Positions 1-64,000 of a stretch of DNA of 64,000 bases are shown in pieces. The stretch lies in sequence record OR567511.1, one strand, 5' to 3'. The position numbers and the translations under genes were made by a program. Positions within the stretch are counted from its first letter, which is position 1. Each line of letters starts with the position of its first letter. This DNA is from Enterobacter phage vB_Ent31. The notes beneath the pieces were generated by a model, which saw only the letters and a list, made by a program, of their open reading frames with translations, ran no database searches and was not told the DNA's origin.

Positions 1-4
1 ATAC

Positions 5-316
5 TCATACCTTTTCCTCTAAGAAGTCAGACAGTTTAAAATCTTTACGGTCCATCAGACCATAGTGAATGTTCTTCAGCGTATCATACATGTCCCAGTA
101 CTTTTCTTTTAGCATATTACCAAATGGCGGAATGTAAAGCTTATCCCATTTAGCAGCTAACTGGCCGTTGCGTAGTTCTCCTGGAACATTTTCAACGATA
201 CGTAAAACTTTAGTTGCAACCTCATAATCAGACGGTGCAAACCATCCCCAATTATGATGCACTGAACCGTTAATTTCGCCATTCAGCGAAGTAAAAATTG
301 TAGCTGGACAACTCAT
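5..316 (-). CDS. hypothetical protein; the reading frame runs off the window start, so the 3' end is truncated
   Basis: Open frame continues to the window edge with no stop. Start is ATGA-coupled to the next ORF. Confidence 0.4.
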   Translation of the reverse strand: MSCPATIFTSLNGEINGSVHHNWGWFAPSDYEVATKVLRIVENVPGELRNGQLAAKWDKLYIPPFGNMLKEKYWDMYDTLKNIHYGLMDRKDFKLSDFLEEKV

Positions 317-675
317 CGTTCACCTCTAATACCTTGAATGAAATTTAAAGCATCTTCACCTGGTGGAATTTCTTTAGGCTTAGATTTACGTTTAAAAAGT
401 TTCCATTCTTTCTTTTGGTCAAAAGTTCTTCGTTGAACCTGACCAAGATAAAATAACCACTTTCCAATCCAGTAGAATGGAGTTAAAATTCCGGCCATCC
501 AACCGACGAAAAGTAATTGTTCTCCATACAGAGGACTAAAGAAGTACAATCCCCAATATAAACCAAATCCATTAAGCATTGTGAACATGAAGCAAATAAT
601 TATAGTGCAAACAGCCCATCCGAAATTATCATATGAACCAGCGTCTTGAAATCCGCGAAATAATGTTTTAATCAT
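313..675 (-). CDS. small hydrophobic/membrane protein (120 aa)
   Basis: Translation is rich in W/F/L/G transmembrane-like segments. Its stop overlaps the downstream gene start. Confidence 0.5.
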   Translation of the reverse strand: MIKTLFRGFQDAGSYDNFGWAVCTIIICFMFTMLNGFGLYWGLYFFSPLYGEQLLFVGWMAGILTPFYWIGKWLFYLGQVQRRTFDQKKEWKLFKRKSKPKEIPPGEDALNFIQGIRGER

Positions 676-1010
676 CGTTTAACCCTGCATCTGGAGATAA
701 AGTTCTCTAAATTTTGTTTGCTATCATAAGCAGCTTTGGCTTTAGTAAACAGTTTAACATGAATTTTACAGTAGCACCACTTAATAAAAGAAGCTAAAAC
801 GATTACAACGAATAATGAACCTAAAGCACTTAGTGGCACAGAGATAATCATTTCGGCTACAAATCCATTGAACCACCAAACTGCAAAATTTGTTAAGAAA
901 ACAGTAAGTATAATAATTGCCCAACAAACATTGTTCTCGTATTTCGACTTGAATCTGTCAGCAATTTCTCGTTCAAAATATCTGATACCCATTCTAGGAT
1001 TGTATTTCAT
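672..1010 (-). CDS. small membrane protein (112 aa)
   Basis: Two predicted transmembrane helices (AIIILTVFLTNFAVWWF..., LGSLFVVIVLASFIKW). Translationally coupled to its neighbours. Confidence 0.5.
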   Translation of the reverse strand: MKYNPRMGIRYFEREIADRFKSKYENNVCWAIIILTVFLTNFAVWWFNGFVAEMIISVPLSALGSLFVVIVLASFIKWCYCKIHVKLFTKAKAAYDSKQNLENFISRCRVKR

Positions 1011-1347
1011 TTTTACCTCGGCATTCCGTAATAAATTCTTCTGATTCTCGGATTATTCTATTACGAAGAACTTTAGCGTTCTGTTCAGCTAAACGTTTAT
1101 TTTCTGGTCGCATCACCCACCAAATTGCGATGTCTTTAGATTTTCCGTGAGACCAAAGTAAAATTGGAATAGAAAGAAGCATTGATACTACAACCCAAAC
1201 AGGAGCATATACTCCGTCATTAAGTATTAAAGCAGGAACAAAAATTAAAAGCGTCGCTATTGAACTAAAAGCCAAAAATACCAACATAAACAAAAATTCC
1301 GCTTTTGCTGCAAGCTCTCTTAATTCACTTTTTGGTTGATATCCCAT
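994..1347 (-). CDS. small membrane protein (117 aa)
   Basis: Hydrophobic helices (LFMLVFLAFSSIATLLIFVPALIL, VVVSMLLSIPILLW). Overlaps its neighbours. Confidence 0.5.
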   Translation of the reverse strand: MGYQPKSELRELAAKAEFLFMLVFLAFSSIATLLIFVPALILNDGVYAPVWVVVSMLLSIPILLWSHGKSKDIAIWWVMRPENKRLAEQNAKVLRNRIIRESEEFITECRGKNEIQS

Positions 1348-1349
1348 GA

Positions 1350-1724
1350 TTATTTCCTCGCTCTACGGCAATCGTCAATAAAGCTTTCAAACCGTTTAGC
1401 TTTACCAAGCTTTGACACTATTCTATTTCTTCGCATGCCAATTAAGGTTTGTGCAATAAAATTAGCAAATTCACCAATCAACATAACAATGATACCAAAC
1501 ATTCCCCAACCAAAGCATGTGAACGCAGCCATTGCTCCAGCAGAGTCAGCTCTTTCTTCTTTTGGAAGATTTGTGATATCAGACCAACCTAAAAATACAA
1601 TAATTCCGTATAGTGTCCATGCTATGCACCAGCAGAGCTTTTCATTTTTAGTCAAAATATATCTGACTTTGGTTGAAAGAGAATCCGTTTTAGCAATTTT
1701 AGCTTTAAGTTCAGTTGAATTCAT
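1350..1724 (-). CDS. small membrane protein (124 aa)
   Basis: Hydrophobic helices (LCWCIAWTLYGIIVFLGW, GWGMFGIIVMLIGEF). An intergenic hairpin lies at 1741-1757. Confidence 0.5.
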   Translation of the reverse strand: MNSTELKAKIAKTDSLSTKVRYILTKNEKLCWCIAWTLYGIIVFLGWSDITNLPKEERADSAGAMAAFTCFGWGMFGIIVMLIGEFANFIAQTLIGMRRNRIVSKLGKAKRFESFIDDCRRARK

Positions 1725-1757
1725 TTTATTTTCCTCATAGGGCCCTAAGGCCCTTTA

Positions 1758-2675
1758 TCATTTAAAAGGGCGAATCATATCAAAGTTTTGTTTAAAGCGT
1801 TTGACATAATCTGTCTTTCCGAGTTTCTTATGCATTGCAACTATCTTATGGTAGTTTTCCCATGCATATTCACGGAACCATCCAGATGTAATGCTAGTAC
1901 AAACTTTTTCCAAAGCGTACATAAATGAACCGGTAGGGTCTGGATTGAAATTGTTTGGAATTTGATGACGTTCTAAAGCAAGTACGCAAGTTTCTTCATA
2001 TACACCTGCAAGCTTGAGTTCTTCAGGAAGAGAATCGAACTTCTCTTTTGAAGTCATTACTTCAGAGCCATCTTTCATGTAGAAAGTATAAGCAGGACGG
2101 CCAGCTAAGGCTACTGCTTCATGAATTGAATCATGGTCGTAGATATAAAAATCATCTTTAAAGAAAGAATCTTTATCTACATCCAGATTAGGATGAGAAT
2201 ATGCTAACGTTTCTTTCTGGCGCAGTTCAGAAATCTTTTTCAGACCATGGTCTAAAACAATTCCTTTATTACGCAAGAAACGAATATGATGCATAGTCTT
2301 TTGGAAGAAACGAGTGTTCTTCTTGAAGCGGTGAGATAACTTAATAGCTAAGCACATCTCGGGAGTTGCCCAGTACATCTGAGACAGCGCATCATAGCAG
2401 CCCCGGAACAGCGCGTAATTTGCAAGCATTTCAGATGAAGTATTTTCATCATATTCAAAAATGTATGCCTCAAAGTAAGTCTCACGACCATTATGCATGC
2501 ATTTGAAAGCTTGTACATTAGGGGATTGAACTTCAACCTCTGTTCCATTCATGCGGTTTTTGAAATGAAGCCATTCGCCTGGAGATGCGATGAAGTCCCA
2601 ATCAGAATTCTTAACATCACTATACTCAATGAGTCCATGATGATGAAGCGCTCGAGAACCAATAACCAGCAACAT
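1758..2675 (-). CDS. hypothetical protein (305 aa)
   Basis: Long uninterrupted ORF. No family recognised by eye. Confidence 0.55.
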   Translation of the reverse strand: MLLVIGSRALHHHGLIEYSDVKNSDWDFIASPGEWLHFKNRMNGTEVEVQSPNVQAFKCMHNGRETYFEAYIFEYDENTSSEMLANYALFRGCYDALSQMYWATPEMCLAIKLSHRFKKNTRFFQKTMHHIRFLRNKGIVLDHGLKKISELRQKETLAYSHPNLDVDKDSFFKDDFYIYDHDSIHEAVALAGRPAYTFYMKDGSEVMTSKEKFDSLPEELKLAGVYEETCVLALERHQIPNNFNPDPTGSFMYALEKVCTSITSGWFREYAWENYHKIVAMHKKLGKTDYVKRFKQNFDMIRPFK

Positions 2676-2704
2676 AATATTTTCCTCTTTAGAATGTAGA
2701 ACTA

Positions 2705-3100
2705 CTATAACACACTTGTCTGGTGTTGTAAACGGTTCTTTCTACACATTCGTATGAAGCCTTCAATGGGTTCTTCCAGTTCATTTCCATATGGGCTTTT
2801 CTTCCAATTCCAGCCGCCAAGTAAGTCAAAGATTTGGTCAGGAAGAGGGTCCCATGGATGTTCTCTTTCACGGAGTTGAAGCACAATATCACCGGCTGCT
2901 TCTCTAATTCCGGTATCGAGTTTTCCGTTACAAATCACAACATCCATAAGTACTGCAAGACAACAACTATCATGGCTTCCGTATTTGTTCGGATAATAGA
3001 AATAATGGTCAATGATGTAGCAGCAATTACGGTCTAAACCTTTCATAGTGTTCCTCCAGTGATTCTGGGGAAACTTTTCAGTCTCCCCATATATTACCAT
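2705..3100 (-). CDS. Cys-rich hypothetical protein (131 aa)
   Basis: ORF with CC...HD...CC clusters (possible metal site). No recognisable family. Confidence 0.45.
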   Translation of the reverse strand: MVIYGETEKFPQNHWRNTMKGLDRNCCYIIDHYFYYPNKYGSHDSCCLAVLMDVVICNGKLDTGIREAAGDIVLQLREREHPWDPLPDQIFDLLGGWNWKKSPYGNELEEPIEGFIRMCRKNRLQHQTSVL

Positions 3101-3333
3101 TAACAGCTGCTAGTGTACCACACAGAGCCGTCCTCGTTAACCCCAAAGGTCTCAGAGTTGCCTTCGCCATAACAATCGGAAGACATCCAATCATTAAAGG
3201 TCAGATATCCACCAGAAACTTCCATGCCGAAAGAAGCTTCACTTGCCATAGTTTCAAGTTTACCAAGAAGTTTAGCTACTTCAACTGCTACTTCTTCGAT
3301 TTCTTGACGTTTTTCTTCACGAGTTTTAGACAT
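3100..3333 (-). CDS. hypothetical protein (77 aa)
   Basis: ORF coupled to the upstream stop. Confidence 0.35.
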   Translation of the reverse strand: MSKTREEKRQEIEEVAVEVAKLLGKLETMASEASFGMEVSGGYLTFNDWMSSDCYGEGNSETFGVNEDGSVWYTSSC

Positions 3334-3341
3334 AATTTACC

Positions 3342-3626
3342 TTAGCACATATCAGAGGAAGAAAGCCAAACGCCTTCTACGAGTTTTTCATTTTCATCAA
3401 CTTCTACGCCGTCATAACCTACAAGCCAGTGAGCATCATAACCTACTGGATAGTAAGTACGACCACTTCCGTAATCACCGGTATTAAAAGTTAAACAATG
3501 CTCATCGGCGATAATTTCAGCAGCTTGCTCAACTTCTTCTGCTCGTTCCAGAAGTTTTGCAATAGCTGCCGCGGCAGATTTACGGTCATTGTATTCGGGA
3601 ATTTCAATCTGAATCACTTTGTTCAT
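3342..3626 (-). CDS. hypothetical protein; start moved to the internal Met (MNKVIQ...)
   Basis: The track ORF 3342..3680 overlaps the upstream gene by 76 nt. Using the internal ATG at 3626 avoids most of that overlap. Confidence 0.35.
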   Translation of the reverse strand: MNKVIQIEIPEYNDRKSAAAAIAKLLERAEEVEQAAEIIADEHCLTFNTGDYGSGRTYYPVGYDAHWLVGYDGVEVDENEKLVEGVWLSSSDMC

Positions 3627-4272
3627 TTCTTGTTCTCTTTGCAATCTGCCCACGGCAGTAGTTAATAAAATCGGAAACATCTGCTCCGATATGGCTTCCA
3701 GGAACCTGGAGTTTTTCTACAAGCTTATTCATTTCAGCTGAAAAATGCTTAACAAGATATTCTCGTGAAGGACCACGGAATGCTTGAGCCTCTTCAAGAA
3801 GATTGTTACAAATGAATGAGAAAATAAATTTTCCGCCGCGAGTATTGTAATGAACTTCAATAGCTCCGCAGAACCAATGGCCCATTGAATAACGAGTTCC
3901 TTCATCTTCTTTACGAACTTCAGAAGTCAAGTTATTCAACGAAATTGTTGAATAATGATACGAATATGCGCCTTTATAAGCGATACTACATCCGTCAGCG
4001 ATTAAAGCAGAAAGCATACGACGAGCATCTTTCAAGCTGTTGATGTAAACGTGACCTGGAACTTTTCGTTCTTTAAGCTGATGATCGTCCATACGCAAAG
4101 AACAATCATCATAAACTGGAGCTAAAGGTTCAATGATATTGATTAAGCGCTTTGGCATACCAGAATATTCTAATTGGCTACGAACATATTTCCCAAACTT
4201 ATTTCCAGTAGAAACTTTTGTATCTCCAGAATCTTTCTTCTTTGGTTCATGAAAATCATCATAAAAAGCCAT
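3604..4272 (-). CDS. hypothetical protein (222 aa)
   Basis: Long ORF. Terminator hairpin upstream at 4277-4316. Confidence 0.5.
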   Translation of the reverse strand: MAFYDDFHEPKKKDSGDTKVSTGNKFGKYVRSQLEYSGMPKRLINIIEPLAPVYDDCSLRMDDHQLKERKVPGHVYINSLKDARRMLSALIADGCSIAYKGAYSYHYSTISLNNLTSEVRKEDEGTRYSMGHWFCGAIEVHYNTRGGKFIFSFICNNLLEEAQAFRGPSREYLVKHFSAEMNKLVEKLQVPGSHIGADVSDFINYCRGQIAKRTRNEQSDSD

Positions 4273-4325
4273 AATGTTCTCCTCTTATTATCCCGAAAAC
4301 CGGGGATTTCTCCCCGGTGTATTTC

Positions 4326-4928
4326 TTAGCCTTTCAGACTTTCCAGATATTCCTGGAGGTCAGCGGTGGTGGTTTCAATACCGACCGGGGTGGTGTTGAA
4401 GGTATCAATACGAGACAGGGTAGTTTGTACATCAACTTTCATCAGGGATGCAGATTCAATGATATCTGCTACGTTGTCCAGACCCATGGAGTTGGCAGCA
4501 CGAGTTTCACGGATGTACTCGAGTTTCACCTTAAGGTCTTCACGCTGGTCGTCCAGAGCTACGACAGTATTTTCAATTTCAGTGAGCATCTGTGTCAGTT
4601 CAGTTGCTTTGTTACGCAGAGCTTCTGCGGTACGACGATACAGAAGACCAAGTTTAGCATGAGTCTGTACGTCAGCGTTAGGATTTTCAGCCAGAATCCG
4701 GCGAATTTCTTTTTCTTTGCTTTCAGCCTGTGCATCTTTTTCAGCAGCAGCTTTGGTTTTGTCGTTGATTTCGCGAGTAGCGGTCACATGACGAGTTTTC
4801 AGTTTGTGAACTTCAGAGATAATCTGCTCAGCAGCATGTGTCATCTGGTCTTCAACCGAAGTGTTTTTGGTCATGAAGGCACCCAGTTTAATGCGGATGA
4901 ATTCAACAATTTTCTTCAGAATAGCCAT
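4326..4928 (-). CDS. PspA/IM30 (phage-shock protein A / Vipp1 / ESCRT-III-like) coiled-coil protein
   Basis: 200 aa, almost entirely helical heptad-type sequence. The N-terminal amphipathic helix (MAILKKIVEFIRIKLGAF) and the E/K/R/Q-rich coiled coil resemble PspA. The assignment is by eye only. Confidence 0.45.
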   Translation of the reverse strand: MAILKKIVEFIRIKLGAFMTKNTSVEDQMTHAAEQIISEVHKLKTRHVTATREINDKTKAAAEKDAQAESKEKEIRRILAENPNADVQTHAKLGLLYRRTAEALRNKATELTQMLTEIENTVVALDDQREDLKVKLEYIRETRAANSMGLDNVADIIESASLMKVDVQTTLSRIDTFNTTPVGIETTTADLQEYLESLKG

Positions 4929-4982
4929 GTTTATTTCCTTTTTGTTTAGAGATTTGAATTTTATACTCTATGTTGTAAAGCA

Positions 4983-5183
4983 TTAAATTTTATCACCGAA
5001 GATAACTTCAGCGGTGCACCAGTGTGCATTAACATACTCAACGATATCAGTCATTTTCTTACTTTCAACGATGTTAGTTACGTGGTACTCGTGTTCGCCT
5101 CTATTGAGTATTGCTCGGAACTTCTCAAAGCGACCGAAATCATCAGTTATTTCATTAATGGTTACTGTATTGAATTTAACCAT
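4983..5183 (-). CDS. hypothetical protein (66 aa)
   Basis: Small ORF. A T4 early-type promoter (GTTTAC ... TATGATATTAT) lies upstream on the minus strand at 5221-5250. Confidence 0.3.
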   Translation of the reverse strand: MVKFNTVTINEITDDFGRFEKFRAILNRGEHEYHVTNIVESKKMTDIVEYVNAHWCTAEVIFGDKI

Positions 5184-5220
5184 GATTTATTCTCCGATTC
5201 AATTTTGTTTTGATGAGGTA

Positions 5221-5250
5221 ATAATATCATACTACCCCATCATTGTAAAC
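5221..5250 (-). promoter_or_regulatory. putative T4 early-type promoter (sigma70-like: GTTTAC -35, TATTAT -10)
   Basis: Minus strand reads GTTTACAATGATGGGGTAGTATGATATTATTAC, just upstream of the ORF start at 5183. Confidence 0.35.
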
Positions 5251-5254
5251 AATT

Positions 5255-5515
5255 TTATTTCATTCTGTTGAAATATTTTTCAGCTGCTTCGTCGTCTTTA
5301 TGGTAGGTCTTAGTCAAAGCTACCGGGCGAACGTTGAAAGTGTTAAGAGAATCGCGAGCAATCACGATAGTAAACCAACGGCCGTCATCATTACCTAAAG
5401 CAGCATAACGATAAGTGTCCCACACAAATTGCTTAATGCTTTTGATATCATTCAATGAATTAGCTAAATCTGAATGACCGTTCTTAGCAAGTTTTTCTAT
5501 GATGTTGTTGAACAT
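5255..5515 (-). CDS. hypothetical protein (86 aa)
   Basis: ORF only. Confidence 0.4.
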   Translation of the reverse strand: MFNNIIEKLAKNGHSDLANSLNDIKSIKQFVWDTYRYAALGNDDGRWFTIVIARDSLNTFNVRPVALTKTYHKDDEAAEKYFNRMK

Positions 5516-5666
5516 TTTCTTTACTCCATTTGTTTTTGATAGAGCTATAATAACACATCTAGAACCAATGTAAACGGCTGAGGCGAAAGATTTTAAAGAA
5601 GATATTTGGATTCACCAGAACGGTTGAGAGGAACTTTCTAGAAGAGAATGATTAAACCATTGACTA

Positions 5667-5703
5667 TGCATACAAAAATGCCCTGAGTGTCATAGAGATA
5701 CCC
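5667..5703 (-). terminator. rho-independent terminator at the distal end of the tRNA cluster
   Basis: Minus strand has a 9-bp stem AATGCCCTG/CAGGGCATT followed by TTTTTGT. Confidence 0.5.
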
Positions 5704-5737
5704 AGGGCATTAAAATTGTTGTATTTATATGCAACAA

Positions 5738-5759
5738 CGCCCCGTCCGAAGACAGGGCG
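5738..5759 (-). terminator. UUCG-tetraloop hairpin / terminator
   Basis: Minus strand reads CGCCCTGTC-TTCG-GACGGGGCG followed by TTGTTGC. It sits in tandem with the 5667-5703 terminator. Confidence 0.45.
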
Positions 5760-5962
5760 TAAGAATCGACAGCACCACCCACTGGCAGATGGTCTGCAGA
5801 TGTTCATTCCCAGCGACTCGGAGGCATCAGTCTCGCCACTGGAAATATAGCGCCGTGGAGGTTATGCTTGCGACAGGGAACAACCGACTAGCGGCAATGG
5901 AAAACCATTCTCTTCTAACACGACGTCTCAACGAGGGCATACGCAAGTTTCCCTTCGAATTT

Positions 5963-6037
5963 GGTGCCGATTGCAGGAGTCGAACCCGCGGCATCTTCAT
6001 TACAAGTGAAGCGCTCTACCAGCTGAGCTAAATCGGC
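5963..6037 (-). tRNA. tRNA-Thr (anticodon UGU)
   Basis: Reverse complement GCCGATT..CTTCA-CTTGTAA-TGAAG..GCGGG-TTCGACT-CCTGC-AATCGGC folds as a cloverleaf with a 7-nt loop. T4 also encodes tRNA-Thr. Confidence 0.75.
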
Positions 6038-6039
6038 TT

Positions 6040-6135
6040 AAGACGGAAATAAGGATTCGAACCTTATGTAGTTGCACAGACGTATCTGCCGTTGAATTCC
6101 TCACTAAGTTTAAGCAACTATTCCCGGGGTCTTAA
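6040..6135 (-). ncRNA. tRNA-like element; the acceptor stem cannot be resolved
   Basis: Has a perfect T-arm (ATAAGG-TTCGAAT-CCTTAT), but no 5' strand complementary to the 3' end was found. Possibly a class II tRNA or a stable RNA like T4 species 1/2 (rnaC/rnaD). Confidence 0.3.
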
Positions 6136-6140
6136 TTTGG

Positions 6141-6222
6141 TGCATCAAGAGGGATTCGAACCCTCAATCCTTTCGGCGGAAGATTTTAAGTCTTCTGTGT
6201 ATACCAGTTCCACCATTGATGC
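6141..6222 (-). tRNA. tRNA-Leu (anticodon UAA), class II with a long variable arm
   Basis: Acceptor GCATCAA/TTGATGC with TGG (CCA) encoded. Anticodon arm GAAGA-CTTAAAA-TCTTC. T-arm GAGGG-TTCGAAT-CCCTC. T4 also has Leu(UAA). Confidence 0.6.
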
Positions 6223-6231
6223 GAAATTTGG

Positions 6232-6313
6232 AGCTAGGAGTGAGATTCGAACTCACGAAGGGATACCCGGCGGATTTGCAATCCGCTGCCTTTGGCCACT
6301 CAGCAACCCTAGC
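6232..6313 (-). tRNA. class II-type tRNA with anticodon GCA (formally Cys); atypical
   Basis: Acceptor GCTAGGG/TCCTAGC. Perfect anticodon arm GCGGA-TTGCAAA-TCCGC. 13-nt variable region. T-arm GTGAG-TTCGAAT-CTCAC. Confidence 0.45.
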
Positions 6314-6320
6314 AAATTGG

Positions 6321-6395
6321 TCGAGGTAGAGGGATTCGAACCCGTCGACCTGTGGATTAGAAGTCCACTGCTCTATCCAGCTGAGCTATACCCCG
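6321..6395 (-). tRNA. tRNA-Arg (anticodon UCU)
   Basis: Acceptor CGGGGTA/TACCTCG with CCA encoded (6318-6320). Anticodon arm GTGGA-CTTCTAA-TCCAC. T-loop TTCGAAT. Confidence 0.7.
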
Positions 6396-6396
6396 A

Positions 6397-6523
6397 GTGT
6401 GTTCAGACAGGACTCGAACCTGTAAGCATGTTCTTGCGGCGTTTTACCACCATCGTCAGCGTATGATTCAATACGCGAACTCAAAAGGTGTTGGACCCCT
6501 TGTCTACCAATTTCAGCACTGAA
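6397..6523 (-). ncRNA. ~127-nt tRNA-like stable RNA candidate
   Basis: The 3' part has a T-arm (ACAGG-TTCGAGT-CCTGT) and acceptor strand CTGAACA. Its complement TGTTCAG lies about 120 nt upstream, which is too long for a tRNA. The size matches T4 species 1/2 RNAs (rnaC/rnaD). Confidence 0.3.
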
Positions 6524-6535
6524 CAACTTTATTTA

Positions 6536-6763
6536 TTACATATCAACTTGTGTAAACCAGTTGATTTTGAAATACTCATCAAAATGAAGAGCAGGCTCAA
6601 CTTGAGTATCCTCCTCAAGAAGAATTAAATTCTTTCTTACAAGAGGGTCAAGATGAGTTGTGTTTAAGCAACTATCATGCCAATATGTAAGTACTCTATT
6701 AGATTCGGCGGTATCAACAAGATAACGAACATTCATATCAGGATGTCGGTACAGATTAATCAT
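6536..6763 (-). CDS. hypothetical protein (75 aa)
   Basis: ORF only. Confidence 0.35.
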   Translation of the reverse strand: MINLYRHPDMNVRYLVDTAESNRVLTYWHDSCLNTTHLDPLVRKNLILLEEDTQVEPALHFDEYFKINWFTQVDM

Positions 6764-6766
6764 AAT

Positions 6767-7216
6767 CTATTTCTCTTGAAGCATTTTGCGTAAACGATAG
6801 AGCTGATTACAAAATTCTTTTTCAGTCAAAACTGTTTCGGAGATTTTGTTCTTGCCCATACTGTGAGTTAATGTTGCGTTACGAGTGGCAATTAATGCTT
6901 TTTGGAATCCAGTGTTTTGAGAAAGTGCATCATATGCTCCAGTTAAAAGATTCTGGTATGCTTCAGATGCTCGATGAATAGGAACACCCTTCCAATAAAG
7001 GGTTTGAGTAGGCCACCAACGTTTCTTCTTGCCTTTGAACTTTGCTGCCTTTCCAACTAAAGTGCAAACATGAGCTTGCATTTCAGGGTTAGAAAATTTG
7101 AGGGATTGTAAGAATCCCTCCATTGATGCACATTCTACATCATCGTAAACGAAAGCATGTGGTGCAAAGTTACTTAAAGCACAAGAAGGATATGAACTTC
7201 CAGAGCCAATGTCCAT
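6767..7216 (-). CDS. NADAR / YbiA-like (DUF1768) domain protein
   Basis: The N-terminal motif ALSNFAPHAFVYDDVECASMEGFLQSLKF matches the NADAR hallmark (SNF...F.YDGV.Y.S.EH.FQA.KF). Size is 149 aa. Confidence 0.5.
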   Translation of the reverse strand: MDIGSGSSYPSCALSNFAPHAFVYDDVECASMEGFLQSLKFSNPEMQAHVCTLVGKAAKFKGKKKRWWPTQTLYWKGVPIHRASEAYQNLLTGAYDALSQNTGFQKALIATRNATLTHSMGKNKISETVLTEKEFCNQLYRLRKMLQEK

Positions 7217-7447
7217 TTAATTACCGTGAGATATTCTAGAAGGTTTCTTACCAAAATAATATTCATATGAGCCATCTAAACGACCTGCTTTAGTGCGGCA
7301 ATATGAATCCCGTTTCTTATAATGCCGCCATTCATCATTGTATCTTGGACGACGGTCAGCGATTAAAATCTCTAATGGCCAACCAGGCGCAAAGGAACGG
7401 AGCCGTTCGACTTTTCTAATGTATCTTTTCTTTAAGATTTTCTTCAT
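7217..7447 (-). CDS. small basic hypothetical protein (76 aa)
   Basis: ORF only. Lys/Arg-rich. Confidence 0.35.
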   Translation of the reverse strand: MKKILKKRYIRKVERLRSFAPGWPLEILIADRRPRYNDEWRHYKKRDSYCRTKAGRLDGSYEYYFGKKPSRISHGN

Positions 7448-7665
7448 ATAGATTCCGACATTACGTGAGTAGTTCTCTTTCTGATTGTAAATTGAGTTAA
7501 TTCATCAACTTCACCACAACGCCAAGCGTCATCTTCAGTTTCAAAACCAAGAGCCTCAAATAGGTTACCTAAACGCCAACCTTCGTCAAACTCGGGGTCT
7601 CCTGAAAAATAGTAATAGTAATCGGCAGTTACTAAATCTTGAATTACAAAATCAAACTTTTCCAT
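7444..7665 (-). CDS. hypothetical acidic protein (73 aa)
   Basis: ORF with ATGA coupling. Confidence 0.35.
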   Translation of the reverse strand: MEKFDFVIQDLVTADYYYYFSGDPEFDEGWRLGNLFEALGFETEDDAWRCGEVDELTQFTIRKRTTHVMSESI

Positions 7666-8162
7666 CAGATACTTACCACAGTAATAGCTTCAGGAGCTTT
7701 AGGAATAACGATATCTTCTTCGATGTAGAAGAGCTTAAATTTTTCAGCTACACGCATGAAGTCAGTATCATAACCAACTGGAGTTCCAATCAATTCTTGG
7801 ATTTTATCCATCACTTTATACTGAACTTGATAGAAATCTTCAAGACGAGCATCGAATTCATCTTCAGTATAATTGCCTTCTGGGATTACAAAGCCAAGCA
7901 CTTCTGAACAGAACTCTGGAGTGATTTCTTCATTTTCAACACAATATTCAAAGAAAGCATCACCGGAATAATCTTCGTTACCCATTCCATTAGGGTCTGA
8001 ATTATCAGACGCGAAACATTTCGCAACGGCACACCAACCTGAAATGTGTCTAGCATTTACATTATAAATCACATTCTCTTGATAATCATCGCCGTCGTTT
8101 TCCCATGATACACATGATACTGCATAGCCTTTAGGGATAGTTTGACCAAAGCGGAGTTCCAT
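7665..8162 (-). CDS. hypothetical acidic protein (165 aa)
   Basis: ORF only. Confidence 0.45.
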   Translation of the reverse strand: MELRFGQTIPKGYAVSCVSWENDGDDYQENVIYNVNARHISGWCAVAKCFASDNSDPNGMGNEDYSGDAFFEYCVENEEITPEFCSEVLGFVIPEGNYTEDEFDARLEDFYQVQYKVMDKIQELIGTPVGYDTDFMRVAEKFKLFYIEEDIVIPKAPEAITVVSI

Positions 8163-8172
8163 AATATTTCCT

Positions 8173-8577
8173 TCAATTAAATGGTGGAAGTGGTTTCATG
8201 TACAAATCTATCAACATACGCCATTTAGCAATTACTTCAGCATACGTATCATTGCATAAAAATCGTGTGATGTCAGAATAATCAATTGCTGGTAGCGGAG
8301 TTAAATGATTCATCAATTCGCGAGGAAATTGATTAAAGCATTTCATCATATCTTTGTAAACATAATCAAGTAAGTCTTGAACAGAGAAGAACTCAGTGTT
8401 TCGTCCTTCTTTGGAATACCGATATTTCAGAAATTTCCAATGGCCGGAGTCTCTGTCTTGAGTGAATGCGTAGTCACTATGTAACATGACATTACGAACT
8501 AAATCTTCAGAGAAGAAGATGGAGTGAGTGCAACCATAATAAATCATAATATTTTCCTCAGAATTTGGTGGCCCCAT
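8173..8577 (-). CDS. hypothetical protein (134 aa)
   Basis: ORF only. Confidence 0.45.
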   Translation of the reverse strand: MGPPNSEENIMIYYGCTHSIFFSEDLVRNVMLHSDYAFTQDRDSGHWKFLKYRYSKEGRNTEFFSVQDLLDYVYKDMMKCFNQFPRELMNHLTPLPAIDYSDITRFLCNDTYAEVIAKWRMLIDLYMKPLPPFN

Positions 8578-8641
8578 CCGGATTCGAACCGAAAACCTAC
8601 CAGTTATGAGCCGGGTGCTCTACCAATTGAGCTATAGGGCC
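8569..8641 (-). tRNA. tRNA with anticodon CAU (Met, or Ile2 if lysidine-modified as in T4 tRNA-Ile)
   Basis: Acceptor GGCCCTA/TGGGGCC with CCA encoded. D-arm GCTC-AATTGGTA-GAGC. Anticodon loop CTCATAA. T-loop TTCGAAT. Isolated between protein genes. Confidence 0.6.
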
Positions 8642-8665
8642 AAAGTCCTCCGAAGAGGACGAATG

Positions 8666-8890
8666 TTATTCAACCATGAAATCTGCTACTTCATCAAAGT
8701 CGTTATCAATAACAACAGTAAATGGCAGAGCTTCATCGCTTGTTTTGATAGTCAGCTTAACGAAGCCATCGACAGTTTCAACCAAACCTACAATTTTATC
8801 AGAACGTACTACAGCACGAGCTACGTCAACAATTTTACCAGTCAGTGCAAATGTAGCGATTTGGTTAACTTCAACAACGATACGTTTCAT
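8666..8890 (-). CDS. hypothetical protein (74 aa)
   Basis: ORF only. Confidence 0.35.
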   Translation of the reverse strand: MKRIVVEVNQIATFALTGKIVDVARAVVRSDKIVGLVETVDGFVKLTIKTSDEALPFTVVIDNDFDEVADFMVE

Positions 8891-8931
8891 TCTTTTTCCT
8901 TAGTGGTTTTGATGTAGTAATAATAACATCA

Positions 8932-9489
8932 TTATTTTAAAGCGTAATATCTGAACGGATTGATATGAAATGATAACATTGCTCTGTCATTCTTTTCAGG
9001 CTTATCAACTTCAGATTTCAGTTTCCACCCACAGTAAACTCGTAAGCAGAATTGAATTTTTCCAATTTTAAGCCAAGGCTGATATCCAAATACACCCCAA
9101 GCTGATTCATTCCACATAAGCAACCAACCGTTAGATTTACCGTTAGATTCTACAGTCGGATTGCCCTTCCATTTAAACTCTGAAGTAGCTTCTCGTCCAA
9201 GAACATAATAAGCAAAGTTATATGCTTTATTTCGCCATAGCCATGCTACGCGTTGCATATATTTTCCAACGATCGGAATTTTACGAATCTTTTCCCAGCG
9301 CTTAACATGACCGCCATCTCCGTCAATTGGATTATCAAATGTCATCATCCAATTGAATCCATATGGAAGTTTTCCGCTAACTTCATTATAGAATGGAACT
9401 ACAAATGGAGCAAGCAAAATAGCTAGCACGCCAGTAATCCAATCAAGTGGTACAAGAACAATATAACTTAAGTATTTTAGCAGTTTCAT
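8932..9489 (-). CDS. membrane protein (N-terminal TM helix); start set to MKLLKYLSY
   Basis: The longer track ORF would overlap tRNA-Phe. The internal ATG at 9489 is preceded by AAGGAG. Confidence 0.5.
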   Translation of the reverse strand: MKLLKYLSYIVLVPLDWITGVLAILLAPFVVPFYNEVSGKLPYGFNWMMTFDNPIDGDGGHVKRWEKIRKIPIVGKYMQRVAWLWRNKAYNFAYYVLGREATSEFKWKGNPTVESNGKSNGWLLMWNESAWGVFGYQPWLKIGKIQFCLRVYCGWKLKSEVDKPEKNDRAMLSFHINPFRYYALK

Positions 9490-9559
9490 AGTAGTCTCCT
9501 TTGACACTCTATTTATGCTAAAAAGCCCGAACAGATTTCTCTGCTCGGGCGTTGTTTGG

Positions 9560-9631
9560 TGGGAAGTGTTGGAATCGAACCAACCTCTCATGCTCTTCAG
9601 GCACGCGCTAATCCATCTCAGCTAACTTCCC
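9560..9631 (-). tRNA. tRNA-Phe (anticodon GAA)
   Basis: Acceptor GGGAAGT/ACTTCCC with CCA encoded. Anticodon arm CGTGC-CTGAAGA-GCATG. T-arm GTTGG-TTCGATT-CCAAC. Confidence 0.75.
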
Positions 9632-9635
9632 TTGG

Positions 9636-9709
9636 TCTCCATACGAGGATTTGAACCTCGGACCCTCTGGTCCCAAACCAGATGCTCTACCAGACTGAGC
9701 TACACGGAG
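9636..9709 (-). tRNA. tRNA-Pro (anticodon UGG)
   Basis: D-arm GCTC-AGTCTGGTA-GAGC. Anticodon arm TCTGG-TTTGGGA-CCAGA. T-arm CGAGG-TTCAAAT-CCTCG. CCA encoded. Confidence 0.7.
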
Positions 9710-9806
9710 ATATTTTTCAGGATGGACGCCACTCTACATTTATGGGTCGAGTCTCCATCATAAAACGTCACGGTCCTCGGCGATTTTCCGTGGTCTGAAA
9801 ATTTGG

Positions 9807-9878
9807 AGCATCCAGAGAGAATCGAACTCTCATCTACTGGGTGGAAGCCAGTCATAATAGCCGCTATACGATGGATGC
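9807..9878 (-). tRNA. tRNA-Gly (anticodon UCC)
   Basis: Acceptor GCATCCA/TGGATGC. Anticodon arm ACTGG-CTTCCAC-CCAGT. T-arm GAGAG-TTCGATT-CTCTC. CCA encoded. Confidence 0.7.
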
Positions 9879-9886
9879 AAATTTGG

Positions 9887-9958
9887 CAGGCCCTGAAGGA
9901 ATCGAACCCTCATCACTGGGTTTGGAGCCCAGCATAATAGCCGTTATACTAAGAACCT
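9887..9958 (-). tRNA. tRNA-Trp (anticodon CCA)
   Basis: Anticodon arm CTGGG-CTCCAAA-CCCAG. T-loop TTCGATT. Acceptor has two G-U pairs. CCA encoded. Confidence 0.65.
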
Positions 9959-9967
9959 GTTATTTGG

Positions 9968-10040
9968 TGGGAGTAACTGGACTCGAACCAGTCACCGCTC
10001 GATTATCGGTCGAGAGCTCTACCAAATGAGATATACTCCC
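9968..10040 (-). tRNA. tRNA-Ile (anticodon GAU), copy 1
   Basis: Acceptor GGGAGTA/TACTCCC. Anticodon arm CTCGA-CCGATAA-TCGAG. T-arm ACTGG-TTCGAGT-CCAGT. CCA encoded. Confidence 0.7.
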
Positions 10041-10109
10041 ATGGAAAGCTAATCATCTAATTGTTGATGTACCACTGCTATGGACAGTGTTTAACTTTCA
10101 TAAATTTGG

Positions 10110-10191
10110 CGGAGAGTAAAGGAGTTGAACCCTCACCGTTTCCGATGGCCCGGATTTCAAGTCCGGTTTGCTACCACTAGCGCTACTCTCC
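10110..10191 (-). tRNA. tRNA-Ser (anticodon UGA), class II
   Basis: Acceptor GGAGAGT/ACTCTCC. Anticodon arm CCGGA-CTTGAAA-TCCGG. 16-nt variable arm. T-loop TTCAACT. CCA encoded. T4 has Ser(UGA). Confidence 0.7.
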
Positions 10192-10197
10192 AGTATT

Positions 10198-10283
10198 TGG
10201 TGAAGGAAGTGTCATATAGACACAATTCGCTTAGCGACAGCCACAGCGTTTTGCGGGCCGTGTATTTTTCCACCATTCCTTCA
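10198..10283 (-). ncRNA. tRNA-like element with a perfect acceptor stem and CCA, but no canonical T-loop
   Basis: Reverse complement is TGAAGGA...GTGTC-TATATGA-GACAC-TTCCTTCA-CCA. The 7-bp acceptor is perfect, CCA is encoded, and it is about 86 nt long. The T-loop is TATATGA instead of TTCRAAT. Confidence 0.3.
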
Positions 10284-10290
10284 TTGTTGG

Positions 10291-10363
10291 GGTGACCGGA
10301 CGGATTTGAACCGTCGACGGCAGCAATCACAATGCTGAGTTCTACCAACTGAACTACGGCCAC
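10291..10363 (-). tRNA. tRNA-His (anticodon GUG)
   Basis: Anticodon arm TCAGC-ATTGTGA-TTGCTG. T-arm GACGG-TTCAAAT-CCGTC. Acceptor GTGGCCG/CGGTCAC. CCA encoded. Confidence 0.65.
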
Positions 10364-10458
10364 ATCAATATTCACTCCATCATGAGGACTTCATACGAAA
10401 TTAAGAGAAGAATGATTAGTTCAACCCCTGTAGACGCGTTGAATGAATATTAATTTGG

Positions 10459-10530
10459 CTGGACTATCTGGATTCGAACCAGAGATACCGGAGTCAAAGG
10501 CCGGTGACTTAACCGCTTGTCTATAGTCCA
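10459..10530 (-). tRNA. tRNA-Gln (anticodon UUG)
   Basis: Acceptor TGGACTA/TAGTCCA. Anticodon arm CCGGC-CTTTGAC-TCCGG. T-arm TCTGG-TTCGAAT-CCAGA. CCA encoded. Confidence 0.6.
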
Positions 10531-10539
10531 ATTGTTTGG

Positions 10540-10613
10540 AGGCGGGTGATGGACTCGAACCATCGCGTAACGGGATATGAACCCGTCATTCTACCAACTG
10601 AAGTTAACCCGCA
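10540..10613 (-). tRNA. tRNA-Met (anticodon CAU) with initiator-like features
   Basis: Anticodon arm ACGGG-TTCATAT-CCCGT has three G-C pairs next to the loop. Positions 1-72 are mismatched (T opposite C). T-arm GATGG-TTCGAGT-CCATC. CCA encoded. Confidence 0.6.
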
Positions 10614-10773
10614 TTTATCCGGGTTCTTGAAGTACTAACAAGTAGCTTGATGTAGAACACGCTAAAGATATAATCTTCCGAATATAGAGCTTATCCCGTG
10701 GGAACAAACAGCTTCGTCCTCGGCATTATCTTATAGGACTCAAACTCATCTTCAAGAACTGCCTCATATTTGG

Positions 10774-10847
10774 CAGTGCTGACGGGTTTCGAACCCGCGA
10801 TCTCTCCCGTGACAGGGGAGTGTCTTGACCATCTCGACTACAGCACT
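10774..10847 (-). tRNA. tRNA-Asp (anticodon GUC)
   Basis: Acceptor AGTGCTG/CAGCACT. Anticodon arm CTCCC-CTGTCAC-GGGAG. T-arm GCGGG-TTCGAAA-CCCGT. CCA encoded. Confidence 0.75.
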
Positions 10848-11096
10848 ATAAATTTACTTTCGTGAGTATGGGATTACCCTCAAGCCTTCCGGAAAGCTGA
10901 ATAGGCGTTATTGGCTCTCATATACCCGTGCACAGATATAATCTTCATTAACACAATAACTTCATCAATATACTCCGAAAGTAAACTTTCGGCGCCGTAT
11001 TTAATTTGAGCTATGTGGTTATCGTTGAGGGAACTCATAGTCAGGGATTAAAGTGCCGACGACTTTGTCAGAACGTCTTCCAACTTCTATATTTGG

Positions 11097-11178
11097 CGGG
11101 TCGTGCAGGTATCGAACCTGCCTAGTCATTTCTGACACGGATTAACAGTCCGCCGCTTACCCTCTCAGCCAACGACCC
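11097..11178 (-). tRNA. class II-type tRNA with anticodon GUU (formally Asn); atypical
   Basis: Acceptor GGGTCGT/ACGACCC. D-stem 3 bp. Anticodon arm GCGGA-CTGTTAA-TCCGT. 15-nt variable arm with stem GTCA/TGAC. T-arm GCAGG-TTCGATA-CCTGC. CCA encoded. Confidence 0.5.
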
Positions 11179-11186
11179 TAAATTTG

Positions 11187-11259
11187 GTTCTCCGTAAGAG
11201 AATTGAACTCTTCTTTCCGACGTGAAAGGTCGGCGTCCTAACCGATAGACGAACGGAGA
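11187..11259 (-). tRNA. tRNA-Glu (anticodon UUC)
   Basis: Acceptor TCTCCGT/ACGGAGA. Anticodon arm CCGAC-CTTTCAC-GTCGG. T-arm AAGAG-TTCAATT-CTCTT. CCA encoded. Confidence 0.75.
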
Positions 11260-11263
11260 TTGG

Positions 11264-11337
11264 TAGGACACGAAAGATTCGAACTTTCGACACCCGGATT
11301 AAAAGTCCGGTGCTCTAACCAGCTGAGCTAGTGTCCT
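11264..11337 (-). tRNA. tRNA-Lys (anticodon UUU)
   Basis: Acceptor AGGACAC/GTGTCCT. Anticodon arm CCGGA-CTTTTAA-TCCGG. T-arm GAAAG-TTCGAAT-CTTTC. CCA encoded. Confidence 0.75.
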
Positions 11338-11378
11338 GTAGATATTTATAATATCAAAAATATCTTTAAGCAAATTGG

Positions 11379-11451
11379 TGGGAATAACTGGACTCGAACC
11401 AGTGACCTAACGATTATCGGTCGTTTGCTCTACCAACTGAGCTATATTCCC
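11379..11451 (-). tRNA. tRNA-Ile (anticodon GAU), copy 2
   Basis: Acceptor GGGAATA/TATTCCC. Anticodon arm AACGA-CCGATAA-TCGTT. T-arm ACTGG-TTCGAGT-CCAGT. CCA encoded. Confidence 0.7.
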
Positions 11452-11460
11452 GGAATTTGG

Positions 11461-11545
11461 TGGGGAGTGATGGAGTCGAACCACCCGAGTCGCAATGACA
11501 ACAGATTTACAGTCTGCACCGCTACCTCTACGGAATTAACTCCCC
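11461..11545 (-). tRNA. tRNA-Tyr (anticodon GUA), class II
   Basis: Acceptor GGGGAGT/ACTCCCC. Anticodon arm GCAGA-CTGTAAA-TCTGT. Long variable arm. T-arm GGTGG-TTCGACT-CCATC. CCA encoded. Confidence 0.75.
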
Positions 11546-11550
11546 GAAAT

Positions 11551-11910
11551 TTATTTAAGAACTGTAGAATTCATGGACTTAACCAAGAAAACTTGATGTG
11601 GCGAACGAAGTGAACCTTCAATATAACGATGTTCTGGAAATCGTGTTGAAGTTTGGAAACCAGCTATACGATAACCTTGTTCAGTCCAACCCAAAAGTAT
11701 ACCAACCATGCATCCAGAAGTTTTTCCGCCTTTATCAAAGGCTACAATATCACCAGGAGCAATTTCATTACCCATTGAATCAGGCTTAATCCATTGTGGA
11801 GTAACCAGTTCTATAGGTATATTTATACCGCTTGAAAATTCGTAGTATTCGTCAGAACGAAGACCTTTGATATCATTAAACAGTTTGTTCCAGGTGTTGC
11901 TGATGCTCAT
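11551..11910 (-). CDS. hypothetical protein (119 aa)
   Basis: ORF ending next to tRNA-Tyr. Confidence 0.4.
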   Translation of the reverse strand: MSISNTWNKLFNDIKGLRSDEYYEFSSGINIPIELVTPQWIKPDSMGNEIAPGDIVAFDKGGKTSGCMVGILLGWTEQGYRIAGFQTSTRFPEHRYIEGSLRSPHQVFLVKSMNSTVLK

Positions 11911-12136
11911 AATGTTCTCTCGCAGTATTTTGGTGAATCAACGATAATTCATCGAAGATTGACTTCATTGCATTTTTCACAAAAACTTTTTCAGATGGCT
12001 CCATCGACGTATTGTTGATGATTCTTGCCATTCGTTCTTTTAGCTTCTTTTTCCGATTCCGGACCGTCTCCTTAGAAGCGGTCCTCATGTGAGCAAGATT
12101 AGTCATCATGTTCCGTCGATAGATTAATAATATCAA
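11876..12136 (-). CDS. hypothetical basic protein (86 aa)
   Basis: ORF only. Confidence 0.3.
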   Translation of the reverse strand: MILLIYRRNMMTNLAHMRTASKETVRNRKKKLKERMARIINNTSMEPSEKVFVKNAMKSIFDELSLIHQNTAREHYEHQQHLEQTV

Positions 12137-12152
12137 GTAGTTCTTTAAGCAT

Positions 12153-12352
12153 TTAACTGCGTTTGTATGCGTGGTGAATCAGAATACCAAGTACACCACA
12201 AGAAACTATAGCGCTTTTAATAATAGTTAAAACAACGCCAGTAGCAATGCCGATAAGAATCCAGTCAAACTTATTCATCGGAGAGTCGACATCATAAGTC
12301 TTCTTAGCCCACGCTTTAGCTTTGACGAACAGTTCTTTAATTTGAGTCATTT
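12153..12352 (-). CDS. small membrane protein; start at MTQIKELF, ATGA-coupled to the upstream ORF
   Basis: Hydrophobic segment WILIGIATGVVLTIIKSAIVSCGVLGILI. Confidence 0.35.
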
Positions 12353-12516
12353 GCAATTTTATCCATAACGAATGAAATGATACCAGCAACGAGTGTAAGT
12401 ACTACGCTACTGATGAGTTCAGAATTTGAAAGGAACGGCCATCCGAAGATTGAAGTTCCAAGTGCTCCCAGGGTTACTACAGTAAAGATGTTTCCGATGA
12501 TTTCGCAACGTTTCAT
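12349..12516 (-). CDS. small membrane protein (about 55 aa), not in the ORF track
   Basis: Read manually: MKRCEIIGNIFTVVTLGALGTSIFGWPFLSNSELISSVVLTLVAGIISFVMDKIANDSN. Confidence 0.3.
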
Positions 12517-12581
12517 TTTTAATCTCCTTGTGTTGATAGGGCTATAGTATCATAGCCCTCAAGGAAAGTAAACGGCTAAAA

Positions 12582-13592
<1,011 letters not shown>

Positions 13593-13596
<4 letters not shown>

Positions 13597-14321
13597 TTAA
13601 TTACCTTTTCAATTTTAGAATAGAGGTCCTCTAAAGAACCATCGTTTGTTATTACAATATCACCGTCTCTGATTGGTAAACCAGCTTCAGTGATGTGAGT
13701 ATCTTGTGAACTTTCACTATCTGGACGAACTACATGAATTACTGTAGCACCCATCGCCCGAGCAGCATCGAGTTCATGGTCCTGACGAGTATCTGGAACA
13801 ATGTAAAAATCCAGGTCGTCATGGAAGCTATCGACATAATCAATAGCGAATAACTTCAACCAATACATGCGGTCAACCATGTTGCAGAAAATATCAGTCC
13901 CAAGGGTCTGCATGAGACGACGTACTGTCCATGGTTTGGTATTTTTATTTATTAGGGCTTCAATCTTGGTATTTCCACTGAATGAAAAATCACCATTGTC
14001 ATGAATGAAGAACCCGTTTTCTCTTTTTCCAGCTTTTAATTTGCGGTCCAAAAGACGATAAACACACCGTTTCATGTAATCGATGACGTCTTTGTTATTC
14101 AGCAACAGAATCTGTTCGCGGTCATAACCTTTACCTTCAAAATCAAGGCGGTTCAAAGATACACCAGTTTTTTGGGTCAAATCTGGATTCCAGCAATCAG
14201 CTAATGTATCTTTAATTGGACCAGCAAGCTGGAACTTTTTAGTTTTGTAGTTATTCGCAAGATAGTCAGCGGTGGTATCTTTACCTGACCGTTTCTTACC
14301 TATGATGAAAATAAGTTTCAT
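13593..14321 (-). CDS. 1: gp1 deoxynucleoside monophosphate kinase
   Basis: 242 aa (T4 241 aa). P-loop GKKRSGKDT. Synteny. Confidence 0.85.
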
Positions 14322-14322
14322 A

Positions 14323-14913
14323 TTACCTCATAGAAGGATGCATTCCAACAGATGAACGAGACTGAGCAGCCTGTTCGATATTTTGTTTACCTACTATGAT
14401 TTTACCATCTTTTTCTATTTGCAAATACTTGAATGGGAACATTGCAGTGCAAATAACCGCTGGGTCAGTATCTTCAGTATAACTGAATTCTACTTCGCCT
14501 AAATCAGAACACCAAGCTCCATAATAATGAAAACTCATTACAATTTTCTTCTTGGAGTTATCAAGCATATGCACAGAAACATGAGGTGGAACGAATCCGG
14601 GTTTCCACGCTTGAGAGTTAAAATCTACGTAGTTGTTAATCGAAAGCATCCATTGATACATCTGAAGCCAAGAGTTTAGGTCTTCATCGACTAAAAAGCG
14701 TATGACCAGTGGGTCATGCTCAAAAGTTGAGCCTGGCAGTTGAGAACGTGCTAGACCACCTTGTCCAGATGGAGTTTCAGTGATAGGGATGCGTATACCT
14801 GGTATATTAGCTGATTGCACGTTAAGCGTAAAAGCTTTTGTCAATCCAGCATCAGGAATATCTACTATAAAGTTAGTAATATTCGTTTGGTTAAAAAGTT
14901 GATTAGCGTCCAA
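14323..14913 (-). CDS. 3: gp3 tail tube terminator / sheath stabiliser
   Basis: Position between genes 1 and 2 as in T4. Confidence 0.65.
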   Translation of the reverse strand: MDANQLFNQTNITNFIVDIPDAGLTKAFTLNVQSANIPGIRIPITETPSGQGGLARSQLPGSTFEHDPLVIRFLVDEDLNSWLQMYQWMLSINNYVDFNSQAWKPGFVPPHVSVHMLDNSKKKIVMSFHYYGAWCSDLGEVEFSYTEDTDPAVICTAMFPFKYLQIEKDGKIIVGKQNIEQAAQSRSSVGMHPSMR

Positions 14914-14994
14914 TTCGCTTTCCTTCTGAAGTAGTTATAATGGTTTTGAGTTCTTCCGGAGCAATCAATATCAATCAATCCGGAAGAAGATGGA

Positions 14995-15825
14995 TTAAGA
15001 TTTCCAAACAGCAGTAGCAGAATAACGCTTGCCTTTTGACATAAACTGCTGAAGAGGAAGTAGGACAACGTTAGCCCAGTCTGCTGGCTTAATCTCTACT
15101 AAACTTCCTTTGATATGACCAGGAAGATAAGCTTTAATCATCTTATCCGCGCCAGCGAAACCTTTAACTTGACTCCAATTAATCTTCAATTTAGTTTTGT
15201 TAGTAATAGTCGGAGTGTTAGCATATTGCTTTAGCAACTCTTCGAGAAACTGTTGTCGTGCTTTTGGTGGAATATAGTGCAAGTTCAAACCATACATCAA
15301 CGTAGTTGAGCCTTGTTTACCCAATCCCAAATAAATAATCAATGGAAATCTATCCCAGAATGGAAGTGTGTCTTTATGCTTAGCATCATACATATAAGCA
15401 TAAAGTTTTCCTGGAGTAGGTTTTGATACCTGATGACCACGAATATTTTTCTTCATAGTCTCGTTGAACCAACGAGCTGACTTATTGTTAACAGCTGCTC
15501 CTTCGTTAGCAATTTTTTGACGAATGCTCTGACGGAAACTGTTAATCATCACAAGCTGTCTTTCTTGACGAGTAAGTTTCTTTGGACTCTTTCCTTCGAG
15601 TTTAGCAACTTGAACAGCTGTCTTAATTCTCGAAGCATATCTGCTCATCGCCTTTGTAAATGTAGCATATTTTATGCCTTTTTCTTCGGCAAAAGATTTG
15701 GCGGTGGCACCTTTCTTTTTCGCTTCAGCATATTCTACACCTATCTCTACCCATTTTCTTTCGTCTTTAGGGACTGTTCGAGCTATCGGTTGAGCACCTT
15801 CATTAAGTAATTCAAATATAGCCAT
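14995..15825 (-). CDS. 2: gp2 DNA end-protector protein
   Basis: The N-terminus [10 protein letters not shown]...[38 protein letters not shown] matches T4 gp2. Start chosen at the internal Met, coupled to the gene 4 stop. Confidence 0.8.
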
Positions 15826-16274
15826 TAGCCTTTCCACCCTAATCTCTTCAGACCATCTTCTGTGAGCAATCTGAATTTAATGTTATTCTTTTCAGCAACT
15901 TTTTGAGCAGCTGTCCATTTATCCTGATTCACGCTCCACGTGTATATCTCATCAATATATCTTTTCTTTGCTGCTGTGGTAAGTTTAGCAGGCTTTGGAG
16001 GTGGTTGAGTTTCTTTCTTTGGTTTCACTTCAACAAAGAATTCTTGGCCATTTACATCTCTGAACCAAAAGTCCATGAAGTATCTACGTTTTTTGCCATC
16101 CGCATTACAGAAATAAGGAATAACAACTTCTTCACTATTCCATTTAACTATTTCTGGATTTGCATCGAGCCATTTCATGAACCATGACTCCCAGGATGAG
16201 CGATATGTTATTTTACGAATATCACCCCTGTACTTTTCATGGTTCTTAGGCATGAACTTTCCGCTGTAAGCCAT
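15825..16274 (-). CDS. 4: gp4 head completion protein
   Basis: [25 protein letters not shown]...[22 protein letters not shown] is near-identical to T4 gp4 (150 aa). Confidence 0.9.
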
Positions 16275-16887
16275 TTGGATTCTCCTTGCATCTGTCGAAG
16301 TGCCAAGATTTCATTCCGGTTAGTTTACCGGTTTTACCACACCATGGACAAGTCATTGTGATATTTATTTTAGCTATACTTTTTGACTGTTTAGATTTGG
16401 TATCTTCACTTAAAACTTTTCCTAAGTGAGTTTGTCTTATCTTTTCTTTTCCTTCTGGAGTGGTGAAAGATTTACCTTTTAATTTTTCTGACAAAGCAGC
16501 TCTGTGTTTAGCTGATTTTGGTTTACCCTTCGAAGCTAAACTCATTTTACGCCGAGTTTCTTTTGAATGAGTTTTACCAGTCATTCCAGTATGTAATTCA
16601 GCATTCTTTCTTTTAATCCACTCAAACTCTTTATTGTTCCTTATTTGGCCATTCGATGAAGCTGTCATTAATCTACAAGCTTTGGCCAAACCGTGGTTTG
16701 ATGGATTCATTTTGAGTAAAAGCTGATGAGCTACAAAATGTTCTGCGGCATTTAGATAAACTAAATTATCTTTATCGTCTGAACCACCCATGCATCTTGG
16801 AATAATATGATGCAACTCTTTATAGCAATTCAAATTTCGGTCTTTTGCTCTATCCATCAAAGAGTTGTAATGTCTTTGATAGTCCAT
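16246..16887 (-). CDS. HNH homing endonuclease with NUMOD-type DNA-binding repeats
   Basis: HNH motif HHIIPRCMGGSDDKDNLVYLNAAEHFVAH. Three NUMOD3-like repeats (HSKETRRKMSLASKGK, SAKHRAALSEKLKGK, TPEGKEKIRQTHLGK). Inserted between genes 4 and 53, where T4 has no gene. Confidence 0.75.
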   Translation of the reverse strand: MDYQRHYNSLMDRAKDRNLNCYKELHHIIPRCMGGSDDKDNLVYLNAAEHFVAHQLLLKMNPSNHGLAKACRLMTASSNGQIRNNKEFEWIKRKNAELHTGMTGKTHSKETRRKMSLASKGKPKSAKHRAALSEKLKGKSFTTPEGKEKIRQTHLGKVLSEDTKSKQSKSIAKINITMTCPWCGKTGKLTGMKSWHFDRCKENPNGLQRKVHA

Positions 16888-16898
16888 TTCATTTTCCT

Positions 16899-16906
16899 CT
16901 AATAAA
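16899..16906 (-). promoter_or_regulatory. T4 late promoter (TATAAATA on the minus strand) upstream of the HNH gene
   Basis: Plus strand shows TATTTATA, just upstream (for minus-strand transcription) of the start at 16887. Confidence 0.45.
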
Positions 16907-16936
16907 TAATATTACTATTTATAAAGTGGAGGCTTT

Positions 16937-17512
16937 ATGTTATTCAGCTTTTTTGACCCTATTACATACACCGCTAAAACGGTTGATGAAAACGCTAAGC
17001 CTATTTCCATGACAGACATTTTCAGAAACTATAAAGCATACTTCAAAAGAGTTGCTGCTAACTATCGTCTGCGCACATATTATATCCAAGGTTCTCCACG
17101 ACCTGAAGAGTTGTCTAACATCATTTATGGAAACCCTCAATTGTATTGGGTACTTCTGATGTGTAATGATAACTATGACCCTTACTACGGTTGGATTACA
17201 AGCCAAGAAGCGGCTTATAGAGCTTCTGAACAGAGATATGAAAATGCTGGTGGAAATCAGGTGTTGTACCATGTTGATGCTAAAGGAGAAAGATACTATA
17301 ACTTAGTAGAATCTGAAACTAATCCAGGCACATGGTATGACAAAGGAGATACTCTTCAAGAACATCCTCAATATCAAGGTGCTTTAGCAGCTGTAGATGT
17401 TTATGAAGCAGCTATTCTTGAAAATGAAAAGAAACGTCAAATCAAAATTATTTCTCCTGCTGATATTGACACTTTTATTGCAGACTTAATCCGTGAGATG
17501 GAGATTGCATAA
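16937..17512 (+). CDS. 53: gp53 baseplate wedge protein
   Basis: 191 aa (T4 196 aa). Immediately upstream of gene 5, ATGA-coupled. Confidence 0.75.
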   Translation: MLFSFFDPITYTAKTVDENAKPISMTDIFRNYKAYFKRVAANYRLRTYYIQGSPRPEELSNIIYGNPQLYWVLLMCNDNYDPYYGWITSQEAAYRASEQRYENAGGNQVLYHVDAKGERYYNLVESETNPGTWYDKGDTLQEHPQYQGALAAVDVYEAAILENEKKRQIKIISPADIDTFIADLIREMEIA

Positions 17513-19242
17513 TGGAAATGATTAGTAACTCTCTTCAATGGTTCACAGGGGTTGTTGAAGATAGAATGGACCCGCTTAAGCGTGGTCGCGTACGCGTAAG
17601 AGTGCATGGGCTTCATCCATTCCAGAAGACTCAAGGCCCAGTAATGGGTGTTCCAACTGAAGACCTTCCATGGATGAGTCCAATATTTCCTGTAACATCT
17701 GCAGCTATTTCTGGTGTTGGTGGTTCAGTTACTGGCCCCGTTGAAGGGACTCATGTGTATGGTCATTTTTTAGACAAATACAGACAAAACGGAATTATTC
17801 TTGGAACGTATGCAGCAAACGCAACTGCTCGTCCAAATAGAACAGAAGGATTCTCTGACCCGACTGGACAATATCCTCGATATCTTGGTAATGACACTAA
17901 CGCATTGAACCAGGGTGGAGTTGAAGGCGACGATTATACCGCGAATATAGTTCAAGATAGTAACCTTGACACTGGTATTAATCCAGATGATACTGACCTT
18001 TCTAATATCCCGGAAGACAATAATCCGAATTACACAATAGAAGCAATGCTTCGTCGTGACGAAGGTCTCCGTTTGAAAGTTTATTGGGACGTTAAAGGAT
18101 ACACAGTTGGTATAGGTCATTTTATCGGTGAATTCTCTCAGGGAGACATGGCTGGAGCAAATAAAGCTCTTTCTAAGCAAATAGGACGAGAAGTGACTGG
18201 AAACCCAGGTTCTATTTCAATTGATGAAGCATCTATGCTCTTTGAACAAGATGTTGAAAAAGTTCAAAAAGATATTAAAGCTAACTCTGCTGTTGGCCCA
18301 GTTTATGCCAAGATGAATAAGTCTCGTCAAATGGCTTTGGAAAATATGAGTTTCCAGATGGGTGTAGGTGGTGTAGCTAAATTCACTGGCATGCTCGCGG
18401 CTATGTTCATTGGTGATTGGAAAACTGCCTATAATGAAGCAAGAAATTCTCGTTGGTTCCAACAGACCAAAGGACGAGCATCTCGTGTTTCAATGATTAT
18501 ATTGACCGGTAACTTGGAGTCATATGGTATTCCAGTATCTCCTCCAAGCCCAAAAAGTTTATCAGCGGCTGCTGTAGCTATGGCAACTGGGTCATCTGAC
18601 CCGTGGGGACCACCAGTTCCTCAAACCGGAAGAATACTTTTTAAAGAACCGCCATCGTCATATAACGGTCAATATCCATATGTCCATACAATGGAAACTG
18701 AGTCTGGACATATTCAAGAATTTGATGATACCCCAGGATATGAACGTTATCGTATTGTTCATCCAACCGGGACGTATGAAGAAGTTGCTCCTGACGGACG
18801 AAGAACAAGAAAAACTGTCGGCGACCTTTATGATATGACCGGTGGTGACGGAAATATTTTAATTTCAGGCGATAAGAAAGTCAACGTCGGTGGTGATGAA
18901 ACTTATTACAATATGGCTAATAAGATTAATCAAATCGATGGAAACAATACTCTCTTTATTCGTGGTGATGAAACTAAAACTATTGAAGGCGACGGAACCC
19001 TTTATGTGAAGGGTAATATCAAAATTGTTGTTGATGGAAATGCTGATATTCTTGTGAAAGGCGATGCAAAAACACAAGTTGAAGGCAACCACGACTACAC
19101 TGTCAATGGTAATGTCACTTGGTCTGTTAAAGGTAACGTGTCAATGAATGTCACCGGAAACTGGGCTGAAACTATGCAGACAATGAGTTCTAAAGCATCT
19201 GGTCAGTACACTGTCGACGGTTCACGTATCGATATCGGTTGA
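17512..19242 (+). CDS. 5: gp5 baseplate hub / central spike with lysozyme domain
   Basis: 576 aa (T4 575 aa). N-terminal OB-fold region. T4-lysozyme-like domain (EAMLRRDEGLRLKVYWDVKGYTVGIGH). C-terminal VxGxxxxxx beta-helix repeats. Confidence 0.9.
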   Translation: MEMISNSLQWFTGVVEDRMDPLKRGRVRVRVHGLHPFQKTQGPVMGVPTEDLPWMSPIFPVTSAAISGVGGSVTGPVEGTHVYGHFLDKYRQNGIILGTYAANATARPNRTEGFSDPTGQYPRYLGNDTNALNQGGVEGDDYTANIVQDSNLDTGINPDDTDLSNIPEDNNPNYTIEAMLRRDEGLRLKVYWDVKGYTVGIGHFIGEFSQGDMAGANKALSKQIGREVTGNPGSISIDEASMLFEQDVEKVQKDIKANSAVGPVYAKMNKSRQMALENMSFQMGVGGVAKFTGMLAAMFIGDWKTAYNEARNSRWFQQTKGRASRVSMIILTGNLESYGIPVSPPSPKSLSAAAVAMATGSSDPWGPPVPQTGRILFKEPPSSYNGQYPYVHTMETESGHIQEFDDTPGYERYRIVHPTGTYEEVAPDGRRTRKTVGDLYDMTGGDGNILISGDKKVNVGGDETYYNMANKINQIDGNNTLFIRGDETKTIEGDGTLYVKGNIKIVVDGNADILVKGDAKTQVEGNHDYTVNGNVTWSVKGNVSMNVTGNWAETMQTMSSKASGQYTVDGSRIDIG

Positions 19243-19249
19243 GGTAATA

Positions 19250-19753
19250 ATGGTTGACATACTTCCAGTAAACACTGAACTGCCTGATATTCAAGAAGGC
19301 GGTTCAGTTAATCAAACATTCACAGCTCAATTAGAAGCAACAGACACATTAGAGTCTATAAATATAATTGATTTTCAACCTACTCCTGGGATTATGGTCT
19401 CAGGAGCCAATTACAAAGGCGTATATGAAAGTGTCTTTTCCTTTGGAGGAGATGCTCTTAAATATCGAGAAGGTGATGAATTTAAAGTAGCACAATCGTG
19501 GGAATCTTTACCACCTTCTGGTACAGCCGATTTATACCTCTGGAAAGCCCCCTCTAAACTTGAGAGGACATTTACGTACACAGTTAAGGTTATATATTGG
19601 AGACAAGGCGAAGACACTACAGGACCATCTGGTGAACCTGTCACACCTCCTCCAGTTAAAATGGAAATGACCAAAACTTATTCTCAGTTAGTGTATGGTA
19701 ATTGGAGCAAATGGGCTGAACAACTTCGTTCATACGTATATGCGAGACCATAA
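19250..19753 (+). CDS. 5.1: gp5.1-like protein
   Basis: 167 aa ORF between gene 5 and 5.4, as in T4. Confidence 0.55.
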
Positions 19754-20049
19754 TGGCCGGATTAAGTTATGACAAAGCTTTAACTGCAGGACACTCTGCT
19801 TATCCTCCAACGCAAGTAAATGCGACACAGGGAAAAGTATTTGTTGGTGGAATTGCAGTTCTAGTAGATGGAGACCAAATAACTCCTCATACTAAAACAG
19901 TTAAACCCTACGACACTCACGGGGGTTCTGTTCAACCTCGTACAAGTAAAGTGTTCGTTACAGGAAAGAAAGCCGTTCAAATGGCTGACCCTATTTCTTG
20001 CGGTGACACTGTAGCCGAATCGAGTAACAAAGTATTCATTCACGGATAA
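19753..20049 (+). CDS. 5.4: gp5.4 PAAR-repeat spike-tip protein
   Basis: 98 aa (T4 97 aa). PAAR-like repeats (VFVGGIAV..., VFVTGKKAV..., VFIHG). Confidence 0.7.
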
Positions 20050-20053
20050 AACA

Positions 20054-22000
20054 ATGGCAACTACTGAACCCTTTAACTATCAATTAAAAAGAACCGCGAA
20101 TGCGATTCCTGAAGTTTTCATCGGCGGCACGTTCCAAGAAATTAAAAAGAACTTCGTTGACTGGCTGCGTGGCCAAAATGAGTTTTTAGATTATGATTTC
20201 GAAGGTTCACGCATGAACGTACTGCTGGACCTCTTAGCATACAACACTCTTTACATTCAGCAATTCGGTAATAGTGCAGTGTATGAATCATTCATGCGTA
20301 CTGCCAACCTCAGAAGCTCAGTTGTTCAAGCAGCTCAAGATAATGGATATCTTCCATCTTCTCGTTCGGCAGCTAAAACACAAATCATGCTGGAATGTAC
20401 TCATGCATTGAATGAAAACAGTTTAAGAATTCCTCGCGGAACAAGATTCCTTGCATACGCTCGAGACACAAGTGCTGACCCGTATCCATTCGTAACTACT
20501 GAAGACGTAATTGCGTTAAAAGACCAAAACAACTTATATTTCCCTCGTGTTAAATTAGCACAAGGTCGTATTGTTCGCACTGAATTAAAATACAATAAGT
20601 TGAAACCAATTATCATCAGGGACGAAAATATCGACCGTTCAGAGGTTCGTTTATTCGTTGATGGTGCAGAATGGACTAACTGGACTTACAAGTCAATGGT
20701 GCACGCTGGTTCTACATCAACAATTTATTACATGCGCGAAACTGTAGATGGTCACACTGAATTCTTCTTTGGAGAAGGTGAGCAATCTGTTTCCGTCGCT
20801 GGCGCAGCTTTAGAAGCTAACTACATCGGCGGGTTAAAACCTATTCAAGACCAAACTATCGTTATTGAATATATTCGTACTGATGGTGAACGAGCAAACG
20901 GTGCTACTGAATTTTCTTATGCTGATACACTCCCGTATATAAGTGTACAGAAAATCTACGAAAACCCAGATGATTCTCCAGATTACGTTGGTGCTGATGG
21001 TGGTGGTGACCCTGAAGATATTGAACGTATTCGCGAACTCGGAACTATTAAAAGAGAAGCTCAAGCTCGTTGCGTAACCGCAACTGACTATGATACTTTC
21101 GTTTCAGAGCGTTTCGGTTCAATAGTTCAAGCTGTACAGACATTTACTGACCAATATAAGCCTGGCTATGCATTTATCGCAATTAAACCAAAATCTGGAC
21201 TGTACTTAACTTCTGTTCAAAGAGAAGACATTCAGAACTATCTGAAGCCATTTAACTTGGCTACGATTACTCCATCTGTTATTTCTCCGAACTATTTGTT
21301 CTTGAAGCATAAAATTAAAGTTACTTATGCTTTAAACAAACTTCAAGAATCAGAGCAGTGGTTACATGGACAAATCATCGATAAAATTGATGAGTATTAC
21401 ACCAATGAAGTTGAAATTTTCAATGCTCAATTTGCTAAGTCAAGAATGCTGACTTATGTTGACAGAGCAGACCATTCAATTATCGGTTCATCTGCCGAAA
21501 TTGAAATGATTCGTGAAGTTCAAAACTTCTTTGAAACTCCATCTTCAGGTATTAAATACTATAACCAGATTACTCCACGCAGTTTAAAATCAAGCGAATT
21601 CAAATTCATTAAAGGCTCTTCATCTTACATGGTACGTTTAGCTGGTACTGTCGGTGATGGCAAAAAAGGTAAAATTGTTCTTGGGCCATTTAAAGCCGGG
21701 GATTTAGCAGCTACTCCAGCCGCTCCAATTTATACCGGTAGTGATTTTGAAAAGCTTCCAGTAACTGATGGAAGAAATACATATTTCGTTGTTGGTGAAG
21801 TAGATTATCCATCTGATTATATCTATTGGAATATCGCAGCTCTTAATATTAACTCAAGTTTATTTGACGTTCAATCAATTGAGCTTTATTCTTCACCAAA
21901 AGAAAACAACATTTTCACTAAAGATGGTTCATTGATTGTATTTGAGAATGATCTTCGTCCTCAATACACGACCATCACATTGGAGCCTATTGCACAATGA
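20054..22000 (+). CDS. 6: gp6 baseplate wedge protein
   Basis: 648 aa (T4 660 aa). Synteny. Confidence 0.85.
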   Translation: MATTEPFNYQLKRTANAIPEVFIGGTFQEIKKNFVDWLRGQNEFLDYDFEGSRMNVLLDLLAYNTLYIQQFGNSAVYESFMRTANLRSSVVQAAQDNGYLPSSRSAAKTQIMLECTHALNENSLRIPRGTRFLAYARDTSADPYPFVTTEDVIALKDQNNLYFPRVKLAQGRIVRTELKYNKLKPIIIRDENIDRSEVRLFVDGAEWTNWTYKSMVHAGSTSTIYYMRETVDGHTEFFFGEGEQSVSVAGAALEANYIGGLKPIQDQTIVIEYIRTDGERANGATEFSYADTLPYISVQKIYENPDDSPDYVGADGGGDPEDIERIRELGTIKREAQARCVTATDYDTFVSERFGSIVQAVQTFTDQYKPGYAFIAIKPKSGLYLTSVQREDIQNYLKPFNLATITPSVISPNYLFLKHKIKVTYALNKLQESEQWLHGQIIDKIDEYYTNEVEIFNAQFAKSRMLTYVDRADHSIIGSSAEIEMIREVQNFFETPSSGIKYYNQITPRSLKSSEFKFIKGSSSYMVRLAGTVGDGKKGKIVLGPFKAGDLAATPAAPIYTGSDFEKLPVTDGRNTYFVVGEVDYPSDYIYWNIAALNINSSLFDVQSIELYSSPKENNIFTKDGSLIVFENDLRPQYTTITLEPIAQ

Positions 22001-25000
22001 CTGTAAAAGCACCTTCTGTTACAAGTCTCAGAATAACAAAACTATCTGCAAACCAAGTTCAAATTAAGTGGGATGACGTTGGTGCTAACTTCTTCTATTT
22101 TGTTGAACTTGCAGAGACTCGTAGCCCAAACGGGGAGGTTATACTCCCCGAAAATTATCAATGGAGAAATTTAGGCTATACTGCTGAAAATGAATTTTTC
22201 GAAGACAACTACATTCGCCCATTGAGTTATTATGTTATGCGAGTGGCTGTGGCCGCTGAAGGATTCGAGCAATCAAATTGGAAAATGACTGAAGAATTTC
22301 AGTCATTCGAAACGAACGTCTACACGTTTGAAATGATGCGTCAGATGACTTTATCTAAGCAGTTCATTGAAGAAAAATTCACTAAAGATAACGAAGATTT
22401 TGTGAATTTTAACCGTGATACTATCATGGCATCTTTGATGGATGAAACATTCCAATTTTCTCCTGAATATCGCACGGCTTCTTCTGTTAACAATTTTATT
22501 CTTAAAGAAGATGAATACCATGAAATTCAAGGCGACATAGCTAAAATCTGTAAAGATAAAGAGCGTGTAATGCTTATGGAATCTGAAGGGGTTCTTTATC
22601 TCTTTGAAAGATTCCAGAATATCGTTAAAGTATCAAACGATAAAGGACAGACTTGGAAGGCCGTACGATTACTCAATGATCGCGTAGGGAACCCAGTATC
22701 AAAAAATGTATATTACCAAACGCGGAACACTACGTATCTCCTGGGATACGACAGGGTCTTCTACGGACGTAAGAGTAATGACATTCGTTGGTCGGCAGAT
22801 GACGTAAAATTCAGTTCTCAGGACGTTACGTTTGCTAAAATTGGTGACCAACTTAAACTCGGATTTGATGTAGAAATTTTTGGTACTTATGCTCGGCTTC
22901 CATTAGCAGTTCAGAAATATGCTGAAGCTATCACAGCAACAGATAGTATGATTTATGTTGCTGGTCGTGATGTTGTTTACAGAGCTAAGACTAGAAATGC
23001 TCCTATCGACCAAGACCCATTATCACCTACGTTTGGTGAAAAACTGTTCGATAATTGGACTTCAAGAATCACTGGTAATTCAAAAGCAGTTTGTCATAAC
23101 TTAGTTTCCGTAGATGGTGTAACTTTAGCATTAATCACTGGTGAAGTTAGAAACGAATTAGACGATCGTACTATTCCAGATAATGTTATCGATTCAGAAT
23201 CTAAAGGTGTTTATCTTTTAGAAGGTGATAACTGGGTAAGAGTCTTTGGAAACACTGCAGAAGAACGTAGACGTATAGAACATGGTTATACTTCAATGTC
23301 TACTAATGGAACTGATATTTTCTTCAGTTCAAGTAACTTTAAGTTTCTGGACTCTAATGTGGTACCAGACCCAGAAACAACTGCAAAATATGGTCTTTTA
23401 GGCGCTGTTAAGTATGAGTTCACAAGAGAATGGTTGTCTGACAAACATTATCATATGATGAGTTTCAGAACCAATTCTAAGAGCGGATTTAAAACTTTTG
23501 TTCCAGGCGCGATGAATTACTACGCTGAACCATTCTTTAACTGGTCTCGTAAATCAAAAACTCGTTGCTGGATTGACACATCATACAGAATTGTGGTTGT
23601 TTATTCTGATATCACTCACTCTAAAGTCATTGATATTAATGGCTCGGGTTCTCCTGACCGAGTGTTGCATGAATACTGGGATAAAGGCACTTGTACAGTA
23701 ACAAGTCCTAACATTCAGTTTGACAATTTCACAAAATATGCTTCTGGTATTTTATTCCACAAAATGTCAGGTGAAATCATTTCATACTTCGAATTTGATT
23801 ATCGAGTTCGTGATGAAGTGTCTATCATATGGAAACCATCTGAAATTTTCTTAAAAGCATATCTTCAGAACCAAGAAAGAGTTGTTCCTTGGACTCCAGA
23901 CAATCGTGACGGACTTAAAGACCCTGATTTGCGTCCATTACTGAATACAATGATGCCAGATAGCTATTTGTTAGAAGAAAGCAACTTTGAGGCTTTCTGC
24001 GAAGCTTATATTCAGTACCTGTCAGATGGGTATGGAACTCAGTACAACAATTTGCTGAATTTAATTCGTAACAAATATCCTCGTGAAAAAGACGCTTGGG
24101 AATATTTGTGGTCTGAAGTTTATAAGCGCAATATCTATTTGAATCCAGATAAACGAGATGCTGTCTCAAGATTCTTTGAAGCTCGTAAGTCTGATTTTTA
24201 TTCAACTAAAGGTATTGAAGCTTCTTATCAATTCTTGTTCAAATTGTTATACAATGAAAACGTTGAAATTGAAATTGAATCAAATCCTGGAACAGAATAC
24301 GATATTATCATTGAATCTGATTCAGTGAACGACGATTTAGTTGGTCATACAATTTATACAGCGACCGGGCGTACAAACGTTACTTATGTTGAACGCCACT
24401 ATAATGAAGGTCGTTTGCAATGGCGAATTACAATTCACAACCTTTTAGGTCGTTTAATTGTAGGACAAGAGCTTAAAGCAGAACGTATGCCTGGATTTAG
24501 TGGTACTATTGTTCAGGGTGTACGTGGTAAAGAGTTAGTTGAAAATACCATAGAGTATATCAACCGTAACCGTTCTTACTATGTGATGAAAATTAAATCA
24601 AATCTTCCTACGTCAAGATACAGAAATGATGTTTTAAGATTTGTTCATCCAGTCGGTTTTGGATTTATTGGTATCACGTTACTGACTATGTTCATTAACG
24701 TTGGTTTGACCCTTAAACACGTTCAAACTATAATCAATAAATACAAAAACTACAAATGGGATGCAGGACTTCCACTTATTTGGCCTGACCGAGTAGCTCA
24801 ATTAGATTCAAATGGAAATATCGAGCATAACGATGTTACTGGAGAGGCTCTTTATTTACCTCATCCAAGAGCAAACGAAGACTTTGATATTCCTGACGAC
24901 TATGATGCTGAAAACAATAACTCAGTAATAGCTGGTCAGCTTCCATCGGAAAGACGAAAACCAATGAGTCCTACATTCGACCAAAGTGCAGTAACATTCT

Positions 25001-25095
25001 CCAATTGGAGAGATTTGGTTAATTCAAGACTTATTGATAAAGTTAATATCCCTCGTGACCCGGCTAATCCAACACAGGTTAAGATTAATGAATGA
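21997..25095 (+). CDS. 7: gp7 baseplate wedge initiator
   Basis: 1032 aa, exactly the T4 gp7 length. Synteny. Confidence 0.85.
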   Translation: MTVKAPSVTSLRITKLSANQVQIKWDDVGANFFYFVELAETRSPNGEVILPENYQWRNLGYTAENEFFEDNYIRPLSYYVMRVAVAAEGFEQSNWKMTEEFQSFETNVYTFEMMRQMTLSKQFIEEKFTKDNEDFVNFNRDTIMASLMDETFQFSPEYRTASSVNNFILKEDEYHEIQGDIAKICKDKERVMLMESEGVLYLFERFQNIVKVSNDKGQTWKAVRLLNDRVGNPVSKNVYYQTRNTTYLLGYDRVFYGRKSNDIRWSADDVKFSSQDVTFAKIGDQLKLGFDVEIFGTYARLPLAVQKYAEAITATDSMIYVAGRDVVYRAKTRNAPIDQDPLSPTFGEKLFDNWTSRITGNSKAVCHNLVSVDGVTLALITGEVRNELDDRTIPDNVIDSESKGVYLLEGDNWVRVFGNTAEERRRIEHGYTSMSTNGTDIFFSSSNFKFLDSNVVPDPETTAKYGLLGAVKYEFTREWLSDKHYHMMSFRTNSKSGFKTFVPGAMNYYAEPFFNWSRKSKTRCWIDTSYRIVVVYSDITHSKVIDINGSGSPDRVLHEYWDKGTCTVTSPNIQFDNFTKYASGILFHKMSGEIISYFEFDYRVRDEVSIIWKPSEIFLKAYLQNQERVVPWTPDNRDGLKDPDLRPLLNTMMPDSYLLEESNFEAFCEAYIQYLSDGYGTQYNNLLNLIRNKYPREKDAWEYLWSEVYKRNIYLNPDKRDAVSRFFEARKSDFYSTKGIEASYQFLFKLLYNENVEIEIESNPGTEYDIIIESDSVNDDLVGHTIYTATGRTNVTYVERHYNEGRLQWRITIHNLLGRLIVGQELKAERMPGFSGTIVQGVRGKELVENTIEYINRNRSYYVMKIKSNLPTSRYRNDVLRFVHPVGFGFIGITLLTMFINVGLTLKHVQTIINKYKNYKWDAGLPLIWPDRVAQLDSNGNIEHNDVTGEALYLPHPRANEDFDIPDDYDAENNNSVIAGQLPSERRKPMSPTFDQSAVTFSNWRDLVNSRLIDKVNIPRDPANPTQVKINE

Positions 25096-26098
25096 TTCAA
25101 GCGTAATCTATCGTTCCATAGTGACTTCAAAATTCCGTACTGAAAAGATGCTGAATTTTTATGAGTCAATTGGTGATGGCGATAATCAAAACACAATTTA
25201 CATCACATTCGGACGAAGTGAACCTTGGTCAGATAACGAATCGGAGGTGGGGTTCGCCCCACCATATCCAGTAGATAATACACAAGGCGTTGAAGACATG
25301 TGGACTCATATGATGGGTTCAGTAAAAGTAATGCCTTCTATGCTGGACGCAATTATTCCCCGTAAAGATTGGGGAGATATTCGTTATCCTAACCCAAGAA
25401 ACTTTTCAATTGGTGAAATTGTTGTTGTAAACAGTGCTCCATATAACGCCACAGAAGTAGGTAGTGGCTGGTTGGTATATCGTTGTATTGATATTCCTGA
25501 TGCAGGCACATGCTCAATTAATACTATCAAAAATAAAGAAGAGTGTATTAAGCTCGGTGGTAAATGGACTTCTTCTGTTCAATCAGCATTTCCTCCAAGA
25601 GGACGTGGCGATGCAATAAACGATAATAAGATTGATATGAAAGACGGATATCTTTGGGAATATCTTTATGAGATTCCACCTGATGTTTCTATCAACCGTT
25701 GCACAAACGAATATATTGTCGTTCCTTGGCCTGATGAAGTTAAAGAAGACCCAGAACGTTGGGGTTACAACAATAACTTGGAATGGGAACACGACGCGTA
25801 TGGAATTATCTATCGCGTAAAAGCATATACTATTCGATTTAAAGCATATTTCGATTCAGTATATTTCCCAGAAGCAGCTTTACCTGGTAACAAAGGCTTC
25901 CGTCAAATTTCAGTTATTACTAATCCATTAGAAGCTAAAAAGATACCTTCTGAGCCAAATAAAAAGGCTAAGAATTTATGGTACAACCCTATTGATTTAA
26001 GCCGTCATTCCGGTGAAATGATTTACATGGAAAACAGGCCTCCTATCATTATGGCTATGGACCAAACCGAAGAAATTAACATCATCTTCGAATTCTAA
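25088..26098 (+). CDS. 8: gp8 baseplate wedge protein
   Basis: Start set at MNDSSVIYRSIVTSKFRTEKMLNFY, which is the T4 gp8 N-terminus. 336 aa (T4 334 aa). Confidence 0.85.
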   Translation: MNDSSVIYRSIVTSKFRTEKMLNFYESIGDGDNQNTIYITFGRSEPWSDNESEVGFAPPYPVDNTQGVEDMWTHMMGSVKVMPSMLDAIIPRKDWGDIRYPNPRNFSIGEIVVVNSAPYNATEVGSGWLVYRCIDIPDAGTCSINTIKNKEECIKLGGKWTSSVQSAFPPRGRGDAINDNKIDMKDGYLWEYLYEIPPDVSINRCTNEYIVVPWPDEVKEDPERWGYNNNLEWEHDAYGIIYRVKAYTIRFKAYFDSVYFPEAALPGNKGFRQISVITNPLEAKKIPSEPNKKAKNLWYNPIDLSRHSGEMIYMENRPPIIMAMDQTEEINIIFEF

Positions 26099-26100
26099 TG

Positions 26101-26125
26101 CGGGAGCCTGAGGGCTCCCATTTTT
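26101..26125 (+). terminator. rho-independent terminator after gene 8
   Basis: GGGAGCC-TGA-GGGCTCCC followed by ATTTTTG. Confidence 0.6.
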
Positions 26126-26126
26126 G

Positions 26127-26134
26127 TATAAATA
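26127..26134 (+). promoter_or_regulatory. T4 late promoter TATAAATA for gene 9
   Basis: Exact TATAAATA 25 nt upstream of the gene 9 ATG. Confidence 0.6.
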
Positions 26135-26158
26135 GCATATATCAATAGAGGACTTATT

Positions 26159-27067
26159 ATGTTCGAACAAGAAGCAAAGCAACTAATTGACGTCGGTGAA
26201 ATTGGTAACGCATCGACTGGTGATATTTTGTTCGATGGCGGTAACAAAATTAATAACAACTTCAATGGCATTTATAATGCATTTGGTGACCAAAGAAAAA
26301 TGGCCTTAGACAATGGCCAAGGTTCTGGAGTTGGACAAGTAATTCATGCTACCGGCTATTGGCAGAAATCAAATGACCCACTGGAATTTACTACTCCAGT
26401 ACCAAACGGCTCACAATATGACATTGACACTTCAGGAGGAGCTGTACAAGTTACTTTAAGTAAAGGCGTTCGCGGAGAAGCAGTATTTTTCTGCAACAGC
26501 AATGGCTCATTCTCTCCAACTAACCCATTAACTATTGATGCAAACGACACATTTGCAACTGTAACAGGTTCATTAAGAATTACGTCTCCTTACGTATTTG
26601 TAAAATGCTGGTGTATTTCTGACGAAGGCGGCCGTTCTGTTTGGGATTATTCAGTAGAAAGTATGTTTGGTGAAAAACATATTCCAACTGATGGCACTTG
26701 GCAATTAGGAGCCGTTGGTACTTCAGTAGATATTCCATTATTTCATAATACTGAATTTACTGTAGCGAAGTATCTTATTACTGCCGAAACCAGTAATGGT
26801 TCAAAAGCCAAAAGTTGCGAAATAAATATTCACATAGACAGAATTAAGAAAGAAGTTAATAGTGTAGAATATGCGGTAATTCGAATTGGAGCAGTTGACA
26901 CTCCAGCTACTTCTACTACACCTGAAGTGATTGATAAAATTTTCGTTCCTTCATTTGCTATTAACCCTAGCACAGGATATGTAGTCCTGACATTAACGCC
27001 AGGAGTCGCTGGTTTGAGAGCGGCAGTTAAAGCTATCGCTACACAGAAAATTGGGAATCCAAGATGA
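26159..27067 (+). CDS. 9: gp9 baseplate wedge / long-tail-fibre socket
   Basis: MFEQEAKQLIDVGEIGNASTGDILFDGGNKIN...YNAFGDQRKMA matches the T4 gp9 N-terminus. Confidence 0.85.
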   Translation: MFEQEAKQLIDVGEIGNASTGDILFDGGNKINNNFNGIYNAFGDQRKMALDNGQGSGVGQVIHATGYWQKSNDPLEFTTPVPNGSQYDIDTSGGAVQVTLSKGVRGEAVFFCNSNGSFSPTNPLTIDANDTFATVTGSLRITSPYVFVKCWCISDEGGRSVWDYSVESMFGEKHIPTDGTWQLGAVGTSVDIPLFHNTEFTVAKYLITAETSNGSKAKSCEINIHIDRIKKEVNSVEYAVIRIGAVDTPATSTTPEVIDKIFVPSFAINPSTGYVVLTLTPGVAGLRAAVKAIATQKIGNPR

Positions 27068-28872
27068 AGCAAGATATTAAAATTGGTCAAGCTGTTGACG
27101 ACGGCTCCGGCGACTACCTGCGTAAGGGTGGTCAAAAAATTAATGATAACTTTGATGAGTTGTATTACGAGCTTGGCGATGGAGATGTTCCATTTGCTGC
27201 TGGTGCATGGAAAAACCACAAGACCTCTACAGCAGCTACATTAAACGCTGAATGGGGTAAAGCTTATGTGCTTGATACTTCAACCGGCCGTTTAAATGTG
27301 CGTCTTCCTAAAGGTACTGCGAATGATTATAATAAAGTCATTCGTTTACGAGACGTTTATGCAACTTGGCAAGTTAACCCTATAACTGTTATTCCTGGTT
27401 CAGGAGATACTTTAAAGGGTGATTCTCGTCCAAGAGAAATTCGCACTCAATTCGCTGACTTGGAAATGGTATACTGTCCTCCGGGTCGTTGGGAATATGT
27501 TGAAAATAAGCAAATCAACAGAATTTCAAATAGCGAATTGAGTACAGTAGTTCGTAAAGAGTTTTTAGTTAAAACTAACGGACAAACTGATTTCCCTGAT
27601 GTATTCAGTGGAACAGAATACAACATTGGAAATACCCAAGTATTCCATCGTGGTAACATTCTGTATTACGGTGAGAAATTCAGTGCAACTGATTCTGATT
27701 TTGGCTCAATTGGACCAAATGGAACAAGAGTTGCGCTTGATGGCAAAAGCATTAAGTTGAAAAACCCGGCTAATGCGGGTGATACTGTAATTGTAGTATC
27801 TTACTTAGACGGTATTTCTCAGTTCCGTAGTTCTTACAATAGACGATCAGTTACTCTGAGAGATTCATCTAAAACTAACCAGACATCTATTGAAGGTTCA
27901 TTATTAGTTGACGATTTAAAAACTCTCAGATATTTTCCATTGAGTGCATTTGGTATTGATAGTTTTTCTCCTGTAAACCATCAATCCATGGAAGTTCGTT
28001 TTAACGGAATACTTCAGAATGAAGCTGGTACTGCAGGTCTTCCATTAGCTCGTTGTATTGATGCTATTGCAGACGACGCATTTACATGTCAGGCACTTGG
28101 TGGAACTTGGCAAAACAGTAAACTTGACTATGTTCTTGATATCGATGACAATAATAAATTGATTGGTATCGAAACAGACCGTGAAATGGAAGATGGCGAC
28201 ATTATTACTTTAACTTGGTACAACAACCAAATTGGTACAGTAATGGAGCTTGAAGACATTCTTAATGAAACTGACGCAAAATATGTATCTAAAGGCGAAG
28301 TTCTCAATCTCACTGGTCAAGTACGTATTACTAACCAAAACAAACCAGGTTGGCCTAATGTTGCTCCTGAGCCTTCTACTGCATTTGAAGTAAATAATGT
28401 TCAAAACTTATTTGATTTGGTTTATCCGATTGGAACAATTTACGAAAACGCAGTAAACCCTAATAACCCAGCAACATATATGGGATTTGGTACTTGGGTT
28501 CTTTGGGGACAAGGTAAAGTTGTTGCTGGCTGGAATAACGATACAACCGACCCTAATTTCGCAATGAACAATAACGATTTGGATGTAAATGGTAATCCAA
28601 GTCATACTGCTGGTGGAACTGGTGGTGTAATTAGCAATGAATTAGAAAATGCTCAAATTCCTGCTTCTCAAACAACCGAAAAAGTTTTAGTAGTTGACCC
28701 TAATGGACCTATTGTCGTCGGCGGATGTCAATTTGACCCGAATGAACAAGGGCCGGCTTATACTAAATATCGTGAATCGGTTGCTAACATCAACCCGACT
28801 CACACACCTCCAAAATCAGTAACTAATATTCAGCCATATGTTACCGCATATCGTTGGTTAAGGGTTTCTTAA
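27064..28872 (+). CDS. 10: gp10 baseplate wedge protein
   Basis: 602 aa, the T4 gp10 length. Synteny. Confidence 0.85.
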   Translation: MKQDIKIGQAVDDGSGDYLRKGGQKINDNFDELYYELGDGDVPFAAGAWKNHKTSTAATLNAEWGKAYVLDTSTGRLNVRLPKGTANDYNKVIRLRDVYATWQVNPITVIPGSGDTLKGDSRPREIRTQFADLEMVYCPPGRWEYVENKQINRISNSELSTVVRKEFLVKTNGQTDFPDVFSGTEYNIGNTQVFHRGNILYYGEKFSATDSDFGSIGPNGTRVALDGKSIKLKNPANAGDTVIVVSYLDGISQFRSSYNRRSVTLRDSSKTNQTSIEGSLLVDDLKTLRYFPLSAFGIDSFSPVNHQSMEVRFNGILQNEAGTAGLPLARCIDAIADDAFTCQALGGTWQNSKLDYVLDIDDNNKLIGIETDREMEDGDIITLTWYNNQIGTVMELEDILNETDAKYVSKGEVLNLTGQVRITNQNKPGWPNVAPEPSTAFEVNNVQNLFDLVYPIGTIYENAVNPNNPATYMGFGTWVLWGQGKVVAGWNNDTTDPNFAMNNNDLDVNGNPSHTAGGTGGVISNELENAQIPASQTTEKVLVVDPNGPIVVGGCQFDPNEQGPAYTKYRESVANINPTHTPPKSVTNIQPYVTAYRWLRVS

Positions 28873-29534
28873 TGATTAGTGTATCTTCTTCAAAGGCGGG
28901 ACTTAAGTCCCGCAATGCAGATTTCTTGCAATATGAAATCGCCCCAGGCAGTATTGATGTTATGAATACTCAGCCAATTGGGTCAAATACGATTTCACAA
29001 AAATATAAAGGTGTTGATTTTCCAAATGTTCAATCAGCGATAGAAGATGTTCGTGGATTCGCTATTCTTCCAATTGGAACAATTGTAATTAACGATACTG
29101 GCGTTTCTCCTGAAGGTATTCAACAAATTGATGATTGGACTTTCACTGGAACAGTAGCAGTTGATGGAAAATCTGAAGGTGAATCAGTTTTAGTTGATGT
29201 GTACGGATTTATGGTTCCAGCTTTAATTGGTGATACCGACACTGAATTTGCTGCGAAAGTTAAATTAGTTCTTGAAGACGCTATTACCGCTGGTGACGTA
29301 ATTTCTTCAGTTGAAGTATCTACATCTGCCGGTAATATTTTAAACGTTAAATATATCGATAACCAAGAACATATTCTTCCCTCATATTCTTCATGTGGAG
29401 TTTCCATCTCTGCTTCAATCCAGTCTCCTTCTAAGGTTGGTTATGGGTCATGGGATTTAATCGGTCGTCAATCATTAACTTTCGATGGAGCTACTTCACC
29501 GACAGTTTTACAATACTTTAAGAGAATGGGTTAA
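28872..29534 (+). CDS. 11: gp11 baseplate wedge / short-tail-fibre attachment
   Basis: Start TAATG-coupled to gene 10. Conserved TGVSPEGI and TYLDNQ(E/K)H(I/V)L motifs shared with T4 gp11. Confidence 0.8.
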   Translation: MISVSSSKAGLKSRNADFLQYEIAPGSIDVMNTQPIGSNTISQKYKGVDFPNVQSAIEDVRGFAILPIGTIVINDTGVSPEGIQQIDDWTFTGTVAVDGKSEGESVLVDVYGFMVPALIGDTDTEFAAKVKLVLEDAITAGDVISSVEVSTSAGNILNVKYIDNQEHILPSYSSCGVSISASIQSPSKVGYGSWDLIGRQSLTFDGATSPTVLQYFKRMG

Positions 29535-31084
29535 TGGCTACTAATACTCTAAACCACATAAGTGACGAATCAAAATATAAAACATTTAACCCGGCTGGAA
29601 CTAGTTTTCCAGCCAACATAACAAACGTTCAATCAGCATTAGCCGCATTAAAGCCAATAGCAGTTAACGGCGTTCCTGACGCAACTGAAACTGTTAAAGG
29701 AATAATTCGTATTGCTACACAGCAAGAAGTTGATGATGGTGATTCAGCTAATACTGTAGTTACTCCAAAAACTTTAAAAGAACGTCTTGGTAATCCGCAA
29801 GCTTCTACTACAGTAATTGGTTTAACTCGATATGCTACTACAGCTGAAGCCACTGCGGGGTCTATTGGCAATGCTGCGGTTGTTCCGACTGGATTAAAAG
29901 CTTCAATTGACAATGCGTTTGCTACTCGTATTTCTAAAGAGTCAGTTTTAGGTGTAATTAAAATTGCTACAGTTGCAATGGCTGAAGCCGGTACTGATGA
30001 TACCTCGGCCATGACTCCATTGAAAACCCAAAGAGCAATTGCAAAAGCAACAGCAGTTCTTCCAGTTTATGGACCAGCGACAGAATCAGTAAGTGGTACT
30101 GTGCGTATTGCTACTAACGGGCAAGTTGCTCAAGGAACTCTAAGAGACGGGTATGCCGTATCTCCAAGTGGATTAGCCTCTTTAACAGCTACATCTTCTC
30201 GCAGAGGTTTAGCTCGTTCCGCTACTATCGCAGAAGTTAACGCAAATACCGCCGGAGATATTTTTGTTACTCCAAATGGATTGAACCAAAGAGTTGGTAC
30301 TACTTCAACAAAAGGTCTTGTTAAATTAACTACTACTGTAGGCTCAGGTGACGCAAATACTGCATTAGCATATAACGCTGACGTTGTTCATACTCGCGGC
30401 GGACAAACAATTAATGGAACCACAACGTTTGGTGCTGCGCGAGTAAATGGTCGTCTTGATGTTGGTTCTGGTTTTATTAACAACCAGCAAATTGCTACAG
30501 TAAACATGTTAGTTGATTCCGTTCCAATTGGAACAATTATCATGTGGCCAGGAAATAACCCTCCAAGCTCAGATTGGATGCATTGTAACGGAGCATTATT
30601 GAATAAAGGGGATTCTCAATATTCTACTTTATACAGCATTATTGGCACTATATATGGTGGAGACGCTACTCGGTTCGCTCTTCCTGATATGCGCGGTATG
30701 TTCCCTCGTGGTGTTGGTAAGTCAAACATCATGAACCAGTATTCAGGAAACGACTCAAAAGGTAAACCTGGTCTTGGTGCTGGGTGTGGTAACGCTTCAT
30801 TAGGCCAATCAATGCCGCAATCCGTTCGTAAACATAAACACGAGTCGAGTTGGGGAGAGCATCACAAACGCAATGAAGCTCGTAATGGCTGTACTGTAGG
30901 AAATGGTTATGTAGGGTCTAATAAAACTGACTACGATAACTATAAGTGGTTTACTAACGACGGTAGTGAAGTAGAAGCTGCTAATATTCGTGATGGATTT
31001 GGCACAATGAATACAGAAGGTCTAATGGGCGATGAAAACCGTCCTTGGTCAATTGCTCTAAACTTTGTAATAAAAGTAAGATAA
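29534..31084 (+). CDS. 12: gp12 short tail fibre
   Basis: 516 aa. N- and C-termini (ETRPW.I.LN..IKV, GVPDA..T.KGI) match T4 gp12. Confidence 0.85.
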   Translation: MATNTLNHISDESKYKTFNPAGTSFPANITNVQSALAALKPIAVNGVPDATETVKGIIRIATQQEVDDGDSANTVVTPKTLKERLGNPQASTTVIGLTRYATTAEATAGSIGNAAVVPTGLKASIDNAFATRISKESVLGVIKIATVAMAEAGTDDTSAMTPLKTQRAIAKATAVLPVYGPATESVSGTVRIATNGQVAQGTLRDGYAVSPSGLASLTATSSRRGLARSATIAEVNANTAGDIFVTPNGLNQRVGTTSTKGLVKLTTTVGSGDANTALAYNADVVHTRGGQTINGTTTFGAARVNGRLDVGSGFINNQQIATVNMLVDSVPIGTIIMWPGNNPPSSDWMHCNGALLNKGDSQYSTLYSIIGTIYGGDATRFALPDMRGMFPRGVGKSNIMNQYSGNDSKGKPGLGAGCGNASLGQSMPQSVRKHKHESSWGEHHKRNEARNGCTVGNGYVGSNKTDYDNYKWFTNDGSEVEAANIRDGFGTMNTEGLMGDENRPWSIALNFVIKVR

Positions 31085-31092
31085 GGAAAAAT

Positions 31093-32505
31093 ATGTCAAC
31101 TATTGATTTAACTCCCCTTCCTTACGTCAACGGCCTTCCGGATGAAGGCCAATCTCGTGTGAACTGGATTAAAAATGGCGAGGAATTAACAGGAGCATCC
31201 ACCAAGAATGGTGTAGACGGTAATTTGAACCGTGGACCTGTACAGGTCCAACAAAACGTGGAAGTGCTCGACGGGAATATCGTAGTTGTCCGTGATTCTC
31301 TTGAGCAATCAAATGTAAGAATTAAGAATGTCGAGGATGCCCTAGGAGTCATTGGGGATGTCGATGTTGTCAAACAAATAGGTATTAACACATCTGCAAT
31401 TAAAGTTCTCCAGAGTGACACAGAGGGACTTAAAACCACATCAGATGACCATGGTCTGCGTATAACTCACATCGAAGAAGATGTAGGTGAATATGACCCG
31501 TCACGTGATTCTGTTTATCGTCCAGTTCGTGAAGACTTGCTTTGGATTAAAACTGAGTTAGGCGCTTATCCAGGCCAAGACATCAACGGTATGTCTATTC
31601 CTATGGCTCCGGCGTTAGGTTTGAAGAAGCGTGTTATTGACACTGCTAAAGTTGTAAATGATAACTCAATTCGTATCGCTAATATTGAAAAACAATTCAA
31701 TGACTCAGATGTTGGTTCATTAACGATTGAAGTCCAAAACCTTCGAAATGAAATGGGTTCAAGAGCATCTGCTGGTATTGATAGTGTTTACGTTCGTTTG
31801 AACAAAATGAATGGAACTATTAGTACTTTAGCAATGGACATGGAAAATGTTTTAGATTCGATTGGGTATAACAATGGAGTTATCGATTTACACAACTTGG
31901 TTGTAATAAACCGCGATGCAATCACCGAGGTTAATCGTAAATTAAGTGACCCTACAATAGGATTAATTCCTCGTGTAGATTTAATTGAATCAGCTATCGG
32001 AAAAGATTCTCAGCCGTCAAGCATCAACGGAAGAATTAAAATTAACCGTGATGAAATTACAGCTCTTAAATCTATTGTTGGTGCAGATACTTCGTCTGGT
32101 TTACGTGGACAAGTTGCATGGATTAACCAAGTAGTTGGTATTAATGAAAGCGGAACTCCTGCTCCGTCTAATTCTTTAATTGGACAAATTAATACTTTGA
32201 CTACCATGCAAAACCAAATGGCTAATACCATTCAGGATATCCAGGTAGATATTGGTAACAATAACGAAGGTTTAAAAGGCCAAGTAATTCGTTTAAATAG
32301 TCTTGTAATGGGTACAAACCCTAACGGTGCTACTGTTGAAGAAAGAGGACTTTTAAACGTAGCAAAAACTCAAGACACTGATATTTCAAATATTAAAACC
32401 GAACTTCAAAACTTAATTCCAGAAGCTCCTCGTGATGGAAAAGCTTATGTTCGTAAAGACGGTGCTTGGGTCGACTTAGACACCATTCTTAATCCTACTC
32501 CATAA
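31093..32505 (+). CDS. wac: fibritin (whisker antigen control)
   Basis: Start MSTIDLTPLPYVNGLPDEGQSRVNWIKNGEE. C-terminal foldon-like IPEAPRDGKAYVRKDGAWVDL, as in T4 Wac. Confidence 0.85.
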   Translation: MSTIDLTPLPYVNGLPDEGQSRVNWIKNGEELTGASTKNGVDGNLNRGPVQVQQNVEVLDGNIVVVRDSLEQSNVRIKNVEDALGVIGDVDVVKQIGINTSAIKVLQSDTEGLKTTSDDHGLRITHIEEDVGEYDPSRDSVYRPVREDLLWIKTELGAYPGQDINGMSIPMAPALGLKKRVIDTAKVVNDNSIRIANIEKQFNDSDVGSLTIEVQNLRNEMGSRASAGIDSVYVRLNKMNGTISTLAMDMENVLDSIGYNNGVIDLHNLVVINRDAITEVNRKLSDPTIGLIPRVDLIESAIGKDSQPSSINGRIKINRDEITALKSIVGADTSSGLRGQVAWINQVVGINESGTPAPSNSLIGQINTLTTMQNQMANTIQDIQVDIGNNNEGLKGQVIRLNSLVMGTNPNGATVEERGLLNVAKTQDTDISNIKTELQNLIPEAPRDGKAYVRKDGAWVDLDTILNPTP

Positions 32506-32510
32506 TAAAG

Positions 32511-32524
32511 GGCCTTCGGGCCCT
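32511..32524 (+). terminator. UUCG-tetraloop hairpin GGGCC-TTCG-GGCCC after wac
   Basis: Perfect 5-bp GC stem with a TTCG loop. The identical 14-mer recurs at 40743-40756. Confidence 0.5.
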
Positions 32525-32535
32525 TAGAGGTTTAT

Positions 32536-33474
32536 ATGGCCGCAAATACCGCACGAAATCCAAAAGAACTTAAAGACGTTATTCTGCGTCGCCTTGGTGC
32601 ACCAATCATTAACGTCGAATTAACCGAGGATATGATTTATGATTGTATCCAACGAGCTTTAGAGCTATTCGGTGAATATCATTATGACGGCTTAAACAAA
32701 GGCTATCAAGTAATTCATATTGGCGATGACGAAATTGGTCGTGGTCAATTCAAAAATGGTGTGTTTGATTTTTCAGATCGCAACATTTTCGCAGTCACAC
32801 AAATTGTTCGTACTAACGTTGGTTCATTAACGAGTATGGACGGCAATGCTACTTATCCATGGTTCACTGATTTCCTATTAGGAATGGCTGGAATTAATGG
32901 TGGCATGGGTAGCTCTTGTAATAAAGCTTATGGGCCAAATGCCTTTGGTGCTGACCTTGGCTATTTCACTCAGCTTACAACTTATTGGTCAATGATGCAA
33001 GACATGCTCGCTCCATTACCAGACTTTTGGTTCAACGATGCTACCGGCCAGCTTAAAATTATGGGCAACTTCCAGTTAGGCGATGTAATTGTAGTTGAAT
33101 GCTGGACTAAATCTTATATTGACGTGGACAAAATGATTGGAAATAAAGCTGGATATGGAACAGCAGGCCCAGAAACATCTTGGACTCTTCCTGATGTGTA
33201 TGATAATCCAGATAAGCGTTTGACTGGTTACAGAGCTGGTGAAGAACTTTCAATTGTTCAAGGCTCTTATAACAATCGTTGGGTAAAAGATTATGCTCAT
33301 ATTCTGGCGAAAGAATTACTTGGTCAAGTATTAGCTCGTCACCAAGGCATGCAACTTCCAGGTGGTGTCACATTAAATGGTGAACGCTTAATTGAAGAAG
33401 CTCGATTAGAAAAAGAATATGCTTTAGAACAGCTTTACTTACTTGACCCTCCAACAGGAGTACTTGTAGGATGA
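32536..33474 (+). CDS. 13: gp13 neck protein
   Basis: [44 protein letters not shown] is near-identical to T4 gp13. Confidence 0.9.
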
Positions 33475-34271
33475 TGAATAAAAATTTGTTCGCGAAGCTC
33501 GAGAACAAATCAGGTTATTCACGCACTAATGAAGAGGAAGTTCTCAATCCATATGTGAACTTCCATAATCATTTTAACACCCAAGCTCTGTTTGATACTC
33601 TTGTGGCTGAAAGTATTCAAATGCGTGGGGTTAAATGCTACTACGTTCCGCGTGAATATGTAAAACCTGACTACGTCTTTGGTGAAGACCTTCAGTCCAA
33701 GTTCACTAAAGCTTGGCAATTTGCAGCTTACATTAACTCATTTGAGGGTTATGAAGGAGCAAATACATTTTATAGCAAGTTCGGAATGCAGGTTAATGAT
33801 GAAGTTACTTTGTCAATTAACCCAGGTCTCTTTAAGCATCAAGTAAATGGGCAAGAACCTAAGGAAGGAGACTTAATTTACTTTCCGATGGACAACAGCT
33901 TGTTTGAAATTTCTTGGGTAGAGCCGTATGACCCATTCTATCAAGCCGGACGAAATGCTATTCGTAAGATTACAGCAGAAAAATTCATTTACTCTGGCGA
34001 GCAGCTTAAACCTGAGCTTCAGCGTAATGATGGAATTAACATTCCTGAATTTAGCGAGCTTGATTTAGACCCTATTCATGAATTAGACGGTCTTTCTGAT
34101 ATCAATGAAGTTCCGTATCAAGAAGTAGACCAAATGAATGATGAAGCTGATAAAGATGTTAAGCAATACGAAGTCGTTAATGGTACCGGTTCACCTAAGG
34201 TAGAACCACCAAGAAACAGACCACCTGCTAATCATGTAGCATCTCCATTTGATGATGGTTTTATGCTATAA
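33471..34271 (+). CDS. 14: gp14 neck protein
   Basis: 266 aa (T4 256 aa). Synteny. Confidence 0.8.
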
Positions 34272-34274
34272 ATA
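34267..34274 (+). promoter_or_regulatory. T4 late promoter TATAAATA for gene 15
   Basis: Exact TATAAATA. Followed by a UUCG hairpin at 34288-34305 in the leader. Confidence 0.55.
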
Positions 34275-34287
34275 GTTAAAAGCATAT

Positions 34288-34305
34288 ACGGCTCTTCGGA
34301 GCCGT
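34288..34305 (+). promoter_or_regulatory. 5' leader stem-loop ACGGCTC-TTCG-GAGCCGT in the gene 15 transcript
   Basis: 7-bp stem with a UUCG tetraloop between the late promoter and the gene 15 start. Confidence 0.4.
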
Positions 34306-34316
34306 TAGGAGAAACA

Positions 34317-35146
34317 ATGTTCGGATATTTTTATAACTCGTCTTTGCGCAGATACATCCTAATGCTGGGTGACTTGTTCTCCAATATTCAAGTTCAGAGA
34401 GTGCGCGAAGACATAGGCAAGACATATATCAGAGTTCCAATTACTTACGCTTCTAAAGAACATTTTATGATGAAGCTGAATAAATGGACTTCTGTTAATA
34501 ACGAAGATGGTCCTGCGAAAGTAGAGACAATTCTTCCACGTATCAACCTTCATTTAGTTGATATGATGTACAACCCAACTTATAAGACTGGACAACTTAA
34601 TCGTTCAGCAATGAGCAATCCTAATTCGAAGACTGGGACTATTTCTCAATATAACCCAACTCCGATTAAAATGATTTTTGAGCTTGGAATTTTTACTCGT
34701 CACCAGGACGATATGTTTCAAATTGTAGAGCAAATTATGCCCTACTTCCAACCTCATTTTAACACCACAATGACTGAACTATTCGAAAACGAAATTACAT
34801 TTGAAAGAGATATAAGAATAACTTTCCAATCTATTTCAATTGACGAACAAATCGATGGAGACAAACAATCTAGAAGAAGATTAGAATGGTCCATCATGTT
34901 TGAAGTGAATGGTTGGCTTTATCCTCCAGCTTTCGATTTAAGTGGTGAAATCCGTACAATTTATCTTGATTTCCATGCTAACAGTCGTGAATTGGTAAAT
35001 GAAGGTGTATTTGAATCTGTGGATTCTGAAGTAGACCCGCGCGATGTTGAAATTGAAGATTGGGACGGAAAATCTATTCAGAAATATGACAGCGATTCAA
35101 CTCCAATTCCAAAAGAGCCTGAACCGCCTGGACCACGAGGTGTATA

Positions 35147-35147
<1 letters not shown>
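34317..35147 (+). CDS. 15: gp15 tail sheath stabiliser / tail completion
   Basis: 276 aa (T4 272 aa). Synteny. Confidence 0.8.
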
Positions 35148-37463
<2,316 letters not shown>

Positions 37464-37493
37464 TACTAAAGCACACATGTAGAGGAATTCTTA

Positions 37494-39476
37494 ATGGCTT
37501 TATTATCTCCGGGCGTTGAGCTCAAAGAAACTAGTGTACAAAGCACTATTGTTAATAATGCTACTGGGCGTGCGGCCCTGGCTGGTAAATTCCAGTGGGG
37601 TCCGGTTGGTCAAGTTGTTCAAGTGACTAACGAAGTCGAATTAGTCGATATTTTCGGCACTCCAGATAGCGAAACTGCTGATTACTTTATGTCAGCAATG
37701 AACTTCCTGCAATATGGCAATGATCTTCGTATTTCTCGTGCAGTAAATCGCGAAGTAGCTAAAAACTCATCTCCAATTGCTGGGAACGTTGAAATTACCA
37801 TTTCTGCTGCGGGTTCAAACTATGCTGTAGGCGATACCGTTCGAGTTAAATACAACGTAAACGTTATTGAATCAGCTGGTAAAGTTACTGCGGTTGATGG
37901 TAACGGTGGTATTGTTTCAGTTTCAGTACCAAGCGCAAAAATTATTGCATACGCAAAATCAATTAATCAATACCCTGGCCTTGGAGCAAACTGGACTGCT
38001 GAAGTTACTTCTGCATCTTCTGGCGTAGCTGCAACTCTGGCTGTTGGAAAAATTGTAACTGATTCTGGTGTTCTTTTAACTGAGCCAGAAACTGCTACTG
38101 AGCAAATGACTTCGGTCGAATTCCAAGCTGCTTTGAAAACTTATGGCATGCCAGGTATCGCTGCTCTTTATCCAGGTGAACTTGGTTCTCAATTAGAAAT
38201 TGAAATTGTTTCTAAAGCTGGATTTGAACAAGGTGCAAGCGCTCAATTACAAATTTATCCTGCTGGCGGAACTCGTGTTTCTACTGCTCGTGCAGTATTT
38301 GGATACGGTCCTCAGTCAGATGACCAATATTGCATTATCGTTCGTCGTGACGGAGCAATTGTAGAAAGCTTTGTTCTTTCAACTAAACGCGGTTCTAAGG
38401 ACGTTTACGGAAATAACATCTTCATTGATGATTTCTTCTCTAAGGGTTCAAGCAATTATATCTTCGCTACTGCTGAAGGCTGGCCAACTGGATTCTCTGG
38501 TATTGTTCAGCTGTCAGGAGGCGTATCTGCAAACGAATCAGTTACAGCTGGTGATGTAATGCAGGCATGGGATTTATTTGCTGACCGTGAAGCTCTGCAT
38601 GTCAATCTCTTGATTGCAGGTGCATGTGCTGGTGAAGATGACGAATTTGCATCTACTGTTCAAAAACATGTAGTATCAATTGCTGATGAACGCCAAGACT
38701 GTCTGGCTCTTATTTCTCCTCCACGTAGTGTGTTGGTAAATATTCCTCTGACTCGTGCAATTGATAACTTAGTCGATTGGCGTACAGGTACTGGAACTTA
38801 TGCAGATGCAAATATGAACATCAGTTCTACTTACGCATCTATCGACGGTAACTACAAATATCAGTATGACAAATACAATGATGTTAACCGTTGGGTTCCG
38901 TTAGCTGCTGATATGGCTGGTCTGTGTGCTCGTACTGATAATGTCAGTCAACCTTGGATGTCTCCAGCTGGTTATAACCGTGGACAGATTCTGAACGTCA
39001 TTAAATTGGCAATCGAACCTCGTCAGAGCCAACGTGACCGTCTGTATCAGGAAGCAATTAACCCTGTTACTGGCACCGGTGGTGACGGATTCGTTCTGTT
39101 CGGCGATAAGACTGCAACCAAAGTTCCTACTCCGTTTGACCGCATCAACGTACGTCGTCTGTTCAACATGCTGAAAACGAATATTGGAAACGCTTCTAAA
39201 TATCGTCTGTTCGAGATGAACGACAACTTCACTCGTTCAAGCTTCCGTATGGAAACTTCTCAGTACCTGTCTGGAATTAAATCTCTGGGTGGTGTATATG
39301 AATTCCGTGTGGTGTGTGATACTACGAACAACACGCCTGCTGTAATCGACCGCAATGAATTTGTTGCGTCGTTCTACATCAAGCCAGCTCGTTCTATCAA
39401 CTACATCACTCTGAACTTCGTTGCTACTGCTACGGGTGCTGATTTCGATGAACTGATTGGACCACAAGCTCAATAA
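37494..39476 (+). CDS. 18: gp18 contractile tail sheath
   Basis: 660 aa (T4 659 aa). Conserved N-terminus MALLSPGVELKETSVQSTIVNNATG. Confidence 0.95.
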   Translation: MALLSPGVELKETSVQSTIVNNATGRAALAGKFQWGPVGQVVQVTNEVELVDIFGTPDSETADYFMSAMNFLQYGNDLRISRAVNREVAKNSSPIAGNVEITISAAGSNYAVGDTVRVKYNVNVIESAGKVTAVDGNGGIVSVSVPSAKIIAYAKSINQYPGLGANWTAEVTSASSGVAATLAVGKIVTDSGVLLTEPETATEQMTSVEFQAALKTYGMPGIAALYPGELGSQLEIEIVSKAGFEQGASAQLQIYPAGGTRVSTARAVFGYGPQSDDQYCIIVRRDGAIVESFVLSTKRGSKDVYGNNIFIDDFFSKGSSNYIFATAEGWPTGFSGIVQLSGGVSANESVTAGDVMQAWDLFADREALHVNLLIAGACAGEDDEFASTVQKHVVSIADERQDCLALISPPRSVLVNIPLTRAIDNLVDWRTGTGTYADANMNISSTYASIDGNYKYQYDKYNDVNRWVPLAADMAGLCARTDNVSQPWMSPAGYNRGQILNVIKLAIEPRQSQRDRLYQEAINPVTGTGGDGFVLFGDKTATKVPTPFDRINVRRLFNMLKTNIGNASKYRLFEMNDNFTRSSFRMETSQYLSGIKSLGGVYEFRVVCDTTNNTPAVIDRNEFVASFYIKPARSINYITLNFVATATGADFDELIGPQAQ

Positions 39477-39557
39477 TTCTAAGACACTTAGGGACCTTCG
39501 ATAGGAGGTCCATAAATACAATCATCTTAGGAAAACTAATTCATCTCGGCCGCTCTG

Positions 39558-40277
39558 GTGAATCAGAGCGGTATAAATATTCGTATGATAAAGAATAACT
39601 TTCATCTCGTAAAAGTTTCAAACCGCAATTTAGCTAAATTAAAATCTCTTGGATATTCTGTTAAAAGCGGAGAATACGTTCAAGTAAAAACTGAACATGC
39701 TCCTGGAAAACTTAAAATAGCTTGCGTTTGTGATAAATGCGGAATTGAATATTCTGTAACAAACGAAAAATTAAATGATATAGCATCTAGTTATTGCAAA
39801 ATCCATCGATGGGAGAAATATGGAGAAATTCGTAAAGATTTCCATTCAACCCCTCAAGGTAAAGCGGTAGCCAAAAATAGAGGTGATGCTATATCCAAGA
39901 ATCGTGTTGGTAAAGGGTTAAAACCTGAATCACATTGGATTGACAAAAAGAAATATCATCAATACTGTATGAGTGTTAAAAGACACCAATATAAATTCAA
40001 TAAGTTAATTCAAGAACTTCCAGGATTTTCTTCTATTGGATTAAATGGTATTGAAGGTGCTACACAAATTGACCATATCGTCTCAAAAAGATTTGGTTAC
40101 GATAATTCAGTGCCTCCTGAAATTATAGGTCATATTTGCAATTTACAGATAATTCCTTGGAAGAAAAATTTGGAAAAATCTGATACTAACGGTATGACGT
40201 TAGAAAATCTTTTAACACTAATTGATAAATATGAAGGAAAATCTCATGGAGTTAACAGACCTCACGAGAGCATTTGA
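39558..40277 (+). CDS. HNH-like endonuclease ORF inserted between genes 18 and 19
   Basis: 239 aa. Cys-x2-Cys (CVCDKCG). HNH-like core IDHIVSKRFGYDNSVPPEIIGHICNLQIIPWKKN. Its 3' end overlaps the gene 19 start. T4 has no gene here. Confidence 0.5.
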   Translation: MNQSGINIRMIKNNFHLVKVSNRNLAKLKSLGYSVKSGEYVQVKTEHAPGKLKIACVCDKCGIEYSVTNEKLNDIASSYCKIHRWEKYGEIRKDFHSTPQGKAVAKNRGDAISKNRVGKGLKPESHWIDKKKYHQYCMSVKRHQYKFNKLIQELPGFSSIGLNGIEGATQIDHIVSKRFGYDNSVPPEIIGHICNLQIIPWKKNLEKSDTNGMTLENLLTLIDKYEGKSHGVNRPHESI

Positions 40278-40737
40278 ATCCGGTGATTTCGCGCGTCCTA
40301 ACTTGTTTGAGGTAGAAATTCCTTATCTCGGTAAGAACTTCAGCTTCAAATGTAAAGCAGCTCCACTGCCTGCTGGTATCGTTGAAAAAATTCCGGTCGG
40401 TTATATGAACCGTAAACTTAACGTTGCCGGTGACCGTACATTCGACGATTGGACCGTGACTATCTATAACGATGATGCTCATAATACTCGTCAAGCTATT
40501 GTTGAATGGCAGGGTATTGCAGCAGGTCAGGGTAATGAAATTACTGGTGGCTCGCCTGCAGAGTATAAGAAAAAAGCAATTGTCCGTCAATTCGCACGTG
40601 ATAGTAAAACAATTACTCGTGAAATTGAAATTACGGGCGTTTGGCCAACTAACGTTGGTGAAGTCCAGCTCGACTGGGATTCAAACAACGAAGTTGAGAC
40701 CTTTGAAGTAACATTCTGTCTCGACTGGTGGTTGTAA
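40249..40737 (+). CDS. 19: gp19 tail tube protein
   Basis: Start at MELTDLTRAFESGDFARPNLFEVEIPYLG matches the T4 gp19 N-terminus. 162 aa (T4 163 aa). Confidence 0.9.
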   Translation, partial: ELTDLTRAFESGDFARPNLFEVEIPYLGKNFSFKCKAAPLPAGIVEKIPVGYMNRKLNVAGDRTFDDWTVTIYNDDAHNTRQAIVEWQGIAAGQGNEITGGSPAEYKKKAIVRQFARDSKTITREIEITGVWPTNVGEVQLDWDSNNEVETFEVTFCLDWWL

Positions 40738-40742
40738 AATGT

Positions 40743-40756
40743 GGGCCTTCGGGCCC
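40743..40756 (+). terminator. UUCG-tetraloop hairpin GGGCC-TTCG-GGCCC after gene 19
   Basis: Identical 14-mer to 32511-32524. Followed by the late promoter at 40758-40765. Confidence 0.5.
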
Positions 40757-40757
40757 A

Positions 40758-40765
40758 TATAAATA
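40758..40765 (+). promoter_or_regulatory. T4 late promoter TATAAATA for gene 20
   Basis: Exact motif 33 nt upstream of the gene 20 ATG. Confidence 0.55.
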
Positions 40766-40797
40766 TTAGTATGCTTTAACCCTTATTGGAGACTCTA

Positions 40798-42366
40798 ATG
40801 AAATTTGACGTCTTAAGTTTGTTCGCGCCGTGGGCCAAAGTCGACGAACAGGAATACGACCAGCAGCTAAATAATAATTTAGAGTCTATCACGGCCCCTA
40901 AATTTGATGACGGCGCGACAGAGATTGAATCGGAACGTGGAGACATTGCAGGCGCTGGATTATTCCAGAGAATGTACGGTCAAAATGAACCGGGAATGAA
41001 AAACACCAGGGAGCTTATCGATACTTACCGTCAGTTAATGAATAACTACGAAGTAGATAACGCTGTCCAAGAAATCGTCTTAGATGCAATTGTATACGAA
41101 GATGATCATCCAGTGGTTTCATTGGATTTAGATAACACTGATTTTAGCCAGGCGATTAAAGACCGTTTACAAGAAGAATTTAACGAAGTTCTTACTTGTC
41201 TGAATTTTGAAAGAAAGGGTCTTGACCATTTCCGTCGCTGGTATGTCGATTCTCGTATCTTCTTCCATAAAATTATTAACCCTAAAAAACCGAAAGAAGG
41301 TATTCAAGAGCTTCGTCGTTTAGACCCTCGCAATATTCAGTTCGTTCGTGAAGTTATCACTGACACTGAAGCGGGCGTGAAAATTGTTAAAGGCTACAAA
41401 GAATATTTCGTTTATAACACCGGTCACGAGTCTTATCAATGCGACGGTCGAATTTACGACGCTGGAACGAAAATTAAAATTCCAAAGGCTGCAGTTGTTT
41501 ATGCACACTCTGGATTAGTTGATTGTTCAGGAAGAAACATCATCGGTTATTTGCACCGAGCTGTTAAACCTGCTAACCAGCTTAAACTGCTTGAAGACGC
41601 AATGGTGATTTATCGTATTACACGTGCGCCAGACCGTCGAGTATTTTACATTGACACAGGGAACATGCCTTCCCGTAAAGCTGCTGCTCATATGCAACAC
41701 ATCATGAACACCATGAAAAACCGTGTGGTATATGATGCATCTACTGGTAAAATTAAAAACCAGCAGCACAATATGTCAATGACAGAAGATTATTGGTTAC
41801 AGCGCCGAGATGGTAAAGCTGTTACTGAAATTGATAATATGCCTGGTGCTTCAGGCATGAACGAAATGGACGATGTCCGTTGGTTCAAGAACAACCTTTA
41901 CCAAGCATTACGTGTTCCACTGTCTCGTATCCCGAATGACCAACAAAGTGGAGTTCAGTTTGATGCTGGAACTGGAATTACACGTGACGAGTTACAATTT
42001 GCTAAATTCATTCGTGAACTGCAGCATAAGTTTGAAGAAATTTTCCTCGACCCTCTTAAAACAAACCTTATTTTGAAAGGCGTAATGAGCGAAGATGATT
42101 GGAAAGATGAAATAAATAACATTAAGATAGTATTTCATCGTGACAGTTACTTCACTGAACTTAAAGATGCTGAAGTCACTGAACGCAGATTCAATATGCT
42201 TCAAATGGCCGAACCGTTTATCGGTAAGTATATTTCTCATCAGACTGCAATGAAGACTATTCTTCAAATGACTGATGAACAAATTGACCAAGAGGCTAAG
42301 CAAATTGAGCTAGAGTCTAAAGAGGCTCGTTTCCAAGACCCAGACCAAGAACAAGAGGATTTCTAA
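40798..42366 (+). CDS. 20: gp20 portal vertex protein
   Basis: Start [14 protein letters not shown] matches T4 gp20. 522 aa (T4 524 aa). Confidence 0.95.
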
Positions 42367-42614
42367 TGGAAGATTTCATCTCCGCACTCAAATCCAACGA
42401 CCTCGTTAAAGCTAAGAAAGCCTTTGGTGCTATTATGCTTGAACAGACCGCTGATTTGATTAGCCAACGTCGTGTTGAGATTGCCCAATCTATTATGATT
42501 GAAGGCGAAGAAAAAGAAGACGACGAAGACGAGAATGATGATTCTGAAGATGAAGGTAAAGAAAAACCTGAATCTAAAGATGAAAAAGATTCTGAAGACG
42601 AAGACGAAGAATAA
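42366..42614 (+). CDS. 67: gp67 prohead core protein
   Basis: 82 aa with a poly-acidic C-terminus (T4 gp67 is 80 aa). Between genes 20 and 68. Confidence 0.7.
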   Translation: MEDFISALKSNDLVKAKKAFGAIMLEQTADLISQRRVEIAQSIMIEGEEKEDDEDENDDSEDEGKEKPESKDEKDSEDEDEE

Positions 42615-42623
42615 GGAGTCGCA

Positions 42624-43049
42624 ATGCTGATTGTTCCTGATGAGTACGAAGTCGTACTTGAAAACATCGAAGCAGCTATTCCTGAAGCCGAATCTCGTTT
42701 TAAGCAGTTGTCAGAAGCTCTCGATAAAGCAGACATAAATACAATTGTAGAAAACATGTTGCCAATTGAACCTGAAGTAGCAATTGCTATGGGTTCACTG
42801 AATGAAGAAATGCAGCTCAATGAATTTATCGTTAAGCATGTTTCTTCTCGTGGAGAAATTACGCGTACTAAAGACCGTAAAACCCGCGAGCGCCAAGCAT
42901 TCCAAACAACTGGTTTATCTAAAGCTAAACGTCGCGCTATCGCTCGAAAAGTCGTTAAGTCCAAACGCGCTAATCCGTCTGGTACTGTACGAGGCAACCG
43001 CAAACGTAAGAAAGCTATGAAACGTCGTCAGGCGTTAGGATTAAGCTAA
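42624..43049 (+). CDS. 68: gp68 prohead core protein
   Basis: 141 aa, same length as T4 gp68. Basic C-terminus. Confidence 0.7.
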
Positions 43050-43690
43050 TGAATGAACCCCAATTACTCATTGAGCATTGGGGTCAACCCGGCGAAATTT
43101 TGAATGGCGTACCGATGCTTGAGTCATACGATGGCTCAGATGCAGGGCTAAAACCTGGATTATACATCGAAGGCGTGTTCATGCAAGCCGAAGTAGTTAA
43201 CCGAAATAAGCGTCTTTATCCAAAGAGAGTATTGGAAAAAGCCGTAGCTAATTATATTAAAGAGCAGGTTTCTACTAAACAAGCACTTGGAGAATTAAAT
43301 CACCCACCACGTGCTAACGTTGACCCGATGCAAGCCGCAATCATCATCGAAGATATGTGGTGGAAAGGAAACGATGTTTATGGACGAGCTCGTATTATTG
43401 AAGGTGACCATGGTCCTGGAGATAAACTCGCTGCAAACATTCGTGCTGGCTGGATTCCTGGAGTATCTAGTCGTGGACTAGGCTCATTAACGGAAACCAA
43501 TAAAGGCTACCGTATCGTAAACGAAGGATTTAAACTCACCGTTGGTGTTGATGCTGTGTGGGGACCTTCTGCACCAGATGCTTGGGTAACTCCGAAGCAG
43601 ATTTCGGAATCCGCTGAGGCGCAAGTCGCCAAAAAGAATGACGATGAGTCATTTAAAGCTCTCGTAGAGAGTCTCGAAAAAGCATTATAA
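43049..43690 (+). CDS. 21: gp21 prohead core scaffold protease
   Basis: 213 aa (T4 212 aa). Synteny upstream of gene 22. Confidence 0.9.
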   Translation: MNEPQLLIEHWGQPGEILNGVPMLESYDGSDAGLKPGLYIEGVFMQAEVVNRNKRLYPKRVLEKAVANYIKEQVSTKQALGELNHPPRANVDPMQAAIIIEDMWWKGNDVYGRARIIEGDHGPGDKLAANIRAGWIPGVSSRGLGSLTETNKGYRIVNEGFKLTVGVDAVWGPSAPDAWVTPKQISESAEAQVAKKNDDESFKALVESLEKAL

Positions 43691-43693
43691 ATA
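43686..43693 (+). promoter_or_regulatory. T4 late promoter TATAAATA for gene 22
   Basis: Exact motif overlapping the gene 21 stop. Confidence 0.5.
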
Positions 43694-43723
43694 ATAATGT
43701 AACTTAACAACAGGACTAACAAA

Positions 43724-44539
43724 ATGCTGAAAGACATCCTGCTCCAGGAAGCTCAGAATATTGAAGCTACCGTAGCTGTGGACAGTATTTTCGAATCGGT
43801 CGAGCTTTCTCCGGAAGTAAAAGCGAAGTTCGAAACTGTATTCGAAGCAACTGTAAAGAAACATGCCGTTGAATTGGCTGAATCCCACATTACCAAAATT
43901 GCTGAAATGGCTGACGAAAAGCTGAAAGACGCTAAAGAAGAAGCCGAAGAAAAAGCTGAAAAGAAACTGACCGAACATGCTTCACGTTTCTTCAATCACA
44001 TCGCTCAAGAATGGATGAACGAAAACAAACTGGCTGTTGATAAAGGCATCAAAGCTGAACTGTTTGAATCCATGTTCGCTGGTATGAAAGAACTGTTCGT
44101 TGAACACAACGTTGTTCTGCCAGAAGAATCAGTTGATGTAGTTGCTGAAATGGAAGAAGAACTGGCTGAAGCTCGTGAAGAAATCAGCAATCTGTTCGAA
44201 GGTATTTCTGCTCGCGACGAAAAAATTAATACCATGCTGCGTGAAAGCGCTGTAATGGAATCAACTAAAGACTTGACCGACGTTCAGAAAGAGAAAGTAG
44301 CTTCTCTGACCGAAGGTATGGAATATTCCGACGAATTCTCAAGTAAGCTGTCTGCCATCGTCGAAATGGTTAAAGGCTCCGTCGAGAAAGAGGTAGTAAA
44401 TGAAAGCATAAATACTACCGACAATGATGCTGACGGTCTCAACTTCATTACTGAAGAACACATTGAGCCAGAAGAAAAAGTATCAAAACAGCCATCGATG
44501 ATGGACGCATACGTAGCCTCTGCGGCACGTCTTTCTTAA
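43724..44539 (+). CDS. 22: gp22 prohead core scaffold
   Basis: 271 aa acidic coiled-coil (T4 269 aa). Confidence 0.85.
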   Translation: MLKDILLQEAQNIEATVAVDSIFESVELSPEVKAKFETVFEATVKKHAVELAESHITKIAEMADEKLKDAKEEAEEKAEKKLTEHASRFFNHIAQEWMNENKLAVDKGIKAELFESMFAGMKELFVEHNVVLPEESVDVVAEMEEELAEAREEISNLFEGISARDEKINTMLRESAVMESTKDLTDVQKEKVASLTEGMEYSDEFSSKLSAIVEMVKGSVEKEVVNESINTTDNDADGLNFITEEHIEPEEKVSKQPSMMDAYVASAARLS

Positions 44540-44561
44540 TTTTTAAAAGGTTATAAAACAC

Positions 44562-46124
44562 ATGAAAAAGATTAATCCGTTAGTAGAAAAATGGACTCCG
44601 CTGCTTGAGAACGAAGCACTGCCTGAAATCGTTGGTGCTGGTAAAAAAGCTCTGATTGCAAAAATCATGGAAAACCAGGAATCAGCTATTAAAACTGAAC
44701 CTGCATTCCGTGATGAAAAAATCGCTGAAGCATTTGGTTCGTTCCTGACTGAAGCAGAAATTGGTGGTGACCACGGTTATGATGCTCAAAACATCGCTGC
44801 TGGCCAGACATCAGGCGCAGTAACTCAGATTGGACCAGCTGTTATGGGCATGGTACGTCGTGCAATTCCTAACCTGATTGCTTTCGACATCTGCGGTGTT
44901 CAGCCAATGAGTTCTCCAACCGGACAGGTATTCGCTCTGCGTGCTGTTTACGGTAAAGACCCTCTGGCCGCTGGTGCTAAAGAAGCATTCCACCCAATGT
45001 ACGCTCCAGATGCAATGTTCTCTGGTCAGGGTGCTGCTCAGAAATTCGCAGCTGTTAAAGCTTCCGATGTTCTGACTGTTGGTGCTATCGTAGTTCACGA
45101 TTTCGCTGATGTTGGTCGCGCTTACTTCCAGGTTGCTGAAGGTTTCACCGTAGACGCTGGTGCTACCGATGCTGAAAAACTGGATAAAGCAGTTAAAGCT
45201 GCTGAAGAAGCTGGTCAGCTGGTAGAAATCGCTGAAGGTATGGCTACCTCTGTTGCGGAACTGCAGGAGAACTTCAACGGTTCTACTGACAACCCATGGA
45301 ATGAAATGGGCTTCCGTATCGATAAGCAAGTTATCGAAGCTAAATCCCGTCAGCTGAAAGCTCAGTACTCTATTGAACTGGCTCAAGACTTACGTGCTGT
45401 TCACGGTATGGATGCAGATGCTGAACTGTCTGGTATTCTGGCTACCGAAATCATGCTGGAAATCAACCGCGAAGTTGTAGACTGGATTAACTACTCTGCG
45501 CAACTGGGTAAAACCGGTATGACTCAGACCGTTGGTTCTAAAGCTGGTGTATTTGACTTCCAGGACCCAGTAGATATTCGTGGCGCTCGTTGGGCAGGTG
45601 AAAGCTTCAAAGCTCTTCTGTTCCAAATCGATAAAGAAGCTGCTGAAATCGCACGTCAGACTGGTCGTGGTGCTGGTAACTTCATCATCGCTTCTCGTAA
45701 CGTAGTTAACGCTCTGGCAGCTGTTGACACTGGCGTTACTCCTGCTGCTCAGGGTCTGGGTCAAGGCTTCAACGCTGATACCACTAAGACTGTGTTCGCA
45801 GGTATTCTGGGCGGTCGTTATAAAGTATACATCGACCAGTACGCTCGTCAGGACTACTTCACCATTGGTTACAAAGGTGCTAACGAGATGGATGCTGGTA
45901 TCTACTACGCTCCATACGTTGCTCTGACTCCACTGCGTGGTTCCGACCCGAAAAACTTCCAGCCGGTCATGGGGTTCAAAACCCGTTACGGTATTGGTAT
46001 CAACCCGTTTGCTGATAGTGCATCACAGCAGCCGAATGCTCGCATTCAGTCTGGTATGCCTTCTATCGTCAACTCCGTTGGTAAGAACGCGTACTTCCGT
46101 CGCATCTGGGTTAAAGGTCTGTAA
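44562..46124 (+). CDS. 23: gp23 major capsid protein
   Basis: 520 aa with very high identity to T4 gp23 (AFGSFLTEAEIGGDHGY...QTSGAVTQIGPAVMGMVRRAIPNLIAFDICGVQPM). Confidence 0.98.
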   Translation: MKKINPLVEKWTPLLENEALPEIVGAGKKALIAKIMENQESAIKTEPAFRDEKIAEAFGSFLTEAEIGGDHGYDAQNIAAGQTSGAVTQIGPAVMGMVRRAIPNLIAFDICGVQPMSSPTGQVFALRAVYGKDPLAAGAKEAFHPMYAPDAMFSGQGAAQKFAAVKASDVLTVGAIVVHDFADVGRAYFQVAEGFTVDAGATDAEKLDKAVKAAEEAGQLVEIAEGMATSVAELQENFNGSTDNPWNEMGFRIDKQVIEAKSRQLKAQYSIELAQDLRAVHGMDADAELSGILATEIMLEINREVVDWINYSAQLGKTGMTQTVGSKAGVFDFQDPVDIRGARWAGESFKALLFQIDKEAAEIARQTGRGAGNFIIASRNVVNALAAVDTGVTPAAQGLGQGFNADTTKTVFAGILGGRYKVYIDQYARQDYFTIGYKGANEMDAGIYYAPYVALTPLRGSDPKNFQPVMGFKTRYGIGINPFADSASQQPNARIQSGMPSIVNSVGKNAYFRRIWVKGL

Positions 46125-46136
46125 TCCAATTAAATG

Positions 46137-46165
46137 GGAGCCGCAAGGCTCCCATTGTTGTTTCT
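46137..46165 (+). terminator. rho-independent terminator after gene 23
   Basis: GGGAGCC-GCAA-GGCTCCC followed by ATTGTTGTTT. Confidence 0.55.
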
Positions 46166-46209
46166 ACGGATGATAAATAAAAGTATAATCCACTAGAGGA
46201 AAAGCGACG

Positions 46210-47493
46210 ATGGCTAACATCCATGACCTTCTGCGCGAATCAACTACAACGACGAGTTCAATTTCTGCCCGTCCTAGCCTCGTTGCATTGACTCGCGCTA
46301 CTACTAAATTAATTTACTCTGATATTGTAGCTACTCAGCGTACTACTCAACCTACTGCTGCTTTCTATGGTATCAAATATTTGAACCCTAACAAAGAATT
46401 AACGTTCCTTACTGGTGCTACCTACGCAGGTCAAACTGGTACTGAGGACCGTAAGTCTATTGAAACATTAACTGCTTCAAATAAAGATTCATTTGGCAAG
46501 GGCGATTTATTCAAATACAATGACATTGTTTACAAAGTACTTGTAGATAATCCATTTGACCAGATTACTGAAACTGATTTAGAAGTTGTAATTCAGATTT
46601 CTCTGGTTAAACTCACTACTCGTTTAATGTCTGATGCTGCTATCACTTCCAAGTTTGAAACTGCTGGAGCTGATATCGCTGAAGCTAAATTCCAAATTGA
46701 TAAATGGCAGACTCAGGTTAAATCTCGTAAACTTAAAACAAGTTTGACTGTTGAATTGGCCCAGGACCTTGAAGCTAACGGCTTTGATGCTTCTAATTTT
46801 ATCGATGATTTACTGGCTACTGAAATGGCCGATGAAATTAACAAAGACATTTTACAAAGTCTTGTGACAGTTTCAAAACGATATAAAGTTGAAGGTATCA
46901 CAGATACTGGATTCATCGATTTATCTTATGCATCTGCCCCAGAAGCTGGTCGTTCTCTGTATCGCATGGTATGCGAAATGGTTTCTCATATTCAGCGCTC
47001 AACATCCTTTACAGCAACATTCGCTGTAGCATCTACTCGTGCTGCTGCTGTTCTTGCTGCATCAGGTTGGTTGAAACATCAAGCTGGAGATGATGAATAT
47101 CTATCAGAGAATGCTTATGGTTTCCTGGCAAACGGTTTGCCTCTGTATTGCGATACTAACACTCCACTTGATTATGTAATTGTTGGTGTAGTAGAAGATA
47201 TTGGTGATAAAGAAGTTGTATCGAGTATTTTCTATGCTCCATACACTGAAGGTATCGACCTTGATGACCCGGAACATGTTGGTGCATTTAAAGTAATTGT
47301 TGACCCAGAAAGCTTACAGCCTTCTGTAGCTTTACTCGTTCGTTATGCACTGTCTGCTAACCCGTATACTGTAGCTAAAGATGAAAAGGAAGCTCGAATC
47401 ATTGATGGCGGGGATATGGATAAGATGGCAGGACGTTCTGATTTATCAGTTCTTCTTGGTGTTAAGTTACCAAAAATCATCATTGAAGACTAA
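46210..47493 (+). CDS. 24: gp24 capsid vertex protein
   Basis: 427 aa, the T4 gp24 length. gp23 paralog. Confidence 0.9.
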   Translation: MANIHDLLRESTTTTSSISARPSLVALTRATTKLIYSDIVATQRTTQPTAAFYGIKYLNPNKELTFLTGATYAGQTGTEDRKSIETLTASNKDSFGKGDLFKYNDIVYKVLVDNPFDQITETDLEVVIQISLVKLTTRLMSDAAITSKFETAGADIAEAKFQIDKWQTQVKSRKLKTSLTVELAQDLEANGFDASNFIDDLLATEMADEINKDILQSLVTVSKRYKVEGITDTGFIDLSYASAPEAGRSLYRMVCEMVSHIQRSTSFTATFAVASTRAAAVLAASGWLKHQAGDDEYLSENAYGFLANGLPLYCDTNTPLDYVIVGVVEDIGDKEVVSSIFYAPYTEGIDLDDPEHVGAFKVIVDPESLQPSVALLVRYALSANPYTVAKDEKEARIIDGGDMDKMAGRSDLSVLLGVKLPKIIIED

Positions 47494-47497
47494 AAGA

Positions 47498-47522
47498 AAG
47501 GGAACCGTGAGGTTCCCTTTTG
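47498..47522. terminator. bidirectional terminator between gene 24 and the convergent ORF
   Basis: AGGGAACC-GTGA-GGTTCCCT flanked by A-run and T-run. Confidence 0.55.
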
Positions 47523-47525
47523 TAG

Positions 47526-48071
47526 TTATAAAGCAAATATATCGAATGTTGGCGCGTACTTGTCTTTGAATCTCTGATAGATTTCCTTTTCATACAGATT
47601 GTAGCAAGGTATCCCATGACGCTTAGCTATATCAACGGCCACTCGTGTCCCTCCAGTAACGCTAGAGAGTTTTATTGGAGCATAGAATAGTACCATATCT
47701 ACGGGTGACTGGCAGTCCTCTCCGAGCACCTGGAGTGCATTGCGGGCAAATAAAGTCTTCACTATATCCCGGCACTCATCCCAGTAACTTGTCACTTCTC
47801 TTGCTTTAATTACACTCCTGATTCTCACTTCATTTGGAAAATCTTTCCACACCTTTACTCCAACTCCGGTTTTAAGACCATTGAAGCCTTCGTATGGTAT
47901 GATACGTAATGAACGTTCACGGTCGTATCTACTGAGCCATGATTCATCTGCACCAGGAGCACCTCCCGAATACGAAAAATGGCCTGACTCCGAAAGAGCC
48001 TGACCAGTTAATGACATGACATCTAAAACACGACGTGGCGTCTCTCGAGAACCGATTAACGCCAAACGCAT
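47526..48071 (-). CDS. DprA/SLOG-like Rossmann-fold protein
   Basis: ALIGSRETP...SGGAPGAD resembles the DprA/Smf / LOG-superfamily glycine-rich nucleotide-binding core. 181 aa. Between 24 and rnlB. Confidence 0.4.
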   Translation of the reverse strand: MRLALIGSRETPRRVLDVMSLTGQALSESGHFSYSGGAPGADESWLSRYDRERSLRIIPYEGFNGLKTGVGVKVWKDFPNEVRIRSVIKAREVTSYWDECRDIVKTLFARNALQVLGEDCQSPVDMVLFYAPIKLSSVTGGTRVAVDIAKRHGIPCYNLYEKEIYQRFKDKYAPTFDIFAL

Positions 48072-49075
48072 TAGTTACTTACCAGTTCAATCCAAACCGG
48101 ACGAATTACGCCTTGCACGTAATTGACAAGCTCTTTCTTGACTACATCAGGATTATCAGCGTCAGTAATGAAGATTTCTTCACGACCAGCTTCTTCCAGA
48201 ATGTCCTGGACAGTAAGACCCATAACTTTGCCAAAGTCTTTTGGACCAACTTGACCAATCTTACTGATAACGTTATTGACTCGGTTCAGAGTAGCATAAG
48301 CTGCCAGGGTGGAGAAAGCTACCTTATCAATATCAGTCAGTTCAACCTTAGCTTTAATAGGCTTATCGGATTTAGCTTTCTCAGAGAACTTGGAGTTCTT
48401 GCATTTGATAGCTACACGAGAACCATTAGGGAAGAATTTAGGATAGCACGGTTTCAGAACGTAGCCTTCAGCGATGTTGCTTTCTGAAACAACCGCCTGG
48501 AATGGCATAGTATTAGCTTCTTCAAGACCGTGAGCTTCAATAGCTTGATTATAGCGATTAACTACAACATCCAGCATATTAGGAATTTGAATCAAGTCAT
48601 CGAATTTACCACGACCCAGCAGTGGAGCCATTTTAAACCCAAAGACATTACACATGCGTTCCATCATGAAATCGTCAACATAAGACGATTCACCGGATTC
48701 GGTAGTCACTTTAATATCAAAGACATAGAAGTCTTTTTCACCGTAATCAACACCTTTCTGAATTCCGCCACCAGCAAATTCACCAAAGATTTGATAAGCT
48801 ACAGTAGCACCAGTCAGTGCAGCTTGAACAGCTTTAAATGACTCGTTATAGCGACCCATAATAACCATATAGCCAAAGAAGTCTTCCGCTGGCAGAATAG
48901 GGCCAGTACGCTTAGCAGGCTGAATGTTATCTTTAGTTACGATAACAGAGAAGTTAGTGCCGTGAATTTTCTCACGCGCCACCCAAGTTTCAGAGACATC
49001 AAAACCAGCATTACGAATACGCTCAATGAATTTACCGTTGTAGTGGTTCTCGAGCGTTGAATATTTCTCAAACAT
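48071..49075 (-). CDS. rnlB: RNA ligase 2
   Basis: 334 aa, the T4 Rnl2 length. The N-terminus [18 protein letters not shown]...[13 protein letters not shown] carries the KxHG nucleotidyl-lysine motif. Confidence 0.85.
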
Positions 49076-49083
49076 ATTTCACC

Positions 49084-49341
49084 TTAGAATTTAATTTTGA
49101 AAGACTGACCTTGATAGTCAGCATTGAACTCATATGAGAAGCCATTTTTAGAAAAGAATACTTTCATAGCTTCTACATTATTGCTCCATTTTTCTGGAAC
49201 AATATAAAACGTTTCAAACTTACCACGTTGTGCTGCGTTCCGCAGGTTATCTTTAATATGAGCTTTAATATCTTCTGGTAGTTCATCACGCACACCCTGC
49301 GCCAATGCTCTGTATTCTTGAGCTAGACTCATTATAATCAC
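49084..49341 (-). CDS. hypothetical protein (85 aa; 24.2-like position)
   Basis: ORF only. Synteny. Confidence 0.4.
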   Translation of the reverse strand: MIIMSLAQEYRALAQGVRDELPEDIKAHIKDNLRNAAQRGKFETFYIVPEKWSNNVEAMKVFFSKNGFSYEFNADYQGQSFKIKF

Positions 49342-49446
49342 CGTATAAATATCAATAATTAGGGAGGGTTCTATCCTTCTATGGTCAAGCGTATGTACTA
49401 GAAAGAATCCGTGAAACCATTATACCACGCGGATTCTTTAAGCATA

Positions 49447-49800
49447 TTATAGAGGGATTACCTTATACTTCTTATTGCCACGAGCATCACGCTTACAAAC
49501 TAATCTGCACTTCATGCCGCTTGCGATTGTGTAATCTTCATCAACCTTCATCCGCATCCAGTCTAATATCATTCCAAATGGGTTCAAAGATTTTTCAACT
49601 TCAACCATAATCTTCGTTCCAGATTTATAGAACTTCGATTCTTGTTGTACATGGTCAGCCAATGCACAAGCAAATGCAGATGGACTCAGGAATTTGTTGT
49701 AACCATGAGCTGCAGCTACAAATGTGTTATCTAACGCATGCTGAATGTTTTTGATAACTACCTTAGAATATCCAAGGTGTTTTTCAGGATACTTATTCAT
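49447..49800 (-). CDS. hypothetical protein (117 aa; 24.3-like position)
   Basis: ORF only. Confidence 0.4.
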   Translation of the reverse strand: MNKYPEKHLGYSKVVIKNIQHALDNTFVAAAHGYNKFLSPSAFACALADHVQQESKFYKSGTKIMVEVEKSLNPFGMILDWMRMKVDEDYTIASGMKCRLVCKRDARGNKKYKVIPL

Positions 49801-50026
49801 TAAATCCCCTCATATGTTTTACGAGTTGTTGATGACGAGATTCTACATCAGTATTAGATAAGCGTTTACGATAGACGATGATTTCTCTTCGTTTAGCGCG
49901 AGCTCGAGCGGCTTCGACTTTTGCGTAATACAGCGCAGCTTCTTCTGGCTTAATGCCAGCTTCTCGAGCGATTTCAATAAAGCTCATGCCGTTTTCATGC
50001 TTAAAATGAATCTCAATCGGTGTCAT
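49793..50026 (-). CDS. hypothetical protein (77 aa)
   Basis: ORF with ATGA coupling. Confidence 0.35.
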   Translation of the reverse strand: MTPIEIHFKHENGMSFIEIAREAGIKPEEAALYYAKVEAARARAKRREIIVYRKRLSNTDVESRHQQLVKHMRGFNE

Positions 50027-50075
50027 TACTTTATCCTACAGTGAAAGTTGTTGGTATAATACCATTCTCTAGAAA

Positions 50076-50106
50076 AAGCAAAAGGAGCCCGAAGGCTCCT
50101 TTTAAT
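50076..50106 (-). terminator. rho-independent terminator after hoc
   Basis: GGAGCC-TTCG-GGCTCC followed by TTTTGCTTTTT on the minus strand. Confidence 0.55.
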
Positions 50107-50659
50107 AGATGATACCAGCATCAAGTGCTGTTCTGTGGACGATTCGTCCATTTCGTGATTCTTGCACATCAACTTCAGGATAGTCTGCTATCATTTTAGC
50201 TAATGTAGCTAAGTGGCAGTAATATGGAGTATCTGATGCAGTTGCTGTCTTCCAGTCTTTACCTTCTTGAGTCAGCTTCTGAATAGCATCCATTACCCAC
50301 CAACCCGCCCAGATATAAGCAGATGAACGCCATGGAAGTGGATGGACATAAAGAATAGGGCATTCAGCTGGAATTTCTGGTTCAGCCGCATTAACAGTCA
50401 AATTGGTAGTAGCAGTTTGAACATCATCTGGTTGAGCATCAACTTTAGTCGTAGACGTAACTTTAACAACTTTAGTTCCTGCTGTAGCTGCTGTGTAATC
50501 TAAAGTGTTTGTAACTGAAGATTGAACTACATCATCAATCATCCATTCGTAAGTTACAGTTGAACCTTCAGGTGCTCCCGTCAAAGTAGCAGTGAACTGC
50601 TGGGAATCTCCAATCTTGATAGTGGGATTTAGTGGCGCTAAAGTAATTGAGGTAGCCAT
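50102..50659 (-). CDS. hoc: Hoc-like outer capsid protein, shortened form with one Ig-like domain
   Basis: An N-terminal Ig-like (BIG2-type) domain is followed by a C-terminal capsid-binding region. Position matches T4 hoc. 185 aa against 376 aa in T4. Confidence 0.5.
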   Translation of the reverse strand: MATSITLAPLNPTIKIGDSQQFTATLTGAPEGSTVTYEWMIDDVVQSSVTNTLDYTAATAGTKVVKVTSTTKVDAQPDDVQTATTNLTVNAAEPEIPAECPILYVHPLPWRSSAYIWAGWWVMDAIQKLTQEGKDWKTATASDTPYYCHLATLAKMIADYPEVDVQESRNGRIVHRTALDAGIIY

Positions 50660-50692
50660 ATATTTTCCAAAGTTAAAGAGGGACTAGCCCTC

Positions 50693-51448
50693 TTATGAAA
50701 GTGTAGCAAATGAGGAGTTTCGAGTTTCTCTTACTTGAACTGAACCATTACGTTTGATGTAATAAATCAAGCTCAAAAGAGTTTGATGAGCAGTAGGATG
50801 CTCAAATGACAGTGGTCGAGATTTCCAATCTGGATTTTCAAGAATCCACTGATAAATCCACCAAGGAAGAGTAGCATAGCCTGGATTACGCCCAATTAAA
50901 TGCAGAGATGGACTGAAATCAGTCGGAAGCTCGAATGTGTCAGTTTCAATAACTTTGACAACTTTATCCATAGCTTCATTAAATTCATCTTGGGCCATAT
51001 TCCTTACTGGAATTTTATGAACTTCACCGTCATCTGAAACTATAATCACAGAATCGCCGATTGGGGCTTCAAGAATAACGCCTTTAGCAGGGTCCATTGG
51101 CTTACCAAAATGAGGGTCGATATCAGTTACTTTCACTTGTGGCGTATCTGCCGATACAGAATCAATCAACAGACGAGCTTCTTCTTTAGCTTCATCTTTA
51201 AAAATAGCAGTGCCTTTGGCCTCGTCGTCAGCTTGAATAAGGTCATAGATTGAAAGACCGTCATTCTGCTCTGGCATGGGTTCATTAGCAAGTTTAGCCA
51301 ATTCGACTTCAAGGTCAGCGACCATATTGTCAAAGGCTTTAGTTTTCTTCAGCTTGATGCCGAAGGTTTCAGCGTACTCGGCAAGCTTTTCTTTGGCTTC
51401 TTTTTTCTCAAGTGCACCGATTTCAGCAATATAATCTTTATCTAACAT
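50693..51448 (-). CDS. inh: Inh-like protein (putative inhibitor of prohead protease)
   Basis: Position between hoc and uvsW as in T4. Start set at MLDKDYIAEIG, preceded by GAGG. Confidence 0.4.
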   Translation of the reverse strand: MLDKDYIAEIGALEKKEAKEKLAEYAETFGIKLKKTKAFDNMVADLEVELAKLANEPMPEQNDGLSIYDLIQADDEAKGTAIFKDEAKEEARLLIDSVSADTPQVKVTDIDPHFGKPMDPAKGVILEAPIGDSVIIVSDDGEVHKIPVRNMAQDEFNEAMDKVVKVIETDTFELPTDFSPSLHLIGRNPGYATLPWWIYQWILENPDWKSRPLSFEHPTAHQTLLSLIYYIKRNGSVQVRETRNSSFATLS

Positions 51449-51463
51449 AGTAGCCTCGTTGTG

Positions 51464-51471
51464 TATAAATA
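51464..51471 (+). promoter_or_regulatory. T4 late promoter TATAAATA upstream of uvsW
   Basis: Exact motif 30 nt upstream of the uvsW ATG. Confidence 0.45.
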
Positions 51472-51500
51472 TAAATGTATTTATAACTAAGGAATCGGCA

Positions 51501-53003
51501 ATGCACGATATCAATGTAAAATTTCATGATTTTAGTCATGTGTTTATTGAGTGTGATGAATCCACATTCCATGAACTAAGAGACTATTTTAGTTTTGAAG
51601 CTGATGGCTACAAATTCAATCCAAAGTATCGTTATGGACATTGGGATGGACGTATTCGCCTTCTGAACTATGACCGTCTGTTACCGTTCGGCCTCGTCGG
51701 ACAAATCCGTAAATTCGCAAACAACATGGGTTATTCAGTTTACTTCGAACCGAAGATTTTTGAGACTGAAGAAATTACTCGTAAAGATTTTGATGACTGG
51801 CTTGGTAATCTCAACATTTACTCTGGGAGTAAAAAGATTGAGCCTCACTGGTATCAGAAAGATGCTGTGTTTGAAGGGTTAGTGAATCGTCGTCGAATTC
51901 TAAACCTCCCAACATCTGCTGGTAAATCTTTAATCCAATGCTTGCTTGCGCGTTATTATGTTGAGAACTACGAAGGTAAAATTTTAATCATCGTTCCAAC
52001 GACAGCATTAGTTGACCAGATGATTAATGACTTCTGTGATTATCGTCTGTTTGGCAAACAACATTGTCTTGGTATTCGGTCAGGTACAAAGCGCGATTCA
52101 GATGCGATGATTTATGTTGCTACCTGGCAGACAGCTGTTAAACAGCCAAAAGAATGGTTTCATCAATTCGGCATGATGATGAATGACGAATGTCATCTGG
52201 CTACTGGCAAATCTATTTCAACTATCGTTGCTGGTTTAAATAATTGCATGTTTAAGTTCGGCTTGTCTGGTTCATTAAAAGACGGCAAAGCTAACGTGAT
52301 GCAGTATGTTGGAATGTTCGGTGAAATTTTCCGTCCAGTTTCAACATCTCAGCTTATGGAAGATGGTCAAGTAACTGACTTAAAAATTAACTCAATCTTC
52401 CTTCGTTACCCAGACGAATTCACCACTAAGATGAAAGGTAAAACTTACCAAGAAGAAATCAAGGTAATTACCAGTGCAAAACGTCGTAACAAATGGGTAG
52501 CTAATTTAGCTGTTAAACTGGCCAAAAGAAATGAAAACGCGTTCTTGATGTTCAAACATGTTGCTCATGGTAAAGAGCTGTTTGAAATGATTAAAGAACT
52601 TGGACATGAGAAGGTGTATTACGTTTCAGGCGAAGTATCAACTGAAGTTCGTAACGCATTGAAAGCGATGGCTGAAAGTGGTACGGGGATTATTGTAGTT
52701 GCATCTTACGGTGTATTCTCTACTGGTATTTCCGTTAAGAATCTTCACCATGTTATTTTAGCTCATCCAGTTAAGTCTAAAATTATCGTTCTGCAGACTA
52801 TCGGTCGTGTACTTCGTAAGCATGATTCTAAATCAATTGCTACAGTATGGGATATCATCGATGATATGGGTGTTAAACCAAAATCAGCAAATGCTAAGAA
52901 GAAATACGTTCATTTGAACTATGCTTTAAAGCACGCGCTGGAGCGCATTCAGAGATATGCAGACGAAAAATTCAATTACGTAATGAAACAAATCGATATT
53001 TGA
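51501..53003 (+). CDS. uvsW: UvsW recombination/repair helicase (SF2)
   Basis: Start MHDINVKFHDFSHV matches T4 UvsW. Walker A LPTSAGKS. DECH box MMNDECH. Confidence 0.9.
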   Translation: MHDINVKFHDFSHVFIECDESTFHELRDYFSFEADGYKFNPKYRYGHWDGRIRLLNYDRLLPFGLVGQIRKFANNMGYSVYFEPKIFETEEITRKDFDDWLGNLNIYSGSKKIEPHWYQKDAVFEGLVNRRRILNLPTSAGKSLIQCLLARYYVENYEGKILIIVPTTALVDQMINDFCDYRLFGKQHCLGIRSGTKRDSDAMIYVATWQTAVKQPKEWFHQFGMMMNDECHLATGKSISTIVAGLNNCMFKFGLSGSLKDGKANVMQYVGMFGEIFRPVSTSQLMEDGQVTDLKINSIFLRYPDEFTTKMKGKTYQEEIKVITSAKRRNKWVANLAVKLAKRNENAFLMFKHVAHGKELFEMIKELGHEKVYYVSGEVSTEVRNALKAMAESGTGIIVVASYGVFSTGISVKNLHHVILAHPVKSKIIVLQTIGRVLRKHDSKSIATVWDIIDDMGVKPKSANAKKKYVHLNYALKHALERIQRYADEKFNYVMKQIDI

Positions 53004-53010
53004 GGAAGCT

Positions 53011-53250
53011 ATGAGCAATCTTAAAACTTTTGAACAAATCATTTACGAGGCATCGATTGATAACTTCATGAGCAAAATTAATTCTTGTCAGACTTTAGAT
53101 GGTTTGAAAGAGCTTGAGAATTATTATGAGAAGCGCTCAAAGGAAGCTGAGCTGGCTGATTCTGATGACATCAGTGTACGTGATGCTTTGGCGGGGCGTC
53201 GAGCTGAACTCGAAGCTGCAGATGATTCTGAGTCGGAAGAAGACTTCTAA
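53011..53250 (+). CDS. uvsW.1: UvsW.1-like small acidic protein
   Basis: 79 aa ORF immediately after uvsW, as in T4. Confidence 0.5.
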   Translation: MSNLKTFEQIIYEASIDNFMSKINSCQTLDGLKELENYYEKRSKEAELADSDDISVRDALAGRRAELEAADDSESEEDF

Positions 53251-53265
53251 TAAAAAGGCCCCTCT

Positions 53266-53284
53266 TTCGAGGGGCAAACCACAA
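53266..53284. terminator. hairpin terminator GGCCCCTC-TTTC-GAGGGGC
   Basis: GC-rich stem flanked by AAAAA. Sits between convergent genes. Confidence 0.5.
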
Positions 53285-53302
53285 GTGGCATAAAACACTA
53301 GG

Positions 53303-53470
53303 CTACATTAAAAGTTGCGTTTCGGTTAATTGCTCTTCTGCGCTTTCGCTTACCGGCAATTCAATCGCATAATTATAGCAGGCTCCCGGATGAACCGGAC
53401 CTTTATCTGTCTCAACAACCAATGCCGAATCAATCGGTTGCTTACAGACAGCACAAATCTTTTCAGACAT
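53303..53470 (-). CDS. small Cys-containing protein (55 aa; uvsY.-2-like position), not in the ORF track
   Basis: Read manually: MSEKICAVCKQPIDSALVVETDKGPVHPGACYNY..., a CxxC...C pattern. Confidence 0.3.
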   Translation of the reverse strand: MSEKICAVCKQPIDSALVVETDKGPVHPGACYNYAIELPVSESAEEQLTETQLLM

Positions 53471-53493
53471 GATTGTCTCCTCTAGTTACAATT

Positions 53494-53721
53494 CTATTTA
53501 TAAGCTTGTTTATAAACTTCCATATTGCCACCAATTTGTCTCATATGCATGTCAATTCCCATATTTTCTTCATAGAAATAGACATCTAAGTAACCAGCGA
53601 ACTTTCCTTTGATATAAAGTACATCTTCACCGACTGGATGGTCTGGGATGATGCGAATATCATCCCTTCTAACACGTCGTGACTTCATCAAAAACTGTAT
53701 TTCAGTTTCAAACTCATCCAT
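53494..53721 (-). CDS. hypothetical protein (75 aa; uvsY.-1-like position)
   Basis: ORF with ATGA coupling to uvsY. Confidence 0.4.
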   Translation of the reverse strand: MDEFETEIQFLMKSRRVRRDDIRIIPDHPVGEDVLYIKGKFAGYLDVYFYEENMGIDMHMRQIGGNMEVYKQAYK

Positions 53722-54134
53722 TACTCACCCGCTTCAAATTTACGCATTTCAATAATATGCTTAATTGAGAATCCACGAGATTTGATAGCATCCATCGCAT
53801 CACGACAGAACTCCAACAAAATCCCCCAATATTGCAAACTGGTATCAATACGAAGTACTTCTTTATCAGCAGACAGAACAGTCTTCATTTCGGACTTTTC
53901 ATAACGGTCCATGCTGAACTCGTCACCATCTCCTCTGCCTGTGTAATAATCCAACTTCTGTTTTAACGCGGACTTCTTCGAAGCCTCGATGCGAAGCATT
54001 TCTTTACGAATAGCAGACAATTTTGTCAACCACTTACCATAAAGAACTGGATTATTAGCTGATTCATACTGCAATTTAGTTGAATCAATAATCAAATCTT
54101 GCTTCAACTCCTCTTGGAGCTCTTCAAGTTTCAC
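53721..54134 (-). CDS. uvsY: UvsY recombination mediator
   Basis: 137 aa, about 80% identical by eye to T4 UvsY (LQYE.ANN...GRGDGDEFSMDRYEKSEMKTVLSADK.VL). Confidence 0.92.
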   Translation of the reverse strand: MKLEELQEELKQDLIIDSTKLQYESANNPVLYGKWLTKLSAIRKEMLRIEASKKSALKQKLDYYTGRGDGDEFSMDRYEKSEMKTVLSADKEVLRIDTSLQYWGILLEFCRDAMDAIKSRGFSIKHIIEMRKFEAGE

Positions 54135-54717
54135 TCACTTTCCTCTTAAAATATTCAACCATTCCAGCATAATCTACGGCTGGAAACCCATTATTCTTAG
54201 CTATAGTACCAAATTTACCACGTTTTGGTTTATTATTGCTTAACCAAAGAGAGTACAATTCAGTTTCTTTATCCCATGGGATAGCTGAGCTTCTTTTAGA
54301 TATCTTTGTAGAGTCTTTAGCCCAATGAGATTGGGTTTTAAACTTTTCTTTCATTGATTTAGATATCTTAAGTTTTCTTTCATTTGAGCATGGGCGCTTT
54401 AATCCACTCATTGGATGTATTTCCCATACTCTGCCTCCATCTCCACCGTCTGCAATGTTAACACAATTACTGAATTTTTCTTTTGCTTCTCTTATAAGCA
54501 AATTTTCGAATTCAGCGTTTAGTTCAGCGGTTTCAAATGTGGCAAGCACATATTTTTCAAACCTTATACTTGGATTCTTTTTGGCATCTTTTATAGCCTT
54601 GCCAGAACCTATGTACTTATTGTTTAAACCGCATCTAGAAGAATGTTTCCCAAAATACAGTTTTATTCCGTTATCACTTATAATTTTAGTAAGATAGCAA
54701 TAATGGTCCATAATCAC
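54124..54717 (-). CDS. GIY-YIG (Seg-like) homing endonuclease
   Basis: N-terminal GIY-YIG module YCYLTKII...KLYFGKHSS...NKYIGSG. Basic NUMOD-like region NERKLKISKSMKEKFK. Inserted between uvsY and gene 25. Confidence 0.7.
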   Translation of the reverse strand: MIMDHYCYLTKIISDNGIKLYFGKHSSRCGLNNKYIGSGKAIKDAKKNPSIRFEKYVLATFETAELNAEFENLLIREAKEKFSNCVNIADGGDGGRVWEIHPMSGLKRPCSNERKLKISKSMKEKFKTQSHWAKDSTKISKRSSAIPWDKETELYSLWLSNNKPKRGKFGTIAKNNGFPAVDYAGMVEYFKRKVSET

Positions 54718-54787
54718 CTTTCTTTGTTCAATTTGTTACTCTAGCAAGGAACTCAAAACCATTATAACCATCTTGAAATGAAAGCGA

Positions 54788-55186
54788 TTAGTTACGGCTT
54801 GAGCTTGCCAATTGAAGCTTAATCTGTTCAAGGTCGTCAGGGTTGTCAATGACTGAGAACTGAACTTCAACGATAAGCGTGTAATCATCGTAAACCGGAG
54901 TGACGTTCACCTGAAGACGACGAATGCGTGGTTCGTAGTTTCTTATAGCAGATGTGATGTTTCGTTCTACAGTGTCAGCTGTAAGAGGAGTCATGTTCTC
55001 GAAAAGCTGGTCTTGTAAATCACACCCAAAGTTAGGGTCAAATGGACGGCTTCCCTTTCTTGTTGTTATAATACCTAAAAGAGAGTTTTTAATTGCTCGT
55101 AACCCACGAGCACGTGCAACGTCTTTGGACCAATCCATTTTAAGTTCAGGGTCCAAATCCGAATAAAGGTCGTTTATATTTGCCAT
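54788..55186 (-). CDS. 25: gp25 baseplate wedge / sheath initiator
   Basis: 132 aa, the T4 gp25 length. Synteny. Confidence 0.85.
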   Translation of the reverse strand: MANINDLYSDLDPELKMDWSKDVARARGLRAIKNSLLGIITTRKGSRPFDPNFGCDLQDQLFENMTPLTADTVERNITSAIRNYEPRIRRLQVNVTPVYDDYTLIVEVQFSVIDNPDDLEQIKLQLASSSRN

Positions 55187-55815
55187 TACAGATACCTGAA
55201 GAATTCTTTAAGGCCTTTAATCACTTCAACGTGAGTTGCTCCGCATTTCTGACATTTCACAGGAACTGCTAGATAAACGGTAGGCTTTAAAAGCATATTT
55301 TTGATGCGGATAATATCCTCTTCAGTTATAGCTGAGTAAAGGTCATCGATTTCTTTGTCATTCAAATCTTCGATTGAAATGGTTTCACCATTCACATAGA
55401 TGTACTCGATACACGTGGCAATCATCTGTGCGATGTTTTTATCATCGAATAATTTTGGATAACGAAGCTTAAGTTTAAAATTCGCTAGAGGATACCAGAG
55501 TTCCTCTGGTTCATCGATTTGTGCAGATGTAAAGTTAATCGGCGTTAATGTTTCGTGACCTTCTGGACATATCCAGATGTTCTCATGATTAACCTCACCT
55601 AATGAGTGAGACCATAACTGAATCAGCAGAAGTTCTGACTCTTGCTTATTAAGGTTTCGTGCCGATGTACAATTATTAATCAACCGTTTTACTACTTCAT
55701 CAATGTTTCCATTGATTTTGCCATCGATGAGCTCTTTGTATTCTTCTAACGTAAAAGCTCTGCATTGGATATCAGAGCCATTAATCTGGACTTCAAATTT
55801 GTAATCGTAGTTCAT
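55186..55815 (-). CDS. 26: gp26 baseplate hub subunit
   Basis: 209 aa (T4 208 aa). Confidence 0.8.
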   Translation of the reverse strand: MNYDYKFEVQINGSDIQCRAFTLEEYKELIDGKINGNIDEVVKRLINNCTSARNLNKQESELLLIQLWSHSLGEVNHENIWICPEGHETLTPINFTSAQIDEPEELWYPLANFKLKLRYPKLFDDKNIAQMIATCIEYIYVNGETISIEDLNDKEIDDLYSAITEEDIIRIKNMLLKPTVYLAVPVKCQKCGATHVEVIKGLKEFFRYL

Positions 55816-55842
55816 ATTAGCTCCTTACGGACTATTTATAAA

Positions 55843-55854
55843 TATTTCAATAAA
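55843..55854. promoter_or_regulatory. divergent overlapping late promoters (TATTTATAAATA) for gene 26 (minus) and gene 51 (plus)
   Basis: Palindromic TATTTATA/TATAAATA in the 49-nt gap between divergent starts. Confidence 0.5.
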
Positions 55855-55864
55855 GGAGACCTCT

Positions 55865-56617
55865 ATGGCCAATATAATTCGTTGTGTACTACCGGACGGG
55901 GTCCATCGTTTTAAACCCTTCACGGTAGCTGATTACAGAGATTTCCTTCTGGTTCGTAACGACATGCAGCACAAAACTTACGAAGAACAGAAGGTGATTA
56001 TAAAAGAACTTTTAGCTGATTACTTTGGTGAATACCCTGAGACTTTACGCCCATATATGTTTATGAAGGTATTCACCGGCTCAATCGGTAAAACAAAAAT
56101 TCCAGTAGCTTTTACTTGTCCGACTTGCGAAAAACAAAAGCAAGTTCTGTTTGATATCAGTCAAGAAGATTTGGTTGAACCTACTATTGAAGTGGCTGGA
56201 ATCACAATAGCTTTCAAATTCCCTGAGAAGGAATACGAAGATAAAGCTGCAATGATTTATGATTGCATTAAAGCAATTAAATACAACAATCAATGGTATC
56301 CTTGGAAGGAGATATCAGAAGACAACCAAATCCAAGTAATAGAAGCAATTGACTTCACAACATTTGAAAAGATTTACACTCAATTAACTCCGATGAGATT
56401 TGAGCTTAAGATGAAATGTTGTGAGTTGAGAACAAACGTGTATGAAGACATTTTATCAGTTTTTAAGCTTCTGATAAACCCAGATGAAATTTTTAGCTTC
56501 TATCAAATCAATCACACTCTTGTTAAAAGTTCATACGACTTGAACAGCATAATGGGTATGATTCCAATCGAGCGAAGCATCGCCCTTTCGTTAGTAGAGA
56601 AGGACAATAAGAAATGA
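55865..56617 (+). CDS. 51: gp51 baseplate hub assembly catalyst
   Basis: 250 aa (T4 249 aa). Synteny. Confidence 0.8.
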
Positions 56618-57798
56618 CAGTACTACAACGTCCAGGTTTTCCTAACTTAAGCATAAAGCTCTATGAAAATTACGATGCTTGGTTAGATAACCGTTTCCTT
56701 GAATTAGCAGCAACTGTAACGACGCTTACTATGCGTGATGGTCTTTATGGAAGAAATGAAGGAATGCTGCAATTCTATGATAACAAAAATATGCATACCA
56801 GAATGAATGGTGACCAAATCATTCAAATTTCTGTGGCCAATGCAAACAGTAAAAGAACATTGAACCGCATTTACGGTTGTAAGCATTTTTCAGTTTCAGT
56901 TGACTCTAAAGGCGATAACATCATCGCAATTCAACTTGGATTGGTGCACGAGATTATCAACCTCAAGTTTAGTCGTTGTTTCTTCAACGATGCTGGTGAG
57001 TCAATTAAAGAGATGATTGGTGTAATTTACCAAGACACTCCTCATATCGCTCCAGCTATAAACTCGATTAACACCTACGTTCCACGAGTTCCATGGACGA
57101 GTACATTAAAGGACTATTTAGCTTGGGTTAGAGAAATATCTCTTGCTGTTGAAAGTGACCAGTTCGTGTTTGTGTGGGAAGATATCTATGGCATCAACAT
57201 GATGGACTACGCGTTTATGATTGCCCAAGAGCCTATCCCGGTTGTTGTTGGTGAACCTCGCCAAATTGGCCAAATGATTAATGAACTGAACACAGACCTT
57301 GCTTATAATTTCGAGTGGCTTACTAAAGCTAATCAATTCACGCGTAACCCAATGGCCAATGCTACATTTTATGCCCACAGCTTCTTGGATAACCAATTCC
57401 CTCGAATTATTACTGGCGATGGTTATAACTCGGTTTTGGTATCTCGCTCAGGTTCATATTCTGAAATGACTTATCGTAATGCATATGAAGAAGCTTTACG
57501 ATTAGGAACAATGGCGCAATATGACGGTTATGCTAAGTGCACTATGGTTGGTAACTTTGAATATACTCCAGGAAAAAAGATAAACTTCTTTGACCCTAAA
57601 AACCAATTCCGCACAAACTTTTACGTAGATGAAGTTATTCATGAAGTTTCTAACAACCAGTCAATAACTACATTATACATGTTTACTAACGGACAGAACT
57701 TAAGTCCAGTAGAACCAATTAAGGTGAAAAATGAATTTAAACCTAATACTTCCAATGAAAACAATTCAAGTGAACCAGAAGGAAATAAAAATTCCTAA
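56614..57798 (+). CDS. 27: gp27 baseplate hub
   Basis: 394 aa (T4 391 aa). Confidence 0.85.
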
Positions 57799-58258
57799 GC
57801 TTGGATTGAAGCATCACAACATGCTGAAAGAAGTTAAATCTCCGGAAGAGAATTTATCGCTGCTGATTAATTCAATTCATCCAGGTTTAACACCAGCCGA
57901 AATCGATTACGTTTCAATTCATTTACTTGAGTTCAACGGTAAGATTAAAAGTAAGGTAGTCAAAGATGATTTTGAATATGACCTTTCAACTTTAAGAATT
58001 GTTCAACGATTAGAATTTCAATTCGCTGGTCATACTTTCAAATTCAGAGCTCCTAAGCAGTTTGAAGGATTTGGCGGTGTTGATAAGATGCTTTCAAAAT
58101 GCCTTGAAACGGTAGACGGTAAAAAAGAAGATGTCGACTTCATGAAGATGCCAGCATTTGTAACTAAATGGGCAGACGACATTTCAAGTACTGTAGCAGT
58201 AAGCGGCCCTAATGGCGACATCAGAGGAGTTGCCAAAATCATAGGAATTTTTGAATGA
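57731..58258 (+). CDS. 28: gp28 baseplate hub distal subunit
   Basis: [31 protein letters not shown] matches the T4 gp28 N-terminus. Overlaps the gene 27 3' end as in T4. Confidence 0.8.
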
Positions 58259-60015
58259 AAACCGAAAACATGAAGACGATGCGCCGGAAGGTTATTGAAG
58301 AGGGTCGTAGTGAAAGAGATGCAGCGAAAGCTGCATCAACTCAAGCCGAATCTTTATCAGTTCTTTCTTCTCAGCTTGATGATTTACAAACTCAAGCTGA
58401 GCTTACGTCTGAAGTAATTGAGGATAAAGGTAATCAAGTTATTGATGCCTTGAATCGCGTTGACCAAAGCATAATTGATACTACAGCCGGAGCTGAATTA
58501 ACCGCCGAAGCATCTGAAAGAACTACAGAAGCTGTTAAGCAGCAGACTGAAGTATCAAACAAGATTTCAGATAAGCTCAGTAAGCTAACAGAACTTTTAA
58601 ATGAACGTCTTTCAGCTATCACTCCGAATCTTCCACAGATATCTGTTCCAGATACGTCACTGTCTGTAGTTGAAGATGCAGTACCTGTTGATATAGTGAC
58701 ACCAGGGTTACCAGAATTACTTCAGGAGTTAATTCCGGACCCGGTCAATAATACCAATAACCCTAATGATGCGTTCTTCCCTACCGTTCCAGAGAACCCA
58801 GAGAGTGATTCTAAAAAGGGAGCTGATGAGGAACGTAAGAAGAAAGACTCTGACACTCTGAGCAATCTGCTTAAAGCTACAAAAAGCGGATTCAAAGCTT
58901 CAATGAGCATTACAGACAGAATAGCTGGAATGCTTTTCAAGTACACTGTAACTGCTGTGATTGAAGCTGCTAAAACAGCTGCACTGCTGTTCTCTATCGT
59001 GCTCGGTATAGATGTTATAATGAAGCACTTCAAGTATTGGTCAGATAAATTCACTTCAGACTTTGATAAGTTCTCTGCTGAAGCTGGCGAATGGGGAAGC
59101 ACATTATCATCTATATTTGGAACACTTGAAAATATTCAGAAGTTCTGGGAAGCTGGAGATTGGTCTGGATTAACTGTGGCTATTGTAAAAGGCGTAACTG
59201 AAATCATTTACAACCTCAGCGAACTCATTTCTTTAGGAATGTCAAAAGTGGCTGCTGCTATTCTTTCACTTATTCCTGGTTTAGGAGATGCTGCATTATC
59301 TGTTGAAGGAGCTGCATTGGAAGGTTTCCAAGAAAGAACGGGTAACTCTCTTTCTAAAGAAGACCAAGACACATTAGCTAAGTATCAATCATCTAAGATT
59401 GAAAAAGGCGAAAACTTCTTCGATAAAGTATCTCAAGGTAAAACTTGGATTGTTAACAAAATAACTGGAGATGCTAACATTTCTGATTTTGTTACAGATG
59501 AAGAAAGAGAATCCCAGAATGAAAAACTTCGTCAGATGAAACCTGAAGAAAGGGAACAAGTTCTGAAGAAAGGGAATGAAGCTCGTGCTGCTATTGTTAG
59601 ATTTGAAAAATACATGGAACAAATCAACCCTGATGATAAACGCTCAGTTGAATCAGCTGATAAAGCATATGCTAATCTTCAAACGCAGTTAAACGACACT
59701 GACCTGAATAATTCTCCTGTAACTAAAAAAGAATTAAGTGCTCGTATGAATATTGTTACTGCTAAGTATGATAAGCTCAAAGGTAAAGAACCTCAGCCTG
59801 CTCCATCGTCTCAATCTGAGGATGTTAAAAAAGTCGAAAGCATTGAGAAGAATAAAGCGGCTAAAGAGGCTTCATTAGGTACTAGTGCTGGAGCTGCTGC
59901 GGCTAACTTGTTCAATACAAATAACGTCATTAACAACAGTAGAACTATAAATACTGTTAGTCCTGTAACGAGCACTAATGCTCCAGGCGTATTTGGTGCA
60001 ACTGGTGTTAACTAA
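58255..60015 (+). CDS. 29: gp29 tail tape measure / baseplate hub
   Basis: 586 aa (T4 590 aa). Confidence 0.8.
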   Translation: MKTENMKTMRRKVIEEGRSERDAAKAASTQAESLSVLSSQLDDLQTQAELTSEVIEDKGNQVIDALNRVDQSIIDTTAGAELTAEASERTTEAVKQQTEVSNKISDKLSKLTELLNERLSAITPNLPQISVPDTSLSVVEDAVPVDIVTPGLPELLQELIPDPVNNTNNPNDAFFPTVPENPESDSKKGADEERKKKDSDTLSNLLKATKSGFKASMSITDRIAGMLFKYTVTAVIEAAKTAALLFSIVLGIDVIMKHFKYWSDKFTSDFDKFSAEAGEWGSTLSSIFGTLENIQKFWEAGDWSGLTVAIVKGVTEIIYNLSELISLGMSKVAAAILSLIPGLGDAALSVEGAALEGFQERTGNSLSKEDQDTLAKYQSSKIEKGENFFDKVSQGKTWIVNKITGDANISDFVTDEERESQNEKLRQMKPEEREQVLKKGNEARAAIVRFEKYMEQINPDDKRSVESADKAYANLQTQLNDTDLNNSPVTKKELSARMNIVTAKYDKLKGKEPQPAPSSQSEDVKKVESIEKNKAAKEASLGTSAGAAAANLFNTNNVINNSRTINTVSPVTSTNAPGVFGATGVN

Positions 60016-60024
60016 GGAATAATC

Positions 60025-61074
60025 ATGGCTATAAGAGCTACAGAAATTCTAGATAAAGATTTCGGCAGTGGAGAAAAGACCTCTGCCGGTCAAAGTTCTA
60101 TTTCGTCAACTCGAAGAAGTACTATAGTAGCTCAATACCCGGCACAACGTGCCGCCGGTAACGATGCTGCAGGAGACCTTCGTGTTCATGACCTTTATAA
60201 AAATGGATTGCTTTTTACCGCATATGATATGAGTTCAAGAACATCTCCGGACCTTCGTAATATGCGACAATCCCAATTGAGTAAATCAGCGAGTTCTATT
60301 CTTAATAGCCTCGGAATTAAAAATAACGGCCAAGTTGATAAATCTCCGATTGCGAATATTTTACTTCCACGTTCTAAATCTGACGTTGAATCAACTTCTC
60401 ACAAGTTCAATGACGTTGGTGAATCATTAATTACTCGTGGAAATAATTCAGCTACTGGAGTATTGAGTAACGTTGCATCCACAGCAGTATTTGGTGCATT
60501 AGATTCAGTCACTCAAGGTCTGATGGCTGACAATAACGAGCAAATCTATAATACCGCGCGAAGCATGTATGCGGGAGCAGATAACAGAACAAAAGTATTC
60601 ACTTGGGATTTGACTCCTCGTTCAGTAGCTGATTTAGTTTCAATTATTCAGATATACGAGTGCTTTAATTATTTCAGCTATGGCGAAACTGGCAATTCAA
60701 GTTACGCTAAAGAATTAAAAGGCCAATTGGATGAGTGGTACAAAACAACTCTGCTGTCTCCATTAACTCCAGATGGAGCTGATTTGAACAACACGATGTT
60801 TGAAAATATCACTTCATTCTTAAGTAACGTTATTGTTGTAACTAACCCAACGGTATGGTTCATCAGAAACTTTGGTAAGACATCTAAATTTGATGGAAGA
60901 ACCGAGTTGTTTGGTCCATGTCAGATTCAGAGTATTCGCTTTGATAAAACTCCGAATGGTCAATTCAATGGTTTAGCAATTGCTCCTAATATGCCAAGCA
61001 CTTTTACTCTGGAAATTACTTTCCGTGAAATCTTGACATTAAGCAGGGCATCACTTTATGCAGAAGGTTTCTAA
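60025..61074 (+). CDS. 48: gp48 baseplate tail tube cap
   Basis: 349 aa (T4 364 aa). Synteny. Confidence 0.8.
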   Translation: MAIRATEILDKDFGSGEKTSAGQSSISSTRRSTIVAQYPAQRAAGNDAAGDLRVHDLYKNGLLFTAYDMSSRTSPDLRNMRQSQLSKSASSILNSLGIKNNGQVDKSPIANILLPRSKSDVESTSHKFNDVGESLITRGNNSATGVLSNVASTAVFGALDSVTQGLMADNNEQIYNTARSMYAGADNRTKVFTWDLTPRSVADLVSIIQIYECFNYFSYGETGNSSYAKELKGQLDEWYKTTLLSPLTPDGADLNNTMFENITSFLSNVIVVTNPTVWFIRNFGKTSKFDGRTELFGPCQIQSIRFDKTPNGQFNGLAIAPNMPSTFTLEITFREILTLSRASLYAEGF

Positions 61075-62036
61075 TGCTTAATTTAGATGAATTCAACAAC
61101 CAAGTAATGAACGTTGATTTTCAACGTACAAATATGTTTAGTTGTGTATTCGCAACGACTCCATCTGCAAAGTCTCAATTATTGTTGGACCAATTCGGTG
61201 GAATGCTTTATAATAACTTGCCAGTCTCAGGAGACTGGCTTGGATTATCTCAAGGCGAATTTACACAAGGAATTACATCAATTATCACTGCAGGTACTCA
61301 AGAACTAGTTCGTAAATCGGGTGTATCTAAGTACCTTATCGGTGCAATGACAAACCGTGTTGTTCAATCTTTATTGGGAGAATTTGAAGTTGGTACTTAT
61401 TTACTTGACTTCTTCAATATGGCTTTCCCAACATCAGGATTGATGATTTATTCAGCTAAAATTCCTGATAACAGACTGTCACACGAAACAGATTGGCTTC
61501 ATAACTCTCCTAATATTCGTATCACCGGAAGAGAATTGGAGCCACTTACATTAAGTTTCCGAATGGATTCTGAAGCAAGCAACTGGAGAGCAATGCAAGA
61601 CTGGGTTAACTCTGTACAAGACCCAGTCACTGGATTAAGAGCTCTTCCTATCGATGTTGAAGCTGATATTCAAGTTAACTTACATGCACGTAATGGATTA
61701 CCTCATACTGTGTGTATGTTTACTGGGTGTGTTCCAGTTTCATGTGGTTCACCTGAATTTACTTGGGATGGCGACAACCAAATTGCTGTATTTGACGTTC
61801 AGTTTGCTTATCGCGTTATGCAGGTGGGTGCTGTTGGTCGTCAAGCTGCTGCTGATTGGGTTGAAGATAGGCTTGTTCATGCTATTGGAAATATTTCTGA
61901 TGACATGAGTCTTGACCCATCATTGTCAAGACTTAGTAGATTAGGAGGCGCTGGCGGTGGCATTACTCAGATGGGTAATGCAATAGGGCGTAAGACTGGA
62001 ATGTGGAATAGTACTTCCAAGATACTTGGATTATGA
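61074..62036 (+). CDS. 54: gp54 baseplate tail tube initiator
   Basis: 320 aa, the T4 gp54 length. Confidence 0.85.
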   Translation: MLNLDEFNNQVMNVDFQRTNMFSCVFATTPSAKSQLLLDQFGGMLYNNLPVSGDWLGLSQGEFTQGITSIITAGTQELVRKSGVSKYLIGAMTNRVVQSLLGEFEVGTYLLDFFNMAFPTSGLMIYSAKIPDNRLSHETDWLHNSPNIRITGRELEPLTLSFRMDSEASNWRAMQDWVNSVQDPVTGLRALPIDVEADIQVNLHARNGLPHTVCMFTGCVPVSCGSPEFTWDGDNQIAVFDVQFAYRVMQVGAVGRQAAADWVEDRLVHAIGNISDDMSLDPSLSRLSRLGGAGGGITQMGNAIGRKTGMWNSTSKILGL

Positions 62037-62064
62037 AAAAAGGGAGCCTTTCGGCTCCCTTTGT
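62037..62064. terminator. bidirectional terminator GGGAGCC-TTTC-GGCTCCC
   Basis: Flanked by AAAAAA and TTTGTTTT. Sits between convergent genes. Confidence 0.55.
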
Positions 62065-62065
62065 T

Positions 62066-62401
62066 TTATTTACGGAACACCACGAAAGCATTAATAACAA
62101 CTTCCGAAGACTGCTCAACGTTAGTTACAGTGATTTTAAACGGAACTTCACCATCGAATTTACCATTCAGAGTATAAGCGATATACCCTTCACATTTATC
62201 TTCTGGAATTCCGAACGGTGCCAGTGGAACCATTTCAACCATTCCTTTAGCAATCTTTTGAATCTCGTTAAAGACCATGTTGTTGAATTCGTCAGATACT
62301 GGAACTACACCTTCAACTACAGTTTCTTGGCCATTCATACGTAGAATCGATTTCATGATGTTCTCCTCAGTTAGTGTAAGTCTATAGTAACACACTTCCA
62401 T
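62066..62401 (-). CDS. hypothetical protein (111 aa; alt.-1-like position)
   Basis: ORF only. Confidence 0.45.
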   Translation of the reverse strand: MEVCYYRLTLTEENIMKSILRMNGQETVVEGVVPVSDEFNNMVFNEIQKIAKGMVEMVPLAPFGIPEDKCEGYIAYTLNGKFDGEVPFKITVTNVEQSSEVVINAFVVFRK

Positions 62402-62415
62402 GTGCGTGTAAACGG

Positions 62416-64000
62416 TTAAAGAACGAACTTCTCTGGGGTGTCTTCAACATCAATCATTGAAGCCAGCAGAGCAAGAATCTTGTTACTTTCCGATGTCTTT
62501 GTGGACTTCACAAATCCTTCAAAATCAAATGGGCTTGATTCGGGCTGAGGTTCGTCACTGTATTCTACCACTTCACCAGTTTCCATCAGAACATCGCCGT
62601 CATAAACAACAGCTTCTTCTAGCTGGTCAGCCGTCATTACTTCGGCTTGGATAAATTTCTGATTGTTGTAAACCATGCCATCATTATAGGAAGCGTCTGT
62701 AATTTTATTAATCTGGAGCATAGTACCGCGTGGAAGAATAACTTCCATTTCACCTGACATATTACTTAAGTCGCCAGGATAAACCACGTTAACTTTCTCG
62801 CCGCCAGTAATAGCCCAACCTAATGAAATGCGAATACGTTCTTCACCATATTCTTGAACCATTCTAATTTCTTGGTCTGGAACAATAGCAGTTTCATCTG
62901 ATTTATCAACTGTTAAAACAGCACGAGTATTATCAGAAGCCATTGCTACGCCTTGGTTACCTTTCCAACCACCAAAGATAATTGGAGATAAAGATGTTGA
63001 AACATAGTTTCTGAAATAGAATACTCTGTTCTTAACCATAGCTTCAAAAATTGGTTTACGAACTGACTGTGAACGCCATAAGGTAAGTCCTTCTGGAATT
63101 CTGTCACCGCGTTTAAATGCATCGTCCAAATTTTTGATAGCAGTAGTAACTTCTTTATAAGACAGAGTATCGTAATTGTCAGCTCTGTAACGGCCTAAAA
63201 GCATATTGTTGATGTCTGAATAACCGGAACCAACATACTCTTTAATGCCACGTTTTTCTGCGTTTGTATATTGAAGAGGCGTACGAGTACGAGTAATATC
63301 TTCAATAGTAGCAGAAACGTTTTTAGCATAACCTTGAAGAGCTGCTTTAATCATTTTGGTACGTTCAATGTTCCAAAGATTATTAGCCATATGTTCTTTA
63401 TATTCTGGCTCTAAGTTTGGAGAAATACGACTCATGATATGTTCCATCGCTTCATGCTTGCGCTCTTCTAATGAATCCAAAAGAGTTTGAGTATATGCCT
63501 GCATACTCTTAACAGAAGTTAATGGAGCATTGCCAATTCTTGATTCAAGTTCTTTTACGAATCTTTGTTCAAATTTCTCAGATTGGCTCAATTTAATCGT
63601 AGTTAACGATTTTAAATGGAAAATAGCACCAGTAGCTGCTAATTGAGCAGAACGAGCTTTAGCCGCTTTAGATTCTACTGCATCCTTCAATTGCTGAGCT
63701 TCTGGAATAGGATTTGCCGTTGCGGGTTTACTGAATTCGGCAGCAGTAGCTTCGTATTTTTCAAATTCTTCTGGGTCATGAATAATGTCAGAAGTTAAAG
63801 ATTGACTTGCTGCTACTTGACGACGAGATACCTTAGCACGAGCAATAACAGATTGGTCGGTACGTTTGTCGTTCTCTTGAGCAATAGTAGCTGCTAATGC
63901 TTCTGATTTAGAAACTTGTTTACCCGACTTATTATTGATGTAAACATCACCGACGGCGGTGTCGACCTTAGTGAACTCTTCTGTTGATATCTCTGGGATG
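62416..64000 (-). CDS. alt: Alt ADP-ribosyltransferase (packaged); 5' end outside the window
   Basis: The frame stays open to the window edge. R-S-ExE ART signature (FYFRNYVSTSLSP ... SGEMEVILPRG). Position after gene 54 as in T4. Confidence 0.7.
   Translation of the reverse strand, partial: IPEISTEEFTKVDTAVGDVYINNKSGKQVSKSEALAATIAQENDKRTDQSVIARAKVSRRQVAASQSLTSDIIHDPEEFEKYEATAAEFSKPATANPIPEAQQLKDAVESKAAKARSAQLAATGAIFHLKSLTTIKLSQSEKFEQRFVKELESRIGNAPLTSVKSMQAYTQTLLDSLEERKHEAMEHIMSRISPNLEPEYKEHMANNLWNIERTKMIKAALQGYAKNVSATIEDITRTRTPLQYTNAEKRGIKEYVGSGYSDINNMLLGRYRADNYDTLSYKEVTTAIKNLDDAFKRGDRIPEGLTLWRSQSVRKPIFEAMVKNRVFYFRNYVSTSLSPIIFGGWKGNQGVAMASDNTRAVLTVDKSDETAIVPDQEIRMVQEYGEERIRISLGWAITGGEKVNVVYPGDLSNMSGEMEVILPRGTMLQINKITDASYNDGMVYNNQKFIQAEVMTADQLEEAVVYDGDVLMETGEVVEYSDEPQPESSPFDFEGFVKSTKTSESNKILALLASMIDVEDTPEKFVL

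Follow-up and report, generated by a model that had tools for sequence, protein, structure and literature searches.

Why should a phage so near T4 carry a cluster of about 20 tRNA genes, are these genes all genuine, and what might they do during infection? We addressed these questions in a 64,000-nt stretch of the vB_Ent31 genome (sequence record OR567511.1; hereafter, the window). By sequence, vB_Ent31 is a Karamvirus, that is, an Enterobacter-infecting T4 relative, and the window shares 99% identity with Enterobacter phage EnC07 and 94% with PG7, in whose records the tRNA genes are annotated as such.

Content and layout of the cluster

Twenty matches to the Rfam tRNA model RF00005 are found in the whole window, all of them above the gathering score of 29 bits (scores of 32.3–74 bits; E-values, calculated over the full 64 kb, of 2.6e-14 to 7e-3), and ARAGORN reports 19, missing only Tyr(GUA) at 11458–11545 (Table 1). 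The minus strand carries all 20, at 5962–11545, and neither RF00005 nor ARAGORN locates a tRNA outside this interval in the 64 kb window. A first-pass annotation had folded about 20 minus-strand tRNAs by hand, and its isotype list matches the tool calls exactly: Thr, Leu, Arg, Phe, Pro, Gly, Trp, two Ile(GAU), Ser, His, Gln, two tRNAs with a CAU anticodon, Asp, Glu, Lys and Tyr, together with two class II oddities, which the tools call as Cys(GCA) at 6229–6313 and Asn(GUU) at 11094–11178. It set the start of the cluster at 5667, some 300 nt too far out, there being no tRNA in 5667–5961, and it read both CAU tRNAs as Met, when one is of the Ile2 type, the other is initiator-like and neither is an elongator. 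The CCA end, which it had seen in most of the tRNAs, is encoded in 20 of 20 and is nearly always followed directly by AAU or AAA; because each tRNA has its own CCA and then an A/U-rich tail, processing would probably proceed by host RNase P and RNase E-type cleavage, and CCA addition would not be needed.

The Ile2-type tRNA, E. coli ileX and T4 tRNA-Ile have in common a GGCCC acceptor that includes C4-G69 and C5-G68, and phage Ursula has a nearly identical gene annotated as tRNA-Ile2(CAT). The Ile2-type tRNA is the ortholog of T4 tRNA-Ile and is predicted to be an AUA reader after lysidine modification. The initiator-like tRNA has a U1.C72 mismatch, G29-G31:C39-C41, U73 and CCA, and its pairs 2-6:67-71 are identical to those of E. 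coli metZ.

All on one strand, the genes are arranged head to tail and form two subclusters, from Tyr to Phe (11545–9557), where a terminator-like hairpin ends the upstream subcluster, and then over 6525–5962 (a 127-nt tRNA-like RNA followed by Arg, Cys, Leu and Thr). As the first-pass annotation had noted, they are split by ~3 kb of small ORFs (6536–9489) and one isolated CAU tRNA, the Ile2-type gene. The ORFs encode a DUF7338 protein (8932–9489), a gp30.3-family protein (6767–7216) and proteins with PHROG matches of unknown function. Several spacers are themselves closed by stems: in L115 the interior of the 92-nt spacer is replaced and the closing stem retained. A 52-aa ORF (10880–11038) in the 247-nt spacer has no family match. 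The 127-nt RNA has three or four extra hairpins where the anticodon arm would be; it is called "Phe(aaa) with a 47-nt intron" by ARAGORN in intron mode, is annotated tRNA-Phe in the VPA32 record and is conserved in PG7, COW86c, Roth67 and EcS1, with a covarying T-stem. The 100-nt insert is found in EnC07 and Roth67 and not in PG7.

Table 1. Features of the tRNA cluster and its surroundings (window positions)
Feature	Position	Strand	Evidence or remark
Two terminator-like hairpins, ACGCCCUGUCUUCGGACGGGGCGU and AAUGCCCUGGG...CUCAGGGCAUUUUU	5675-5762	-	read from sequence
Candidate conserved structured non-coding RNA, not a tRNA	5763-5935	-	covariation
tRNA-Thr(UGU), last tRNA of cluster	5962-6037	-	ARAGORN; Rfam 72.9 bits
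100-nt insert, T-arm-like hairpin UAAGGUUCGAAUCCUUA, closed by UUAAGAC/GUCUUAA	6038-6137	-	
tRNA-Leu(UAA), class II	6138-6222	-	ARAGORN; Rfam 59.2 bits
tRNA-Cys(GCA), class II long variable arm, U73, CCA	6229-6313	-	ARAGORN; Rfam 48 bits
tRNA-Arg(UCU)	6318-6395	-	ARAGORN; Rfam 59.7 bits
127-nt tRNA-like RNA	6399-6525	-	acceptor stem, Leu-type D-arm, T-arm
Accessory block, 8 small ORFs	6536-9489	-	
tRNA(CAU), Ile2 type	8566-8641	-	ARAGORN; Rfam 65.1 bits
Terminator-like hairpin, 11 bp then UUUUU	9525-9550	-	terminator scan
tRNA-Phe(GAA)	9557-9631	-	ARAGORN; Rfam 58.6 bits
tRNA-Pro(UGG)	9633-9709	-	ARAGORN; Rfam 64 bits
~95-nt stem-closed spacer	9710-9803	-	not in PG7
tRNA-Gly(UCC)	9804-9878	-	ARAGORN; Rfam 58.8 bits
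tRNA-Trp(CCA)	9884-9958	-	ARAGORN; Rfam 56.4 bits
tRNA-Ile(GAU), copy a	9965-10040	-	ARAGORN; Rfam 55 bits
66-nt stem-closed spacer	10041-10106	-	
tRNA-Ser(UGA), class II, G73	10107-10191	-	ARAGORN; Rfam 32.3 bits, lowest of 20
96-nt stem-closed spacer (GAAGGAA/UUCCUUC)	10192-10287	-	98% identical to Klebsiella phage Roth67
tRNA-His(GUG), C73	10288-10363	-	ARAGORN; Rfam 61.5 bits
92-nt spacer, closing 14-bp stem	10364-10455	-	
tRNA-Gln(UUG)	10456-10530	-	ARAGORN; Rfam 57.8 bits
Initiator-like tRNA(CAU)	10537-10613	-	ARAGORN; Rfam 44.1 bits
157-nt spacer, closing 10-bp stem GUUCUUGAAG/CUUCAAGAAC	10614-10770	-	
tRNA-Asp(GUC)	10771-10847	-	ARAGORN; Rfam 64.7 bits
247-nt spacer	10848-11093	-	95-100% conserved in relatives
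tRNA-Asn(GUU), class II long variable arm, G73, CCA	11094-11178	-	ARAGORN; Rfam 49.8 bits
tRNA-Glu(UUC)	11185-11259	-	ARAGORN; Rfam 56.5 bits
tRNA-Lys(UUU)	11261-11337	-	ARAGORN; Rfam 71.2 bits
tRNA-Ile(GAU), copy b	11376-11451	-	ARAGORN; Rfam 74 bits
tRNA-Tyr(GUA), class II, A73, encoded CCA	11458-11545	-	Rfam 39.1 bits; missed by ARAGORN

It is highly improbable that many of the 20 genes are without function, whether as pseudogenes in decay or as cloverleaves formed by chance. The low scores of Ser, Tyr and the initiator-like tRNA would suit such decay, as would ARAGORN's failure to find Tyr, the labels "Pseudo-GTA" for Tyr in Pet-CM3-4 and "possible pseudogene" for Glu in COW86c, and the tRNA-like remnants at 6038–6137 and 6399–6525. 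However, all 20 pass the curated Rfam threshold with an intact acceptor stem and CCA, and their orthologs, which show compensatory changes (e.g., in T-stems and, in EcS1, in the acceptor of the initiator-like tRNA), are retained in three genera and are 93–100% identical over dozens of phages. The D-arm region of Tyr is atypical, its 3-bp CCG/CGG D stem being separated from the acceptor stem by 5 nt. This tRNA is annotated tRNA-Tyr in PG7, EnC07 and COW86c, and its architecture recurs in Roth67 and other viral contigs.

The unit is closed by the candidate structured RNA and the two hairpins at 5675–5762. The former contains two hairpins that covary, the loop of one of them, GAGACUGAUGCCUCCGAG, being invariant, and is present in 188 phage records, in none of which it is annotated as RNA; it has no T4 homolog, and in Rfam it gives only a sub-threshold match to Ysr49 (23 bits versus a gathering score of 95; E = 0.39). 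The two hairpins, the first of which covaries, look like terminators that would end the transcription unit, although the terminator scan listed neither; relatives have an ORF of 640–830 nt between them.

Codon usage and the T4-type tRNAs

T4 has, as the first-pass annotation stated, just eight tRNAs of the isotypes named there: Arg-UCU, Ile-CAU (lysidine), Leu-UAA, Thr-UGU, Pro-UGG, Gly-UCC, Ser-UGA and Gln-UUG. The G+C content of the phage is 39.7%, and that of Enterobacter cloacae is ~55% (PMC10815064). As a proxy for host codon usage, we took an E. coli K-12 sample of ~15,000 codons, some of them belonging to highly expressed genes, rather than an Enterobacter genome. Relative to this sample, the A-ending codons of the eight T4-type tRNAs are enriched 1.7–6.8 fold (AGA 6.8x, UCA 3.7x, AUA 3.4x, ACA 2.8x, GGA 2.6x, CCA 2.5x, UUA 1.9x and CAA 1.7x), and together they make up 134–143 per 1000 codons in the phage (including large plus-strand ORFs) versus 54.5 in E. 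coli. The cognate codon of the phage tRNA is the family's most enriched one in seven of ten multi-isoacceptor families. Codon compensation fits the eight T4-type tRNAs and is supported for this part of the set; the first-pass proposal of adaptation to a host with different codon usage is supported to this extent and cannot account for the other twelve. Its second proposal, translational autonomy, is not supported by the gene content: tRNAs for Ala, Val and elongator Met are absent from the cluster in the combined RF00005 and ARAGORN set for the 64 kb window.

The twelve additional tRNAs

The remaining tRNAs are Phe, Cys, Trp, two Ile-GAU, His, Asp, Asn, Glu, Lys, Tyr and the initiator-like tRNA. 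Selection through codon bias cannot account for any of them, since eleven serve amino acids for whose codons the host has a single isoacceptor (Glu and Lys have a single anticodon each in E. coli) and the remaining one is a second initiator. Compared with the E. coli sample, the phage over-uses Asn (1.75x), Lys (1.42x), Ile (1.29x) and Tyr (1.25x); a phage tRNA is present for all nine of the most over-used amino acids, and Ala, under-used at 0.76x, has none, yet His (0.67x), Cys (0.78x), Gln (0.80x), Arg (0.75x) and Leu (0.68x) are under-used and have one. Amino-acid usage fits only some of the twelve, His and Cys not among them.

The reading that we lean towards is that the cluster tops up the host tRNA pool for a 39.7% G+C genome in a ~55% G+C host, by codon compensation together with supply and safeguarding, within an enlarged T4-type cluster. 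The eight T4-type tRNAs would read the A-ending codons that the phage uses so much more than the host sample, and the twelve others, as duplicates of single-isoacceptor host tRNAs and of the initiator, would raise or safeguard supply for the over-used Asn, Lys, Ile, Tyr and Phe and cover host tRNAs that turn limiting during infection. Not all of the tRNAs may be efficient decoders, since several depart from host identity rules (His has no encoded G-1, position -1 being T; the initiator-like tRNA has U73; Tyr has its odd D-arm; and Asn and Cys have a long arm).

A serious rival for the twelve extras, and one that we hold to be quite possible, is that the expansion beyond T4's eight is mainly counter-defence: nuclease-resistant or surplus copies would back up host tRNAs cleaved by anticodon nucleases and similar immune effectors (PARIS AriB, PrrC, the retron Eco7 effector, VapC or colicin-type tRNases), or lost through phage-induced shutdown of host RNA synthesis. 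The twelve are those beyond the codon-bias explanation, and acb1 (57B), an anti-CBASS gene, is a close upstream neighbour of the cluster. The VapC cut in fMet falls at positions 38/39, and the initiator-like tRNA has loop residues U32/U38, unlike the C32/A38 of E. coli fMet. AriB has three targets, Lys(UUU), Thr(UGU) and Asn(GUU), and each is represented in the set; T5 versions of these tRNAs rescue phages from PARIS, and T4, which is without tRNA-Lys, is rescued by T5 tRNA-Lys (PMC12409363). The phage Lys and Thr tRNAs differ from the host's at position 41 or 40, adjoining the AriB cut site (positions 36–41 of tRNA-Lys are UAAUCC, versus UAAUCA in E. coli; PMC12409363), and loop changes have been argued to give tRNase resistance (PMC10264068). 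Tyr is also in the set, and phages reportedly supply it against a retron (in part, PMC11555353). However, nuclease resistance of the phage tRNAs is a prediction, the anticodon loops of Asn, Cys, Tyr, Thr and Ser are the host's and bear no anticodon-loop mutation signature, and positions 36–41 of phage Asn tRNAs follow no clear pattern in a small unbiased sample. Counter-defence is, moreover, compatible with codon or amino-acid supply rather than exclusive of it.

The class II Asn and Cys tRNAs are among the odd members of the set. The variable arm of tRNA-Asn is GUCA-GAAA-UGAC and its anticodon arm is identical to that of E. coli asnT; the anticodon arm of tRNA-Cys equals that of cysT at 16 of 17 positions, and its D-arm and 13-nt variable arm have, in a hand alignment, the layout of E. 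coli tyrU. The long-arm Asn family is widespread in phages; long-arm tRNAs of both isotypes occur widely in viral contigs, and cellular genomes have almost none. Among 75 distinct Asn and 52 distinct Cys arms, stems of ≥3 bp are found in 92% and 85%, respectively, and the mean stem length exceeds that of all 200 shuffles, indicating that the long variable arm is under selection. Such selection could also be expected of SerRS substrates inserting Ser at AAY/UGY codons as deliberate mistranslation, or of non-decoding decoys; a long variable arm with G73 or U73 was read by Mukai et al. as the SerRS signature of their many-anticodon allo-tRNAs (PMC5389517), and nematodes already provide, in their nev-tRNAs, an example of class II tRNAs that bear foreign anticodons (in part, PMC3333845). 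We nevertheless consider both roles unlikely, as the discriminator bases match those of Asn (G73, in 82 of 83) and Cys (U73) exactly, and the arm stems have only 3–4 bp as against 5 bp in the window's tRNA-Ser. AsnRS and CysRS both rely on the anticodon, and the anticodon arms are those of the E. coli tRNAs or nearly so. The Cys identity set is U73 plus GCA, and a long-armed selC* tRNA-Cys is cysteinylated (PMC7609411). EnC07, otherwise 99% identical, has a conventional class I tRNA-Asn beside Asp in place of the Asn-Glu-Lys segment, which suggests that class I and class II forms are interchangeable as Asn tRNAs.

Comparison with T4 and other relatives

The first-pass annotation implied that so large a set is surprising this near T4, but 19–20 tRNAs are the published norm in Karamvirus (PMC10815064, PMC11226500) and in its GenBank records, and sister genera have 16–19 in the same slot; apart from a few odd tRNAs, a cluster of 20 is ordinary for the genus and has been published before. 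The set contains all eight T4 anticodons and twelve others and occupies the slot of the T4 cluster, with 57A and 57B/Acb1 upstream of it (at the amino-acid level, the latter is 80% identical to T4 57B) and e.8/e.6-type ORFs downstream, and its tRNA-Thr and tRNA-Pro genes are 83% and 86% identical to those of T4. It is a T4-type polycistronic tRNA gene cluster, enlarged from eight genes to twenty.

Layout and relatives of the tRNA cluster

A search of the whole 64 kb with the Rfam tRNA covariance model RF00005 (curated gathering score, 29 bits) returned 20 matches at 32.3-74 bits (E = 2.6e-14 to 7e-3), all of them within 5962-11545 on the minus strand. ARAGORN recovered 19 of the 20, with their anticodons; a class II tRNA-Tyr(GUA) at 11458-11545 was not detected, even with a relaxed threshold. 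In this tRNA, the acceptor stem is followed by 5 nt and then by a 3-bp D stem (CCG/CGG), and it is because of this atypical D-arm region that ARAGORN misses the gene and that one database record labels it 'Pseudo'. The same architecture (5-nt gap, 3-bp D stem) is seen in Klebsiella phage Roth67 and in other viral contigs. The count and the isotype list that the first-pass annotation had read from the sequence are thus matched exactly (Rfam 20, ARAGORN 19), and the T4 map carries precisely the eight tRNAs it had named for T4. Its remark that most genes encode the CCA end can be sharpened, as all 20 do, the next bases being nearly always AAU or AAA. A block of open reading frames (ORFs) of about 3 kb (6536-9489), with an isolated CAU tRNA (8566-8641), does split the cluster, as had been proposed, and the only positional error is the start at 5667, since there is no tRNA anywhere in 5667-5961. 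Overall, the observation stands, while the interpretation attached to it is supported in part only.

The layout of the cluster is summarized below. Apart from one DUF7338 protein and one gp30.3-family protein (6767-7216), the inter-cluster ORFs matched only families without known function in Pfam and PHROG, and none of these could be tied to tRNA biology. tRNAs for Ala and Val and an elongator tRNA-Met are absent from the cluster. A scan for sigma-70 promoters was uninformative (20 sites, against 17.9 expected), and we claim no promoter. The 20 genes are well formed and have A/U-rich trailers, and the set is delimited by terminator-like hairpins. They would be made as polycistronic transcripts that host enzymes process, a route established for the tRNAs of T4.

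Features of the tRNA cluster, in window positions
Feature	Position	Strand	Remark
Upstream subcluster: Tyr, Ile, Lys, Glu, Asn, Asp, initiator-like CAU, Gln, His, Ser, Ile, Trp, Gly, Pro, Phe	11545-9557	minus	transcription order
Strong terminator-like hairpin closing the upstream subcluster	9550-9525	minus	terminator scan
Block of 8 small ORFs	6536-9489	minus	Ile2-type CAU tRNA within (8566-8641)
127-nt tRNA-like RNA	6399-6525	minus	leads the downstream subcluster
Arg, Cys, Leu, 100-nt insert, Thr	6395-5962	minus	transcription order
Structured RNA of ~175 nt and two terminator-like hairpins	5935-5675	minus
Terminator-like hairpins	5736-5762 and about 5675-5712	minus	read from sequence; first covaries
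Stem-closed spacer modules	9710-9803, 10041-10106, 10192-10287, 10364-10455, 10614-10770, 6038-6137

On the T4 genome map, the gene order is 57A, 57B, ipI, trna.4-2, seven tRNAs, segB, tRNA-Arg, rnaD, rnaC, e.8. The window counterpart of 57B is at 12890-13345 (Pfam Acb1; 80% identity to the T4 protein), 13345-13596 is gp57A (Pfam GP57), and the notes in the record of phage PG7 name trna.4, e.8, and e.6. By its neighbors, the cluster evidently has the T4-type location and direction (57A/57B-ip-trna.4 to e.8/e.6). The gene directly upstream of the cluster is that for the anti-CBASS phosphodiesterase Acb1 (T4 57B), so that a known counter-defence gene adjoins the tRNAs.

Megablast of window 5600-11600 against 50,697 phage records matched Enterobacter phage EnC07 at 99.0% identity, with 91% of the region covered, and PG7 at 93.8%, and the same layout recurs in ~30 more phages of Enterobacter, Cronobacter, Klebsiella, and Erwinia. 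EnC07 and PG7 are assigned to Karamvirus (Straboviridae, Tevenvirinae) by their record taxonomy, and the window phage, judged by these matches, is evidently a Karamvirus too. The relatives' records annotate 20 tRNAs in PG7, 19 each in EnC07, COW86c, and VPA32 (where the 127-nt tRNA-like element, labelled tRNA-Phe, is counted in), and 18 in Pet-CM3-4, in which the Tyr gene is additionally labelled "tRNA-Pseudo-GTA". Published numbers are 20 for PG7 and 19 each for ECLFM1, fGh-Ecl01, and fGh-Ecl04, and codon usage has already been invoked for the Karamvirus tRNAs (PMC10815064, PMC11226500). Enlarged clusters occupy the same slot in sister genera (Escherichia phage EcS1, ~19 tRNAs; Roth67, 16). 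Because it is annotated in the relatives' records and stated in papers, the 20-tRNA cluster is already known, as a genus-typical expansion of the T4 tRNA cluster; with large arrays in the T4 slot present in dozens of GenBank records and described in the Karamvirus papers, the finding as originally stated adds nothing new.

The Karamvirus clusters (PG7, EnC07, ECLFM1, fGh-Ecl01/04) have 94-99% nucleotide identity to that of the window and the same gene order, and share with it the class II tRNA-Cys, both CAU tRNAs (Ile2-type and initiator-like), and the block of ORFs. The window differs from them in being a new mosaic with Jiaodavirus-type segments: the middle segment from Pro to Gln (including the second tRNA-Ile(GAU)) and the Leu-Thr insert are of the Klebsiella Jiaodavirus type (95-98% to Roth67), and the remaining parts match PG7-type Karamvirus. 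EnC07, for its part, has a class I tRNA-Asn and an ORF where the window keeps Asn(class II)-Glu-Lys. Since its segments match different relatives, and in view of the replacement in EnC07, the cluster is a mosaic shaped by recombination, as this region usually is. In the EnC07 class I tRNA-Asn (EnC07 locus L001, 6757-6832), position 33 is apparently C rather than U (loop CCGUUAA).

tRNA identities and possible roles in codon supply and counter-defence

Global pairwise identity of the phage tRNAs to E. coli and T4 tRNAs is mostly 0.70-0.78, too unspecific to tell isotype or origin, and these were therefore read from identity elements and anticodon arms. Both CAU anticodons proposed for the cluster are confirmed, but the name 'Met' given to the pair was wrong: one is of the Ile2 type and the other is initiator-like. 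C4-G69 and C5-G68 are determinants for TilS, elongator tRNA-Met having U4-A69 and A5-U68 instead. The tRNA at 8566-8641 has the acceptor GGCCCUA/UGGGGCC, with C4-G69 and C5-G68, like those of E. coli ileX (GGCCCCU/AGGGGCC) and T4 tRNA-Ile(CAU) (GGCCCUG) and unlike that of the elongator metT (GGCUACG). It falls in the same GGCCCU... family as the genes of T4, Roth67, and Citrobacter phage Ursula, and the near-identical Ursula gene is annotated as tRNA-Ile2(CAT). It is orthologous to T4 tRNA-Ile(CAU), from which we infer that it would decode AUA once modified with lysidine.

In the tRNA at 10537-10613, 1:72 is unpaired (U1.C72), and a mismatch, either U.C or A.C, is retained in Karamvirus, Roth67, and EcS1. 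Pairs 2-6:67-71 are exactly those of E. coli metZ, including the formylase determinants G2-C71, C3-G70, and G4-C69; in EcS1, a compensated change converts G5-C68 to A5-U68. The anticodon stem (ACGGG/CCCGU) has G29-G31:C39-C41, as in metZ (UCGGG/CCCGA; compare metT, CAUCA/UGAUG). Unlike the E. coli initiator, the phage tRNA has C11.A24 (in the ARAGORN register), U73 instead of A73, and U32 and U38 in the loop instead of C32 and A38. Because A11-U24 and A73 are lacking, we call it initiator-like rather than a proven initiator.

The tRNA-His (10288-10363) has T at -1, that is, no encoded G-1, and keeps C73. The same combination is present in every T4-like relative examined (comparison loci L001-L005, L007, and L008), and among 68 distinct viral His tRNAs position -1 is T in 32 and G in 20. 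By E. coli rules, a tRNA-His without G-1 should be a poor substrate for HisRS.

The first-pass annotation had suggested, as one of two explanations, that the cluster is an adaptation to a host with different codon usage. Codon counts were taken from the window (18,608 codons in 70 long ORFs that do not overlap) and, as a host proxy, from ~65 kb of E. coli K-12 (15,378 codons in 39 long ORFs). The codons of the eight T4-type tRNAs are all enriched in the phage (AGA 6.8x, UCA 3.7x, AUA 3.4x, ACA 2.8x, GGA 2.6x, CCA 2.5x, UUA 1.9x, CAA 1.7x), together making up 134-143 per 1000 codons (large plus-strand ORFs included) against 54.5 in E. coli, and in seven of the ten families with a choice of isoacceptor the cognate codon of the phage tRNA is the most enriched one. 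Since the cognate codons are enriched, the data support codon compensation for the eight T4-type tRNAs, and for these (1.7-6.8x) the codon-adaptation claim is supported. It fails for the twelve additional tRNAs (Phe, Cys, Trp, two Ile-GAU, His, Asp, Asn, Glu, Lys, Tyr, and the initiator-like tRNA), to which codon bias is irrelevant, as 11 of them are for amino acids with just one isoacceptor in the host and the remaining one is a duplicate of the initiator. Amino-acid usage accounts for some of the twelve: relative to E. coli, the phage uses more Asn (1.75x), Lys (1.42x), Ile (1.29x), Tyr (1.25x), and Phe (1.21x). It does not account for His (0.67x) or Cys (0.78x), which are under-used and have a phage tRNA; Ala (0.76x) is under-used and has none. 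We lean toward supply, of codons and amino acids together, as the main role of the whole cluster. The cluster provides a worked example for the debate on phage tRNAs, with a T4-like 'rare codon' set and a twelve-gene add-on that codon compensation cannot explain.

The expansion could also have been driven mainly by counter-defence, a view that is compatible with a supply role. The PARIS effector AriB cuts E. coli Lys(UUU), Thr(UGU), and Asn(GUU) tRNAs, and phages are rescued by the T5 versions of all three and T4, which is without a tRNA-Lys, by T5 tRNA-Lys (PMC12409363). For VapC, PrrC, colicins, and retrons, a role of this kind has been proposed or shown in other work (PMC10264068, PMC11555353). 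The cluster carries the PARIS-targeted tRNAs Lys, Thr, and Asn, and the add-on includes tRNAs reported as targets of retron, VapC, and colicin-type defences. For the twelve additional tRNAs, counter-defence or backup is a serious rival to supply; as the main driver of the expansion, counter-defence seems to us less likely than not.

Long-armed Asn and Cys tRNAs

Both of the class II oddities picked out in the first-pass annotation exist: they are Asn(GUU) at 11094-11178 and Cys(GCA) at 6229-6313. The former has an anticodon arm identical to that of E. coli asnT (17/17), G73, and a variable region of 15 nt (GUCA-GAAA-UGAC); the latter shares 16 of 17 anticodon-arm positions with cysT and has U73 and a variable region of 13 nt (GGG-UAU-CCC). 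By hand alignment, the D-arm (UUGCUGAGUGGCCAAAGGCAG) and variable region of the Cys tRNA are laid out as in E. coli tRNA-Tyr, although tyrU does not stand out by global identity (0.72; glnU, 0.73). G15 is present in this tRNA and position 48 is C by our own count, numbering within the long arm being uncertain (the E. coli rule is G15:G48). Both tRNAs have a variable region longer than 10 nt with a stem-loop of its own, as class II tRNAs do. Bacterial class II comprises the Ser, Leu, and Tyr (and Sec) isoacceptors, and the phage pair are variants of the class, since their anticodons, GUU and GCA, lie outside it. The stems covary over 75 distinct Asn arms and 52 distinct Cys arms, and for both sets the mean longest arm stem exceeded that of all 200 shuffles.

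By BLAST, the Asn type is present in 634 phage records, Jiaodavirus and T5-like phages among them. A scan of IMG/VR for the pattern Asn anticodon arm, long gap, T-loop yielded 107 viral contigs (L016-L122) with 83 distinct long Asn tRNAs. Their variable regions are mostly 13-19 nt (outliers, 22 and 24 nt), with freely covarying stems and usually a GAAA-type loop, and 82 of the 83 have G73. The corresponding Cys scan, in which U73 and CCA were forced by the pattern, yielded 109 viral contigs (L124-L232) with 70 distinct long tRNAs. Only 25 stretches matched the Asn pattern in 185,579 bacterial and archaeal species, at one genome per species, and ~9 of these lie within dense tRNA arrays (7-36 tRNAs per 8 kb). 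In viral loci not chosen for the type, long forms make up 5/31 of Asn, 2/33 of Cys, 10/62 of Thr(UGU), and 14/22 of Ile(UAU) tRNAs. We also considered whether class I Asn tRNAs of phages evade AriB through position 39, with class II keeping UAAUC; this was dropped as evidence, since no clear trend emerged from a small sample taken without bias (26 tRNAs of class I and 5 of class II).

The Asn and Cys tRNAs agree with the E. coli identity sets, GUU with G73 and GCA with U73 (the Cys rule as in PMC7609411), and the long-armed selC* tRNA-Cys, likewise with GCA and U73, is cysteinylated (PMC7609411). The cognate discriminators, the host-like anticodon arms, the presence in EnC07 of a class I tRNA-Asn beside tRNA-Asp, and the selC* precedent argue that the long-armed tRNAs are probably genuine Asn and Cys acceptors. 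A long arm together with G73 or U73 has been proposed to attract SerRS in allo-tRNAs (PMC5389517), and on this ground the phage pair might be drawn to SerRS as well, which we consider very unlikely. A further reading is that the pair belong to a virus-associated and apparently undescribed structural class of Asn and Cys tRNAs, in which the selected long arm is an adaptation, possibly a shield from host tRNA-targeting nucleases, that leaves the synthetase recognition elements untouched. The thought of a shield comes from the arm adjoining the 40/41 site of the cut made by PARIS AriB. We put this reading forward tentatively, as one that we rather doubt than believe, and rank diversion to SerRS below the nuclease shield. 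A literature search for long-armed phage Asn or Cys tRNAs found none described, a weak negative in that older subscription work (the T5 tRNA sequences of the 1980s) was scarcely covered. If true, nuclease resistance would be a new structural escape route from tRNA-targeting immunity and mischarging a new case of viral recoding, and either outcome would be of real interest to researchers on tRNA and phage defence.

Structured RNAs and comparison with known systems

Just 3' of tRNA-Thr, on the minus strand, 5763-5935 encodes a structured RNA. It has two CCUCC motifs and two conserved hairpins, one of them with the invariant loop GAGACUGAUGCCUCCGAG. The core of this RNA hardly varies among Karamvirus, Jiaodavirus, EcS1, Ursula, Erwinia phage IT22, and Serratia phage PS2, and its stems covary completely (e.g., CCAGUGGC/GUCGCUGG to CCUUUGGAU/GUCCAAAGG to UUAUUAUGU/GCAUAAUAA), with compensatory changes in 21 of 60 predicted pairs in six sequences and in 14 of 29 in nine. 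Copies occur in 188 phage records, spread over at least five genera, in every case inside or ending a tRNA cluster; none is annotated as an RNA, and some are covered by spurious small CDSs. Rfam gave no convincing match for this RNA, just a weak hit to Ysr49 that stays far below threshold (23 bits, E = 0.39; gathering score, 95). Other permissive-E Rfam matches within 5400-11800 (an antisense 'Plastid-ycf2', and weak YrlA, Ysr49, and snoRNA matches overlapping tRNAs) were taken as chance or tRNA-likeness. Neither of the two hairpins 3' of the structured RNA was listed by the terminator scan. In relatives, an ORF of 640-830 nt without known function lies between these hairpins (PG7 locus L002, 1613-2266; further comparison loci L003, 1114-1767, L004, 1117-1950, and L005, 1118-1759); the window (at about 5713-5716) and EnC07 are without it.

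The tRNA-like RNA upstream of tRNA-Arg has an acceptor stem, a Leu-type D-arm, and a T-arm, with extra hairpins in place of the anticodon arm; its arms are kept in three genera (Karamvirus, Roth67, EcS1), and the T-stem covaries. Most inter-tRNA spacers form modules, each closed by a stem of 7-14 bp. Some of them come and go among closely related phages (PG7 has neither the Gly-Pro nor the Leu-Thr module), in one the interior has been swapped with the closing stem retained, and the module at 6038-6137 contains a T-arm-like hairpin. The long-armed tRNA pair and the terminal RNA, which no record annotates as such, each merit further study.

The T4 cluster, with 8 tRNAs and the stable RNAs rnaC and rnaD, has the same slot and orientation as that of the window, and all eight T4 anticodons (UCU, CAU-Ile, UGU, UGA, UGG, UCC, UAA, and UUG) recur in the window. 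Both clusters consist of two subclusters parted by inserted ORFs, and in both, stable RNAs or candidates for them that are not tRNAs are co-located with the tRNAs. They differ in that T4 has 8 tRNAs, four of whose genes lack CCA, whereas the window has 20 with CCA in each; in that the homing endonuclease gene segB is present in T4 and absent from the window; and in that the window has the 127-nt tRNA-like RNA and the ~175-nt structured RNA instead of rnaC and rnaD. A blastn-short search of the window for rnaC and rnaD found only shared T-loop words, and searching the T4 tRNA region by nhmmer (filters off) with a profile of the post-Thr RNA gave zero matches; given these outcomes, we do not claim homology to rnaC or rnaD. 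PG7 has an rnaC-like 95-nt 'tRNA-Met' between Gly and Trp (locus L002, 6501-6595), an element that the window, between 9878 and 9884, is without. Read side by side, this element and T4 rnaC both contain ACGGAACGUUCGGAUAUGGU...GGUUCGAAUCC...GCGUU, and the PG7 element seems to be a homolog of the tRNA-like 3' half of the latter (species 1 RNA).

T5, which belongs to a different phage family and has a different genomic context, also has a large array with Lys(UUU), Thr(UGU), and Asn(GUU). The T5-like tRNA-Asn is of the same long-armed type, the gene annotated as tRNA-Asn in phage Bas33 being 86 nt long and ~79% identical to that of the window. T5 tRNA-Lys is reported to have U39A, which the tRNA-Lys of the window does not.

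Outside phages, a long variable arm combined with anticodons other than those of Ser, Leu, or Tyr, as in the phage pair, is known from bacterial allo-tRNAs, selC* tRNA-Cys, and nematode nev-tRNAs (PMC5389517, PMC7609411), and selC* tRNA-Cys also joins the long arm to GCA and U73, as the phage Cys tRNA does. Unlike all three, the phage Asn and Cys tRNAs have the canonical 7/5 acceptor/T-stem, anticodon stems of normal length, and host-like anticodon arms, and they are found in viral tRNA arrays rather than as minor cellular species.

Follow-up and report, generated by a model that had tools for sequence, protein, structure and literature searches.

Three elements in the tRNA cluster of the Enterobacter phage vB_Ent31 (OR567511.1), here called E1, E2 and E3, are real structured RNAs that are maintained by selection. 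They are non-decoding RNAs built on a tRNA frame, of the same kind as the T4 RNAs rnaC and rnaD but not related to them. The stretch of DNA analyzed (64,000 nt; hereafter the window) belongs to a T4-like phage of Enterobacter and has 98.8% identity with EnC07. The tRNA genes are clustered on the minus strand, and ARAGORN and Rfam together detected 20 tRNAs in the window. E1 has tRNA-Leu on one side and tRNA-Thr on the other, E2 lies upstream of tRNA-Arg, and E3 occupies the interval from tRNA-His to tRNA-Ser; around E1 and E2 the order of transcription is E2, tRNA-Arg, tRNA-Cys, tRNA-Leu, E1, tRNA-Thr. All three elements had been flagged in the initial annotation, and we found each of them where it had been placed, on the strand of the phage tRNA genes, among genuine tRNAs and presumably within the same transcription units (Table 1). 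That annotation had proposed, as one of two possibilities, that they are novel tRNA-derived RNAs with a possible regulatory role. Covariation and covariance-model scores bore this out for their existence, structure and tRNA ancestry; the E1 and E2 pairs clearly covary in homologous phages.

Table 1. Features of E1, E2, E3 and the neighboring loci in the window
Feature	Position	Strand	Basis
Genuine tRNAs around and between E1 and E2	5962..6395	-	ARAGORN, Rfam
E1, tRNA-like RNA without anticodon arm	6038..6137	-	MFE fold, five-lineage alignment, pair counts, model R1
E1 acceptor-like stem CCGGGAA/UUUCCGU, 7 bp, directly beside T stem	6127-6121 / 6049-6043	-	MFE fold
E1 helix extension UUAAGAC/GUCUUAA, seen in this phage	6134-6128 / 6044-6038	-	MFE fold
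E1 inner stem UAGUUGC/GCAACUA		-	
E1 invariant strand, ~24 nt, UUAAACUUAGUGAGGAAUUCAACG	6113-6090	-	
E1 hairpin capped by UACG	6089-6076	-	
E1 T arm, perfect, UAAGG-UUCGAAU-CCUUA	6066-6050	-	
E2 (subtype a), tRNA-Leu-derived cloverleaf with long variable arm, no anticodon loop	6396..6526	-	RNAalifold, pair counts, model R3
E2 acceptor UGUUCAG/CUGAACA, 7 bp	6525-6519 / 6406-6400	-	
E2 D arm, loop AAAUUGGUAGA	about 6516-6502	-	
E2 5-bp anticodon stem running into ~60-nt arm	6499-6439	-	
E2 short variable hairpin	6438-6426	-	
E2 T arm ACAGG-UUCGAGU-CCUGU	6423-6407	-	
E3, tRNA-like, long-variable-arm shape	10198..10282	-	Fold z = -3.97; allele comparison
E3 acceptor GAAGGAA/UUCCUUC, 7 bp	10282-10276 / 10208-10202	-	
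E3 A73, then encoded CCA	CCA 10200-10198	-	
E3 D stem, 3 bp; loop without GG		-	
E3 anticodon-like arm, irregular; loops CAAAACG or CAGUCAUGC		-	
E3 variable hairpin UCGC-UAA-GCGA		-	
E3 T-position hairpin GUGUC-UAUAU-GACAC, 5-nt loop		-	
Putative diverged rnaD counterpart	10985..11093	-	Between tRNA-Asn and tRNA-Asp; iterated nhmmer

We called E1, E2 and E3 tRNA-like because in each of them a 7-bp acceptor directly adjoins a 5-bp T stem. None of the three was called by ARAGORN, which also gave no tmRNA in the window, and in the Rfam scan that the initial annotation had suggested they remained unmatched both at gathering and at E<=10, including against the tRNA family itself (RF00005, gathering threshold 29 bits). 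All three lack a 5-bp stem capped by a 7-nt anticodon loop that contains U33; the E1 hairpin at the anticodon position ends in a UACG tetraloop. Conserved G-U pairs (columns 10-91 and 46-62 of E1, columns 49-70 of E2) support the minus strand, since the opposite strand would give A-C mismatches at these places. Matches to YrlA, which reached 23.5-24.2 bits where gathering requires 69, were rejected as an artefact of the tandem arrangement because each covers the T arm of one element and the 5' part of the next tRNA. In other bacterial tRNA look-alikes, namely YrlA (Y RNA-like) and the tRNA-like domain of tmRNA, acceptor and T-arm features are likewise kept, with the anticodon region swapped for another functional domain.

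For E1, the perfect T arm described in the initial annotation was confirmed, while its reported lack of an acceptor was not, since a 7-bp stem beside the T stem covaries in five lineages. In the alignment of these lineages 91.5% of the cells were paired, as compared to ~40% with slid partners, and both sides were changed in 7 pairs. The non-tRNA strand of E1 was unchanged in the five lineages, which span four host genera, while the stems surrounding it vary. A covariance model of the E1 family (R1, built with the window sequence included) scored the window at 110 bits and the copies in S16, CF1, N1M2, Moabite and 2050HW at 81-106 bits; real tRNAs received 15-25 bits with alignment over the whole length. 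The window carries every part of the family consensus, namely the strand UUAAACYUAGUGA(N)GGAAUUCRA together with the acceptor, the inner stem, the UACG hairpin and the T arm. Unrelated jumbo phages are among the five phage lineages of this family, and the E1 core was found in the jumbo phages N1M2, Moabite and 2050HW, in each case next to tRNAs. Scanning for the exact motif returned 7 true copies in viral contigs and, in metagenomes, Jiaodavirus-like copies only. The 25 bacterial matches to the motif were judged to be due to chance because a T loop was absent downstream of every one (0/25), and no host counterpart was present among them. Toward the 16S, 23S and 5S rRNA of E. coli, the invariant strand was no more complementary than shuffled sequences.

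E2 is derived from tRNA-Leu. The T arm and the 7-bp acceptor with far-separated strands that had been noted earlier were both confirmed, and between them we found the remaining parts of a tRNA-Leu, i.e. a 3-bp D stem, a 5-bp anticodon stem and a variable hairpin. The element differs from tRNA-Leu in that a structured insert of ~50 nt stands in place of the 7-nt anticodon loop, so there is no anticodon; RNAalifold placed 52 nt within the 5-bp stem, as a three-helix arm where the anticodon loop would be. Direct reading of the sequence shows a D loop (AAAUYGGUAGA) and a T loop (GGUUCRAGUCC) of the Leu type. CCA is not encoded, and the discriminator base varies (C, A or U). Two subtypes of E2, which differ in their inserts, belong to one family, since model R3, trained on E2b alone with zero E2a sequences, found the E2a of the window over its whole length (6392-6530, model positions 1-139) with 76 bits and E = 1.4e-14. 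The next best scores of R3 after the E2 family were those of genuine tRNA-Leu genes (31-40 bits). Pairing in E2a was 98.3%, relative to 30-45% when the partners were slid, and 4 of its pairs had both sides changed; in E2b, from six genera, this was the case for 13 of 32 pairs. The internal-loop motifs UUUGAAAC and AGUAAG are conserved in E2b. The E2 architecture is kept in at least 8 phage genera at 71-80% identity.

We also considered whether E2 could be a tRNA-Leu with an intron and rejected this, as the insert is far below the size of a group I intron and the bases flanking the loop hold neither U33 nor an anticodon and vary among relatives; at the loop position, E2a reads UCCAA in one and ACGGA in another. 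A sigma-70 scan found no promoter immediately 5' of E2, and an A/T-rich box upstream was dismissed as a promoter since it overlaps the stop codon of ORF 6536-6763. The design of E2 is the same as that of the engineered 'tRNA scaffold', in which Ponchon and Dardel reportedly grafted structured RNA on the anticodon stem of a tRNA for expression in E. coli. In that laboratory construct the grafted RNA is processed and protected by the cell as if it were tRNA. By analogy, E2 would be a natural counterpart of the scaffold.

E3 proved to have the perfect acceptor, the encoded CCA and the odd T-position loop first described for it; the acceptor is joined to the CCA through A73, and the loop reads UAUAU. 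It is carried by 120 phage records at 90-100% identity and occurs as two alleles, the differences between which are confined to the anticodon-like arm save for isolated single changes elsewhere. The closing pair of that arm changes from G-C to A-U, a compensatory change whose support is two alleles and one pair. The CCA-AAU junction at the end of E3 is identical to the junction of real tRNAs.

We think it probable that E1, E2 and E3 are three separate tRNA-derived, non-decoding families whose members are excised and persist as stable RNAs consisting of a tRNA frame plus an insert. Each has kept those features of a tRNA that are seen by processing and binding factors, with a 7-bp acceptor helix stacking on the hairpin of the T arm, and E2 has in addition a Leu-type D arm with a GG docking on the T loop. 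The anticodon loop is replaced by the invariant ~24-nt strand and UACG hairpin in E1, by the ~50-nt arm in E2 and by the irregular two-allele arm in E3. The elements are presumably co-transcribed with the tRNAs and may be released by tRNA maturation, that is, by the RNase P cut of the downstream tRNA and by 3' trimming at the CCA-AAU junctions, with RNase P possibly acting on their own acceptor/T module as well. Against such a release, E1 and E2 do not encode CCA, and the E1 acceptor helix of this phage runs to ~12 bp with its ends paired, an extension that could impede RNase P instead of aiding it. By analogy to T4 species 1 and 2, the products may accumulate as stable RNAs of 85-130 nt. The tRNA frame would then provide stability and correct ends, and the inserted arm would be the working part that binds a protein or RNA partner. 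Our guess for the likeliest partner would be a host tRNA-binding factor, e.g. a tRNA-targeting defence nuclease to which the RNA would appear as an uncleavable look-alike.

A role only in cis, in which the elements are folding units that space the tRNAs, guide or pace the cuts of RNase P, RNase E or RNase III and are then discarded, appears unlikely to us, although the layout of the cluster has several features in its favor. Eight of the nine non-tRNA spacers have an end-to-end closing helix of 7-14 bp (which equally suits discrete RNA units), the gaps between the elements and the adjoining tRNA ends are only 0-5 nt, and E2 always comes first in a tRNA run, ahead of tRNA-Arg or tRNA-Cys (an E2-like element in CF1 precedes tRNA-Gly). 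However, the close relatives PG7 and Mineola, in which tRNA-Leu adjoins tRNA-Thr, mature the same tRNAs without E1. E1 also moves independently of its neighbors, which are tRNA-Arg, tRNA-Thr, tRNA-Ser or no tRNA depending on the phage. A spacer role leaves the invariant strand of E1 and the internal-loop motifs of E2b unexplained, and T4 species 1 and 2 are stable and not discarded (PMC9697503).

That the elements are decaying, functionless tRNA pseudogenes kept only by sitting amid useful genes is much less probable still. Their inability to decode, the tRNA-Leu descent of E2, the degenerate D and T loops of E3 and the differences in presence and absence between close relatives would all fit with decay. 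Against this, every helix is held by compensatory changes, the non-tRNA inserts included (in 7 pairs of E1, 4 of E2a and 13 of E2b), and in E1 the stems change around a non-tRNA strand that does not. In addition, the E2 architecture has lasted through at least eight genera at 71-80% identity, and E1 has been transferred among unrelated phage families.

The other possibility raised in the initial annotation was that these elements are counterparts of the T4 RNAs. T4 species 1 (rnaC) and species 2 (rnaD) have been known since the 1970s. These RNAs, C and D, are stable products of the T4 tRNA region to which no function has yet been assigned (PMC3014915, PMC9697503). The elements resemble them in being small non-coding RNAs that a T4-like phage encodes among its tRNA genes and on the same strand as these, and in their patchy presence; JS98 has rnaD without rnaC, and the window is without rnaC. 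Comparison of T4 rnaC and rnaD with the elements by blastn-short and nhmmer gave nothing beyond a generic T-loop 11-mer, and the models showed no relationship, so the proposal was not supported. We built a covariance model of rnaC (R2) from T4, PG7, VIPECLOM01 and fHe-Yen9-01, with 46 pairs of which 17 covary. Its own training sequences scored 170-177 bits and Jiaodavirus-like contigs outside the training set 73-82 bits, as against a best score of 17.5 bits in the window, which belonged to a genuine tRNA-Ile (11373-11463); E1, E2 and E3 were unmatched. Conversely, the E1 and E2 models gave T4 rnaC ~13 bits and rnaD none, which is below ordinary tRNAs. The rnaC orthologs of the genus lie in the interval between tRNA-Trp and tRNA-Gly (PG7, L003:5744-5602; VIPECLOM01, L022:601-753), and as tRNA-Trp (9958-9884) and tRNA-Gly (9878-9804) are adjacent here, 5 nt apart, the window has no rnaC.

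The fold supported by the 17 covarying pairs of rnaC consists of an acceptor-like stem, a long arm, a hairpin and a T arm, and resembles our elements in that its non-tRNA arms are enclosed by a closing stem of the acceptor kind together with a T arm. The arrangement is different, since rnaC has its long arm at the D position and a 10-bp hairpin, whereas in E2 the D arm is normal and the long arm stands at the anticodon position, and E1 is without an anticodon arm. The word CAACUAC before the T arm is common to E1 and rnaC, and this lead was dropped as the covariance models are unrelated. In rnaD a T arm is entirely absent. An iterated nhmmer profile of rnaD (T4, JS98, L016 and CF1) gave one match in the window, at 11066-10988 with E = 0.066 (the PG7 ortholog had E = 0.024), while the profile, the helix GUCGUCG/CGGCGC and the motif AAGUCGUCGG found no match in E1, E2 or E3. 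The locus 11093-10985 has in common with rnaD a 5' hairpin with a GACG loop, AAGUCGUCGG, UCCCUG, UYCCCUC and the long-range helix GUCGUCG/CGGCGC, and judged by these motifs it is probably a diverged counterpart of T4 rnaD that is separate from the flagged elements. RNAalifold of the rnaD family with this sequence gave no useful consensus, the long-range helix alone being supported.

Hence the reading of E1, E2 and E3 as orthologs or diverged copies of rnaC and rnaD is largely refuted, and we give it hardly any weight. The common setting, the T arm and closing stem of rnaC, and an E1-like element of S16 that directly follows tRNA-Arg, the site of rnaD in T4, speak for it. On the other side, the likeness in sequence is limited to the T loop, the model scores in both directions are far from those of true orthologs, the rnaC site of the genus is empty here, and the rnaD-like sequence of the window sits elsewhere. 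The words GGAAUU and UGAGUAAGG, which rnaD has in common with E1 and E2b, fall in a segment of rnaD for which JS98, L016 and CF1 show no conservation.

E1, E2 and E3 are optional cassettes that are exchanged among phage genera. The E1 and E3 of the window are 100% identical to Jiaodavirus copies and E2 only ~80%, and both E2a and E2b are present in Klebsiella as well as in Enterobacter phages. The tract of identity around E1 continues through tRNA-Thr and ~80 nt further, which indicates ordinary recombination and not a movement of E1 alone. It is scarcely credible that the elements derive from mobile DNA, as its remains or its ends (miniature inverted-repeat elements or homing-endonuclease footprints), with terminal inverted repeats that matter as DNA and not as RNA stems: presence and absence do break exactly at tRNA boundaries, E1 and E3 are fully identical to Jiaodavirus copies and related tRNA clusters hold homing endonuclease genes (segB in T4, seg-like in Merci, HNH in N1M2), but the covariation of the 'inverted repeats' is that of paired RNA and includes strand-specific G-U pairs, the elements contain tRNA T-loop and D-loop motifs, and no target-site duplications were seen.

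Returning to the three tRNA-derived families, one possible function, which we offer as a long shot, is that E1, E2 and E3 are traded anti-defence cassettes, uncleavable look-alikes that titrate host tRNA-targeting nucleases or other tRNA-binding factors. To immune nucleases like PrrC, RloC, PARIS or Septu they would show a tRNA-shaped body, but one without any anticodon or variable loop that could be cleaved. The tRNAs of phage T5 counter PARIS and the retron Eco7. Similarly, the tRNA-Tyr of T6 counters Septu (PMC13096335). Like such anti-defence tRNAs, the elements are accessory RNAs of the cluster that are exchanged, and what varies in E2 and E3 is the arm that nucleases of this kind would recognize or cleave. 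However, the anti-defence tRNAs are functional and take the place of host tRNAs that have been cleaved, while E1, E2 and E3 cannot decode and could therefore at most be look-alikes that soak up enzyme. If this were true, the alternative inserts (E2a and E2b, and the two alleles of E3) would reflect an arms race, and a function would by analogy be suggested for RNAs C and D of T4, which have been orphans for 50 years.

Non-decoding RNAs of the tRNA cluster are not peculiar to T4. The clusters of T4-like and some jumbo phages contain several unrelated families of non-decoding, tRNA-shaped RNAs, each well supported by comparison among phages and each gained, lost and swapped as accessory genes are. 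An isolated puzzle is turned in this way into a class with testable features: the conserved single-stranded motifs of E1, the tRNA-Leu frame of E2 with its alternative inserts, and the allelic variation in the arm at the anticodon position of E3. Rfam contains neither the elements nor a family for T4 rnaC or rnaD, and E1, E2, rnaC and rnaD may represent new RNA families. In GenBank they are unannotated or mis-annotated; one record calls the E2b form 'tRNA-OTHER, anticodon NNN', and the rnaC of PG7 is entered as 'tRNA-Met'. Small ORFs overlap the elements and are annotated in S16. We rejected these as coding sequences and regard them as spurious because the pattern of conservation is that of RNA base pairing.

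The 6.3-kb tRNA region of the window was 98.8% identical to that of Enterobacter phage EnC07 (Karamvirus, Tevenvirinae) and ~93% identical to that of phage PG7; the source is a T4-like Enterobacter phage. Every tRNA gene was carried by the minus strand, and while ARAGORN identified 19 of them, Rfam identified the same 19 and a tRNA-Tyr-like gene. Three non-tRNA stretches of the cluster (E1, E2 and E3) had been described in the initial annotation as tRNA-like RNAs lacking a complete cloverleaf, either counterparts of the T4 stable RNAs species 1 and 2 (rnaC and rnaD) or novel tRNA-derived RNAs. This observation was partly confirmed; the second reading was supported and the first was not. None of the three was a canonical tRNA, as there was no ARAGORN call and no Rfam tRNA match even at E<=10. 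The Rfam scan matched them to no other family at E<=10 except for two YrlA matches of 24 bits, which we rejected against the gathering score of 69. Each of these spanned the T arm of an element together with the 5' half of the real tRNA that follows, indicating that they were artefacts of the tandem arrangement.

Features of the tRNA cluster in the window
Feature	Coordinates	Strand	Remarks
tRNA run 1	11545-9557	-	terminator-like hairpin at its end, 9550-9525
Lone tRNA-Met (run 2 of three)	8641-8566	-	
tRNA run 3	6526-5962	-	order E2, tRNA-Arg, tRNA-Cys, tRNA-Leu, E1, tRNA-Thr
E1	6137-6038	-	flagged non-tRNA stretch
E2	6526-6396	-	flagged non-tRNA stretch
E3	10287-10192	-	flagged non-tRNA stretch
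Probable rnaD-like locus	11093-10985	-	tRNA-Asn/tRNA-Asp interval; iterated profile
Closed spacer without T arm	9710-9803	-	7-14-bp end-to-end helix
Closed spacer without T arm	10041-10106	-	7-14-bp end-to-end helix
Closed spacer without T arm	10364-10455	-	7-14-bp end-to-end helix
Closed spacer without T arm	10614-10770	-	7-14-bp end-to-end helix
Closed spacer without T arm	10848-10984	-	7-14-bp end-to-end helix
Non-coding stretch after tRNA-Thr	5725-5961	-	237 nt; ended by a GC-rich terminator-like hairpin near 5770-5735

E1 was detected by blastn in 85 phage records, only one of them from an Enterobacter phage, and the window copy was 100% identical to those of Klebsiella Jiaodavirus phages such as JD18. 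The E1 core was also present in Salmonella phages S16 and STML-198 (Gelderlandvirus), Citrobacter phage CF1 (Moonvirus), and the jumbo phages Klebsiella N1M2 (Nimduovirus) and Serratia Moabite and 2050HW (Moabitevirus), each time in the tRNA region. The perfect T arm initially attributed to E1 was indeed present, but the acceptor reported as missing was also found: CCGGGAA before UAG pairs with UUUCCGU directly after the T stem, and in the window this helix is lengthened by UUAAGAC/GUCUUAA. We aligned 12 E1 sequences from five lineages and found the acceptor stem as CCGGGAA/UUUCCGU, AGUAGAA/UUCUACU, AUCGAGA/UCUCGAU or UUCGGGA/UCCCGAU, the inner stem as UAGUUGC/GCAACUA or UAGUCU/AGACUA, the stem of a UACG-capped hairpin as CAGA/UCUG or CGGA/UCCG, and the T arm as UAAGG/CCUUA or GUAGG/CCUAC. 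In this alignment 91.5% of the cells were paired as compared to 36-42% with slid partners; seven pairs were altered on both sides, and the covariation score was higher than in any of 500 shuffles. An essentially invariant strand, UUAAACYUAGUGA(N)GGAAUUCRA, separates the inner stem from the hairpin. Exact motif scans covering viral contigs, metagenomes and bacterial genomes returned phage copies only; the matches in bacterial genomes were considered chance because the T loop was absent. A covariance model of E1 that included the window copy scored the E1 family at 81-110 bits and real tRNAs at 15-25 bits. Upstream of the E1 copy of N1M2, we noted an unannotated tRNA-like element (1359-1470 of L010, our N1M2 sequence) with a weak score of 13.8 bits in this model. 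In S16 (L008, 1499-1910), three 'hypothetical protein' ORFs, gp74.1-74.3, are annotated downstream of tRNA-Arg; gp74.3 overlies the E1-like RNA and is probably a spurious ORF.

E2 matched its initial description, a T arm and a 7-bp acceptor with strands about 127 nt apart. The subtype in the window, E2a, was found full-length by blastn in 143 records, with 95-100% identity in Karamvirus-like phages and ~80% in Jiaodavirus, and was located immediately upstream of tRNA-Arg in every case. RNAalifold folded it into a cloverleaf whose D arm has the loop AAAUYGGUAGA and which further comprises a 7-bp acceptor, a short variable hairpin and a T arm; the 5-bp anticodon stem leads into a 4-bp helix and then a 9-bp hairpin, enclosing 52 nt with no 7-nt loop. 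Pairing was observed in 98.3% of the cells versus 30-45% when slid, and four pairs were altered on both sides. A second subtype, E2b, shared the acceptor, D arm and T arm of E2a but had a very different inner sequence, and occurred in 75 records (Jiaodavirus, Karamvirus, Marfavirus, Kanagawavirus, Winklervirus, Kagamiyamavirus and others); here 13 of the 32 pairs were altered on both sides, among them pairs of the D stem and of the two inner helices. Klebsiella and Enterobacter phages each contain both subtypes. A model built from E2b only detected the E2a of the window over its full length (76 bits, E = 1.4e-14), and its next best matches were genuine tRNA-Leu genes (40.5 bits in T4 and 35.1 bits in the window); thus, E2 is a single tRNA-Leu-derived family with alternative inserts. 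E2b was annotated exactly in GenBank record TNG87, as a 128-nt 'tRNA-OTHER, anticodon NNN', and E2 was otherwise unannotated. With the E2 model, we also noted an unannotated tRNA-like element of 36 bits directly upstream of tRNA-Gly in CF1 (L009, 2602-2737).

E3 was present in 120 records, nearly all Klebsiella Jiaodavirus (90-100% identity), and in only one Enterobacter phage record. As initially described, its acceptor is perfect and CCA is encoded. The acceptor has 7 bp and is followed by A73 and the CCA, and a 5-nt loop stands where the T loop would be. The AAU junction after the CCA is the same as that after the real tRNAs of the cluster. E3 has a 3-bp D stem, a D loop without GG, a variable hairpin and a 5-bp T-position hairpin directly abutting the acceptor. 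The differences among relatives fall in the anticodon-position arm, which has two alleles with a compensatory G-C to A-U change of the closing pair; the exceptions are three isolated single changes: in the T-position hairpin a U-A pair became U-G and 3 nt were inserted, and the trailing junction differs at one base. With a fold z-score of -3.97 and only one compensatory pair, the support for E3 is thinner than that for E1 and E2.

E1, E2 and E3 are neither rnaC nor rnaD. T4 rnaC scored 12.9 bits (E = 3.2) with the E1 model and 13 bits with the E2b model, and neither model matched rnaD. The rnaC family folds into a distinct, well-supported structure in which 17 pairs covary, made up of an acceptor-like stem, a long arm, a 10-bp hairpin and a T arm; its model detected orthologs over their full length in Jiaodavirus-like contigs (73-82 bits), and in the window scored nothing higher than 17.5 bits, on a real tRNA. 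Clear rnaC orthologs occur at the tRNA-Trp/tRNA-Gly junction in the sister Karamvirus phages PG7 (L003:5602-5744; 79.7% identity to T4 rnaC over 143 nt) and VIPECLOM01, and also in Yersinia phage fHe-Yen9-01, the latter with no tRNAs annotated near the locus. Since only 5 nt (9879-9883) separate tRNA-Trp and tRNA-Gly in the window, rnaC is absent from this phage. In PG7, the 3' 95 nt of the ortholog are labelled by GenBank and ARAGORN as a 95-nt 'tRNA-Met(cat)', which is a mis-annotation. For rnaD, which in T4 lies between tRNA-Arg and rnaC, we iterated a profile from T4 and JS98 via a Jiaodavirus-like contig and CF1 and searched 1.3 Mb. The single match in the window (11066-10988) had E = 0.066 over 1.3 Mb, and the orthologous site of PG7 had E = 0.024. 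The tRNA-Asn/tRNA-Asp interval holding this match shares with rnaD the motifs AAGUCGUCGG, UCCCUG and UYCCCUC and a 5' hairpin whose loop is GACG; the long-range helix GUCGUCG/CGGCGC, which covaries in CF1, is present with all six of its pairs. This interval is a probable diverged counterpart of rnaD.

The presence or absence of elements breaks exactly at tRNA boundaries: PG7 and Mineola lack E1, and the window lacks rnaC. An end-to-end helix of 7-14 bp closed eight of nine non-tRNA spacers, whereas shuffled sequences averaged ~2 such pairs. In CF1, copies of the window spacers 9803-9710 (95% identity) and 10770-10614 stand in a row with an E1-like and an rnaD-like element. E1 and E3 were 100% identical to the Klebsiella Jiaodavirus copies while the neighbouring E2 was only ~80% identical; the tRNA cluster of the window is a recent Karamvirus/Jiaodavirus mosaic. 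The near-identical tract matching JD18 around E1 (~5945-6137) runs on through tRNA-Thr and ~80 nt beyond it, and therefore reflects ordinary recombination of co-infecting phages and not E1 moving alone. The stretch after tRNA-Thr, conserved at 84-86% in Jiaodavirus, is probably another structured RNA and occupies the same place as T4 rnaD and rnaC, the end of the tRNA-Arg sub-cluster. It contains a hairpin with a fully compensated stem (CCAGUGGC/GUCGCUGG versus CUUUGGAU/GUUCAAAG) and a conserved loop, GAGACUGAUGCCUCCGAG. The GC-rich hairpin near 5770-5735 was absent from the pattern-scan list.

E1-E3 are RNA structures under selection that lie on the tRNA strand, derive from tRNAs, are incapable of decoding, and are optional and swapped among phages. 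They are new families of a kind already known yet unexplained. They would be co-transcribed with the tRNAs, freed through RNase P and trimming at the 3' end, and stable in the manner of T4 species 1 and 2; their processing and protection would come from the tRNA frame, and the inserted arm may be the working part. No partner was found for E1-E3; the complementarity of the invariant E1 strand to E. coli rRNAs was no greater than that of shuffled sequences. Our guess, prompted by their cassette behaviour, by variation that concentrates in the arm at the anticodon position and by recent studies of tRNA-cleaving defences, is that they could serve as look-alikes for tRNA-targeting defences.

Among the flanking genes, the tRNA-Tyr-like gene (11461-11545, minus strand; anticodon GUA) scored 39 bits with Rfam without an ARAGORN call, and is annotated as 'tRNA-Pseudo-GTA' in Cronobacter phage Pet-CM3-4 and as 'tRNA-Tyr' in EnC07. 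A long variable arm is normally confined to Leu, Ser and Tyr tRNAs. The window tRNA-Cys(GCA) (6229-6313, minus strand; U73) and tRNA-Asn(GUU) (11094-11178, minus strand) are each 85 nt with such an arm, and since their anticodons are one base off that of Tyr, both might stem from a tRNA-Tyr-like gene.

Follow-up and report, generated by a model that had tools for sequence, protein, structure and literature searches.

Long-variable-arm tRNA-Cys and tRNA-Asn genes with Tyr-type architecture in a T4-like Enterobacter phage

Two tRNA genes combine sense anticodons of class I with long variable arms

In textbooks and reviews, only Ser, Leu, Sec and bacterial Tyr tRNAs have long variable arms, and tRNA-Cys counts as class I (PMC4810241, PMC7609411). 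The window analyzed here, the whole stretch of 64,000 nucleotides from the Karamvirus vB_Ent31 (a T4-like Enterobacter phage; OR567511.1), holds two tRNA genes in which such arms accompany Cys and Asn anticodons. This raises the question of what these tRNAs do: they might decode Cys and Asn in the ordinary sense, change the meaning of these codons, or be remnants of class II genes. Using ARAGORN, the Rfam tRNA model and a manual parse, we resolved the two genes as follows.

6229..6313, minus strand: tRNA-Cys(GCA), 85 nt including the encoded CCA (ARAGORN; Rfam tRNA, 48.0 bits)
6257..6269, minus strand: extra arm of tRNA-Cys, C-GGG-UAU-CCC-UUC
6277..6279, minus strand: anticodon GCA of tRNA-Cys, in the loop UUGCAAA, which equals the E. 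coli cysT loop
11094..11178, minus strand: tRNA-Asn(GUU), 85 nt including the encoded CCA (ARAGORN; Rfam tRNA, 49.8 bits)
11122..11136, minus strand: extra arm of tRNA-Asn, GUCA-GAAA-UGAC-UAG, a 4-bp stem with a GNRA tetraloop and 3 unpaired 3' bases
11144..11146, minus strand: anticodon GUU of tRNA-Asn, in the anticodon arm GCGGA-CUGUUAA-UCCGU, which equals the E. coli asnT arm

The Rfam model, with a gathering score of 29, spans 6232-6313 and 11097-11178, the intervals given in an earlier note on this DNA. That note had described GCA and GUU anticodons in loops that look functional, joined to class II-type arms, and this architecture was confirmed. The variable region of tRNA-Cys, CGGGUAUCCCUUC, is 13 nt long with a 3-bp stem (GGG/CCC), and that of tRNA-Asn, GUCAGAAAUGACUAG, is 15 nt long with a 4-bp stem (GUCA/UGAC) and the loop GAAA; neither is a class I variable loop, for which 4-5 nt is standard. 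Both tRNAs have a 7/5 acceptor/T branch, a 3-bp D stem and a 5-bp anticodon stem, and both cloverleaves form without mismatch from standard pairs only, with U8, A14, G18G19 and the T loop present. In tRNA-Cys, the acceptor stem is GCUAGGG/UCCUAGC and the anticodon stem GCGGA/UCCGC, with U33, A37 and U73; in tRNA-Asn, these stems are GGGUCGU/ACGACCC (beginning with the pairs G1:C72 and G2:C71) and GCGGA/UCCGU, with U33, A37 and G73. The cloverleaf energies are -26.7 kcal/mol for tRNA-Cys and -30.9 kcal/mol for tRNA-Asn.

The earlier note had also raised the prospect of folds that place another triplet at positions 34-36. The single-sequence minimum-energy fold of tRNA-Asn (-34.0) does differ in its central part, and we considered an alternative anticodon on this basis. 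We rejected it because covariation backs the cloverleaf with GUU and because the cloverleaf is within 3 kcal/mol of that fold.

From these features and the comparisons below, we consider it likely that the two genes encode functional, cognately charged Cys and Asn elongator tRNAs of ordinary meaning that carry a Tyr-type extra arm. The tRNA-Cys would read UGY after charging by the host CysRS, and the tRNA-Asn would read AAY after charging by the host AsnRS. With its 3-bp D stem and short Tyr-type hairpin, the class II-shaped body would present EF-Tu and the ribosome with a shape that they handle for Ser, Leu and Tyr.

The extra arms are of tRNA-Tyr type

The arms were compared with those of other phage tRNAs. 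Phage tRNA-Ser arms have a median length of 18 nt and a mean stem of 5.5 bp, with 0-1 unpaired 3' base in 69 of 85, whereas phage tRNA-Tyr arms have 14 nt, 3 bp and 3 unpaired bases. The arms of long tRNA-Asn and long tRNA-Cys measure 15 and 14 nt, respectively, with stems of 3.4-3.5 bp and mostly 3-4 unpaired 3' bases. In the window, the stems of 3 bp (Cys) and 4 bp (Asn), each with 3 unpaired 3' bases, are not those of a Ser-type arm; together with the 3-bp D stem, they give both tRNAs the short class II design of tRNA-Tyr (about 3 bp and about 3 unpaired 3' bases). The extra arm is thus of tRNA-Tyr type, not of tRNA-Ser type.

The resemblance to E. coli tyrT/tyrV tRNA-Tyr(GUA) extends to the length of 85 nt, the 7/5 branch and the 3-bp D stem. 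The E. coli tRNA-Tyr arm (C-GUC-AUC-GAC-UUC) and the tRNA-Cys arm of the window are built alike, as 13 nt with 1 unpaired base, 3 bp closed around a 3-nt loop, and UUC. The difference lies in the anticodon and discriminator base, which are GUA and an invariant A73 in bacterial tRNA-Tyr and GCA/GUU with U73/G73 here. A73 and U35 are critical TyrRS determinants (PMC9976931). The tRNA-Cys has U73 and C35, and the tRNA-Asn has G73 and, within GUU, U36; lacking A73 and GUA, the long tRNAs should not be tyrosylated.

Distribution, conservation and covariation

Long tRNA-Cys was found in 34 phage records and is labeled tRNA-Cys wherever annotation exists; a copy 100% identical to that of the window is present in 18 phage records. 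Long tRNA-Asn was found in 634 phage records, of which 548 match over nearly the whole length (at least 80% coverage), in Karamvirus, Klebsiella T4-like phages, Serratia X20 and the T5-like Demerecviridae. The T5-like phage Spc35 carries a long tRNA-Asn; we rejected T5 itself as a carrier, its tRNA-Asn being a 78-nt class I tRNA. In IMG/VR, we scanned with a fixed anticodon arm and a fixed portion of the T arm, and so sampled relatives sharing these parts, at biased frequencies. These scans returned 80 distinct long Asn and 27 distinct long Cys sequences, which are very different in their acceptor, D and arm sequences. With class I spacing, two IMG/VR scans gave at least 120 matches each, which sets an upper bound on the share of long forms and makes them a minority.

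Phycisphaerae bacteria, too, have long tRNA-Cys, as the native tRNA-Cys of their chromosomes. A scan of bacterial chromosomes, which covered the Cys pattern under the same fixed elements, found long tRNA-Cys adjoining housekeeping genes in Phycisphaerae/Planctomycetota, at least 95 distinct sequences in all, and the type appears to be fixed throughout the class Phycisphaerae. Both families thus represent a widespread long-arm tRNA-Asn and tRNA-Cys structural type. We found no description of long-arm tRNA-Asn or tRNA-Cys of phages or Phycisphaerae in the searchable literature, which lies mostly outside subscription journals, and the type is apparently undescribed so far.

The helix of the extra arm is itself under constraint. 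In a set of 25 distinct long tRNA-Asn whose arm has 15 nt, each of the 3 inner pairs forms in 96-100% of the sequences and occurs as 3-4 pair types. The covariation score of the arm helix was 0.555 versus 0.136 in shuffles (0 of 500 reached it), and 96% of the cells were paired versus 30-42% when the partner was slid. For viral long tRNA-Cys, 25 of 26 arms form a hairpin of at least 3 bp versus 53% of shuffled arms, and in the long tRNA-Cys of phage EcS1 all three arm pairs are swapped (AGC/GCU) while UUC is retained.

These results bear on the suggestion that the genes are decaying, non-functional derivatives of Ser or Tyr tRNAs that are merely called by tRNA finders. Two observations fit such decay: the Rfam scores of 48-50 bits lie below the 55-74 bits of most neighboring tRNAs, and annotation is inconsistent, with "tRNA-Asx" in PG7 and an Asn gene labeled tRNA-Cys in KpnM6E1. 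A lower score is nonetheless expected, since the extra arm sits in an insert state of the 71-position model. Against decay, the stems are free of mismatches, the conserved bases, U33, A37 and encoded CCA are all there, the identical tRNA-Cys recurs among phages, and diverged copies retain every helix, including the extra arm, through compensatory changes across hundreds of phages. Relatives label the genes as tRNA-Cys or tRNA-Asn, not as pseudo-tRNAs, an annotation that the earlier note had named as counter-evidence. We regard decay as very improbable.

Codon meaning

We checked the meaning of the two codon pairs in 13 window proteins, with 7393 aligned positions and 71% identity to T4. AAY aligned with Asn at 285 of 462 positions in T4, the next most frequent residues being D (41), S (24) and K (22), and UGY aligned with Cys at 34 of 43. 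Neither tRNA has a stop-codon anticodon, as GCA and GUU are both sense anticodons. Codon reassignment is absent, and the idea of suppressor or recoding tRNAs, put forward in the earlier note, finds no support: the anticodons are sense anticodons, AAY and UGY behave as Asn and Cys, and the near-identical phage EnC07 uses a class I tRNA-Asn.

Identity elements follow the anticodon

The major determinants are U73 and GCA for CysRS and G73 and GUU for AsnRS, and GUU with G73 can be transplanted into tRNA-Lys as AsnRS determinants (PMC9976931). Within the pattern-selected sets, U73 is universal among long tRNA-Cys, both viral (26/26) and bacterial (95/95), and G73 occurs in 75/75 well-formed long tRNA-Asn, while A73 occurs in 42/42 phage tRNA-Tyr and 78/78 phage tRNA-Leu. 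The discriminator base tracks the anticodon, not the body. The discriminators are the ones that CysRS and AsnRS require. The anticodon arms also match those of E. coli, at 17 of 17 positions for asnT and 16 of 17 for cysT, and the tRNA-Cys loop has what is expected of a CysRS substrate (GCA, a 7-nt loop, U33 and a purine at 37). Cognate charging by CysRS and AsnRS, and expression of both tRNAs, would be consistent with these sequence features.

Other elements fit less well. E. coli CysRS has a strong determinant in the G15:G48 Levitt pair, which few bacteria conserve (PMC9976931). In the tRNA-Cys of the window, the partner of G15 is C48, at the 3' end of CGGGUAUCCCUUC, as opposed to G15:G48 in cysT, so its charging could be inefficient; C48 is present in 19 of 26 viral and 91 of 95 bacterial long tRNA-Cys. 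The pair U1:A72, typical of bacterial tRNA-Asn and present in asnT, is found in 58 of 75 long tRNA-Asn, while the window has G1:C72. Beyond these pairs, the long tRNAs share discriminator bases and codons with E. coli cysT and asnT and differ in having a hairpin arm of 13-15 nt versus 4-5 nt. [quoted passage not shown]

An alternative is that charging follows the body, with SerRS, an enzyme that recognizes the long arm and disregards the anticodon, placing Ser on both tRNAs, alone or alongside the cognate enzyme, in a programmed Asn/Cys-to-Ser mistranslation of the kind proposed for allo-tRNAs and for class II-shaped tRNAs of nematodes. G1:C72 and G2:C71 are absolutely conserved in bacterial tRNA-Ser (PMC9976931), and both are present in the tRNA-Asn of the window along with G73. 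Nominally, its G1:C72, G2:C71, C11:G24, G73 and long arm make up much of the set of serine identity elements of E. coli, so some serylation is possible; moreover, allo-tRNAs can read sense codons in E. coli and insert Ser or Ala there (PMC5389517). However, the tRNA-Cys has C2:G71 and U73, and G2:C71, found in 85/85 phage tRNA-Ser, is conserved in neither long family (31/75 long Asn and 8/26 long Cys). The Tyr-like arm geometry, the discriminator, which fits the cognate enzyme in every well-formed sequence (U73 in all long tRNA-Cys), and the frequent U1:A72 of long tRNA-Asn all argue against serine, as do the normal usage of Asn and Cys codons and the small number of Ser residues aligned with AAY (24 of 462). 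Conversion of tRNA-Tyr into a SerRS substrate, in work by Himeno in 1990, reportedly required a longer arm plus G73. Serine charging thus appears improbable, if less so than decay.

Origin of the genes and their exchange as cassettes

Neither tRNA had a full-length relative by BLAST in 5426 E. coli genomes, so the host is not the source of the long tRNA genes. The tRNA-Cys gave weak tyrT/V matches only (E = 0.02), and the tRNA-Asn gave T-arm matches to tRNA-Lys only. Outside its own family, the nearest sequence to the window tRNA-Cys is E. coli tRNA-Tyr: with both at 85 nt, it is 72.9% identical to tyrT/V without gaps, and the two have in common the D loop GAGUGGCCAAA and the arm layout C-NNN-NNN-NNN-UUC. 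The likeliest origin of the window tRNA-Cys would be the remolding of an enterobacterial-type tRNA-Tyr by the changes GUA to GCA and A73 to U73; alternatively, a class I variable loop may have expanded in place. GUU, like GCA, is one substitution away from GUA. Profile HMMs of the D arm, derived from sets of phage Ser, Leu, Tyr and class I tRNAs, gave low scores with scattered best models; these were Cys-short, Thr and His in the Asn family and Ser and Cys-short in the Cys family, pointing to no single Tyr ancestor across the families. The proposed Tyr origin accordingly concerns the arm geometry and the window tRNA-Cys. Where the earlier note had offered degenerate Ser/Tyr derivatives, the derivation from Tyr gains some support from the Tyr-like arms and from the similarity of the tRNA-Cys to E. 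coli tRNA-Tyr, and the degeneration gains none.

Both genes lie in a tRNA gene region that includes an exchangeable cassette and a genuine class II tRNA-Tyr.

5962..11545, minus strand: tRNA gene region, 20 tRNA genes with small ORFs in between, all in this orientation (ARAGORN, Rfam)
10831..11338, minus strand: exchangeable cassette with a 52-aa ORF, the long tRNA-Asn, tRNA-Glu and tRNA-Lys (blastn against EnC07, annotation, ARAGORN)
11458..11545, minus strand: phage tRNA-Tyr(GUA), genuine class II (Rfam tRNA, 39.1 bits; missed by ARAGORN; annotated in EnC07 and PG7)

In EnC07, the closest relative, the cassette site holds a class I tRNA-Asn and a 138-aa ORF between flanks that are 98.7% identical to those of the window, and the loop of this tRNA-Asn is non-host-like, with C32 and C33. 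Long-arm tRNAs probably travel among phages as cassettes within tRNA gene arrays and can be exchanged for class I versions. Among ORFs from the tRNA region and from the cassette that EnC07 has instead, a Pfam search recognized DUF7338 and a gp30.3-like protein and nothing else; it returned no synthetase, nuclease or modification enzyme.

The extra arm as a possible shield

The cassette exchange and the host-like anticodon arms also bear on a different view of the arm, in which cognate charging is kept, with CysRS and AsnRS still recognizing anticodon and acceptor, and the arm is not a tolerated relic but an adaptive shield. It would turn the phage copies into poor substrates for the nuclease of a tRNA-targeting defense or of a competitor, or for an attack on host tRNA that the phage itself induces, so that Asn and Cys decoding is retained once the host isoacceptors are destroyed. 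There are precedents for phage tRNAs in such conflicts: T5 tRNA-Lys withstands the PARIS nuclease AriB, which cuts at 40/41 beside the variable region, and T5 tRNA-Tyr counteracts a retron toxin (PMC11464382). The anticodon arms are host-identical, so that escape through the anticodon loop is unused here, and the extra arm and acceptor stem are the sole gross differences. At the same locus, EnC07 has a different tRNA-Asn that is itself non-host-like, and long arms recur across many phage lineages. Cys accounts for only 0.6% of codons, and this small share makes codon supply by itself a weak motive for keeping a tRNA-Cys.

On the other hand, we identified no nuclease here that is specific for tRNA-Asn or tRNA-Cys and reads the variable region. 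The same architecture is native in free-living Phycisphaerae, where a phage-defense rationale is not obvious, and class I and long versions interchange in close relatives (EnC07 versus the window; T5 versus Spc35). We therefore hold the shield to be unlikely, although less so than charging with serine. Similarly doubtful is the broader proposal that grafting an arm onto host-identical decoding elements is a recurrent phage strategy to hide tRNAs from immunity or toxins that inspect the variable region. If the shield were real, it would be a second escape route besides mutation of the anticodon loop and a new mechanism in phage-host tRNA conflict; AsnRS and CysRS would tolerate class II bodies, and the split between class I and class II would not be fixed by the synthetases.

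Comparison with other unusual long-arm tRNAs

The nev-/nov-tRNAs of nematodes and other eukaryotes reportedly receive Leu or Ser, in keeping with their body. Like the tRNAs of the window, they join a class II body to class I anticodons (PMC4810241, PMC5389517); they are eukaryotic, have Gly, Ile, Val, Pro or Arg anticodons, and seem non-functional in vivo (PMC4810241). In contrast, the discriminator here fits the synthetase of the anticodon, and the genes are kept across hundreds of phages.

Long arm, U73 and GCA also occur together in the selC* tRNA-Cys, which is regarded as a substrate of CysRS (PMC5389517, PMC7609411), a precedent indicating that an extra arm does not preclude cysteinylation. 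The selC* and allo-tRNAs differ in their tRNA-Sec-like 8/4 or 9/3 branch, long D stem and 6-bp anticodon stem, whereas the long tRNAs here have the canonical 7/5 branch and 5-bp anticodon stem. Allo-tRNAs are predicted SerRS substrates. Some selC* and allo-tRNAs come with a dedicated SelB* or CysRS*, none of which is found near the long tRNAs here.

Canonical 7/5 Asn and Cys tRNAs with a Tyr-type arm are thus common in well-studied T4-like and T5-like phages. If cognate charging holds, class II bodies would be among the natural substrates of CysRS and AsnRS, tRNA genes would be able to cross the class boundary through single changes in anticodon and discriminator, and these tRNAs would offer natural scaffolds for tRNA engineering with an addressable extra hairpin. 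As a practical matter, annotation pipelines mislabel long-arm tRNA genes.

Structure of the two long-arm tRNAs

ARAGORN called two genes in the window that combine class I anticodons with class II-type variable arms:

6229-6313, minus strand: tRNA-Cys(gca), 85 nt, CCA encoded
11094-11178, minus strand: tRNA-Asn(gtt), 85 nt, CCA encoded

The Rfam tRNA model matched 6232-6313 at 48.0 bits and 11097-11178 at 49.8 bits (gathering score 29), exactly the coordinates that an earlier note had taken from the sequence. Both parse as class II-shaped cloverleaves in which every pair is standard, with energies of -26.7 (Cys) and -30.9 kcal/mol (Asn):

Cys: GCUAGGG-UU-[GCU-GAGUGGCCAAA-GGC]-A-[GCGGA-UUGCAAA-UCCGC]-[C-GGG-UAU-CCC-UUC]-[GUGAG-UUCGAAU-CUCAC]-UCCUAGC-U-CCA
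Asn: GGGUCGU-UG-[GCU-GAGAGGGUA-AGC]-G-[GCGGA-CUGUUAA-UCCGU]-[GUCA-GAAA-UGAC-UAG]-[GCAGG-UUCGAUA-CCUGC]-ACGACCC-G-CCA

The ARAGORN calls and the parsing also bear out the 13-15-nt arms and 7-nt loops described in that note, and the parsing its U33, purine 37 (A37 in both) and GCA or GUU at positions 34-36.

Distribution in phages

The tRNA-Cys gene was found in 34 phage records (identical in 18), all from Karamvirus or Escherichia phage EcS1, and is labelled tRNA-Cys in every record that annotates it. The tRNA-Asn gene had matches in 634 phage records, and in 548 these covered at least 80% of its length. Among the phages are Karamvirus, Klebsiella/Raoultella T4-like phages, Serratia X20 and a large number of T5-like phages of Salmonella, Escherichia and Shigella; the tRNA-Asn of the T5-like phage Spc35 is 83 nt long, has the arm GUC-GAAA-GAC-AAC and adjoins a class I tRNA-Cys. 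BLAST against 5426 E. coli genomes found no full-length relative of either gene. We also scanned IMG/VR for patterns that join the anticodon arm, through a long spacer, to the beginning of the T arm. The scans gave 105 and 32 loci, on which ARAGORN called 80 different long tRNA-Asn and 27 different long tRNA-Cys, whose acceptor, D and arm sequences are highly diverse. The possibility that the genes are degenerate, raised in the earlier note, found no support, the long-arm form being real and conserved.

Hundreds of GenBank records already contain and label these genes, at times inconsistently: the long tRNA-Asn of PG7 (NC_023561) is labelled “tRNA-Asx,” and KpnM6E1 (MT580897) carries the label “tRNA-Cys” on a sequence that shares 97.6% identity with the window's tRNA-Asn. 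The tRNA-Asn of phage T5 itself (AY543070, 33952-34029) is class I and 78 nt long, while many other T5-like phages have the 83-nt long form in the equivalent place, the same alternation of class I and long forms as in Karamvirus. According to the T5 record AY543070, anticodon replacement in tRNA-Asn or tRNA-Cys gave no amber suppressors.

Long arms also occur on other phage tRNAs: 8 of 15 distinct tRNA-Ile(UAU) genes have variable regions of 21-26 nt with a common CAGAUUA or AGAUAAU-like motif (IMG/VR loci L012, L015, L016, L018, L019, L035, L072 and L084). Long arms were also present on tRNA-Thr(UGU) (7/40) and tRNA-Trp(CCA) (4/45), and in single cases on many other class I anticodons. A class II shape of class I tRNAs may be common to phages in general.

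The extra arm is a conserved helix

The 25 different long tRNA-Asn that have a 15-nt arm aligned gap-free over the stretch from the anticodon arm through the T arm; the arm helix joins columns 18-21 with 26-29. Its three inner pairs were formed in 100%, 100% and 96% of sequences, by 3, 4 and 4 standard pair types. Over the whole structure 96% of cells were paired versus 30-42% with the 3' partner slid, a control that somewhat favours the chosen register because this was read off the sequences themselves. The covariation score was 0.555 versus 0.136 for shuffled alignments, and none of 500 shuffles reached 0.555. Among all long forms, an arm hairpin of at least 3 bp was present in 86% (Asn) and 96% (Cys), compared with 57% and 53% of shuffled arms, and the loops were mostly GNRA (GAAA in 35/81 Asn and 10/26 Cys). 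The Cys arm is GGG/CCC in Karamvirus and AGC/GCU in EcS1, and their anticodon stems differ at two pairs, every change being compensated.

Synthetase identity

CysRS recognizes U73 and GCA and, in E. coli, also G15:G48; the determinants are G73 and the anticodon for AsnRS, and A73 and U35 for TyrRS (PMC9976931). The discriminator base was left free in our search patterns, and U73 was present in 26/26 viral long tRNA-Cys and, among the bacterial matches listed, in 95/95; G73 was present in 75/75 well-formed long tRNA-Asn, and A73 in the phage contrast sets of tRNA-Tyr (42/42) and tRNA-Leu (78/78). The discriminator thus tracks the anticodon in the collected sequences. The anticodon arm of the window's tRNA-Asn matches E. 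coli asnT at 17/17 positions, and that of its tRNA-Cys matches cysT at 16/17. The tRNA-Cys has G15:C48 in place of G15:G48, a caveat to its charging by CysRS.

Variable arms and second acceptor pair of phage tRNAs
Set; n; median arm; mean stem; unpaired 3' bases; G2:C71
tRNA-Ser; 85; 18 nt; 5.5 bp; 0-1; 85/85
tRNA-Tyr; 42; 14 nt; 3.0 bp; mostly 3; 32/42
Long tRNA-Asn; 75; 15 nt; 3.4 bp; mostly 3-4; 31/75
Long tRNA-Cys; 26; 14 nt; 3.5 bp; mostly 3; 8/26

SerRS recognizes the variable arm whatever the anticodon; bacteria conserve G1:C72 and G2:C71, and G73 contributes moderately (PMC9976931). Partial serylation of the window's tRNA-Asn is conceivable because G1:C72, G2:C71 and G73 are all present; the arms of the long Asn and Cys tRNAs are not of the serine type. 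Most likely, the two window tRNAs are charged by their cognate enzymes and represent a structural variant that has been little described.

Decoding of Asn and Cys codons

The earlier note had remarked that such chimeric tRNAs are known among suppressor or recoding tRNAs. We aligned 13 window proteins (gp5, 6, 7, 10, 17, 18, 20, 23, 24, UvsW, 27, 29 and 48) to their T4 orthologues, covering 7393 positions at 71% identity. In 285 of 462 cases an AAY codon stood opposite Asn; the next partners were Asp (41), Ser (24), Lys (22) and Thr (19), as in ordinary substitution. UGY codons stood opposite Cys in 34 of 43, with neither Tyr nor Ser among the top partners. T4 is not known to encode an Asn or Cys tRNA of its own. 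The codon share in these 13 late proteins was 0.6% for Cys and 6.2% for Asn.

Enterobacter phage EnC07 and the window align collinearly, at about 98.7% identity, outside one exchanged cassette:

Window 10831-11338, minus strand: 52-aa ORF, long tRNA-Asn, tRNA-Glu and tRNA-Lys
EnC07 (L001) 5435-6482: replacement of 1048 bp that holds a class I tRNA-Asn of 76 nt and an ORF of 138 aa (no Pfam match)

Class I and long tRNA-Asn are therefore interchangeable in near-identical genomes, which fits equivalent decoding and speaks against reassignment. With normal AAY and UGY usage relative to T4 and this swap, the recoding idea is unsupported; the suppressor reading likewise lacks support. Position 33 is near-universally U; the EnC07 tRNA-Asn has the anticodon loop CCGUUAA, with C32 and C33, and is seldom seen, at ≥95% identity in about 5 phage records.

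Long tRNA-Cys in Phycisphaerae and possible origins

Searching one genome per bacterial species with the same Cys pattern gave at least 120 loci, and among the matches listed almost all were Phycisphaerae/Planctomycetota chromosomes (L140-L259, MAGs; e.g., L149 6210-6251 and L218 922-963). These hold at least 95 distinct tRNA-Cys(GCA) genes of 81-88 nt with an arm hairpin (loop GCAA, GAAA or GUAA), U73 and no encoded CCA. Since they are solitary chromosomal genes beside glutamine synthetase (GlnA), LpxI and similar housekeeping genes, the long-arm tRNA-Cys is native to a bacterial class. On contigs L220 and L242 a long tRNA-Cys occurs together with a 74-nt class I paralogue whose body is nearly identical, which points to an arm gained or lost in place.

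A single substitution separates GCA, and likewise GUU, from GUA (Tyr) and from GCU (Ser), the two intermediate class II anticodons with G34. The window's tRNA-Cys equals E. coli tyrT/V in length, with 72.9% identity without gaps, and shares its U8-U9, entire D loop, A26, T loop and the arm's unpaired C and UUC. Among about 1500 phage tRNAs and E. coli references, its nearest neighbour beyond long tRNA-Cys is a tRNA-Tyr. This gene, taken by itself and not as a family, is likely of Tyr-type origin, and would be a remoulded Tyr gene altered by U35C and A73U. Contigs L220 and L242 count against a single origin, as do two further findings: D-arm profiles assign neither the long Asn nor the long Cys family to Tyr, and phage class I tRNA-Cys already have class II-like D arms.

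Relation to known systems and role of the arm

The nearest known system in shape is bacterial tRNA-Tyr. Nearest in concept are selC* tRNA-Cys and allo-tRNAs, which combine a long arm with sense anticodons (PMC5389517, PMC7609411), and nematode class II-shaped tRNAs (PMC4810241). In selC* tRNA-Cys and allo-tRNAs the branch is 8/4 or 9/3 and there are features like those of tRNA-Sec (PMC5389517, PMC7609411), whereas the window tRNAs have the canonical 7/5 branch; relative to all three groups, they differ by this branch, a discriminator matching the anticodon's own enzyme, and broad conservation. A 2020 review on non-canonical tRNAs does not include long-arm tRNA-Asn or tRNA-Cys (PMC7609411), and tRNA-Cys is stated to be class I (PMC4810241). 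Full-text searches of a literature collection with few subscription journals found no description of either. The long-arm Asn and Cys tRNAs are real and conserved, and most likely an under-described variant.

Here the arm is demonstrated as a stable helix only. Gross differences from the host tRNAs are confined to the arm and the acceptor stem. One attractive possibility is that the arm is a putative shield against tRNA-directed nucleases, an immune-evasion device. T5 tRNA-Lys evades PARIS by changes in its anticodon stem (PMC11464382), whereas the anticodon stem-loops of the window's tRNAs are host-identical. The Phycisphaerae tRNA-Cys indicate, against a shield, that the architecture can simply be tolerated. 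Immune evasion by the arm, if true, would be the more exciting outcome, and it is testable.

The tRNA region of the window

ARAGORN found 19 tRNA genes on the minus strand (5962-11451), in a region that shares 99% identity with EnC07 and 92-98% with PG7 and other phages of Karamvirus (Straboviridae, T4-like). Further features are:

11458-11545, minus strand: a twentieth tRNA, tRNA-Tyr(GUA), Rfam 39.1 bits (match 11461-11545), annotated as tRNA-Tyr in EnC07 and PG7
8932-9591, minus strand: DUF7338 ORF (Pfam, 223 bits), inside the tRNA region
6767-7216, minus strand: phage protein gp30.3 ORF (Pfam, 195 bits), inside the tRNA region

Pfam gave no match for the remaining small ORFs of the region. 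Rfam “Plastid-ycf2 5'UTR” matches on the plus strand (5964-11451; 21.8-40.2 bits, gathering 65.7) lie antisense to the tRNA genes and were rejected as artefacts of tRNA-like sequence in the model. ARAGORN did not call the tRNA-Tyr, seemingly due to its odd D arm. Its variable arm, UGUCAUUGCGACUCG, is identical at 14/15 positions to that of Spc35 tRNA-Tyr, so tRNA modules are apparently common to T4-like and T5-like phages. The array also holds two tRNA(CAU) genes (8566-8641 and 10537-10613, minus strand), one of them possibly for an initiator or for a lysidine-dependent tRNA-Ile2, as well as two tRNA-Ile(GAU) genes (9965-10040 and 11376-11451, minus strand) that are only about 83-87% identical to each other.
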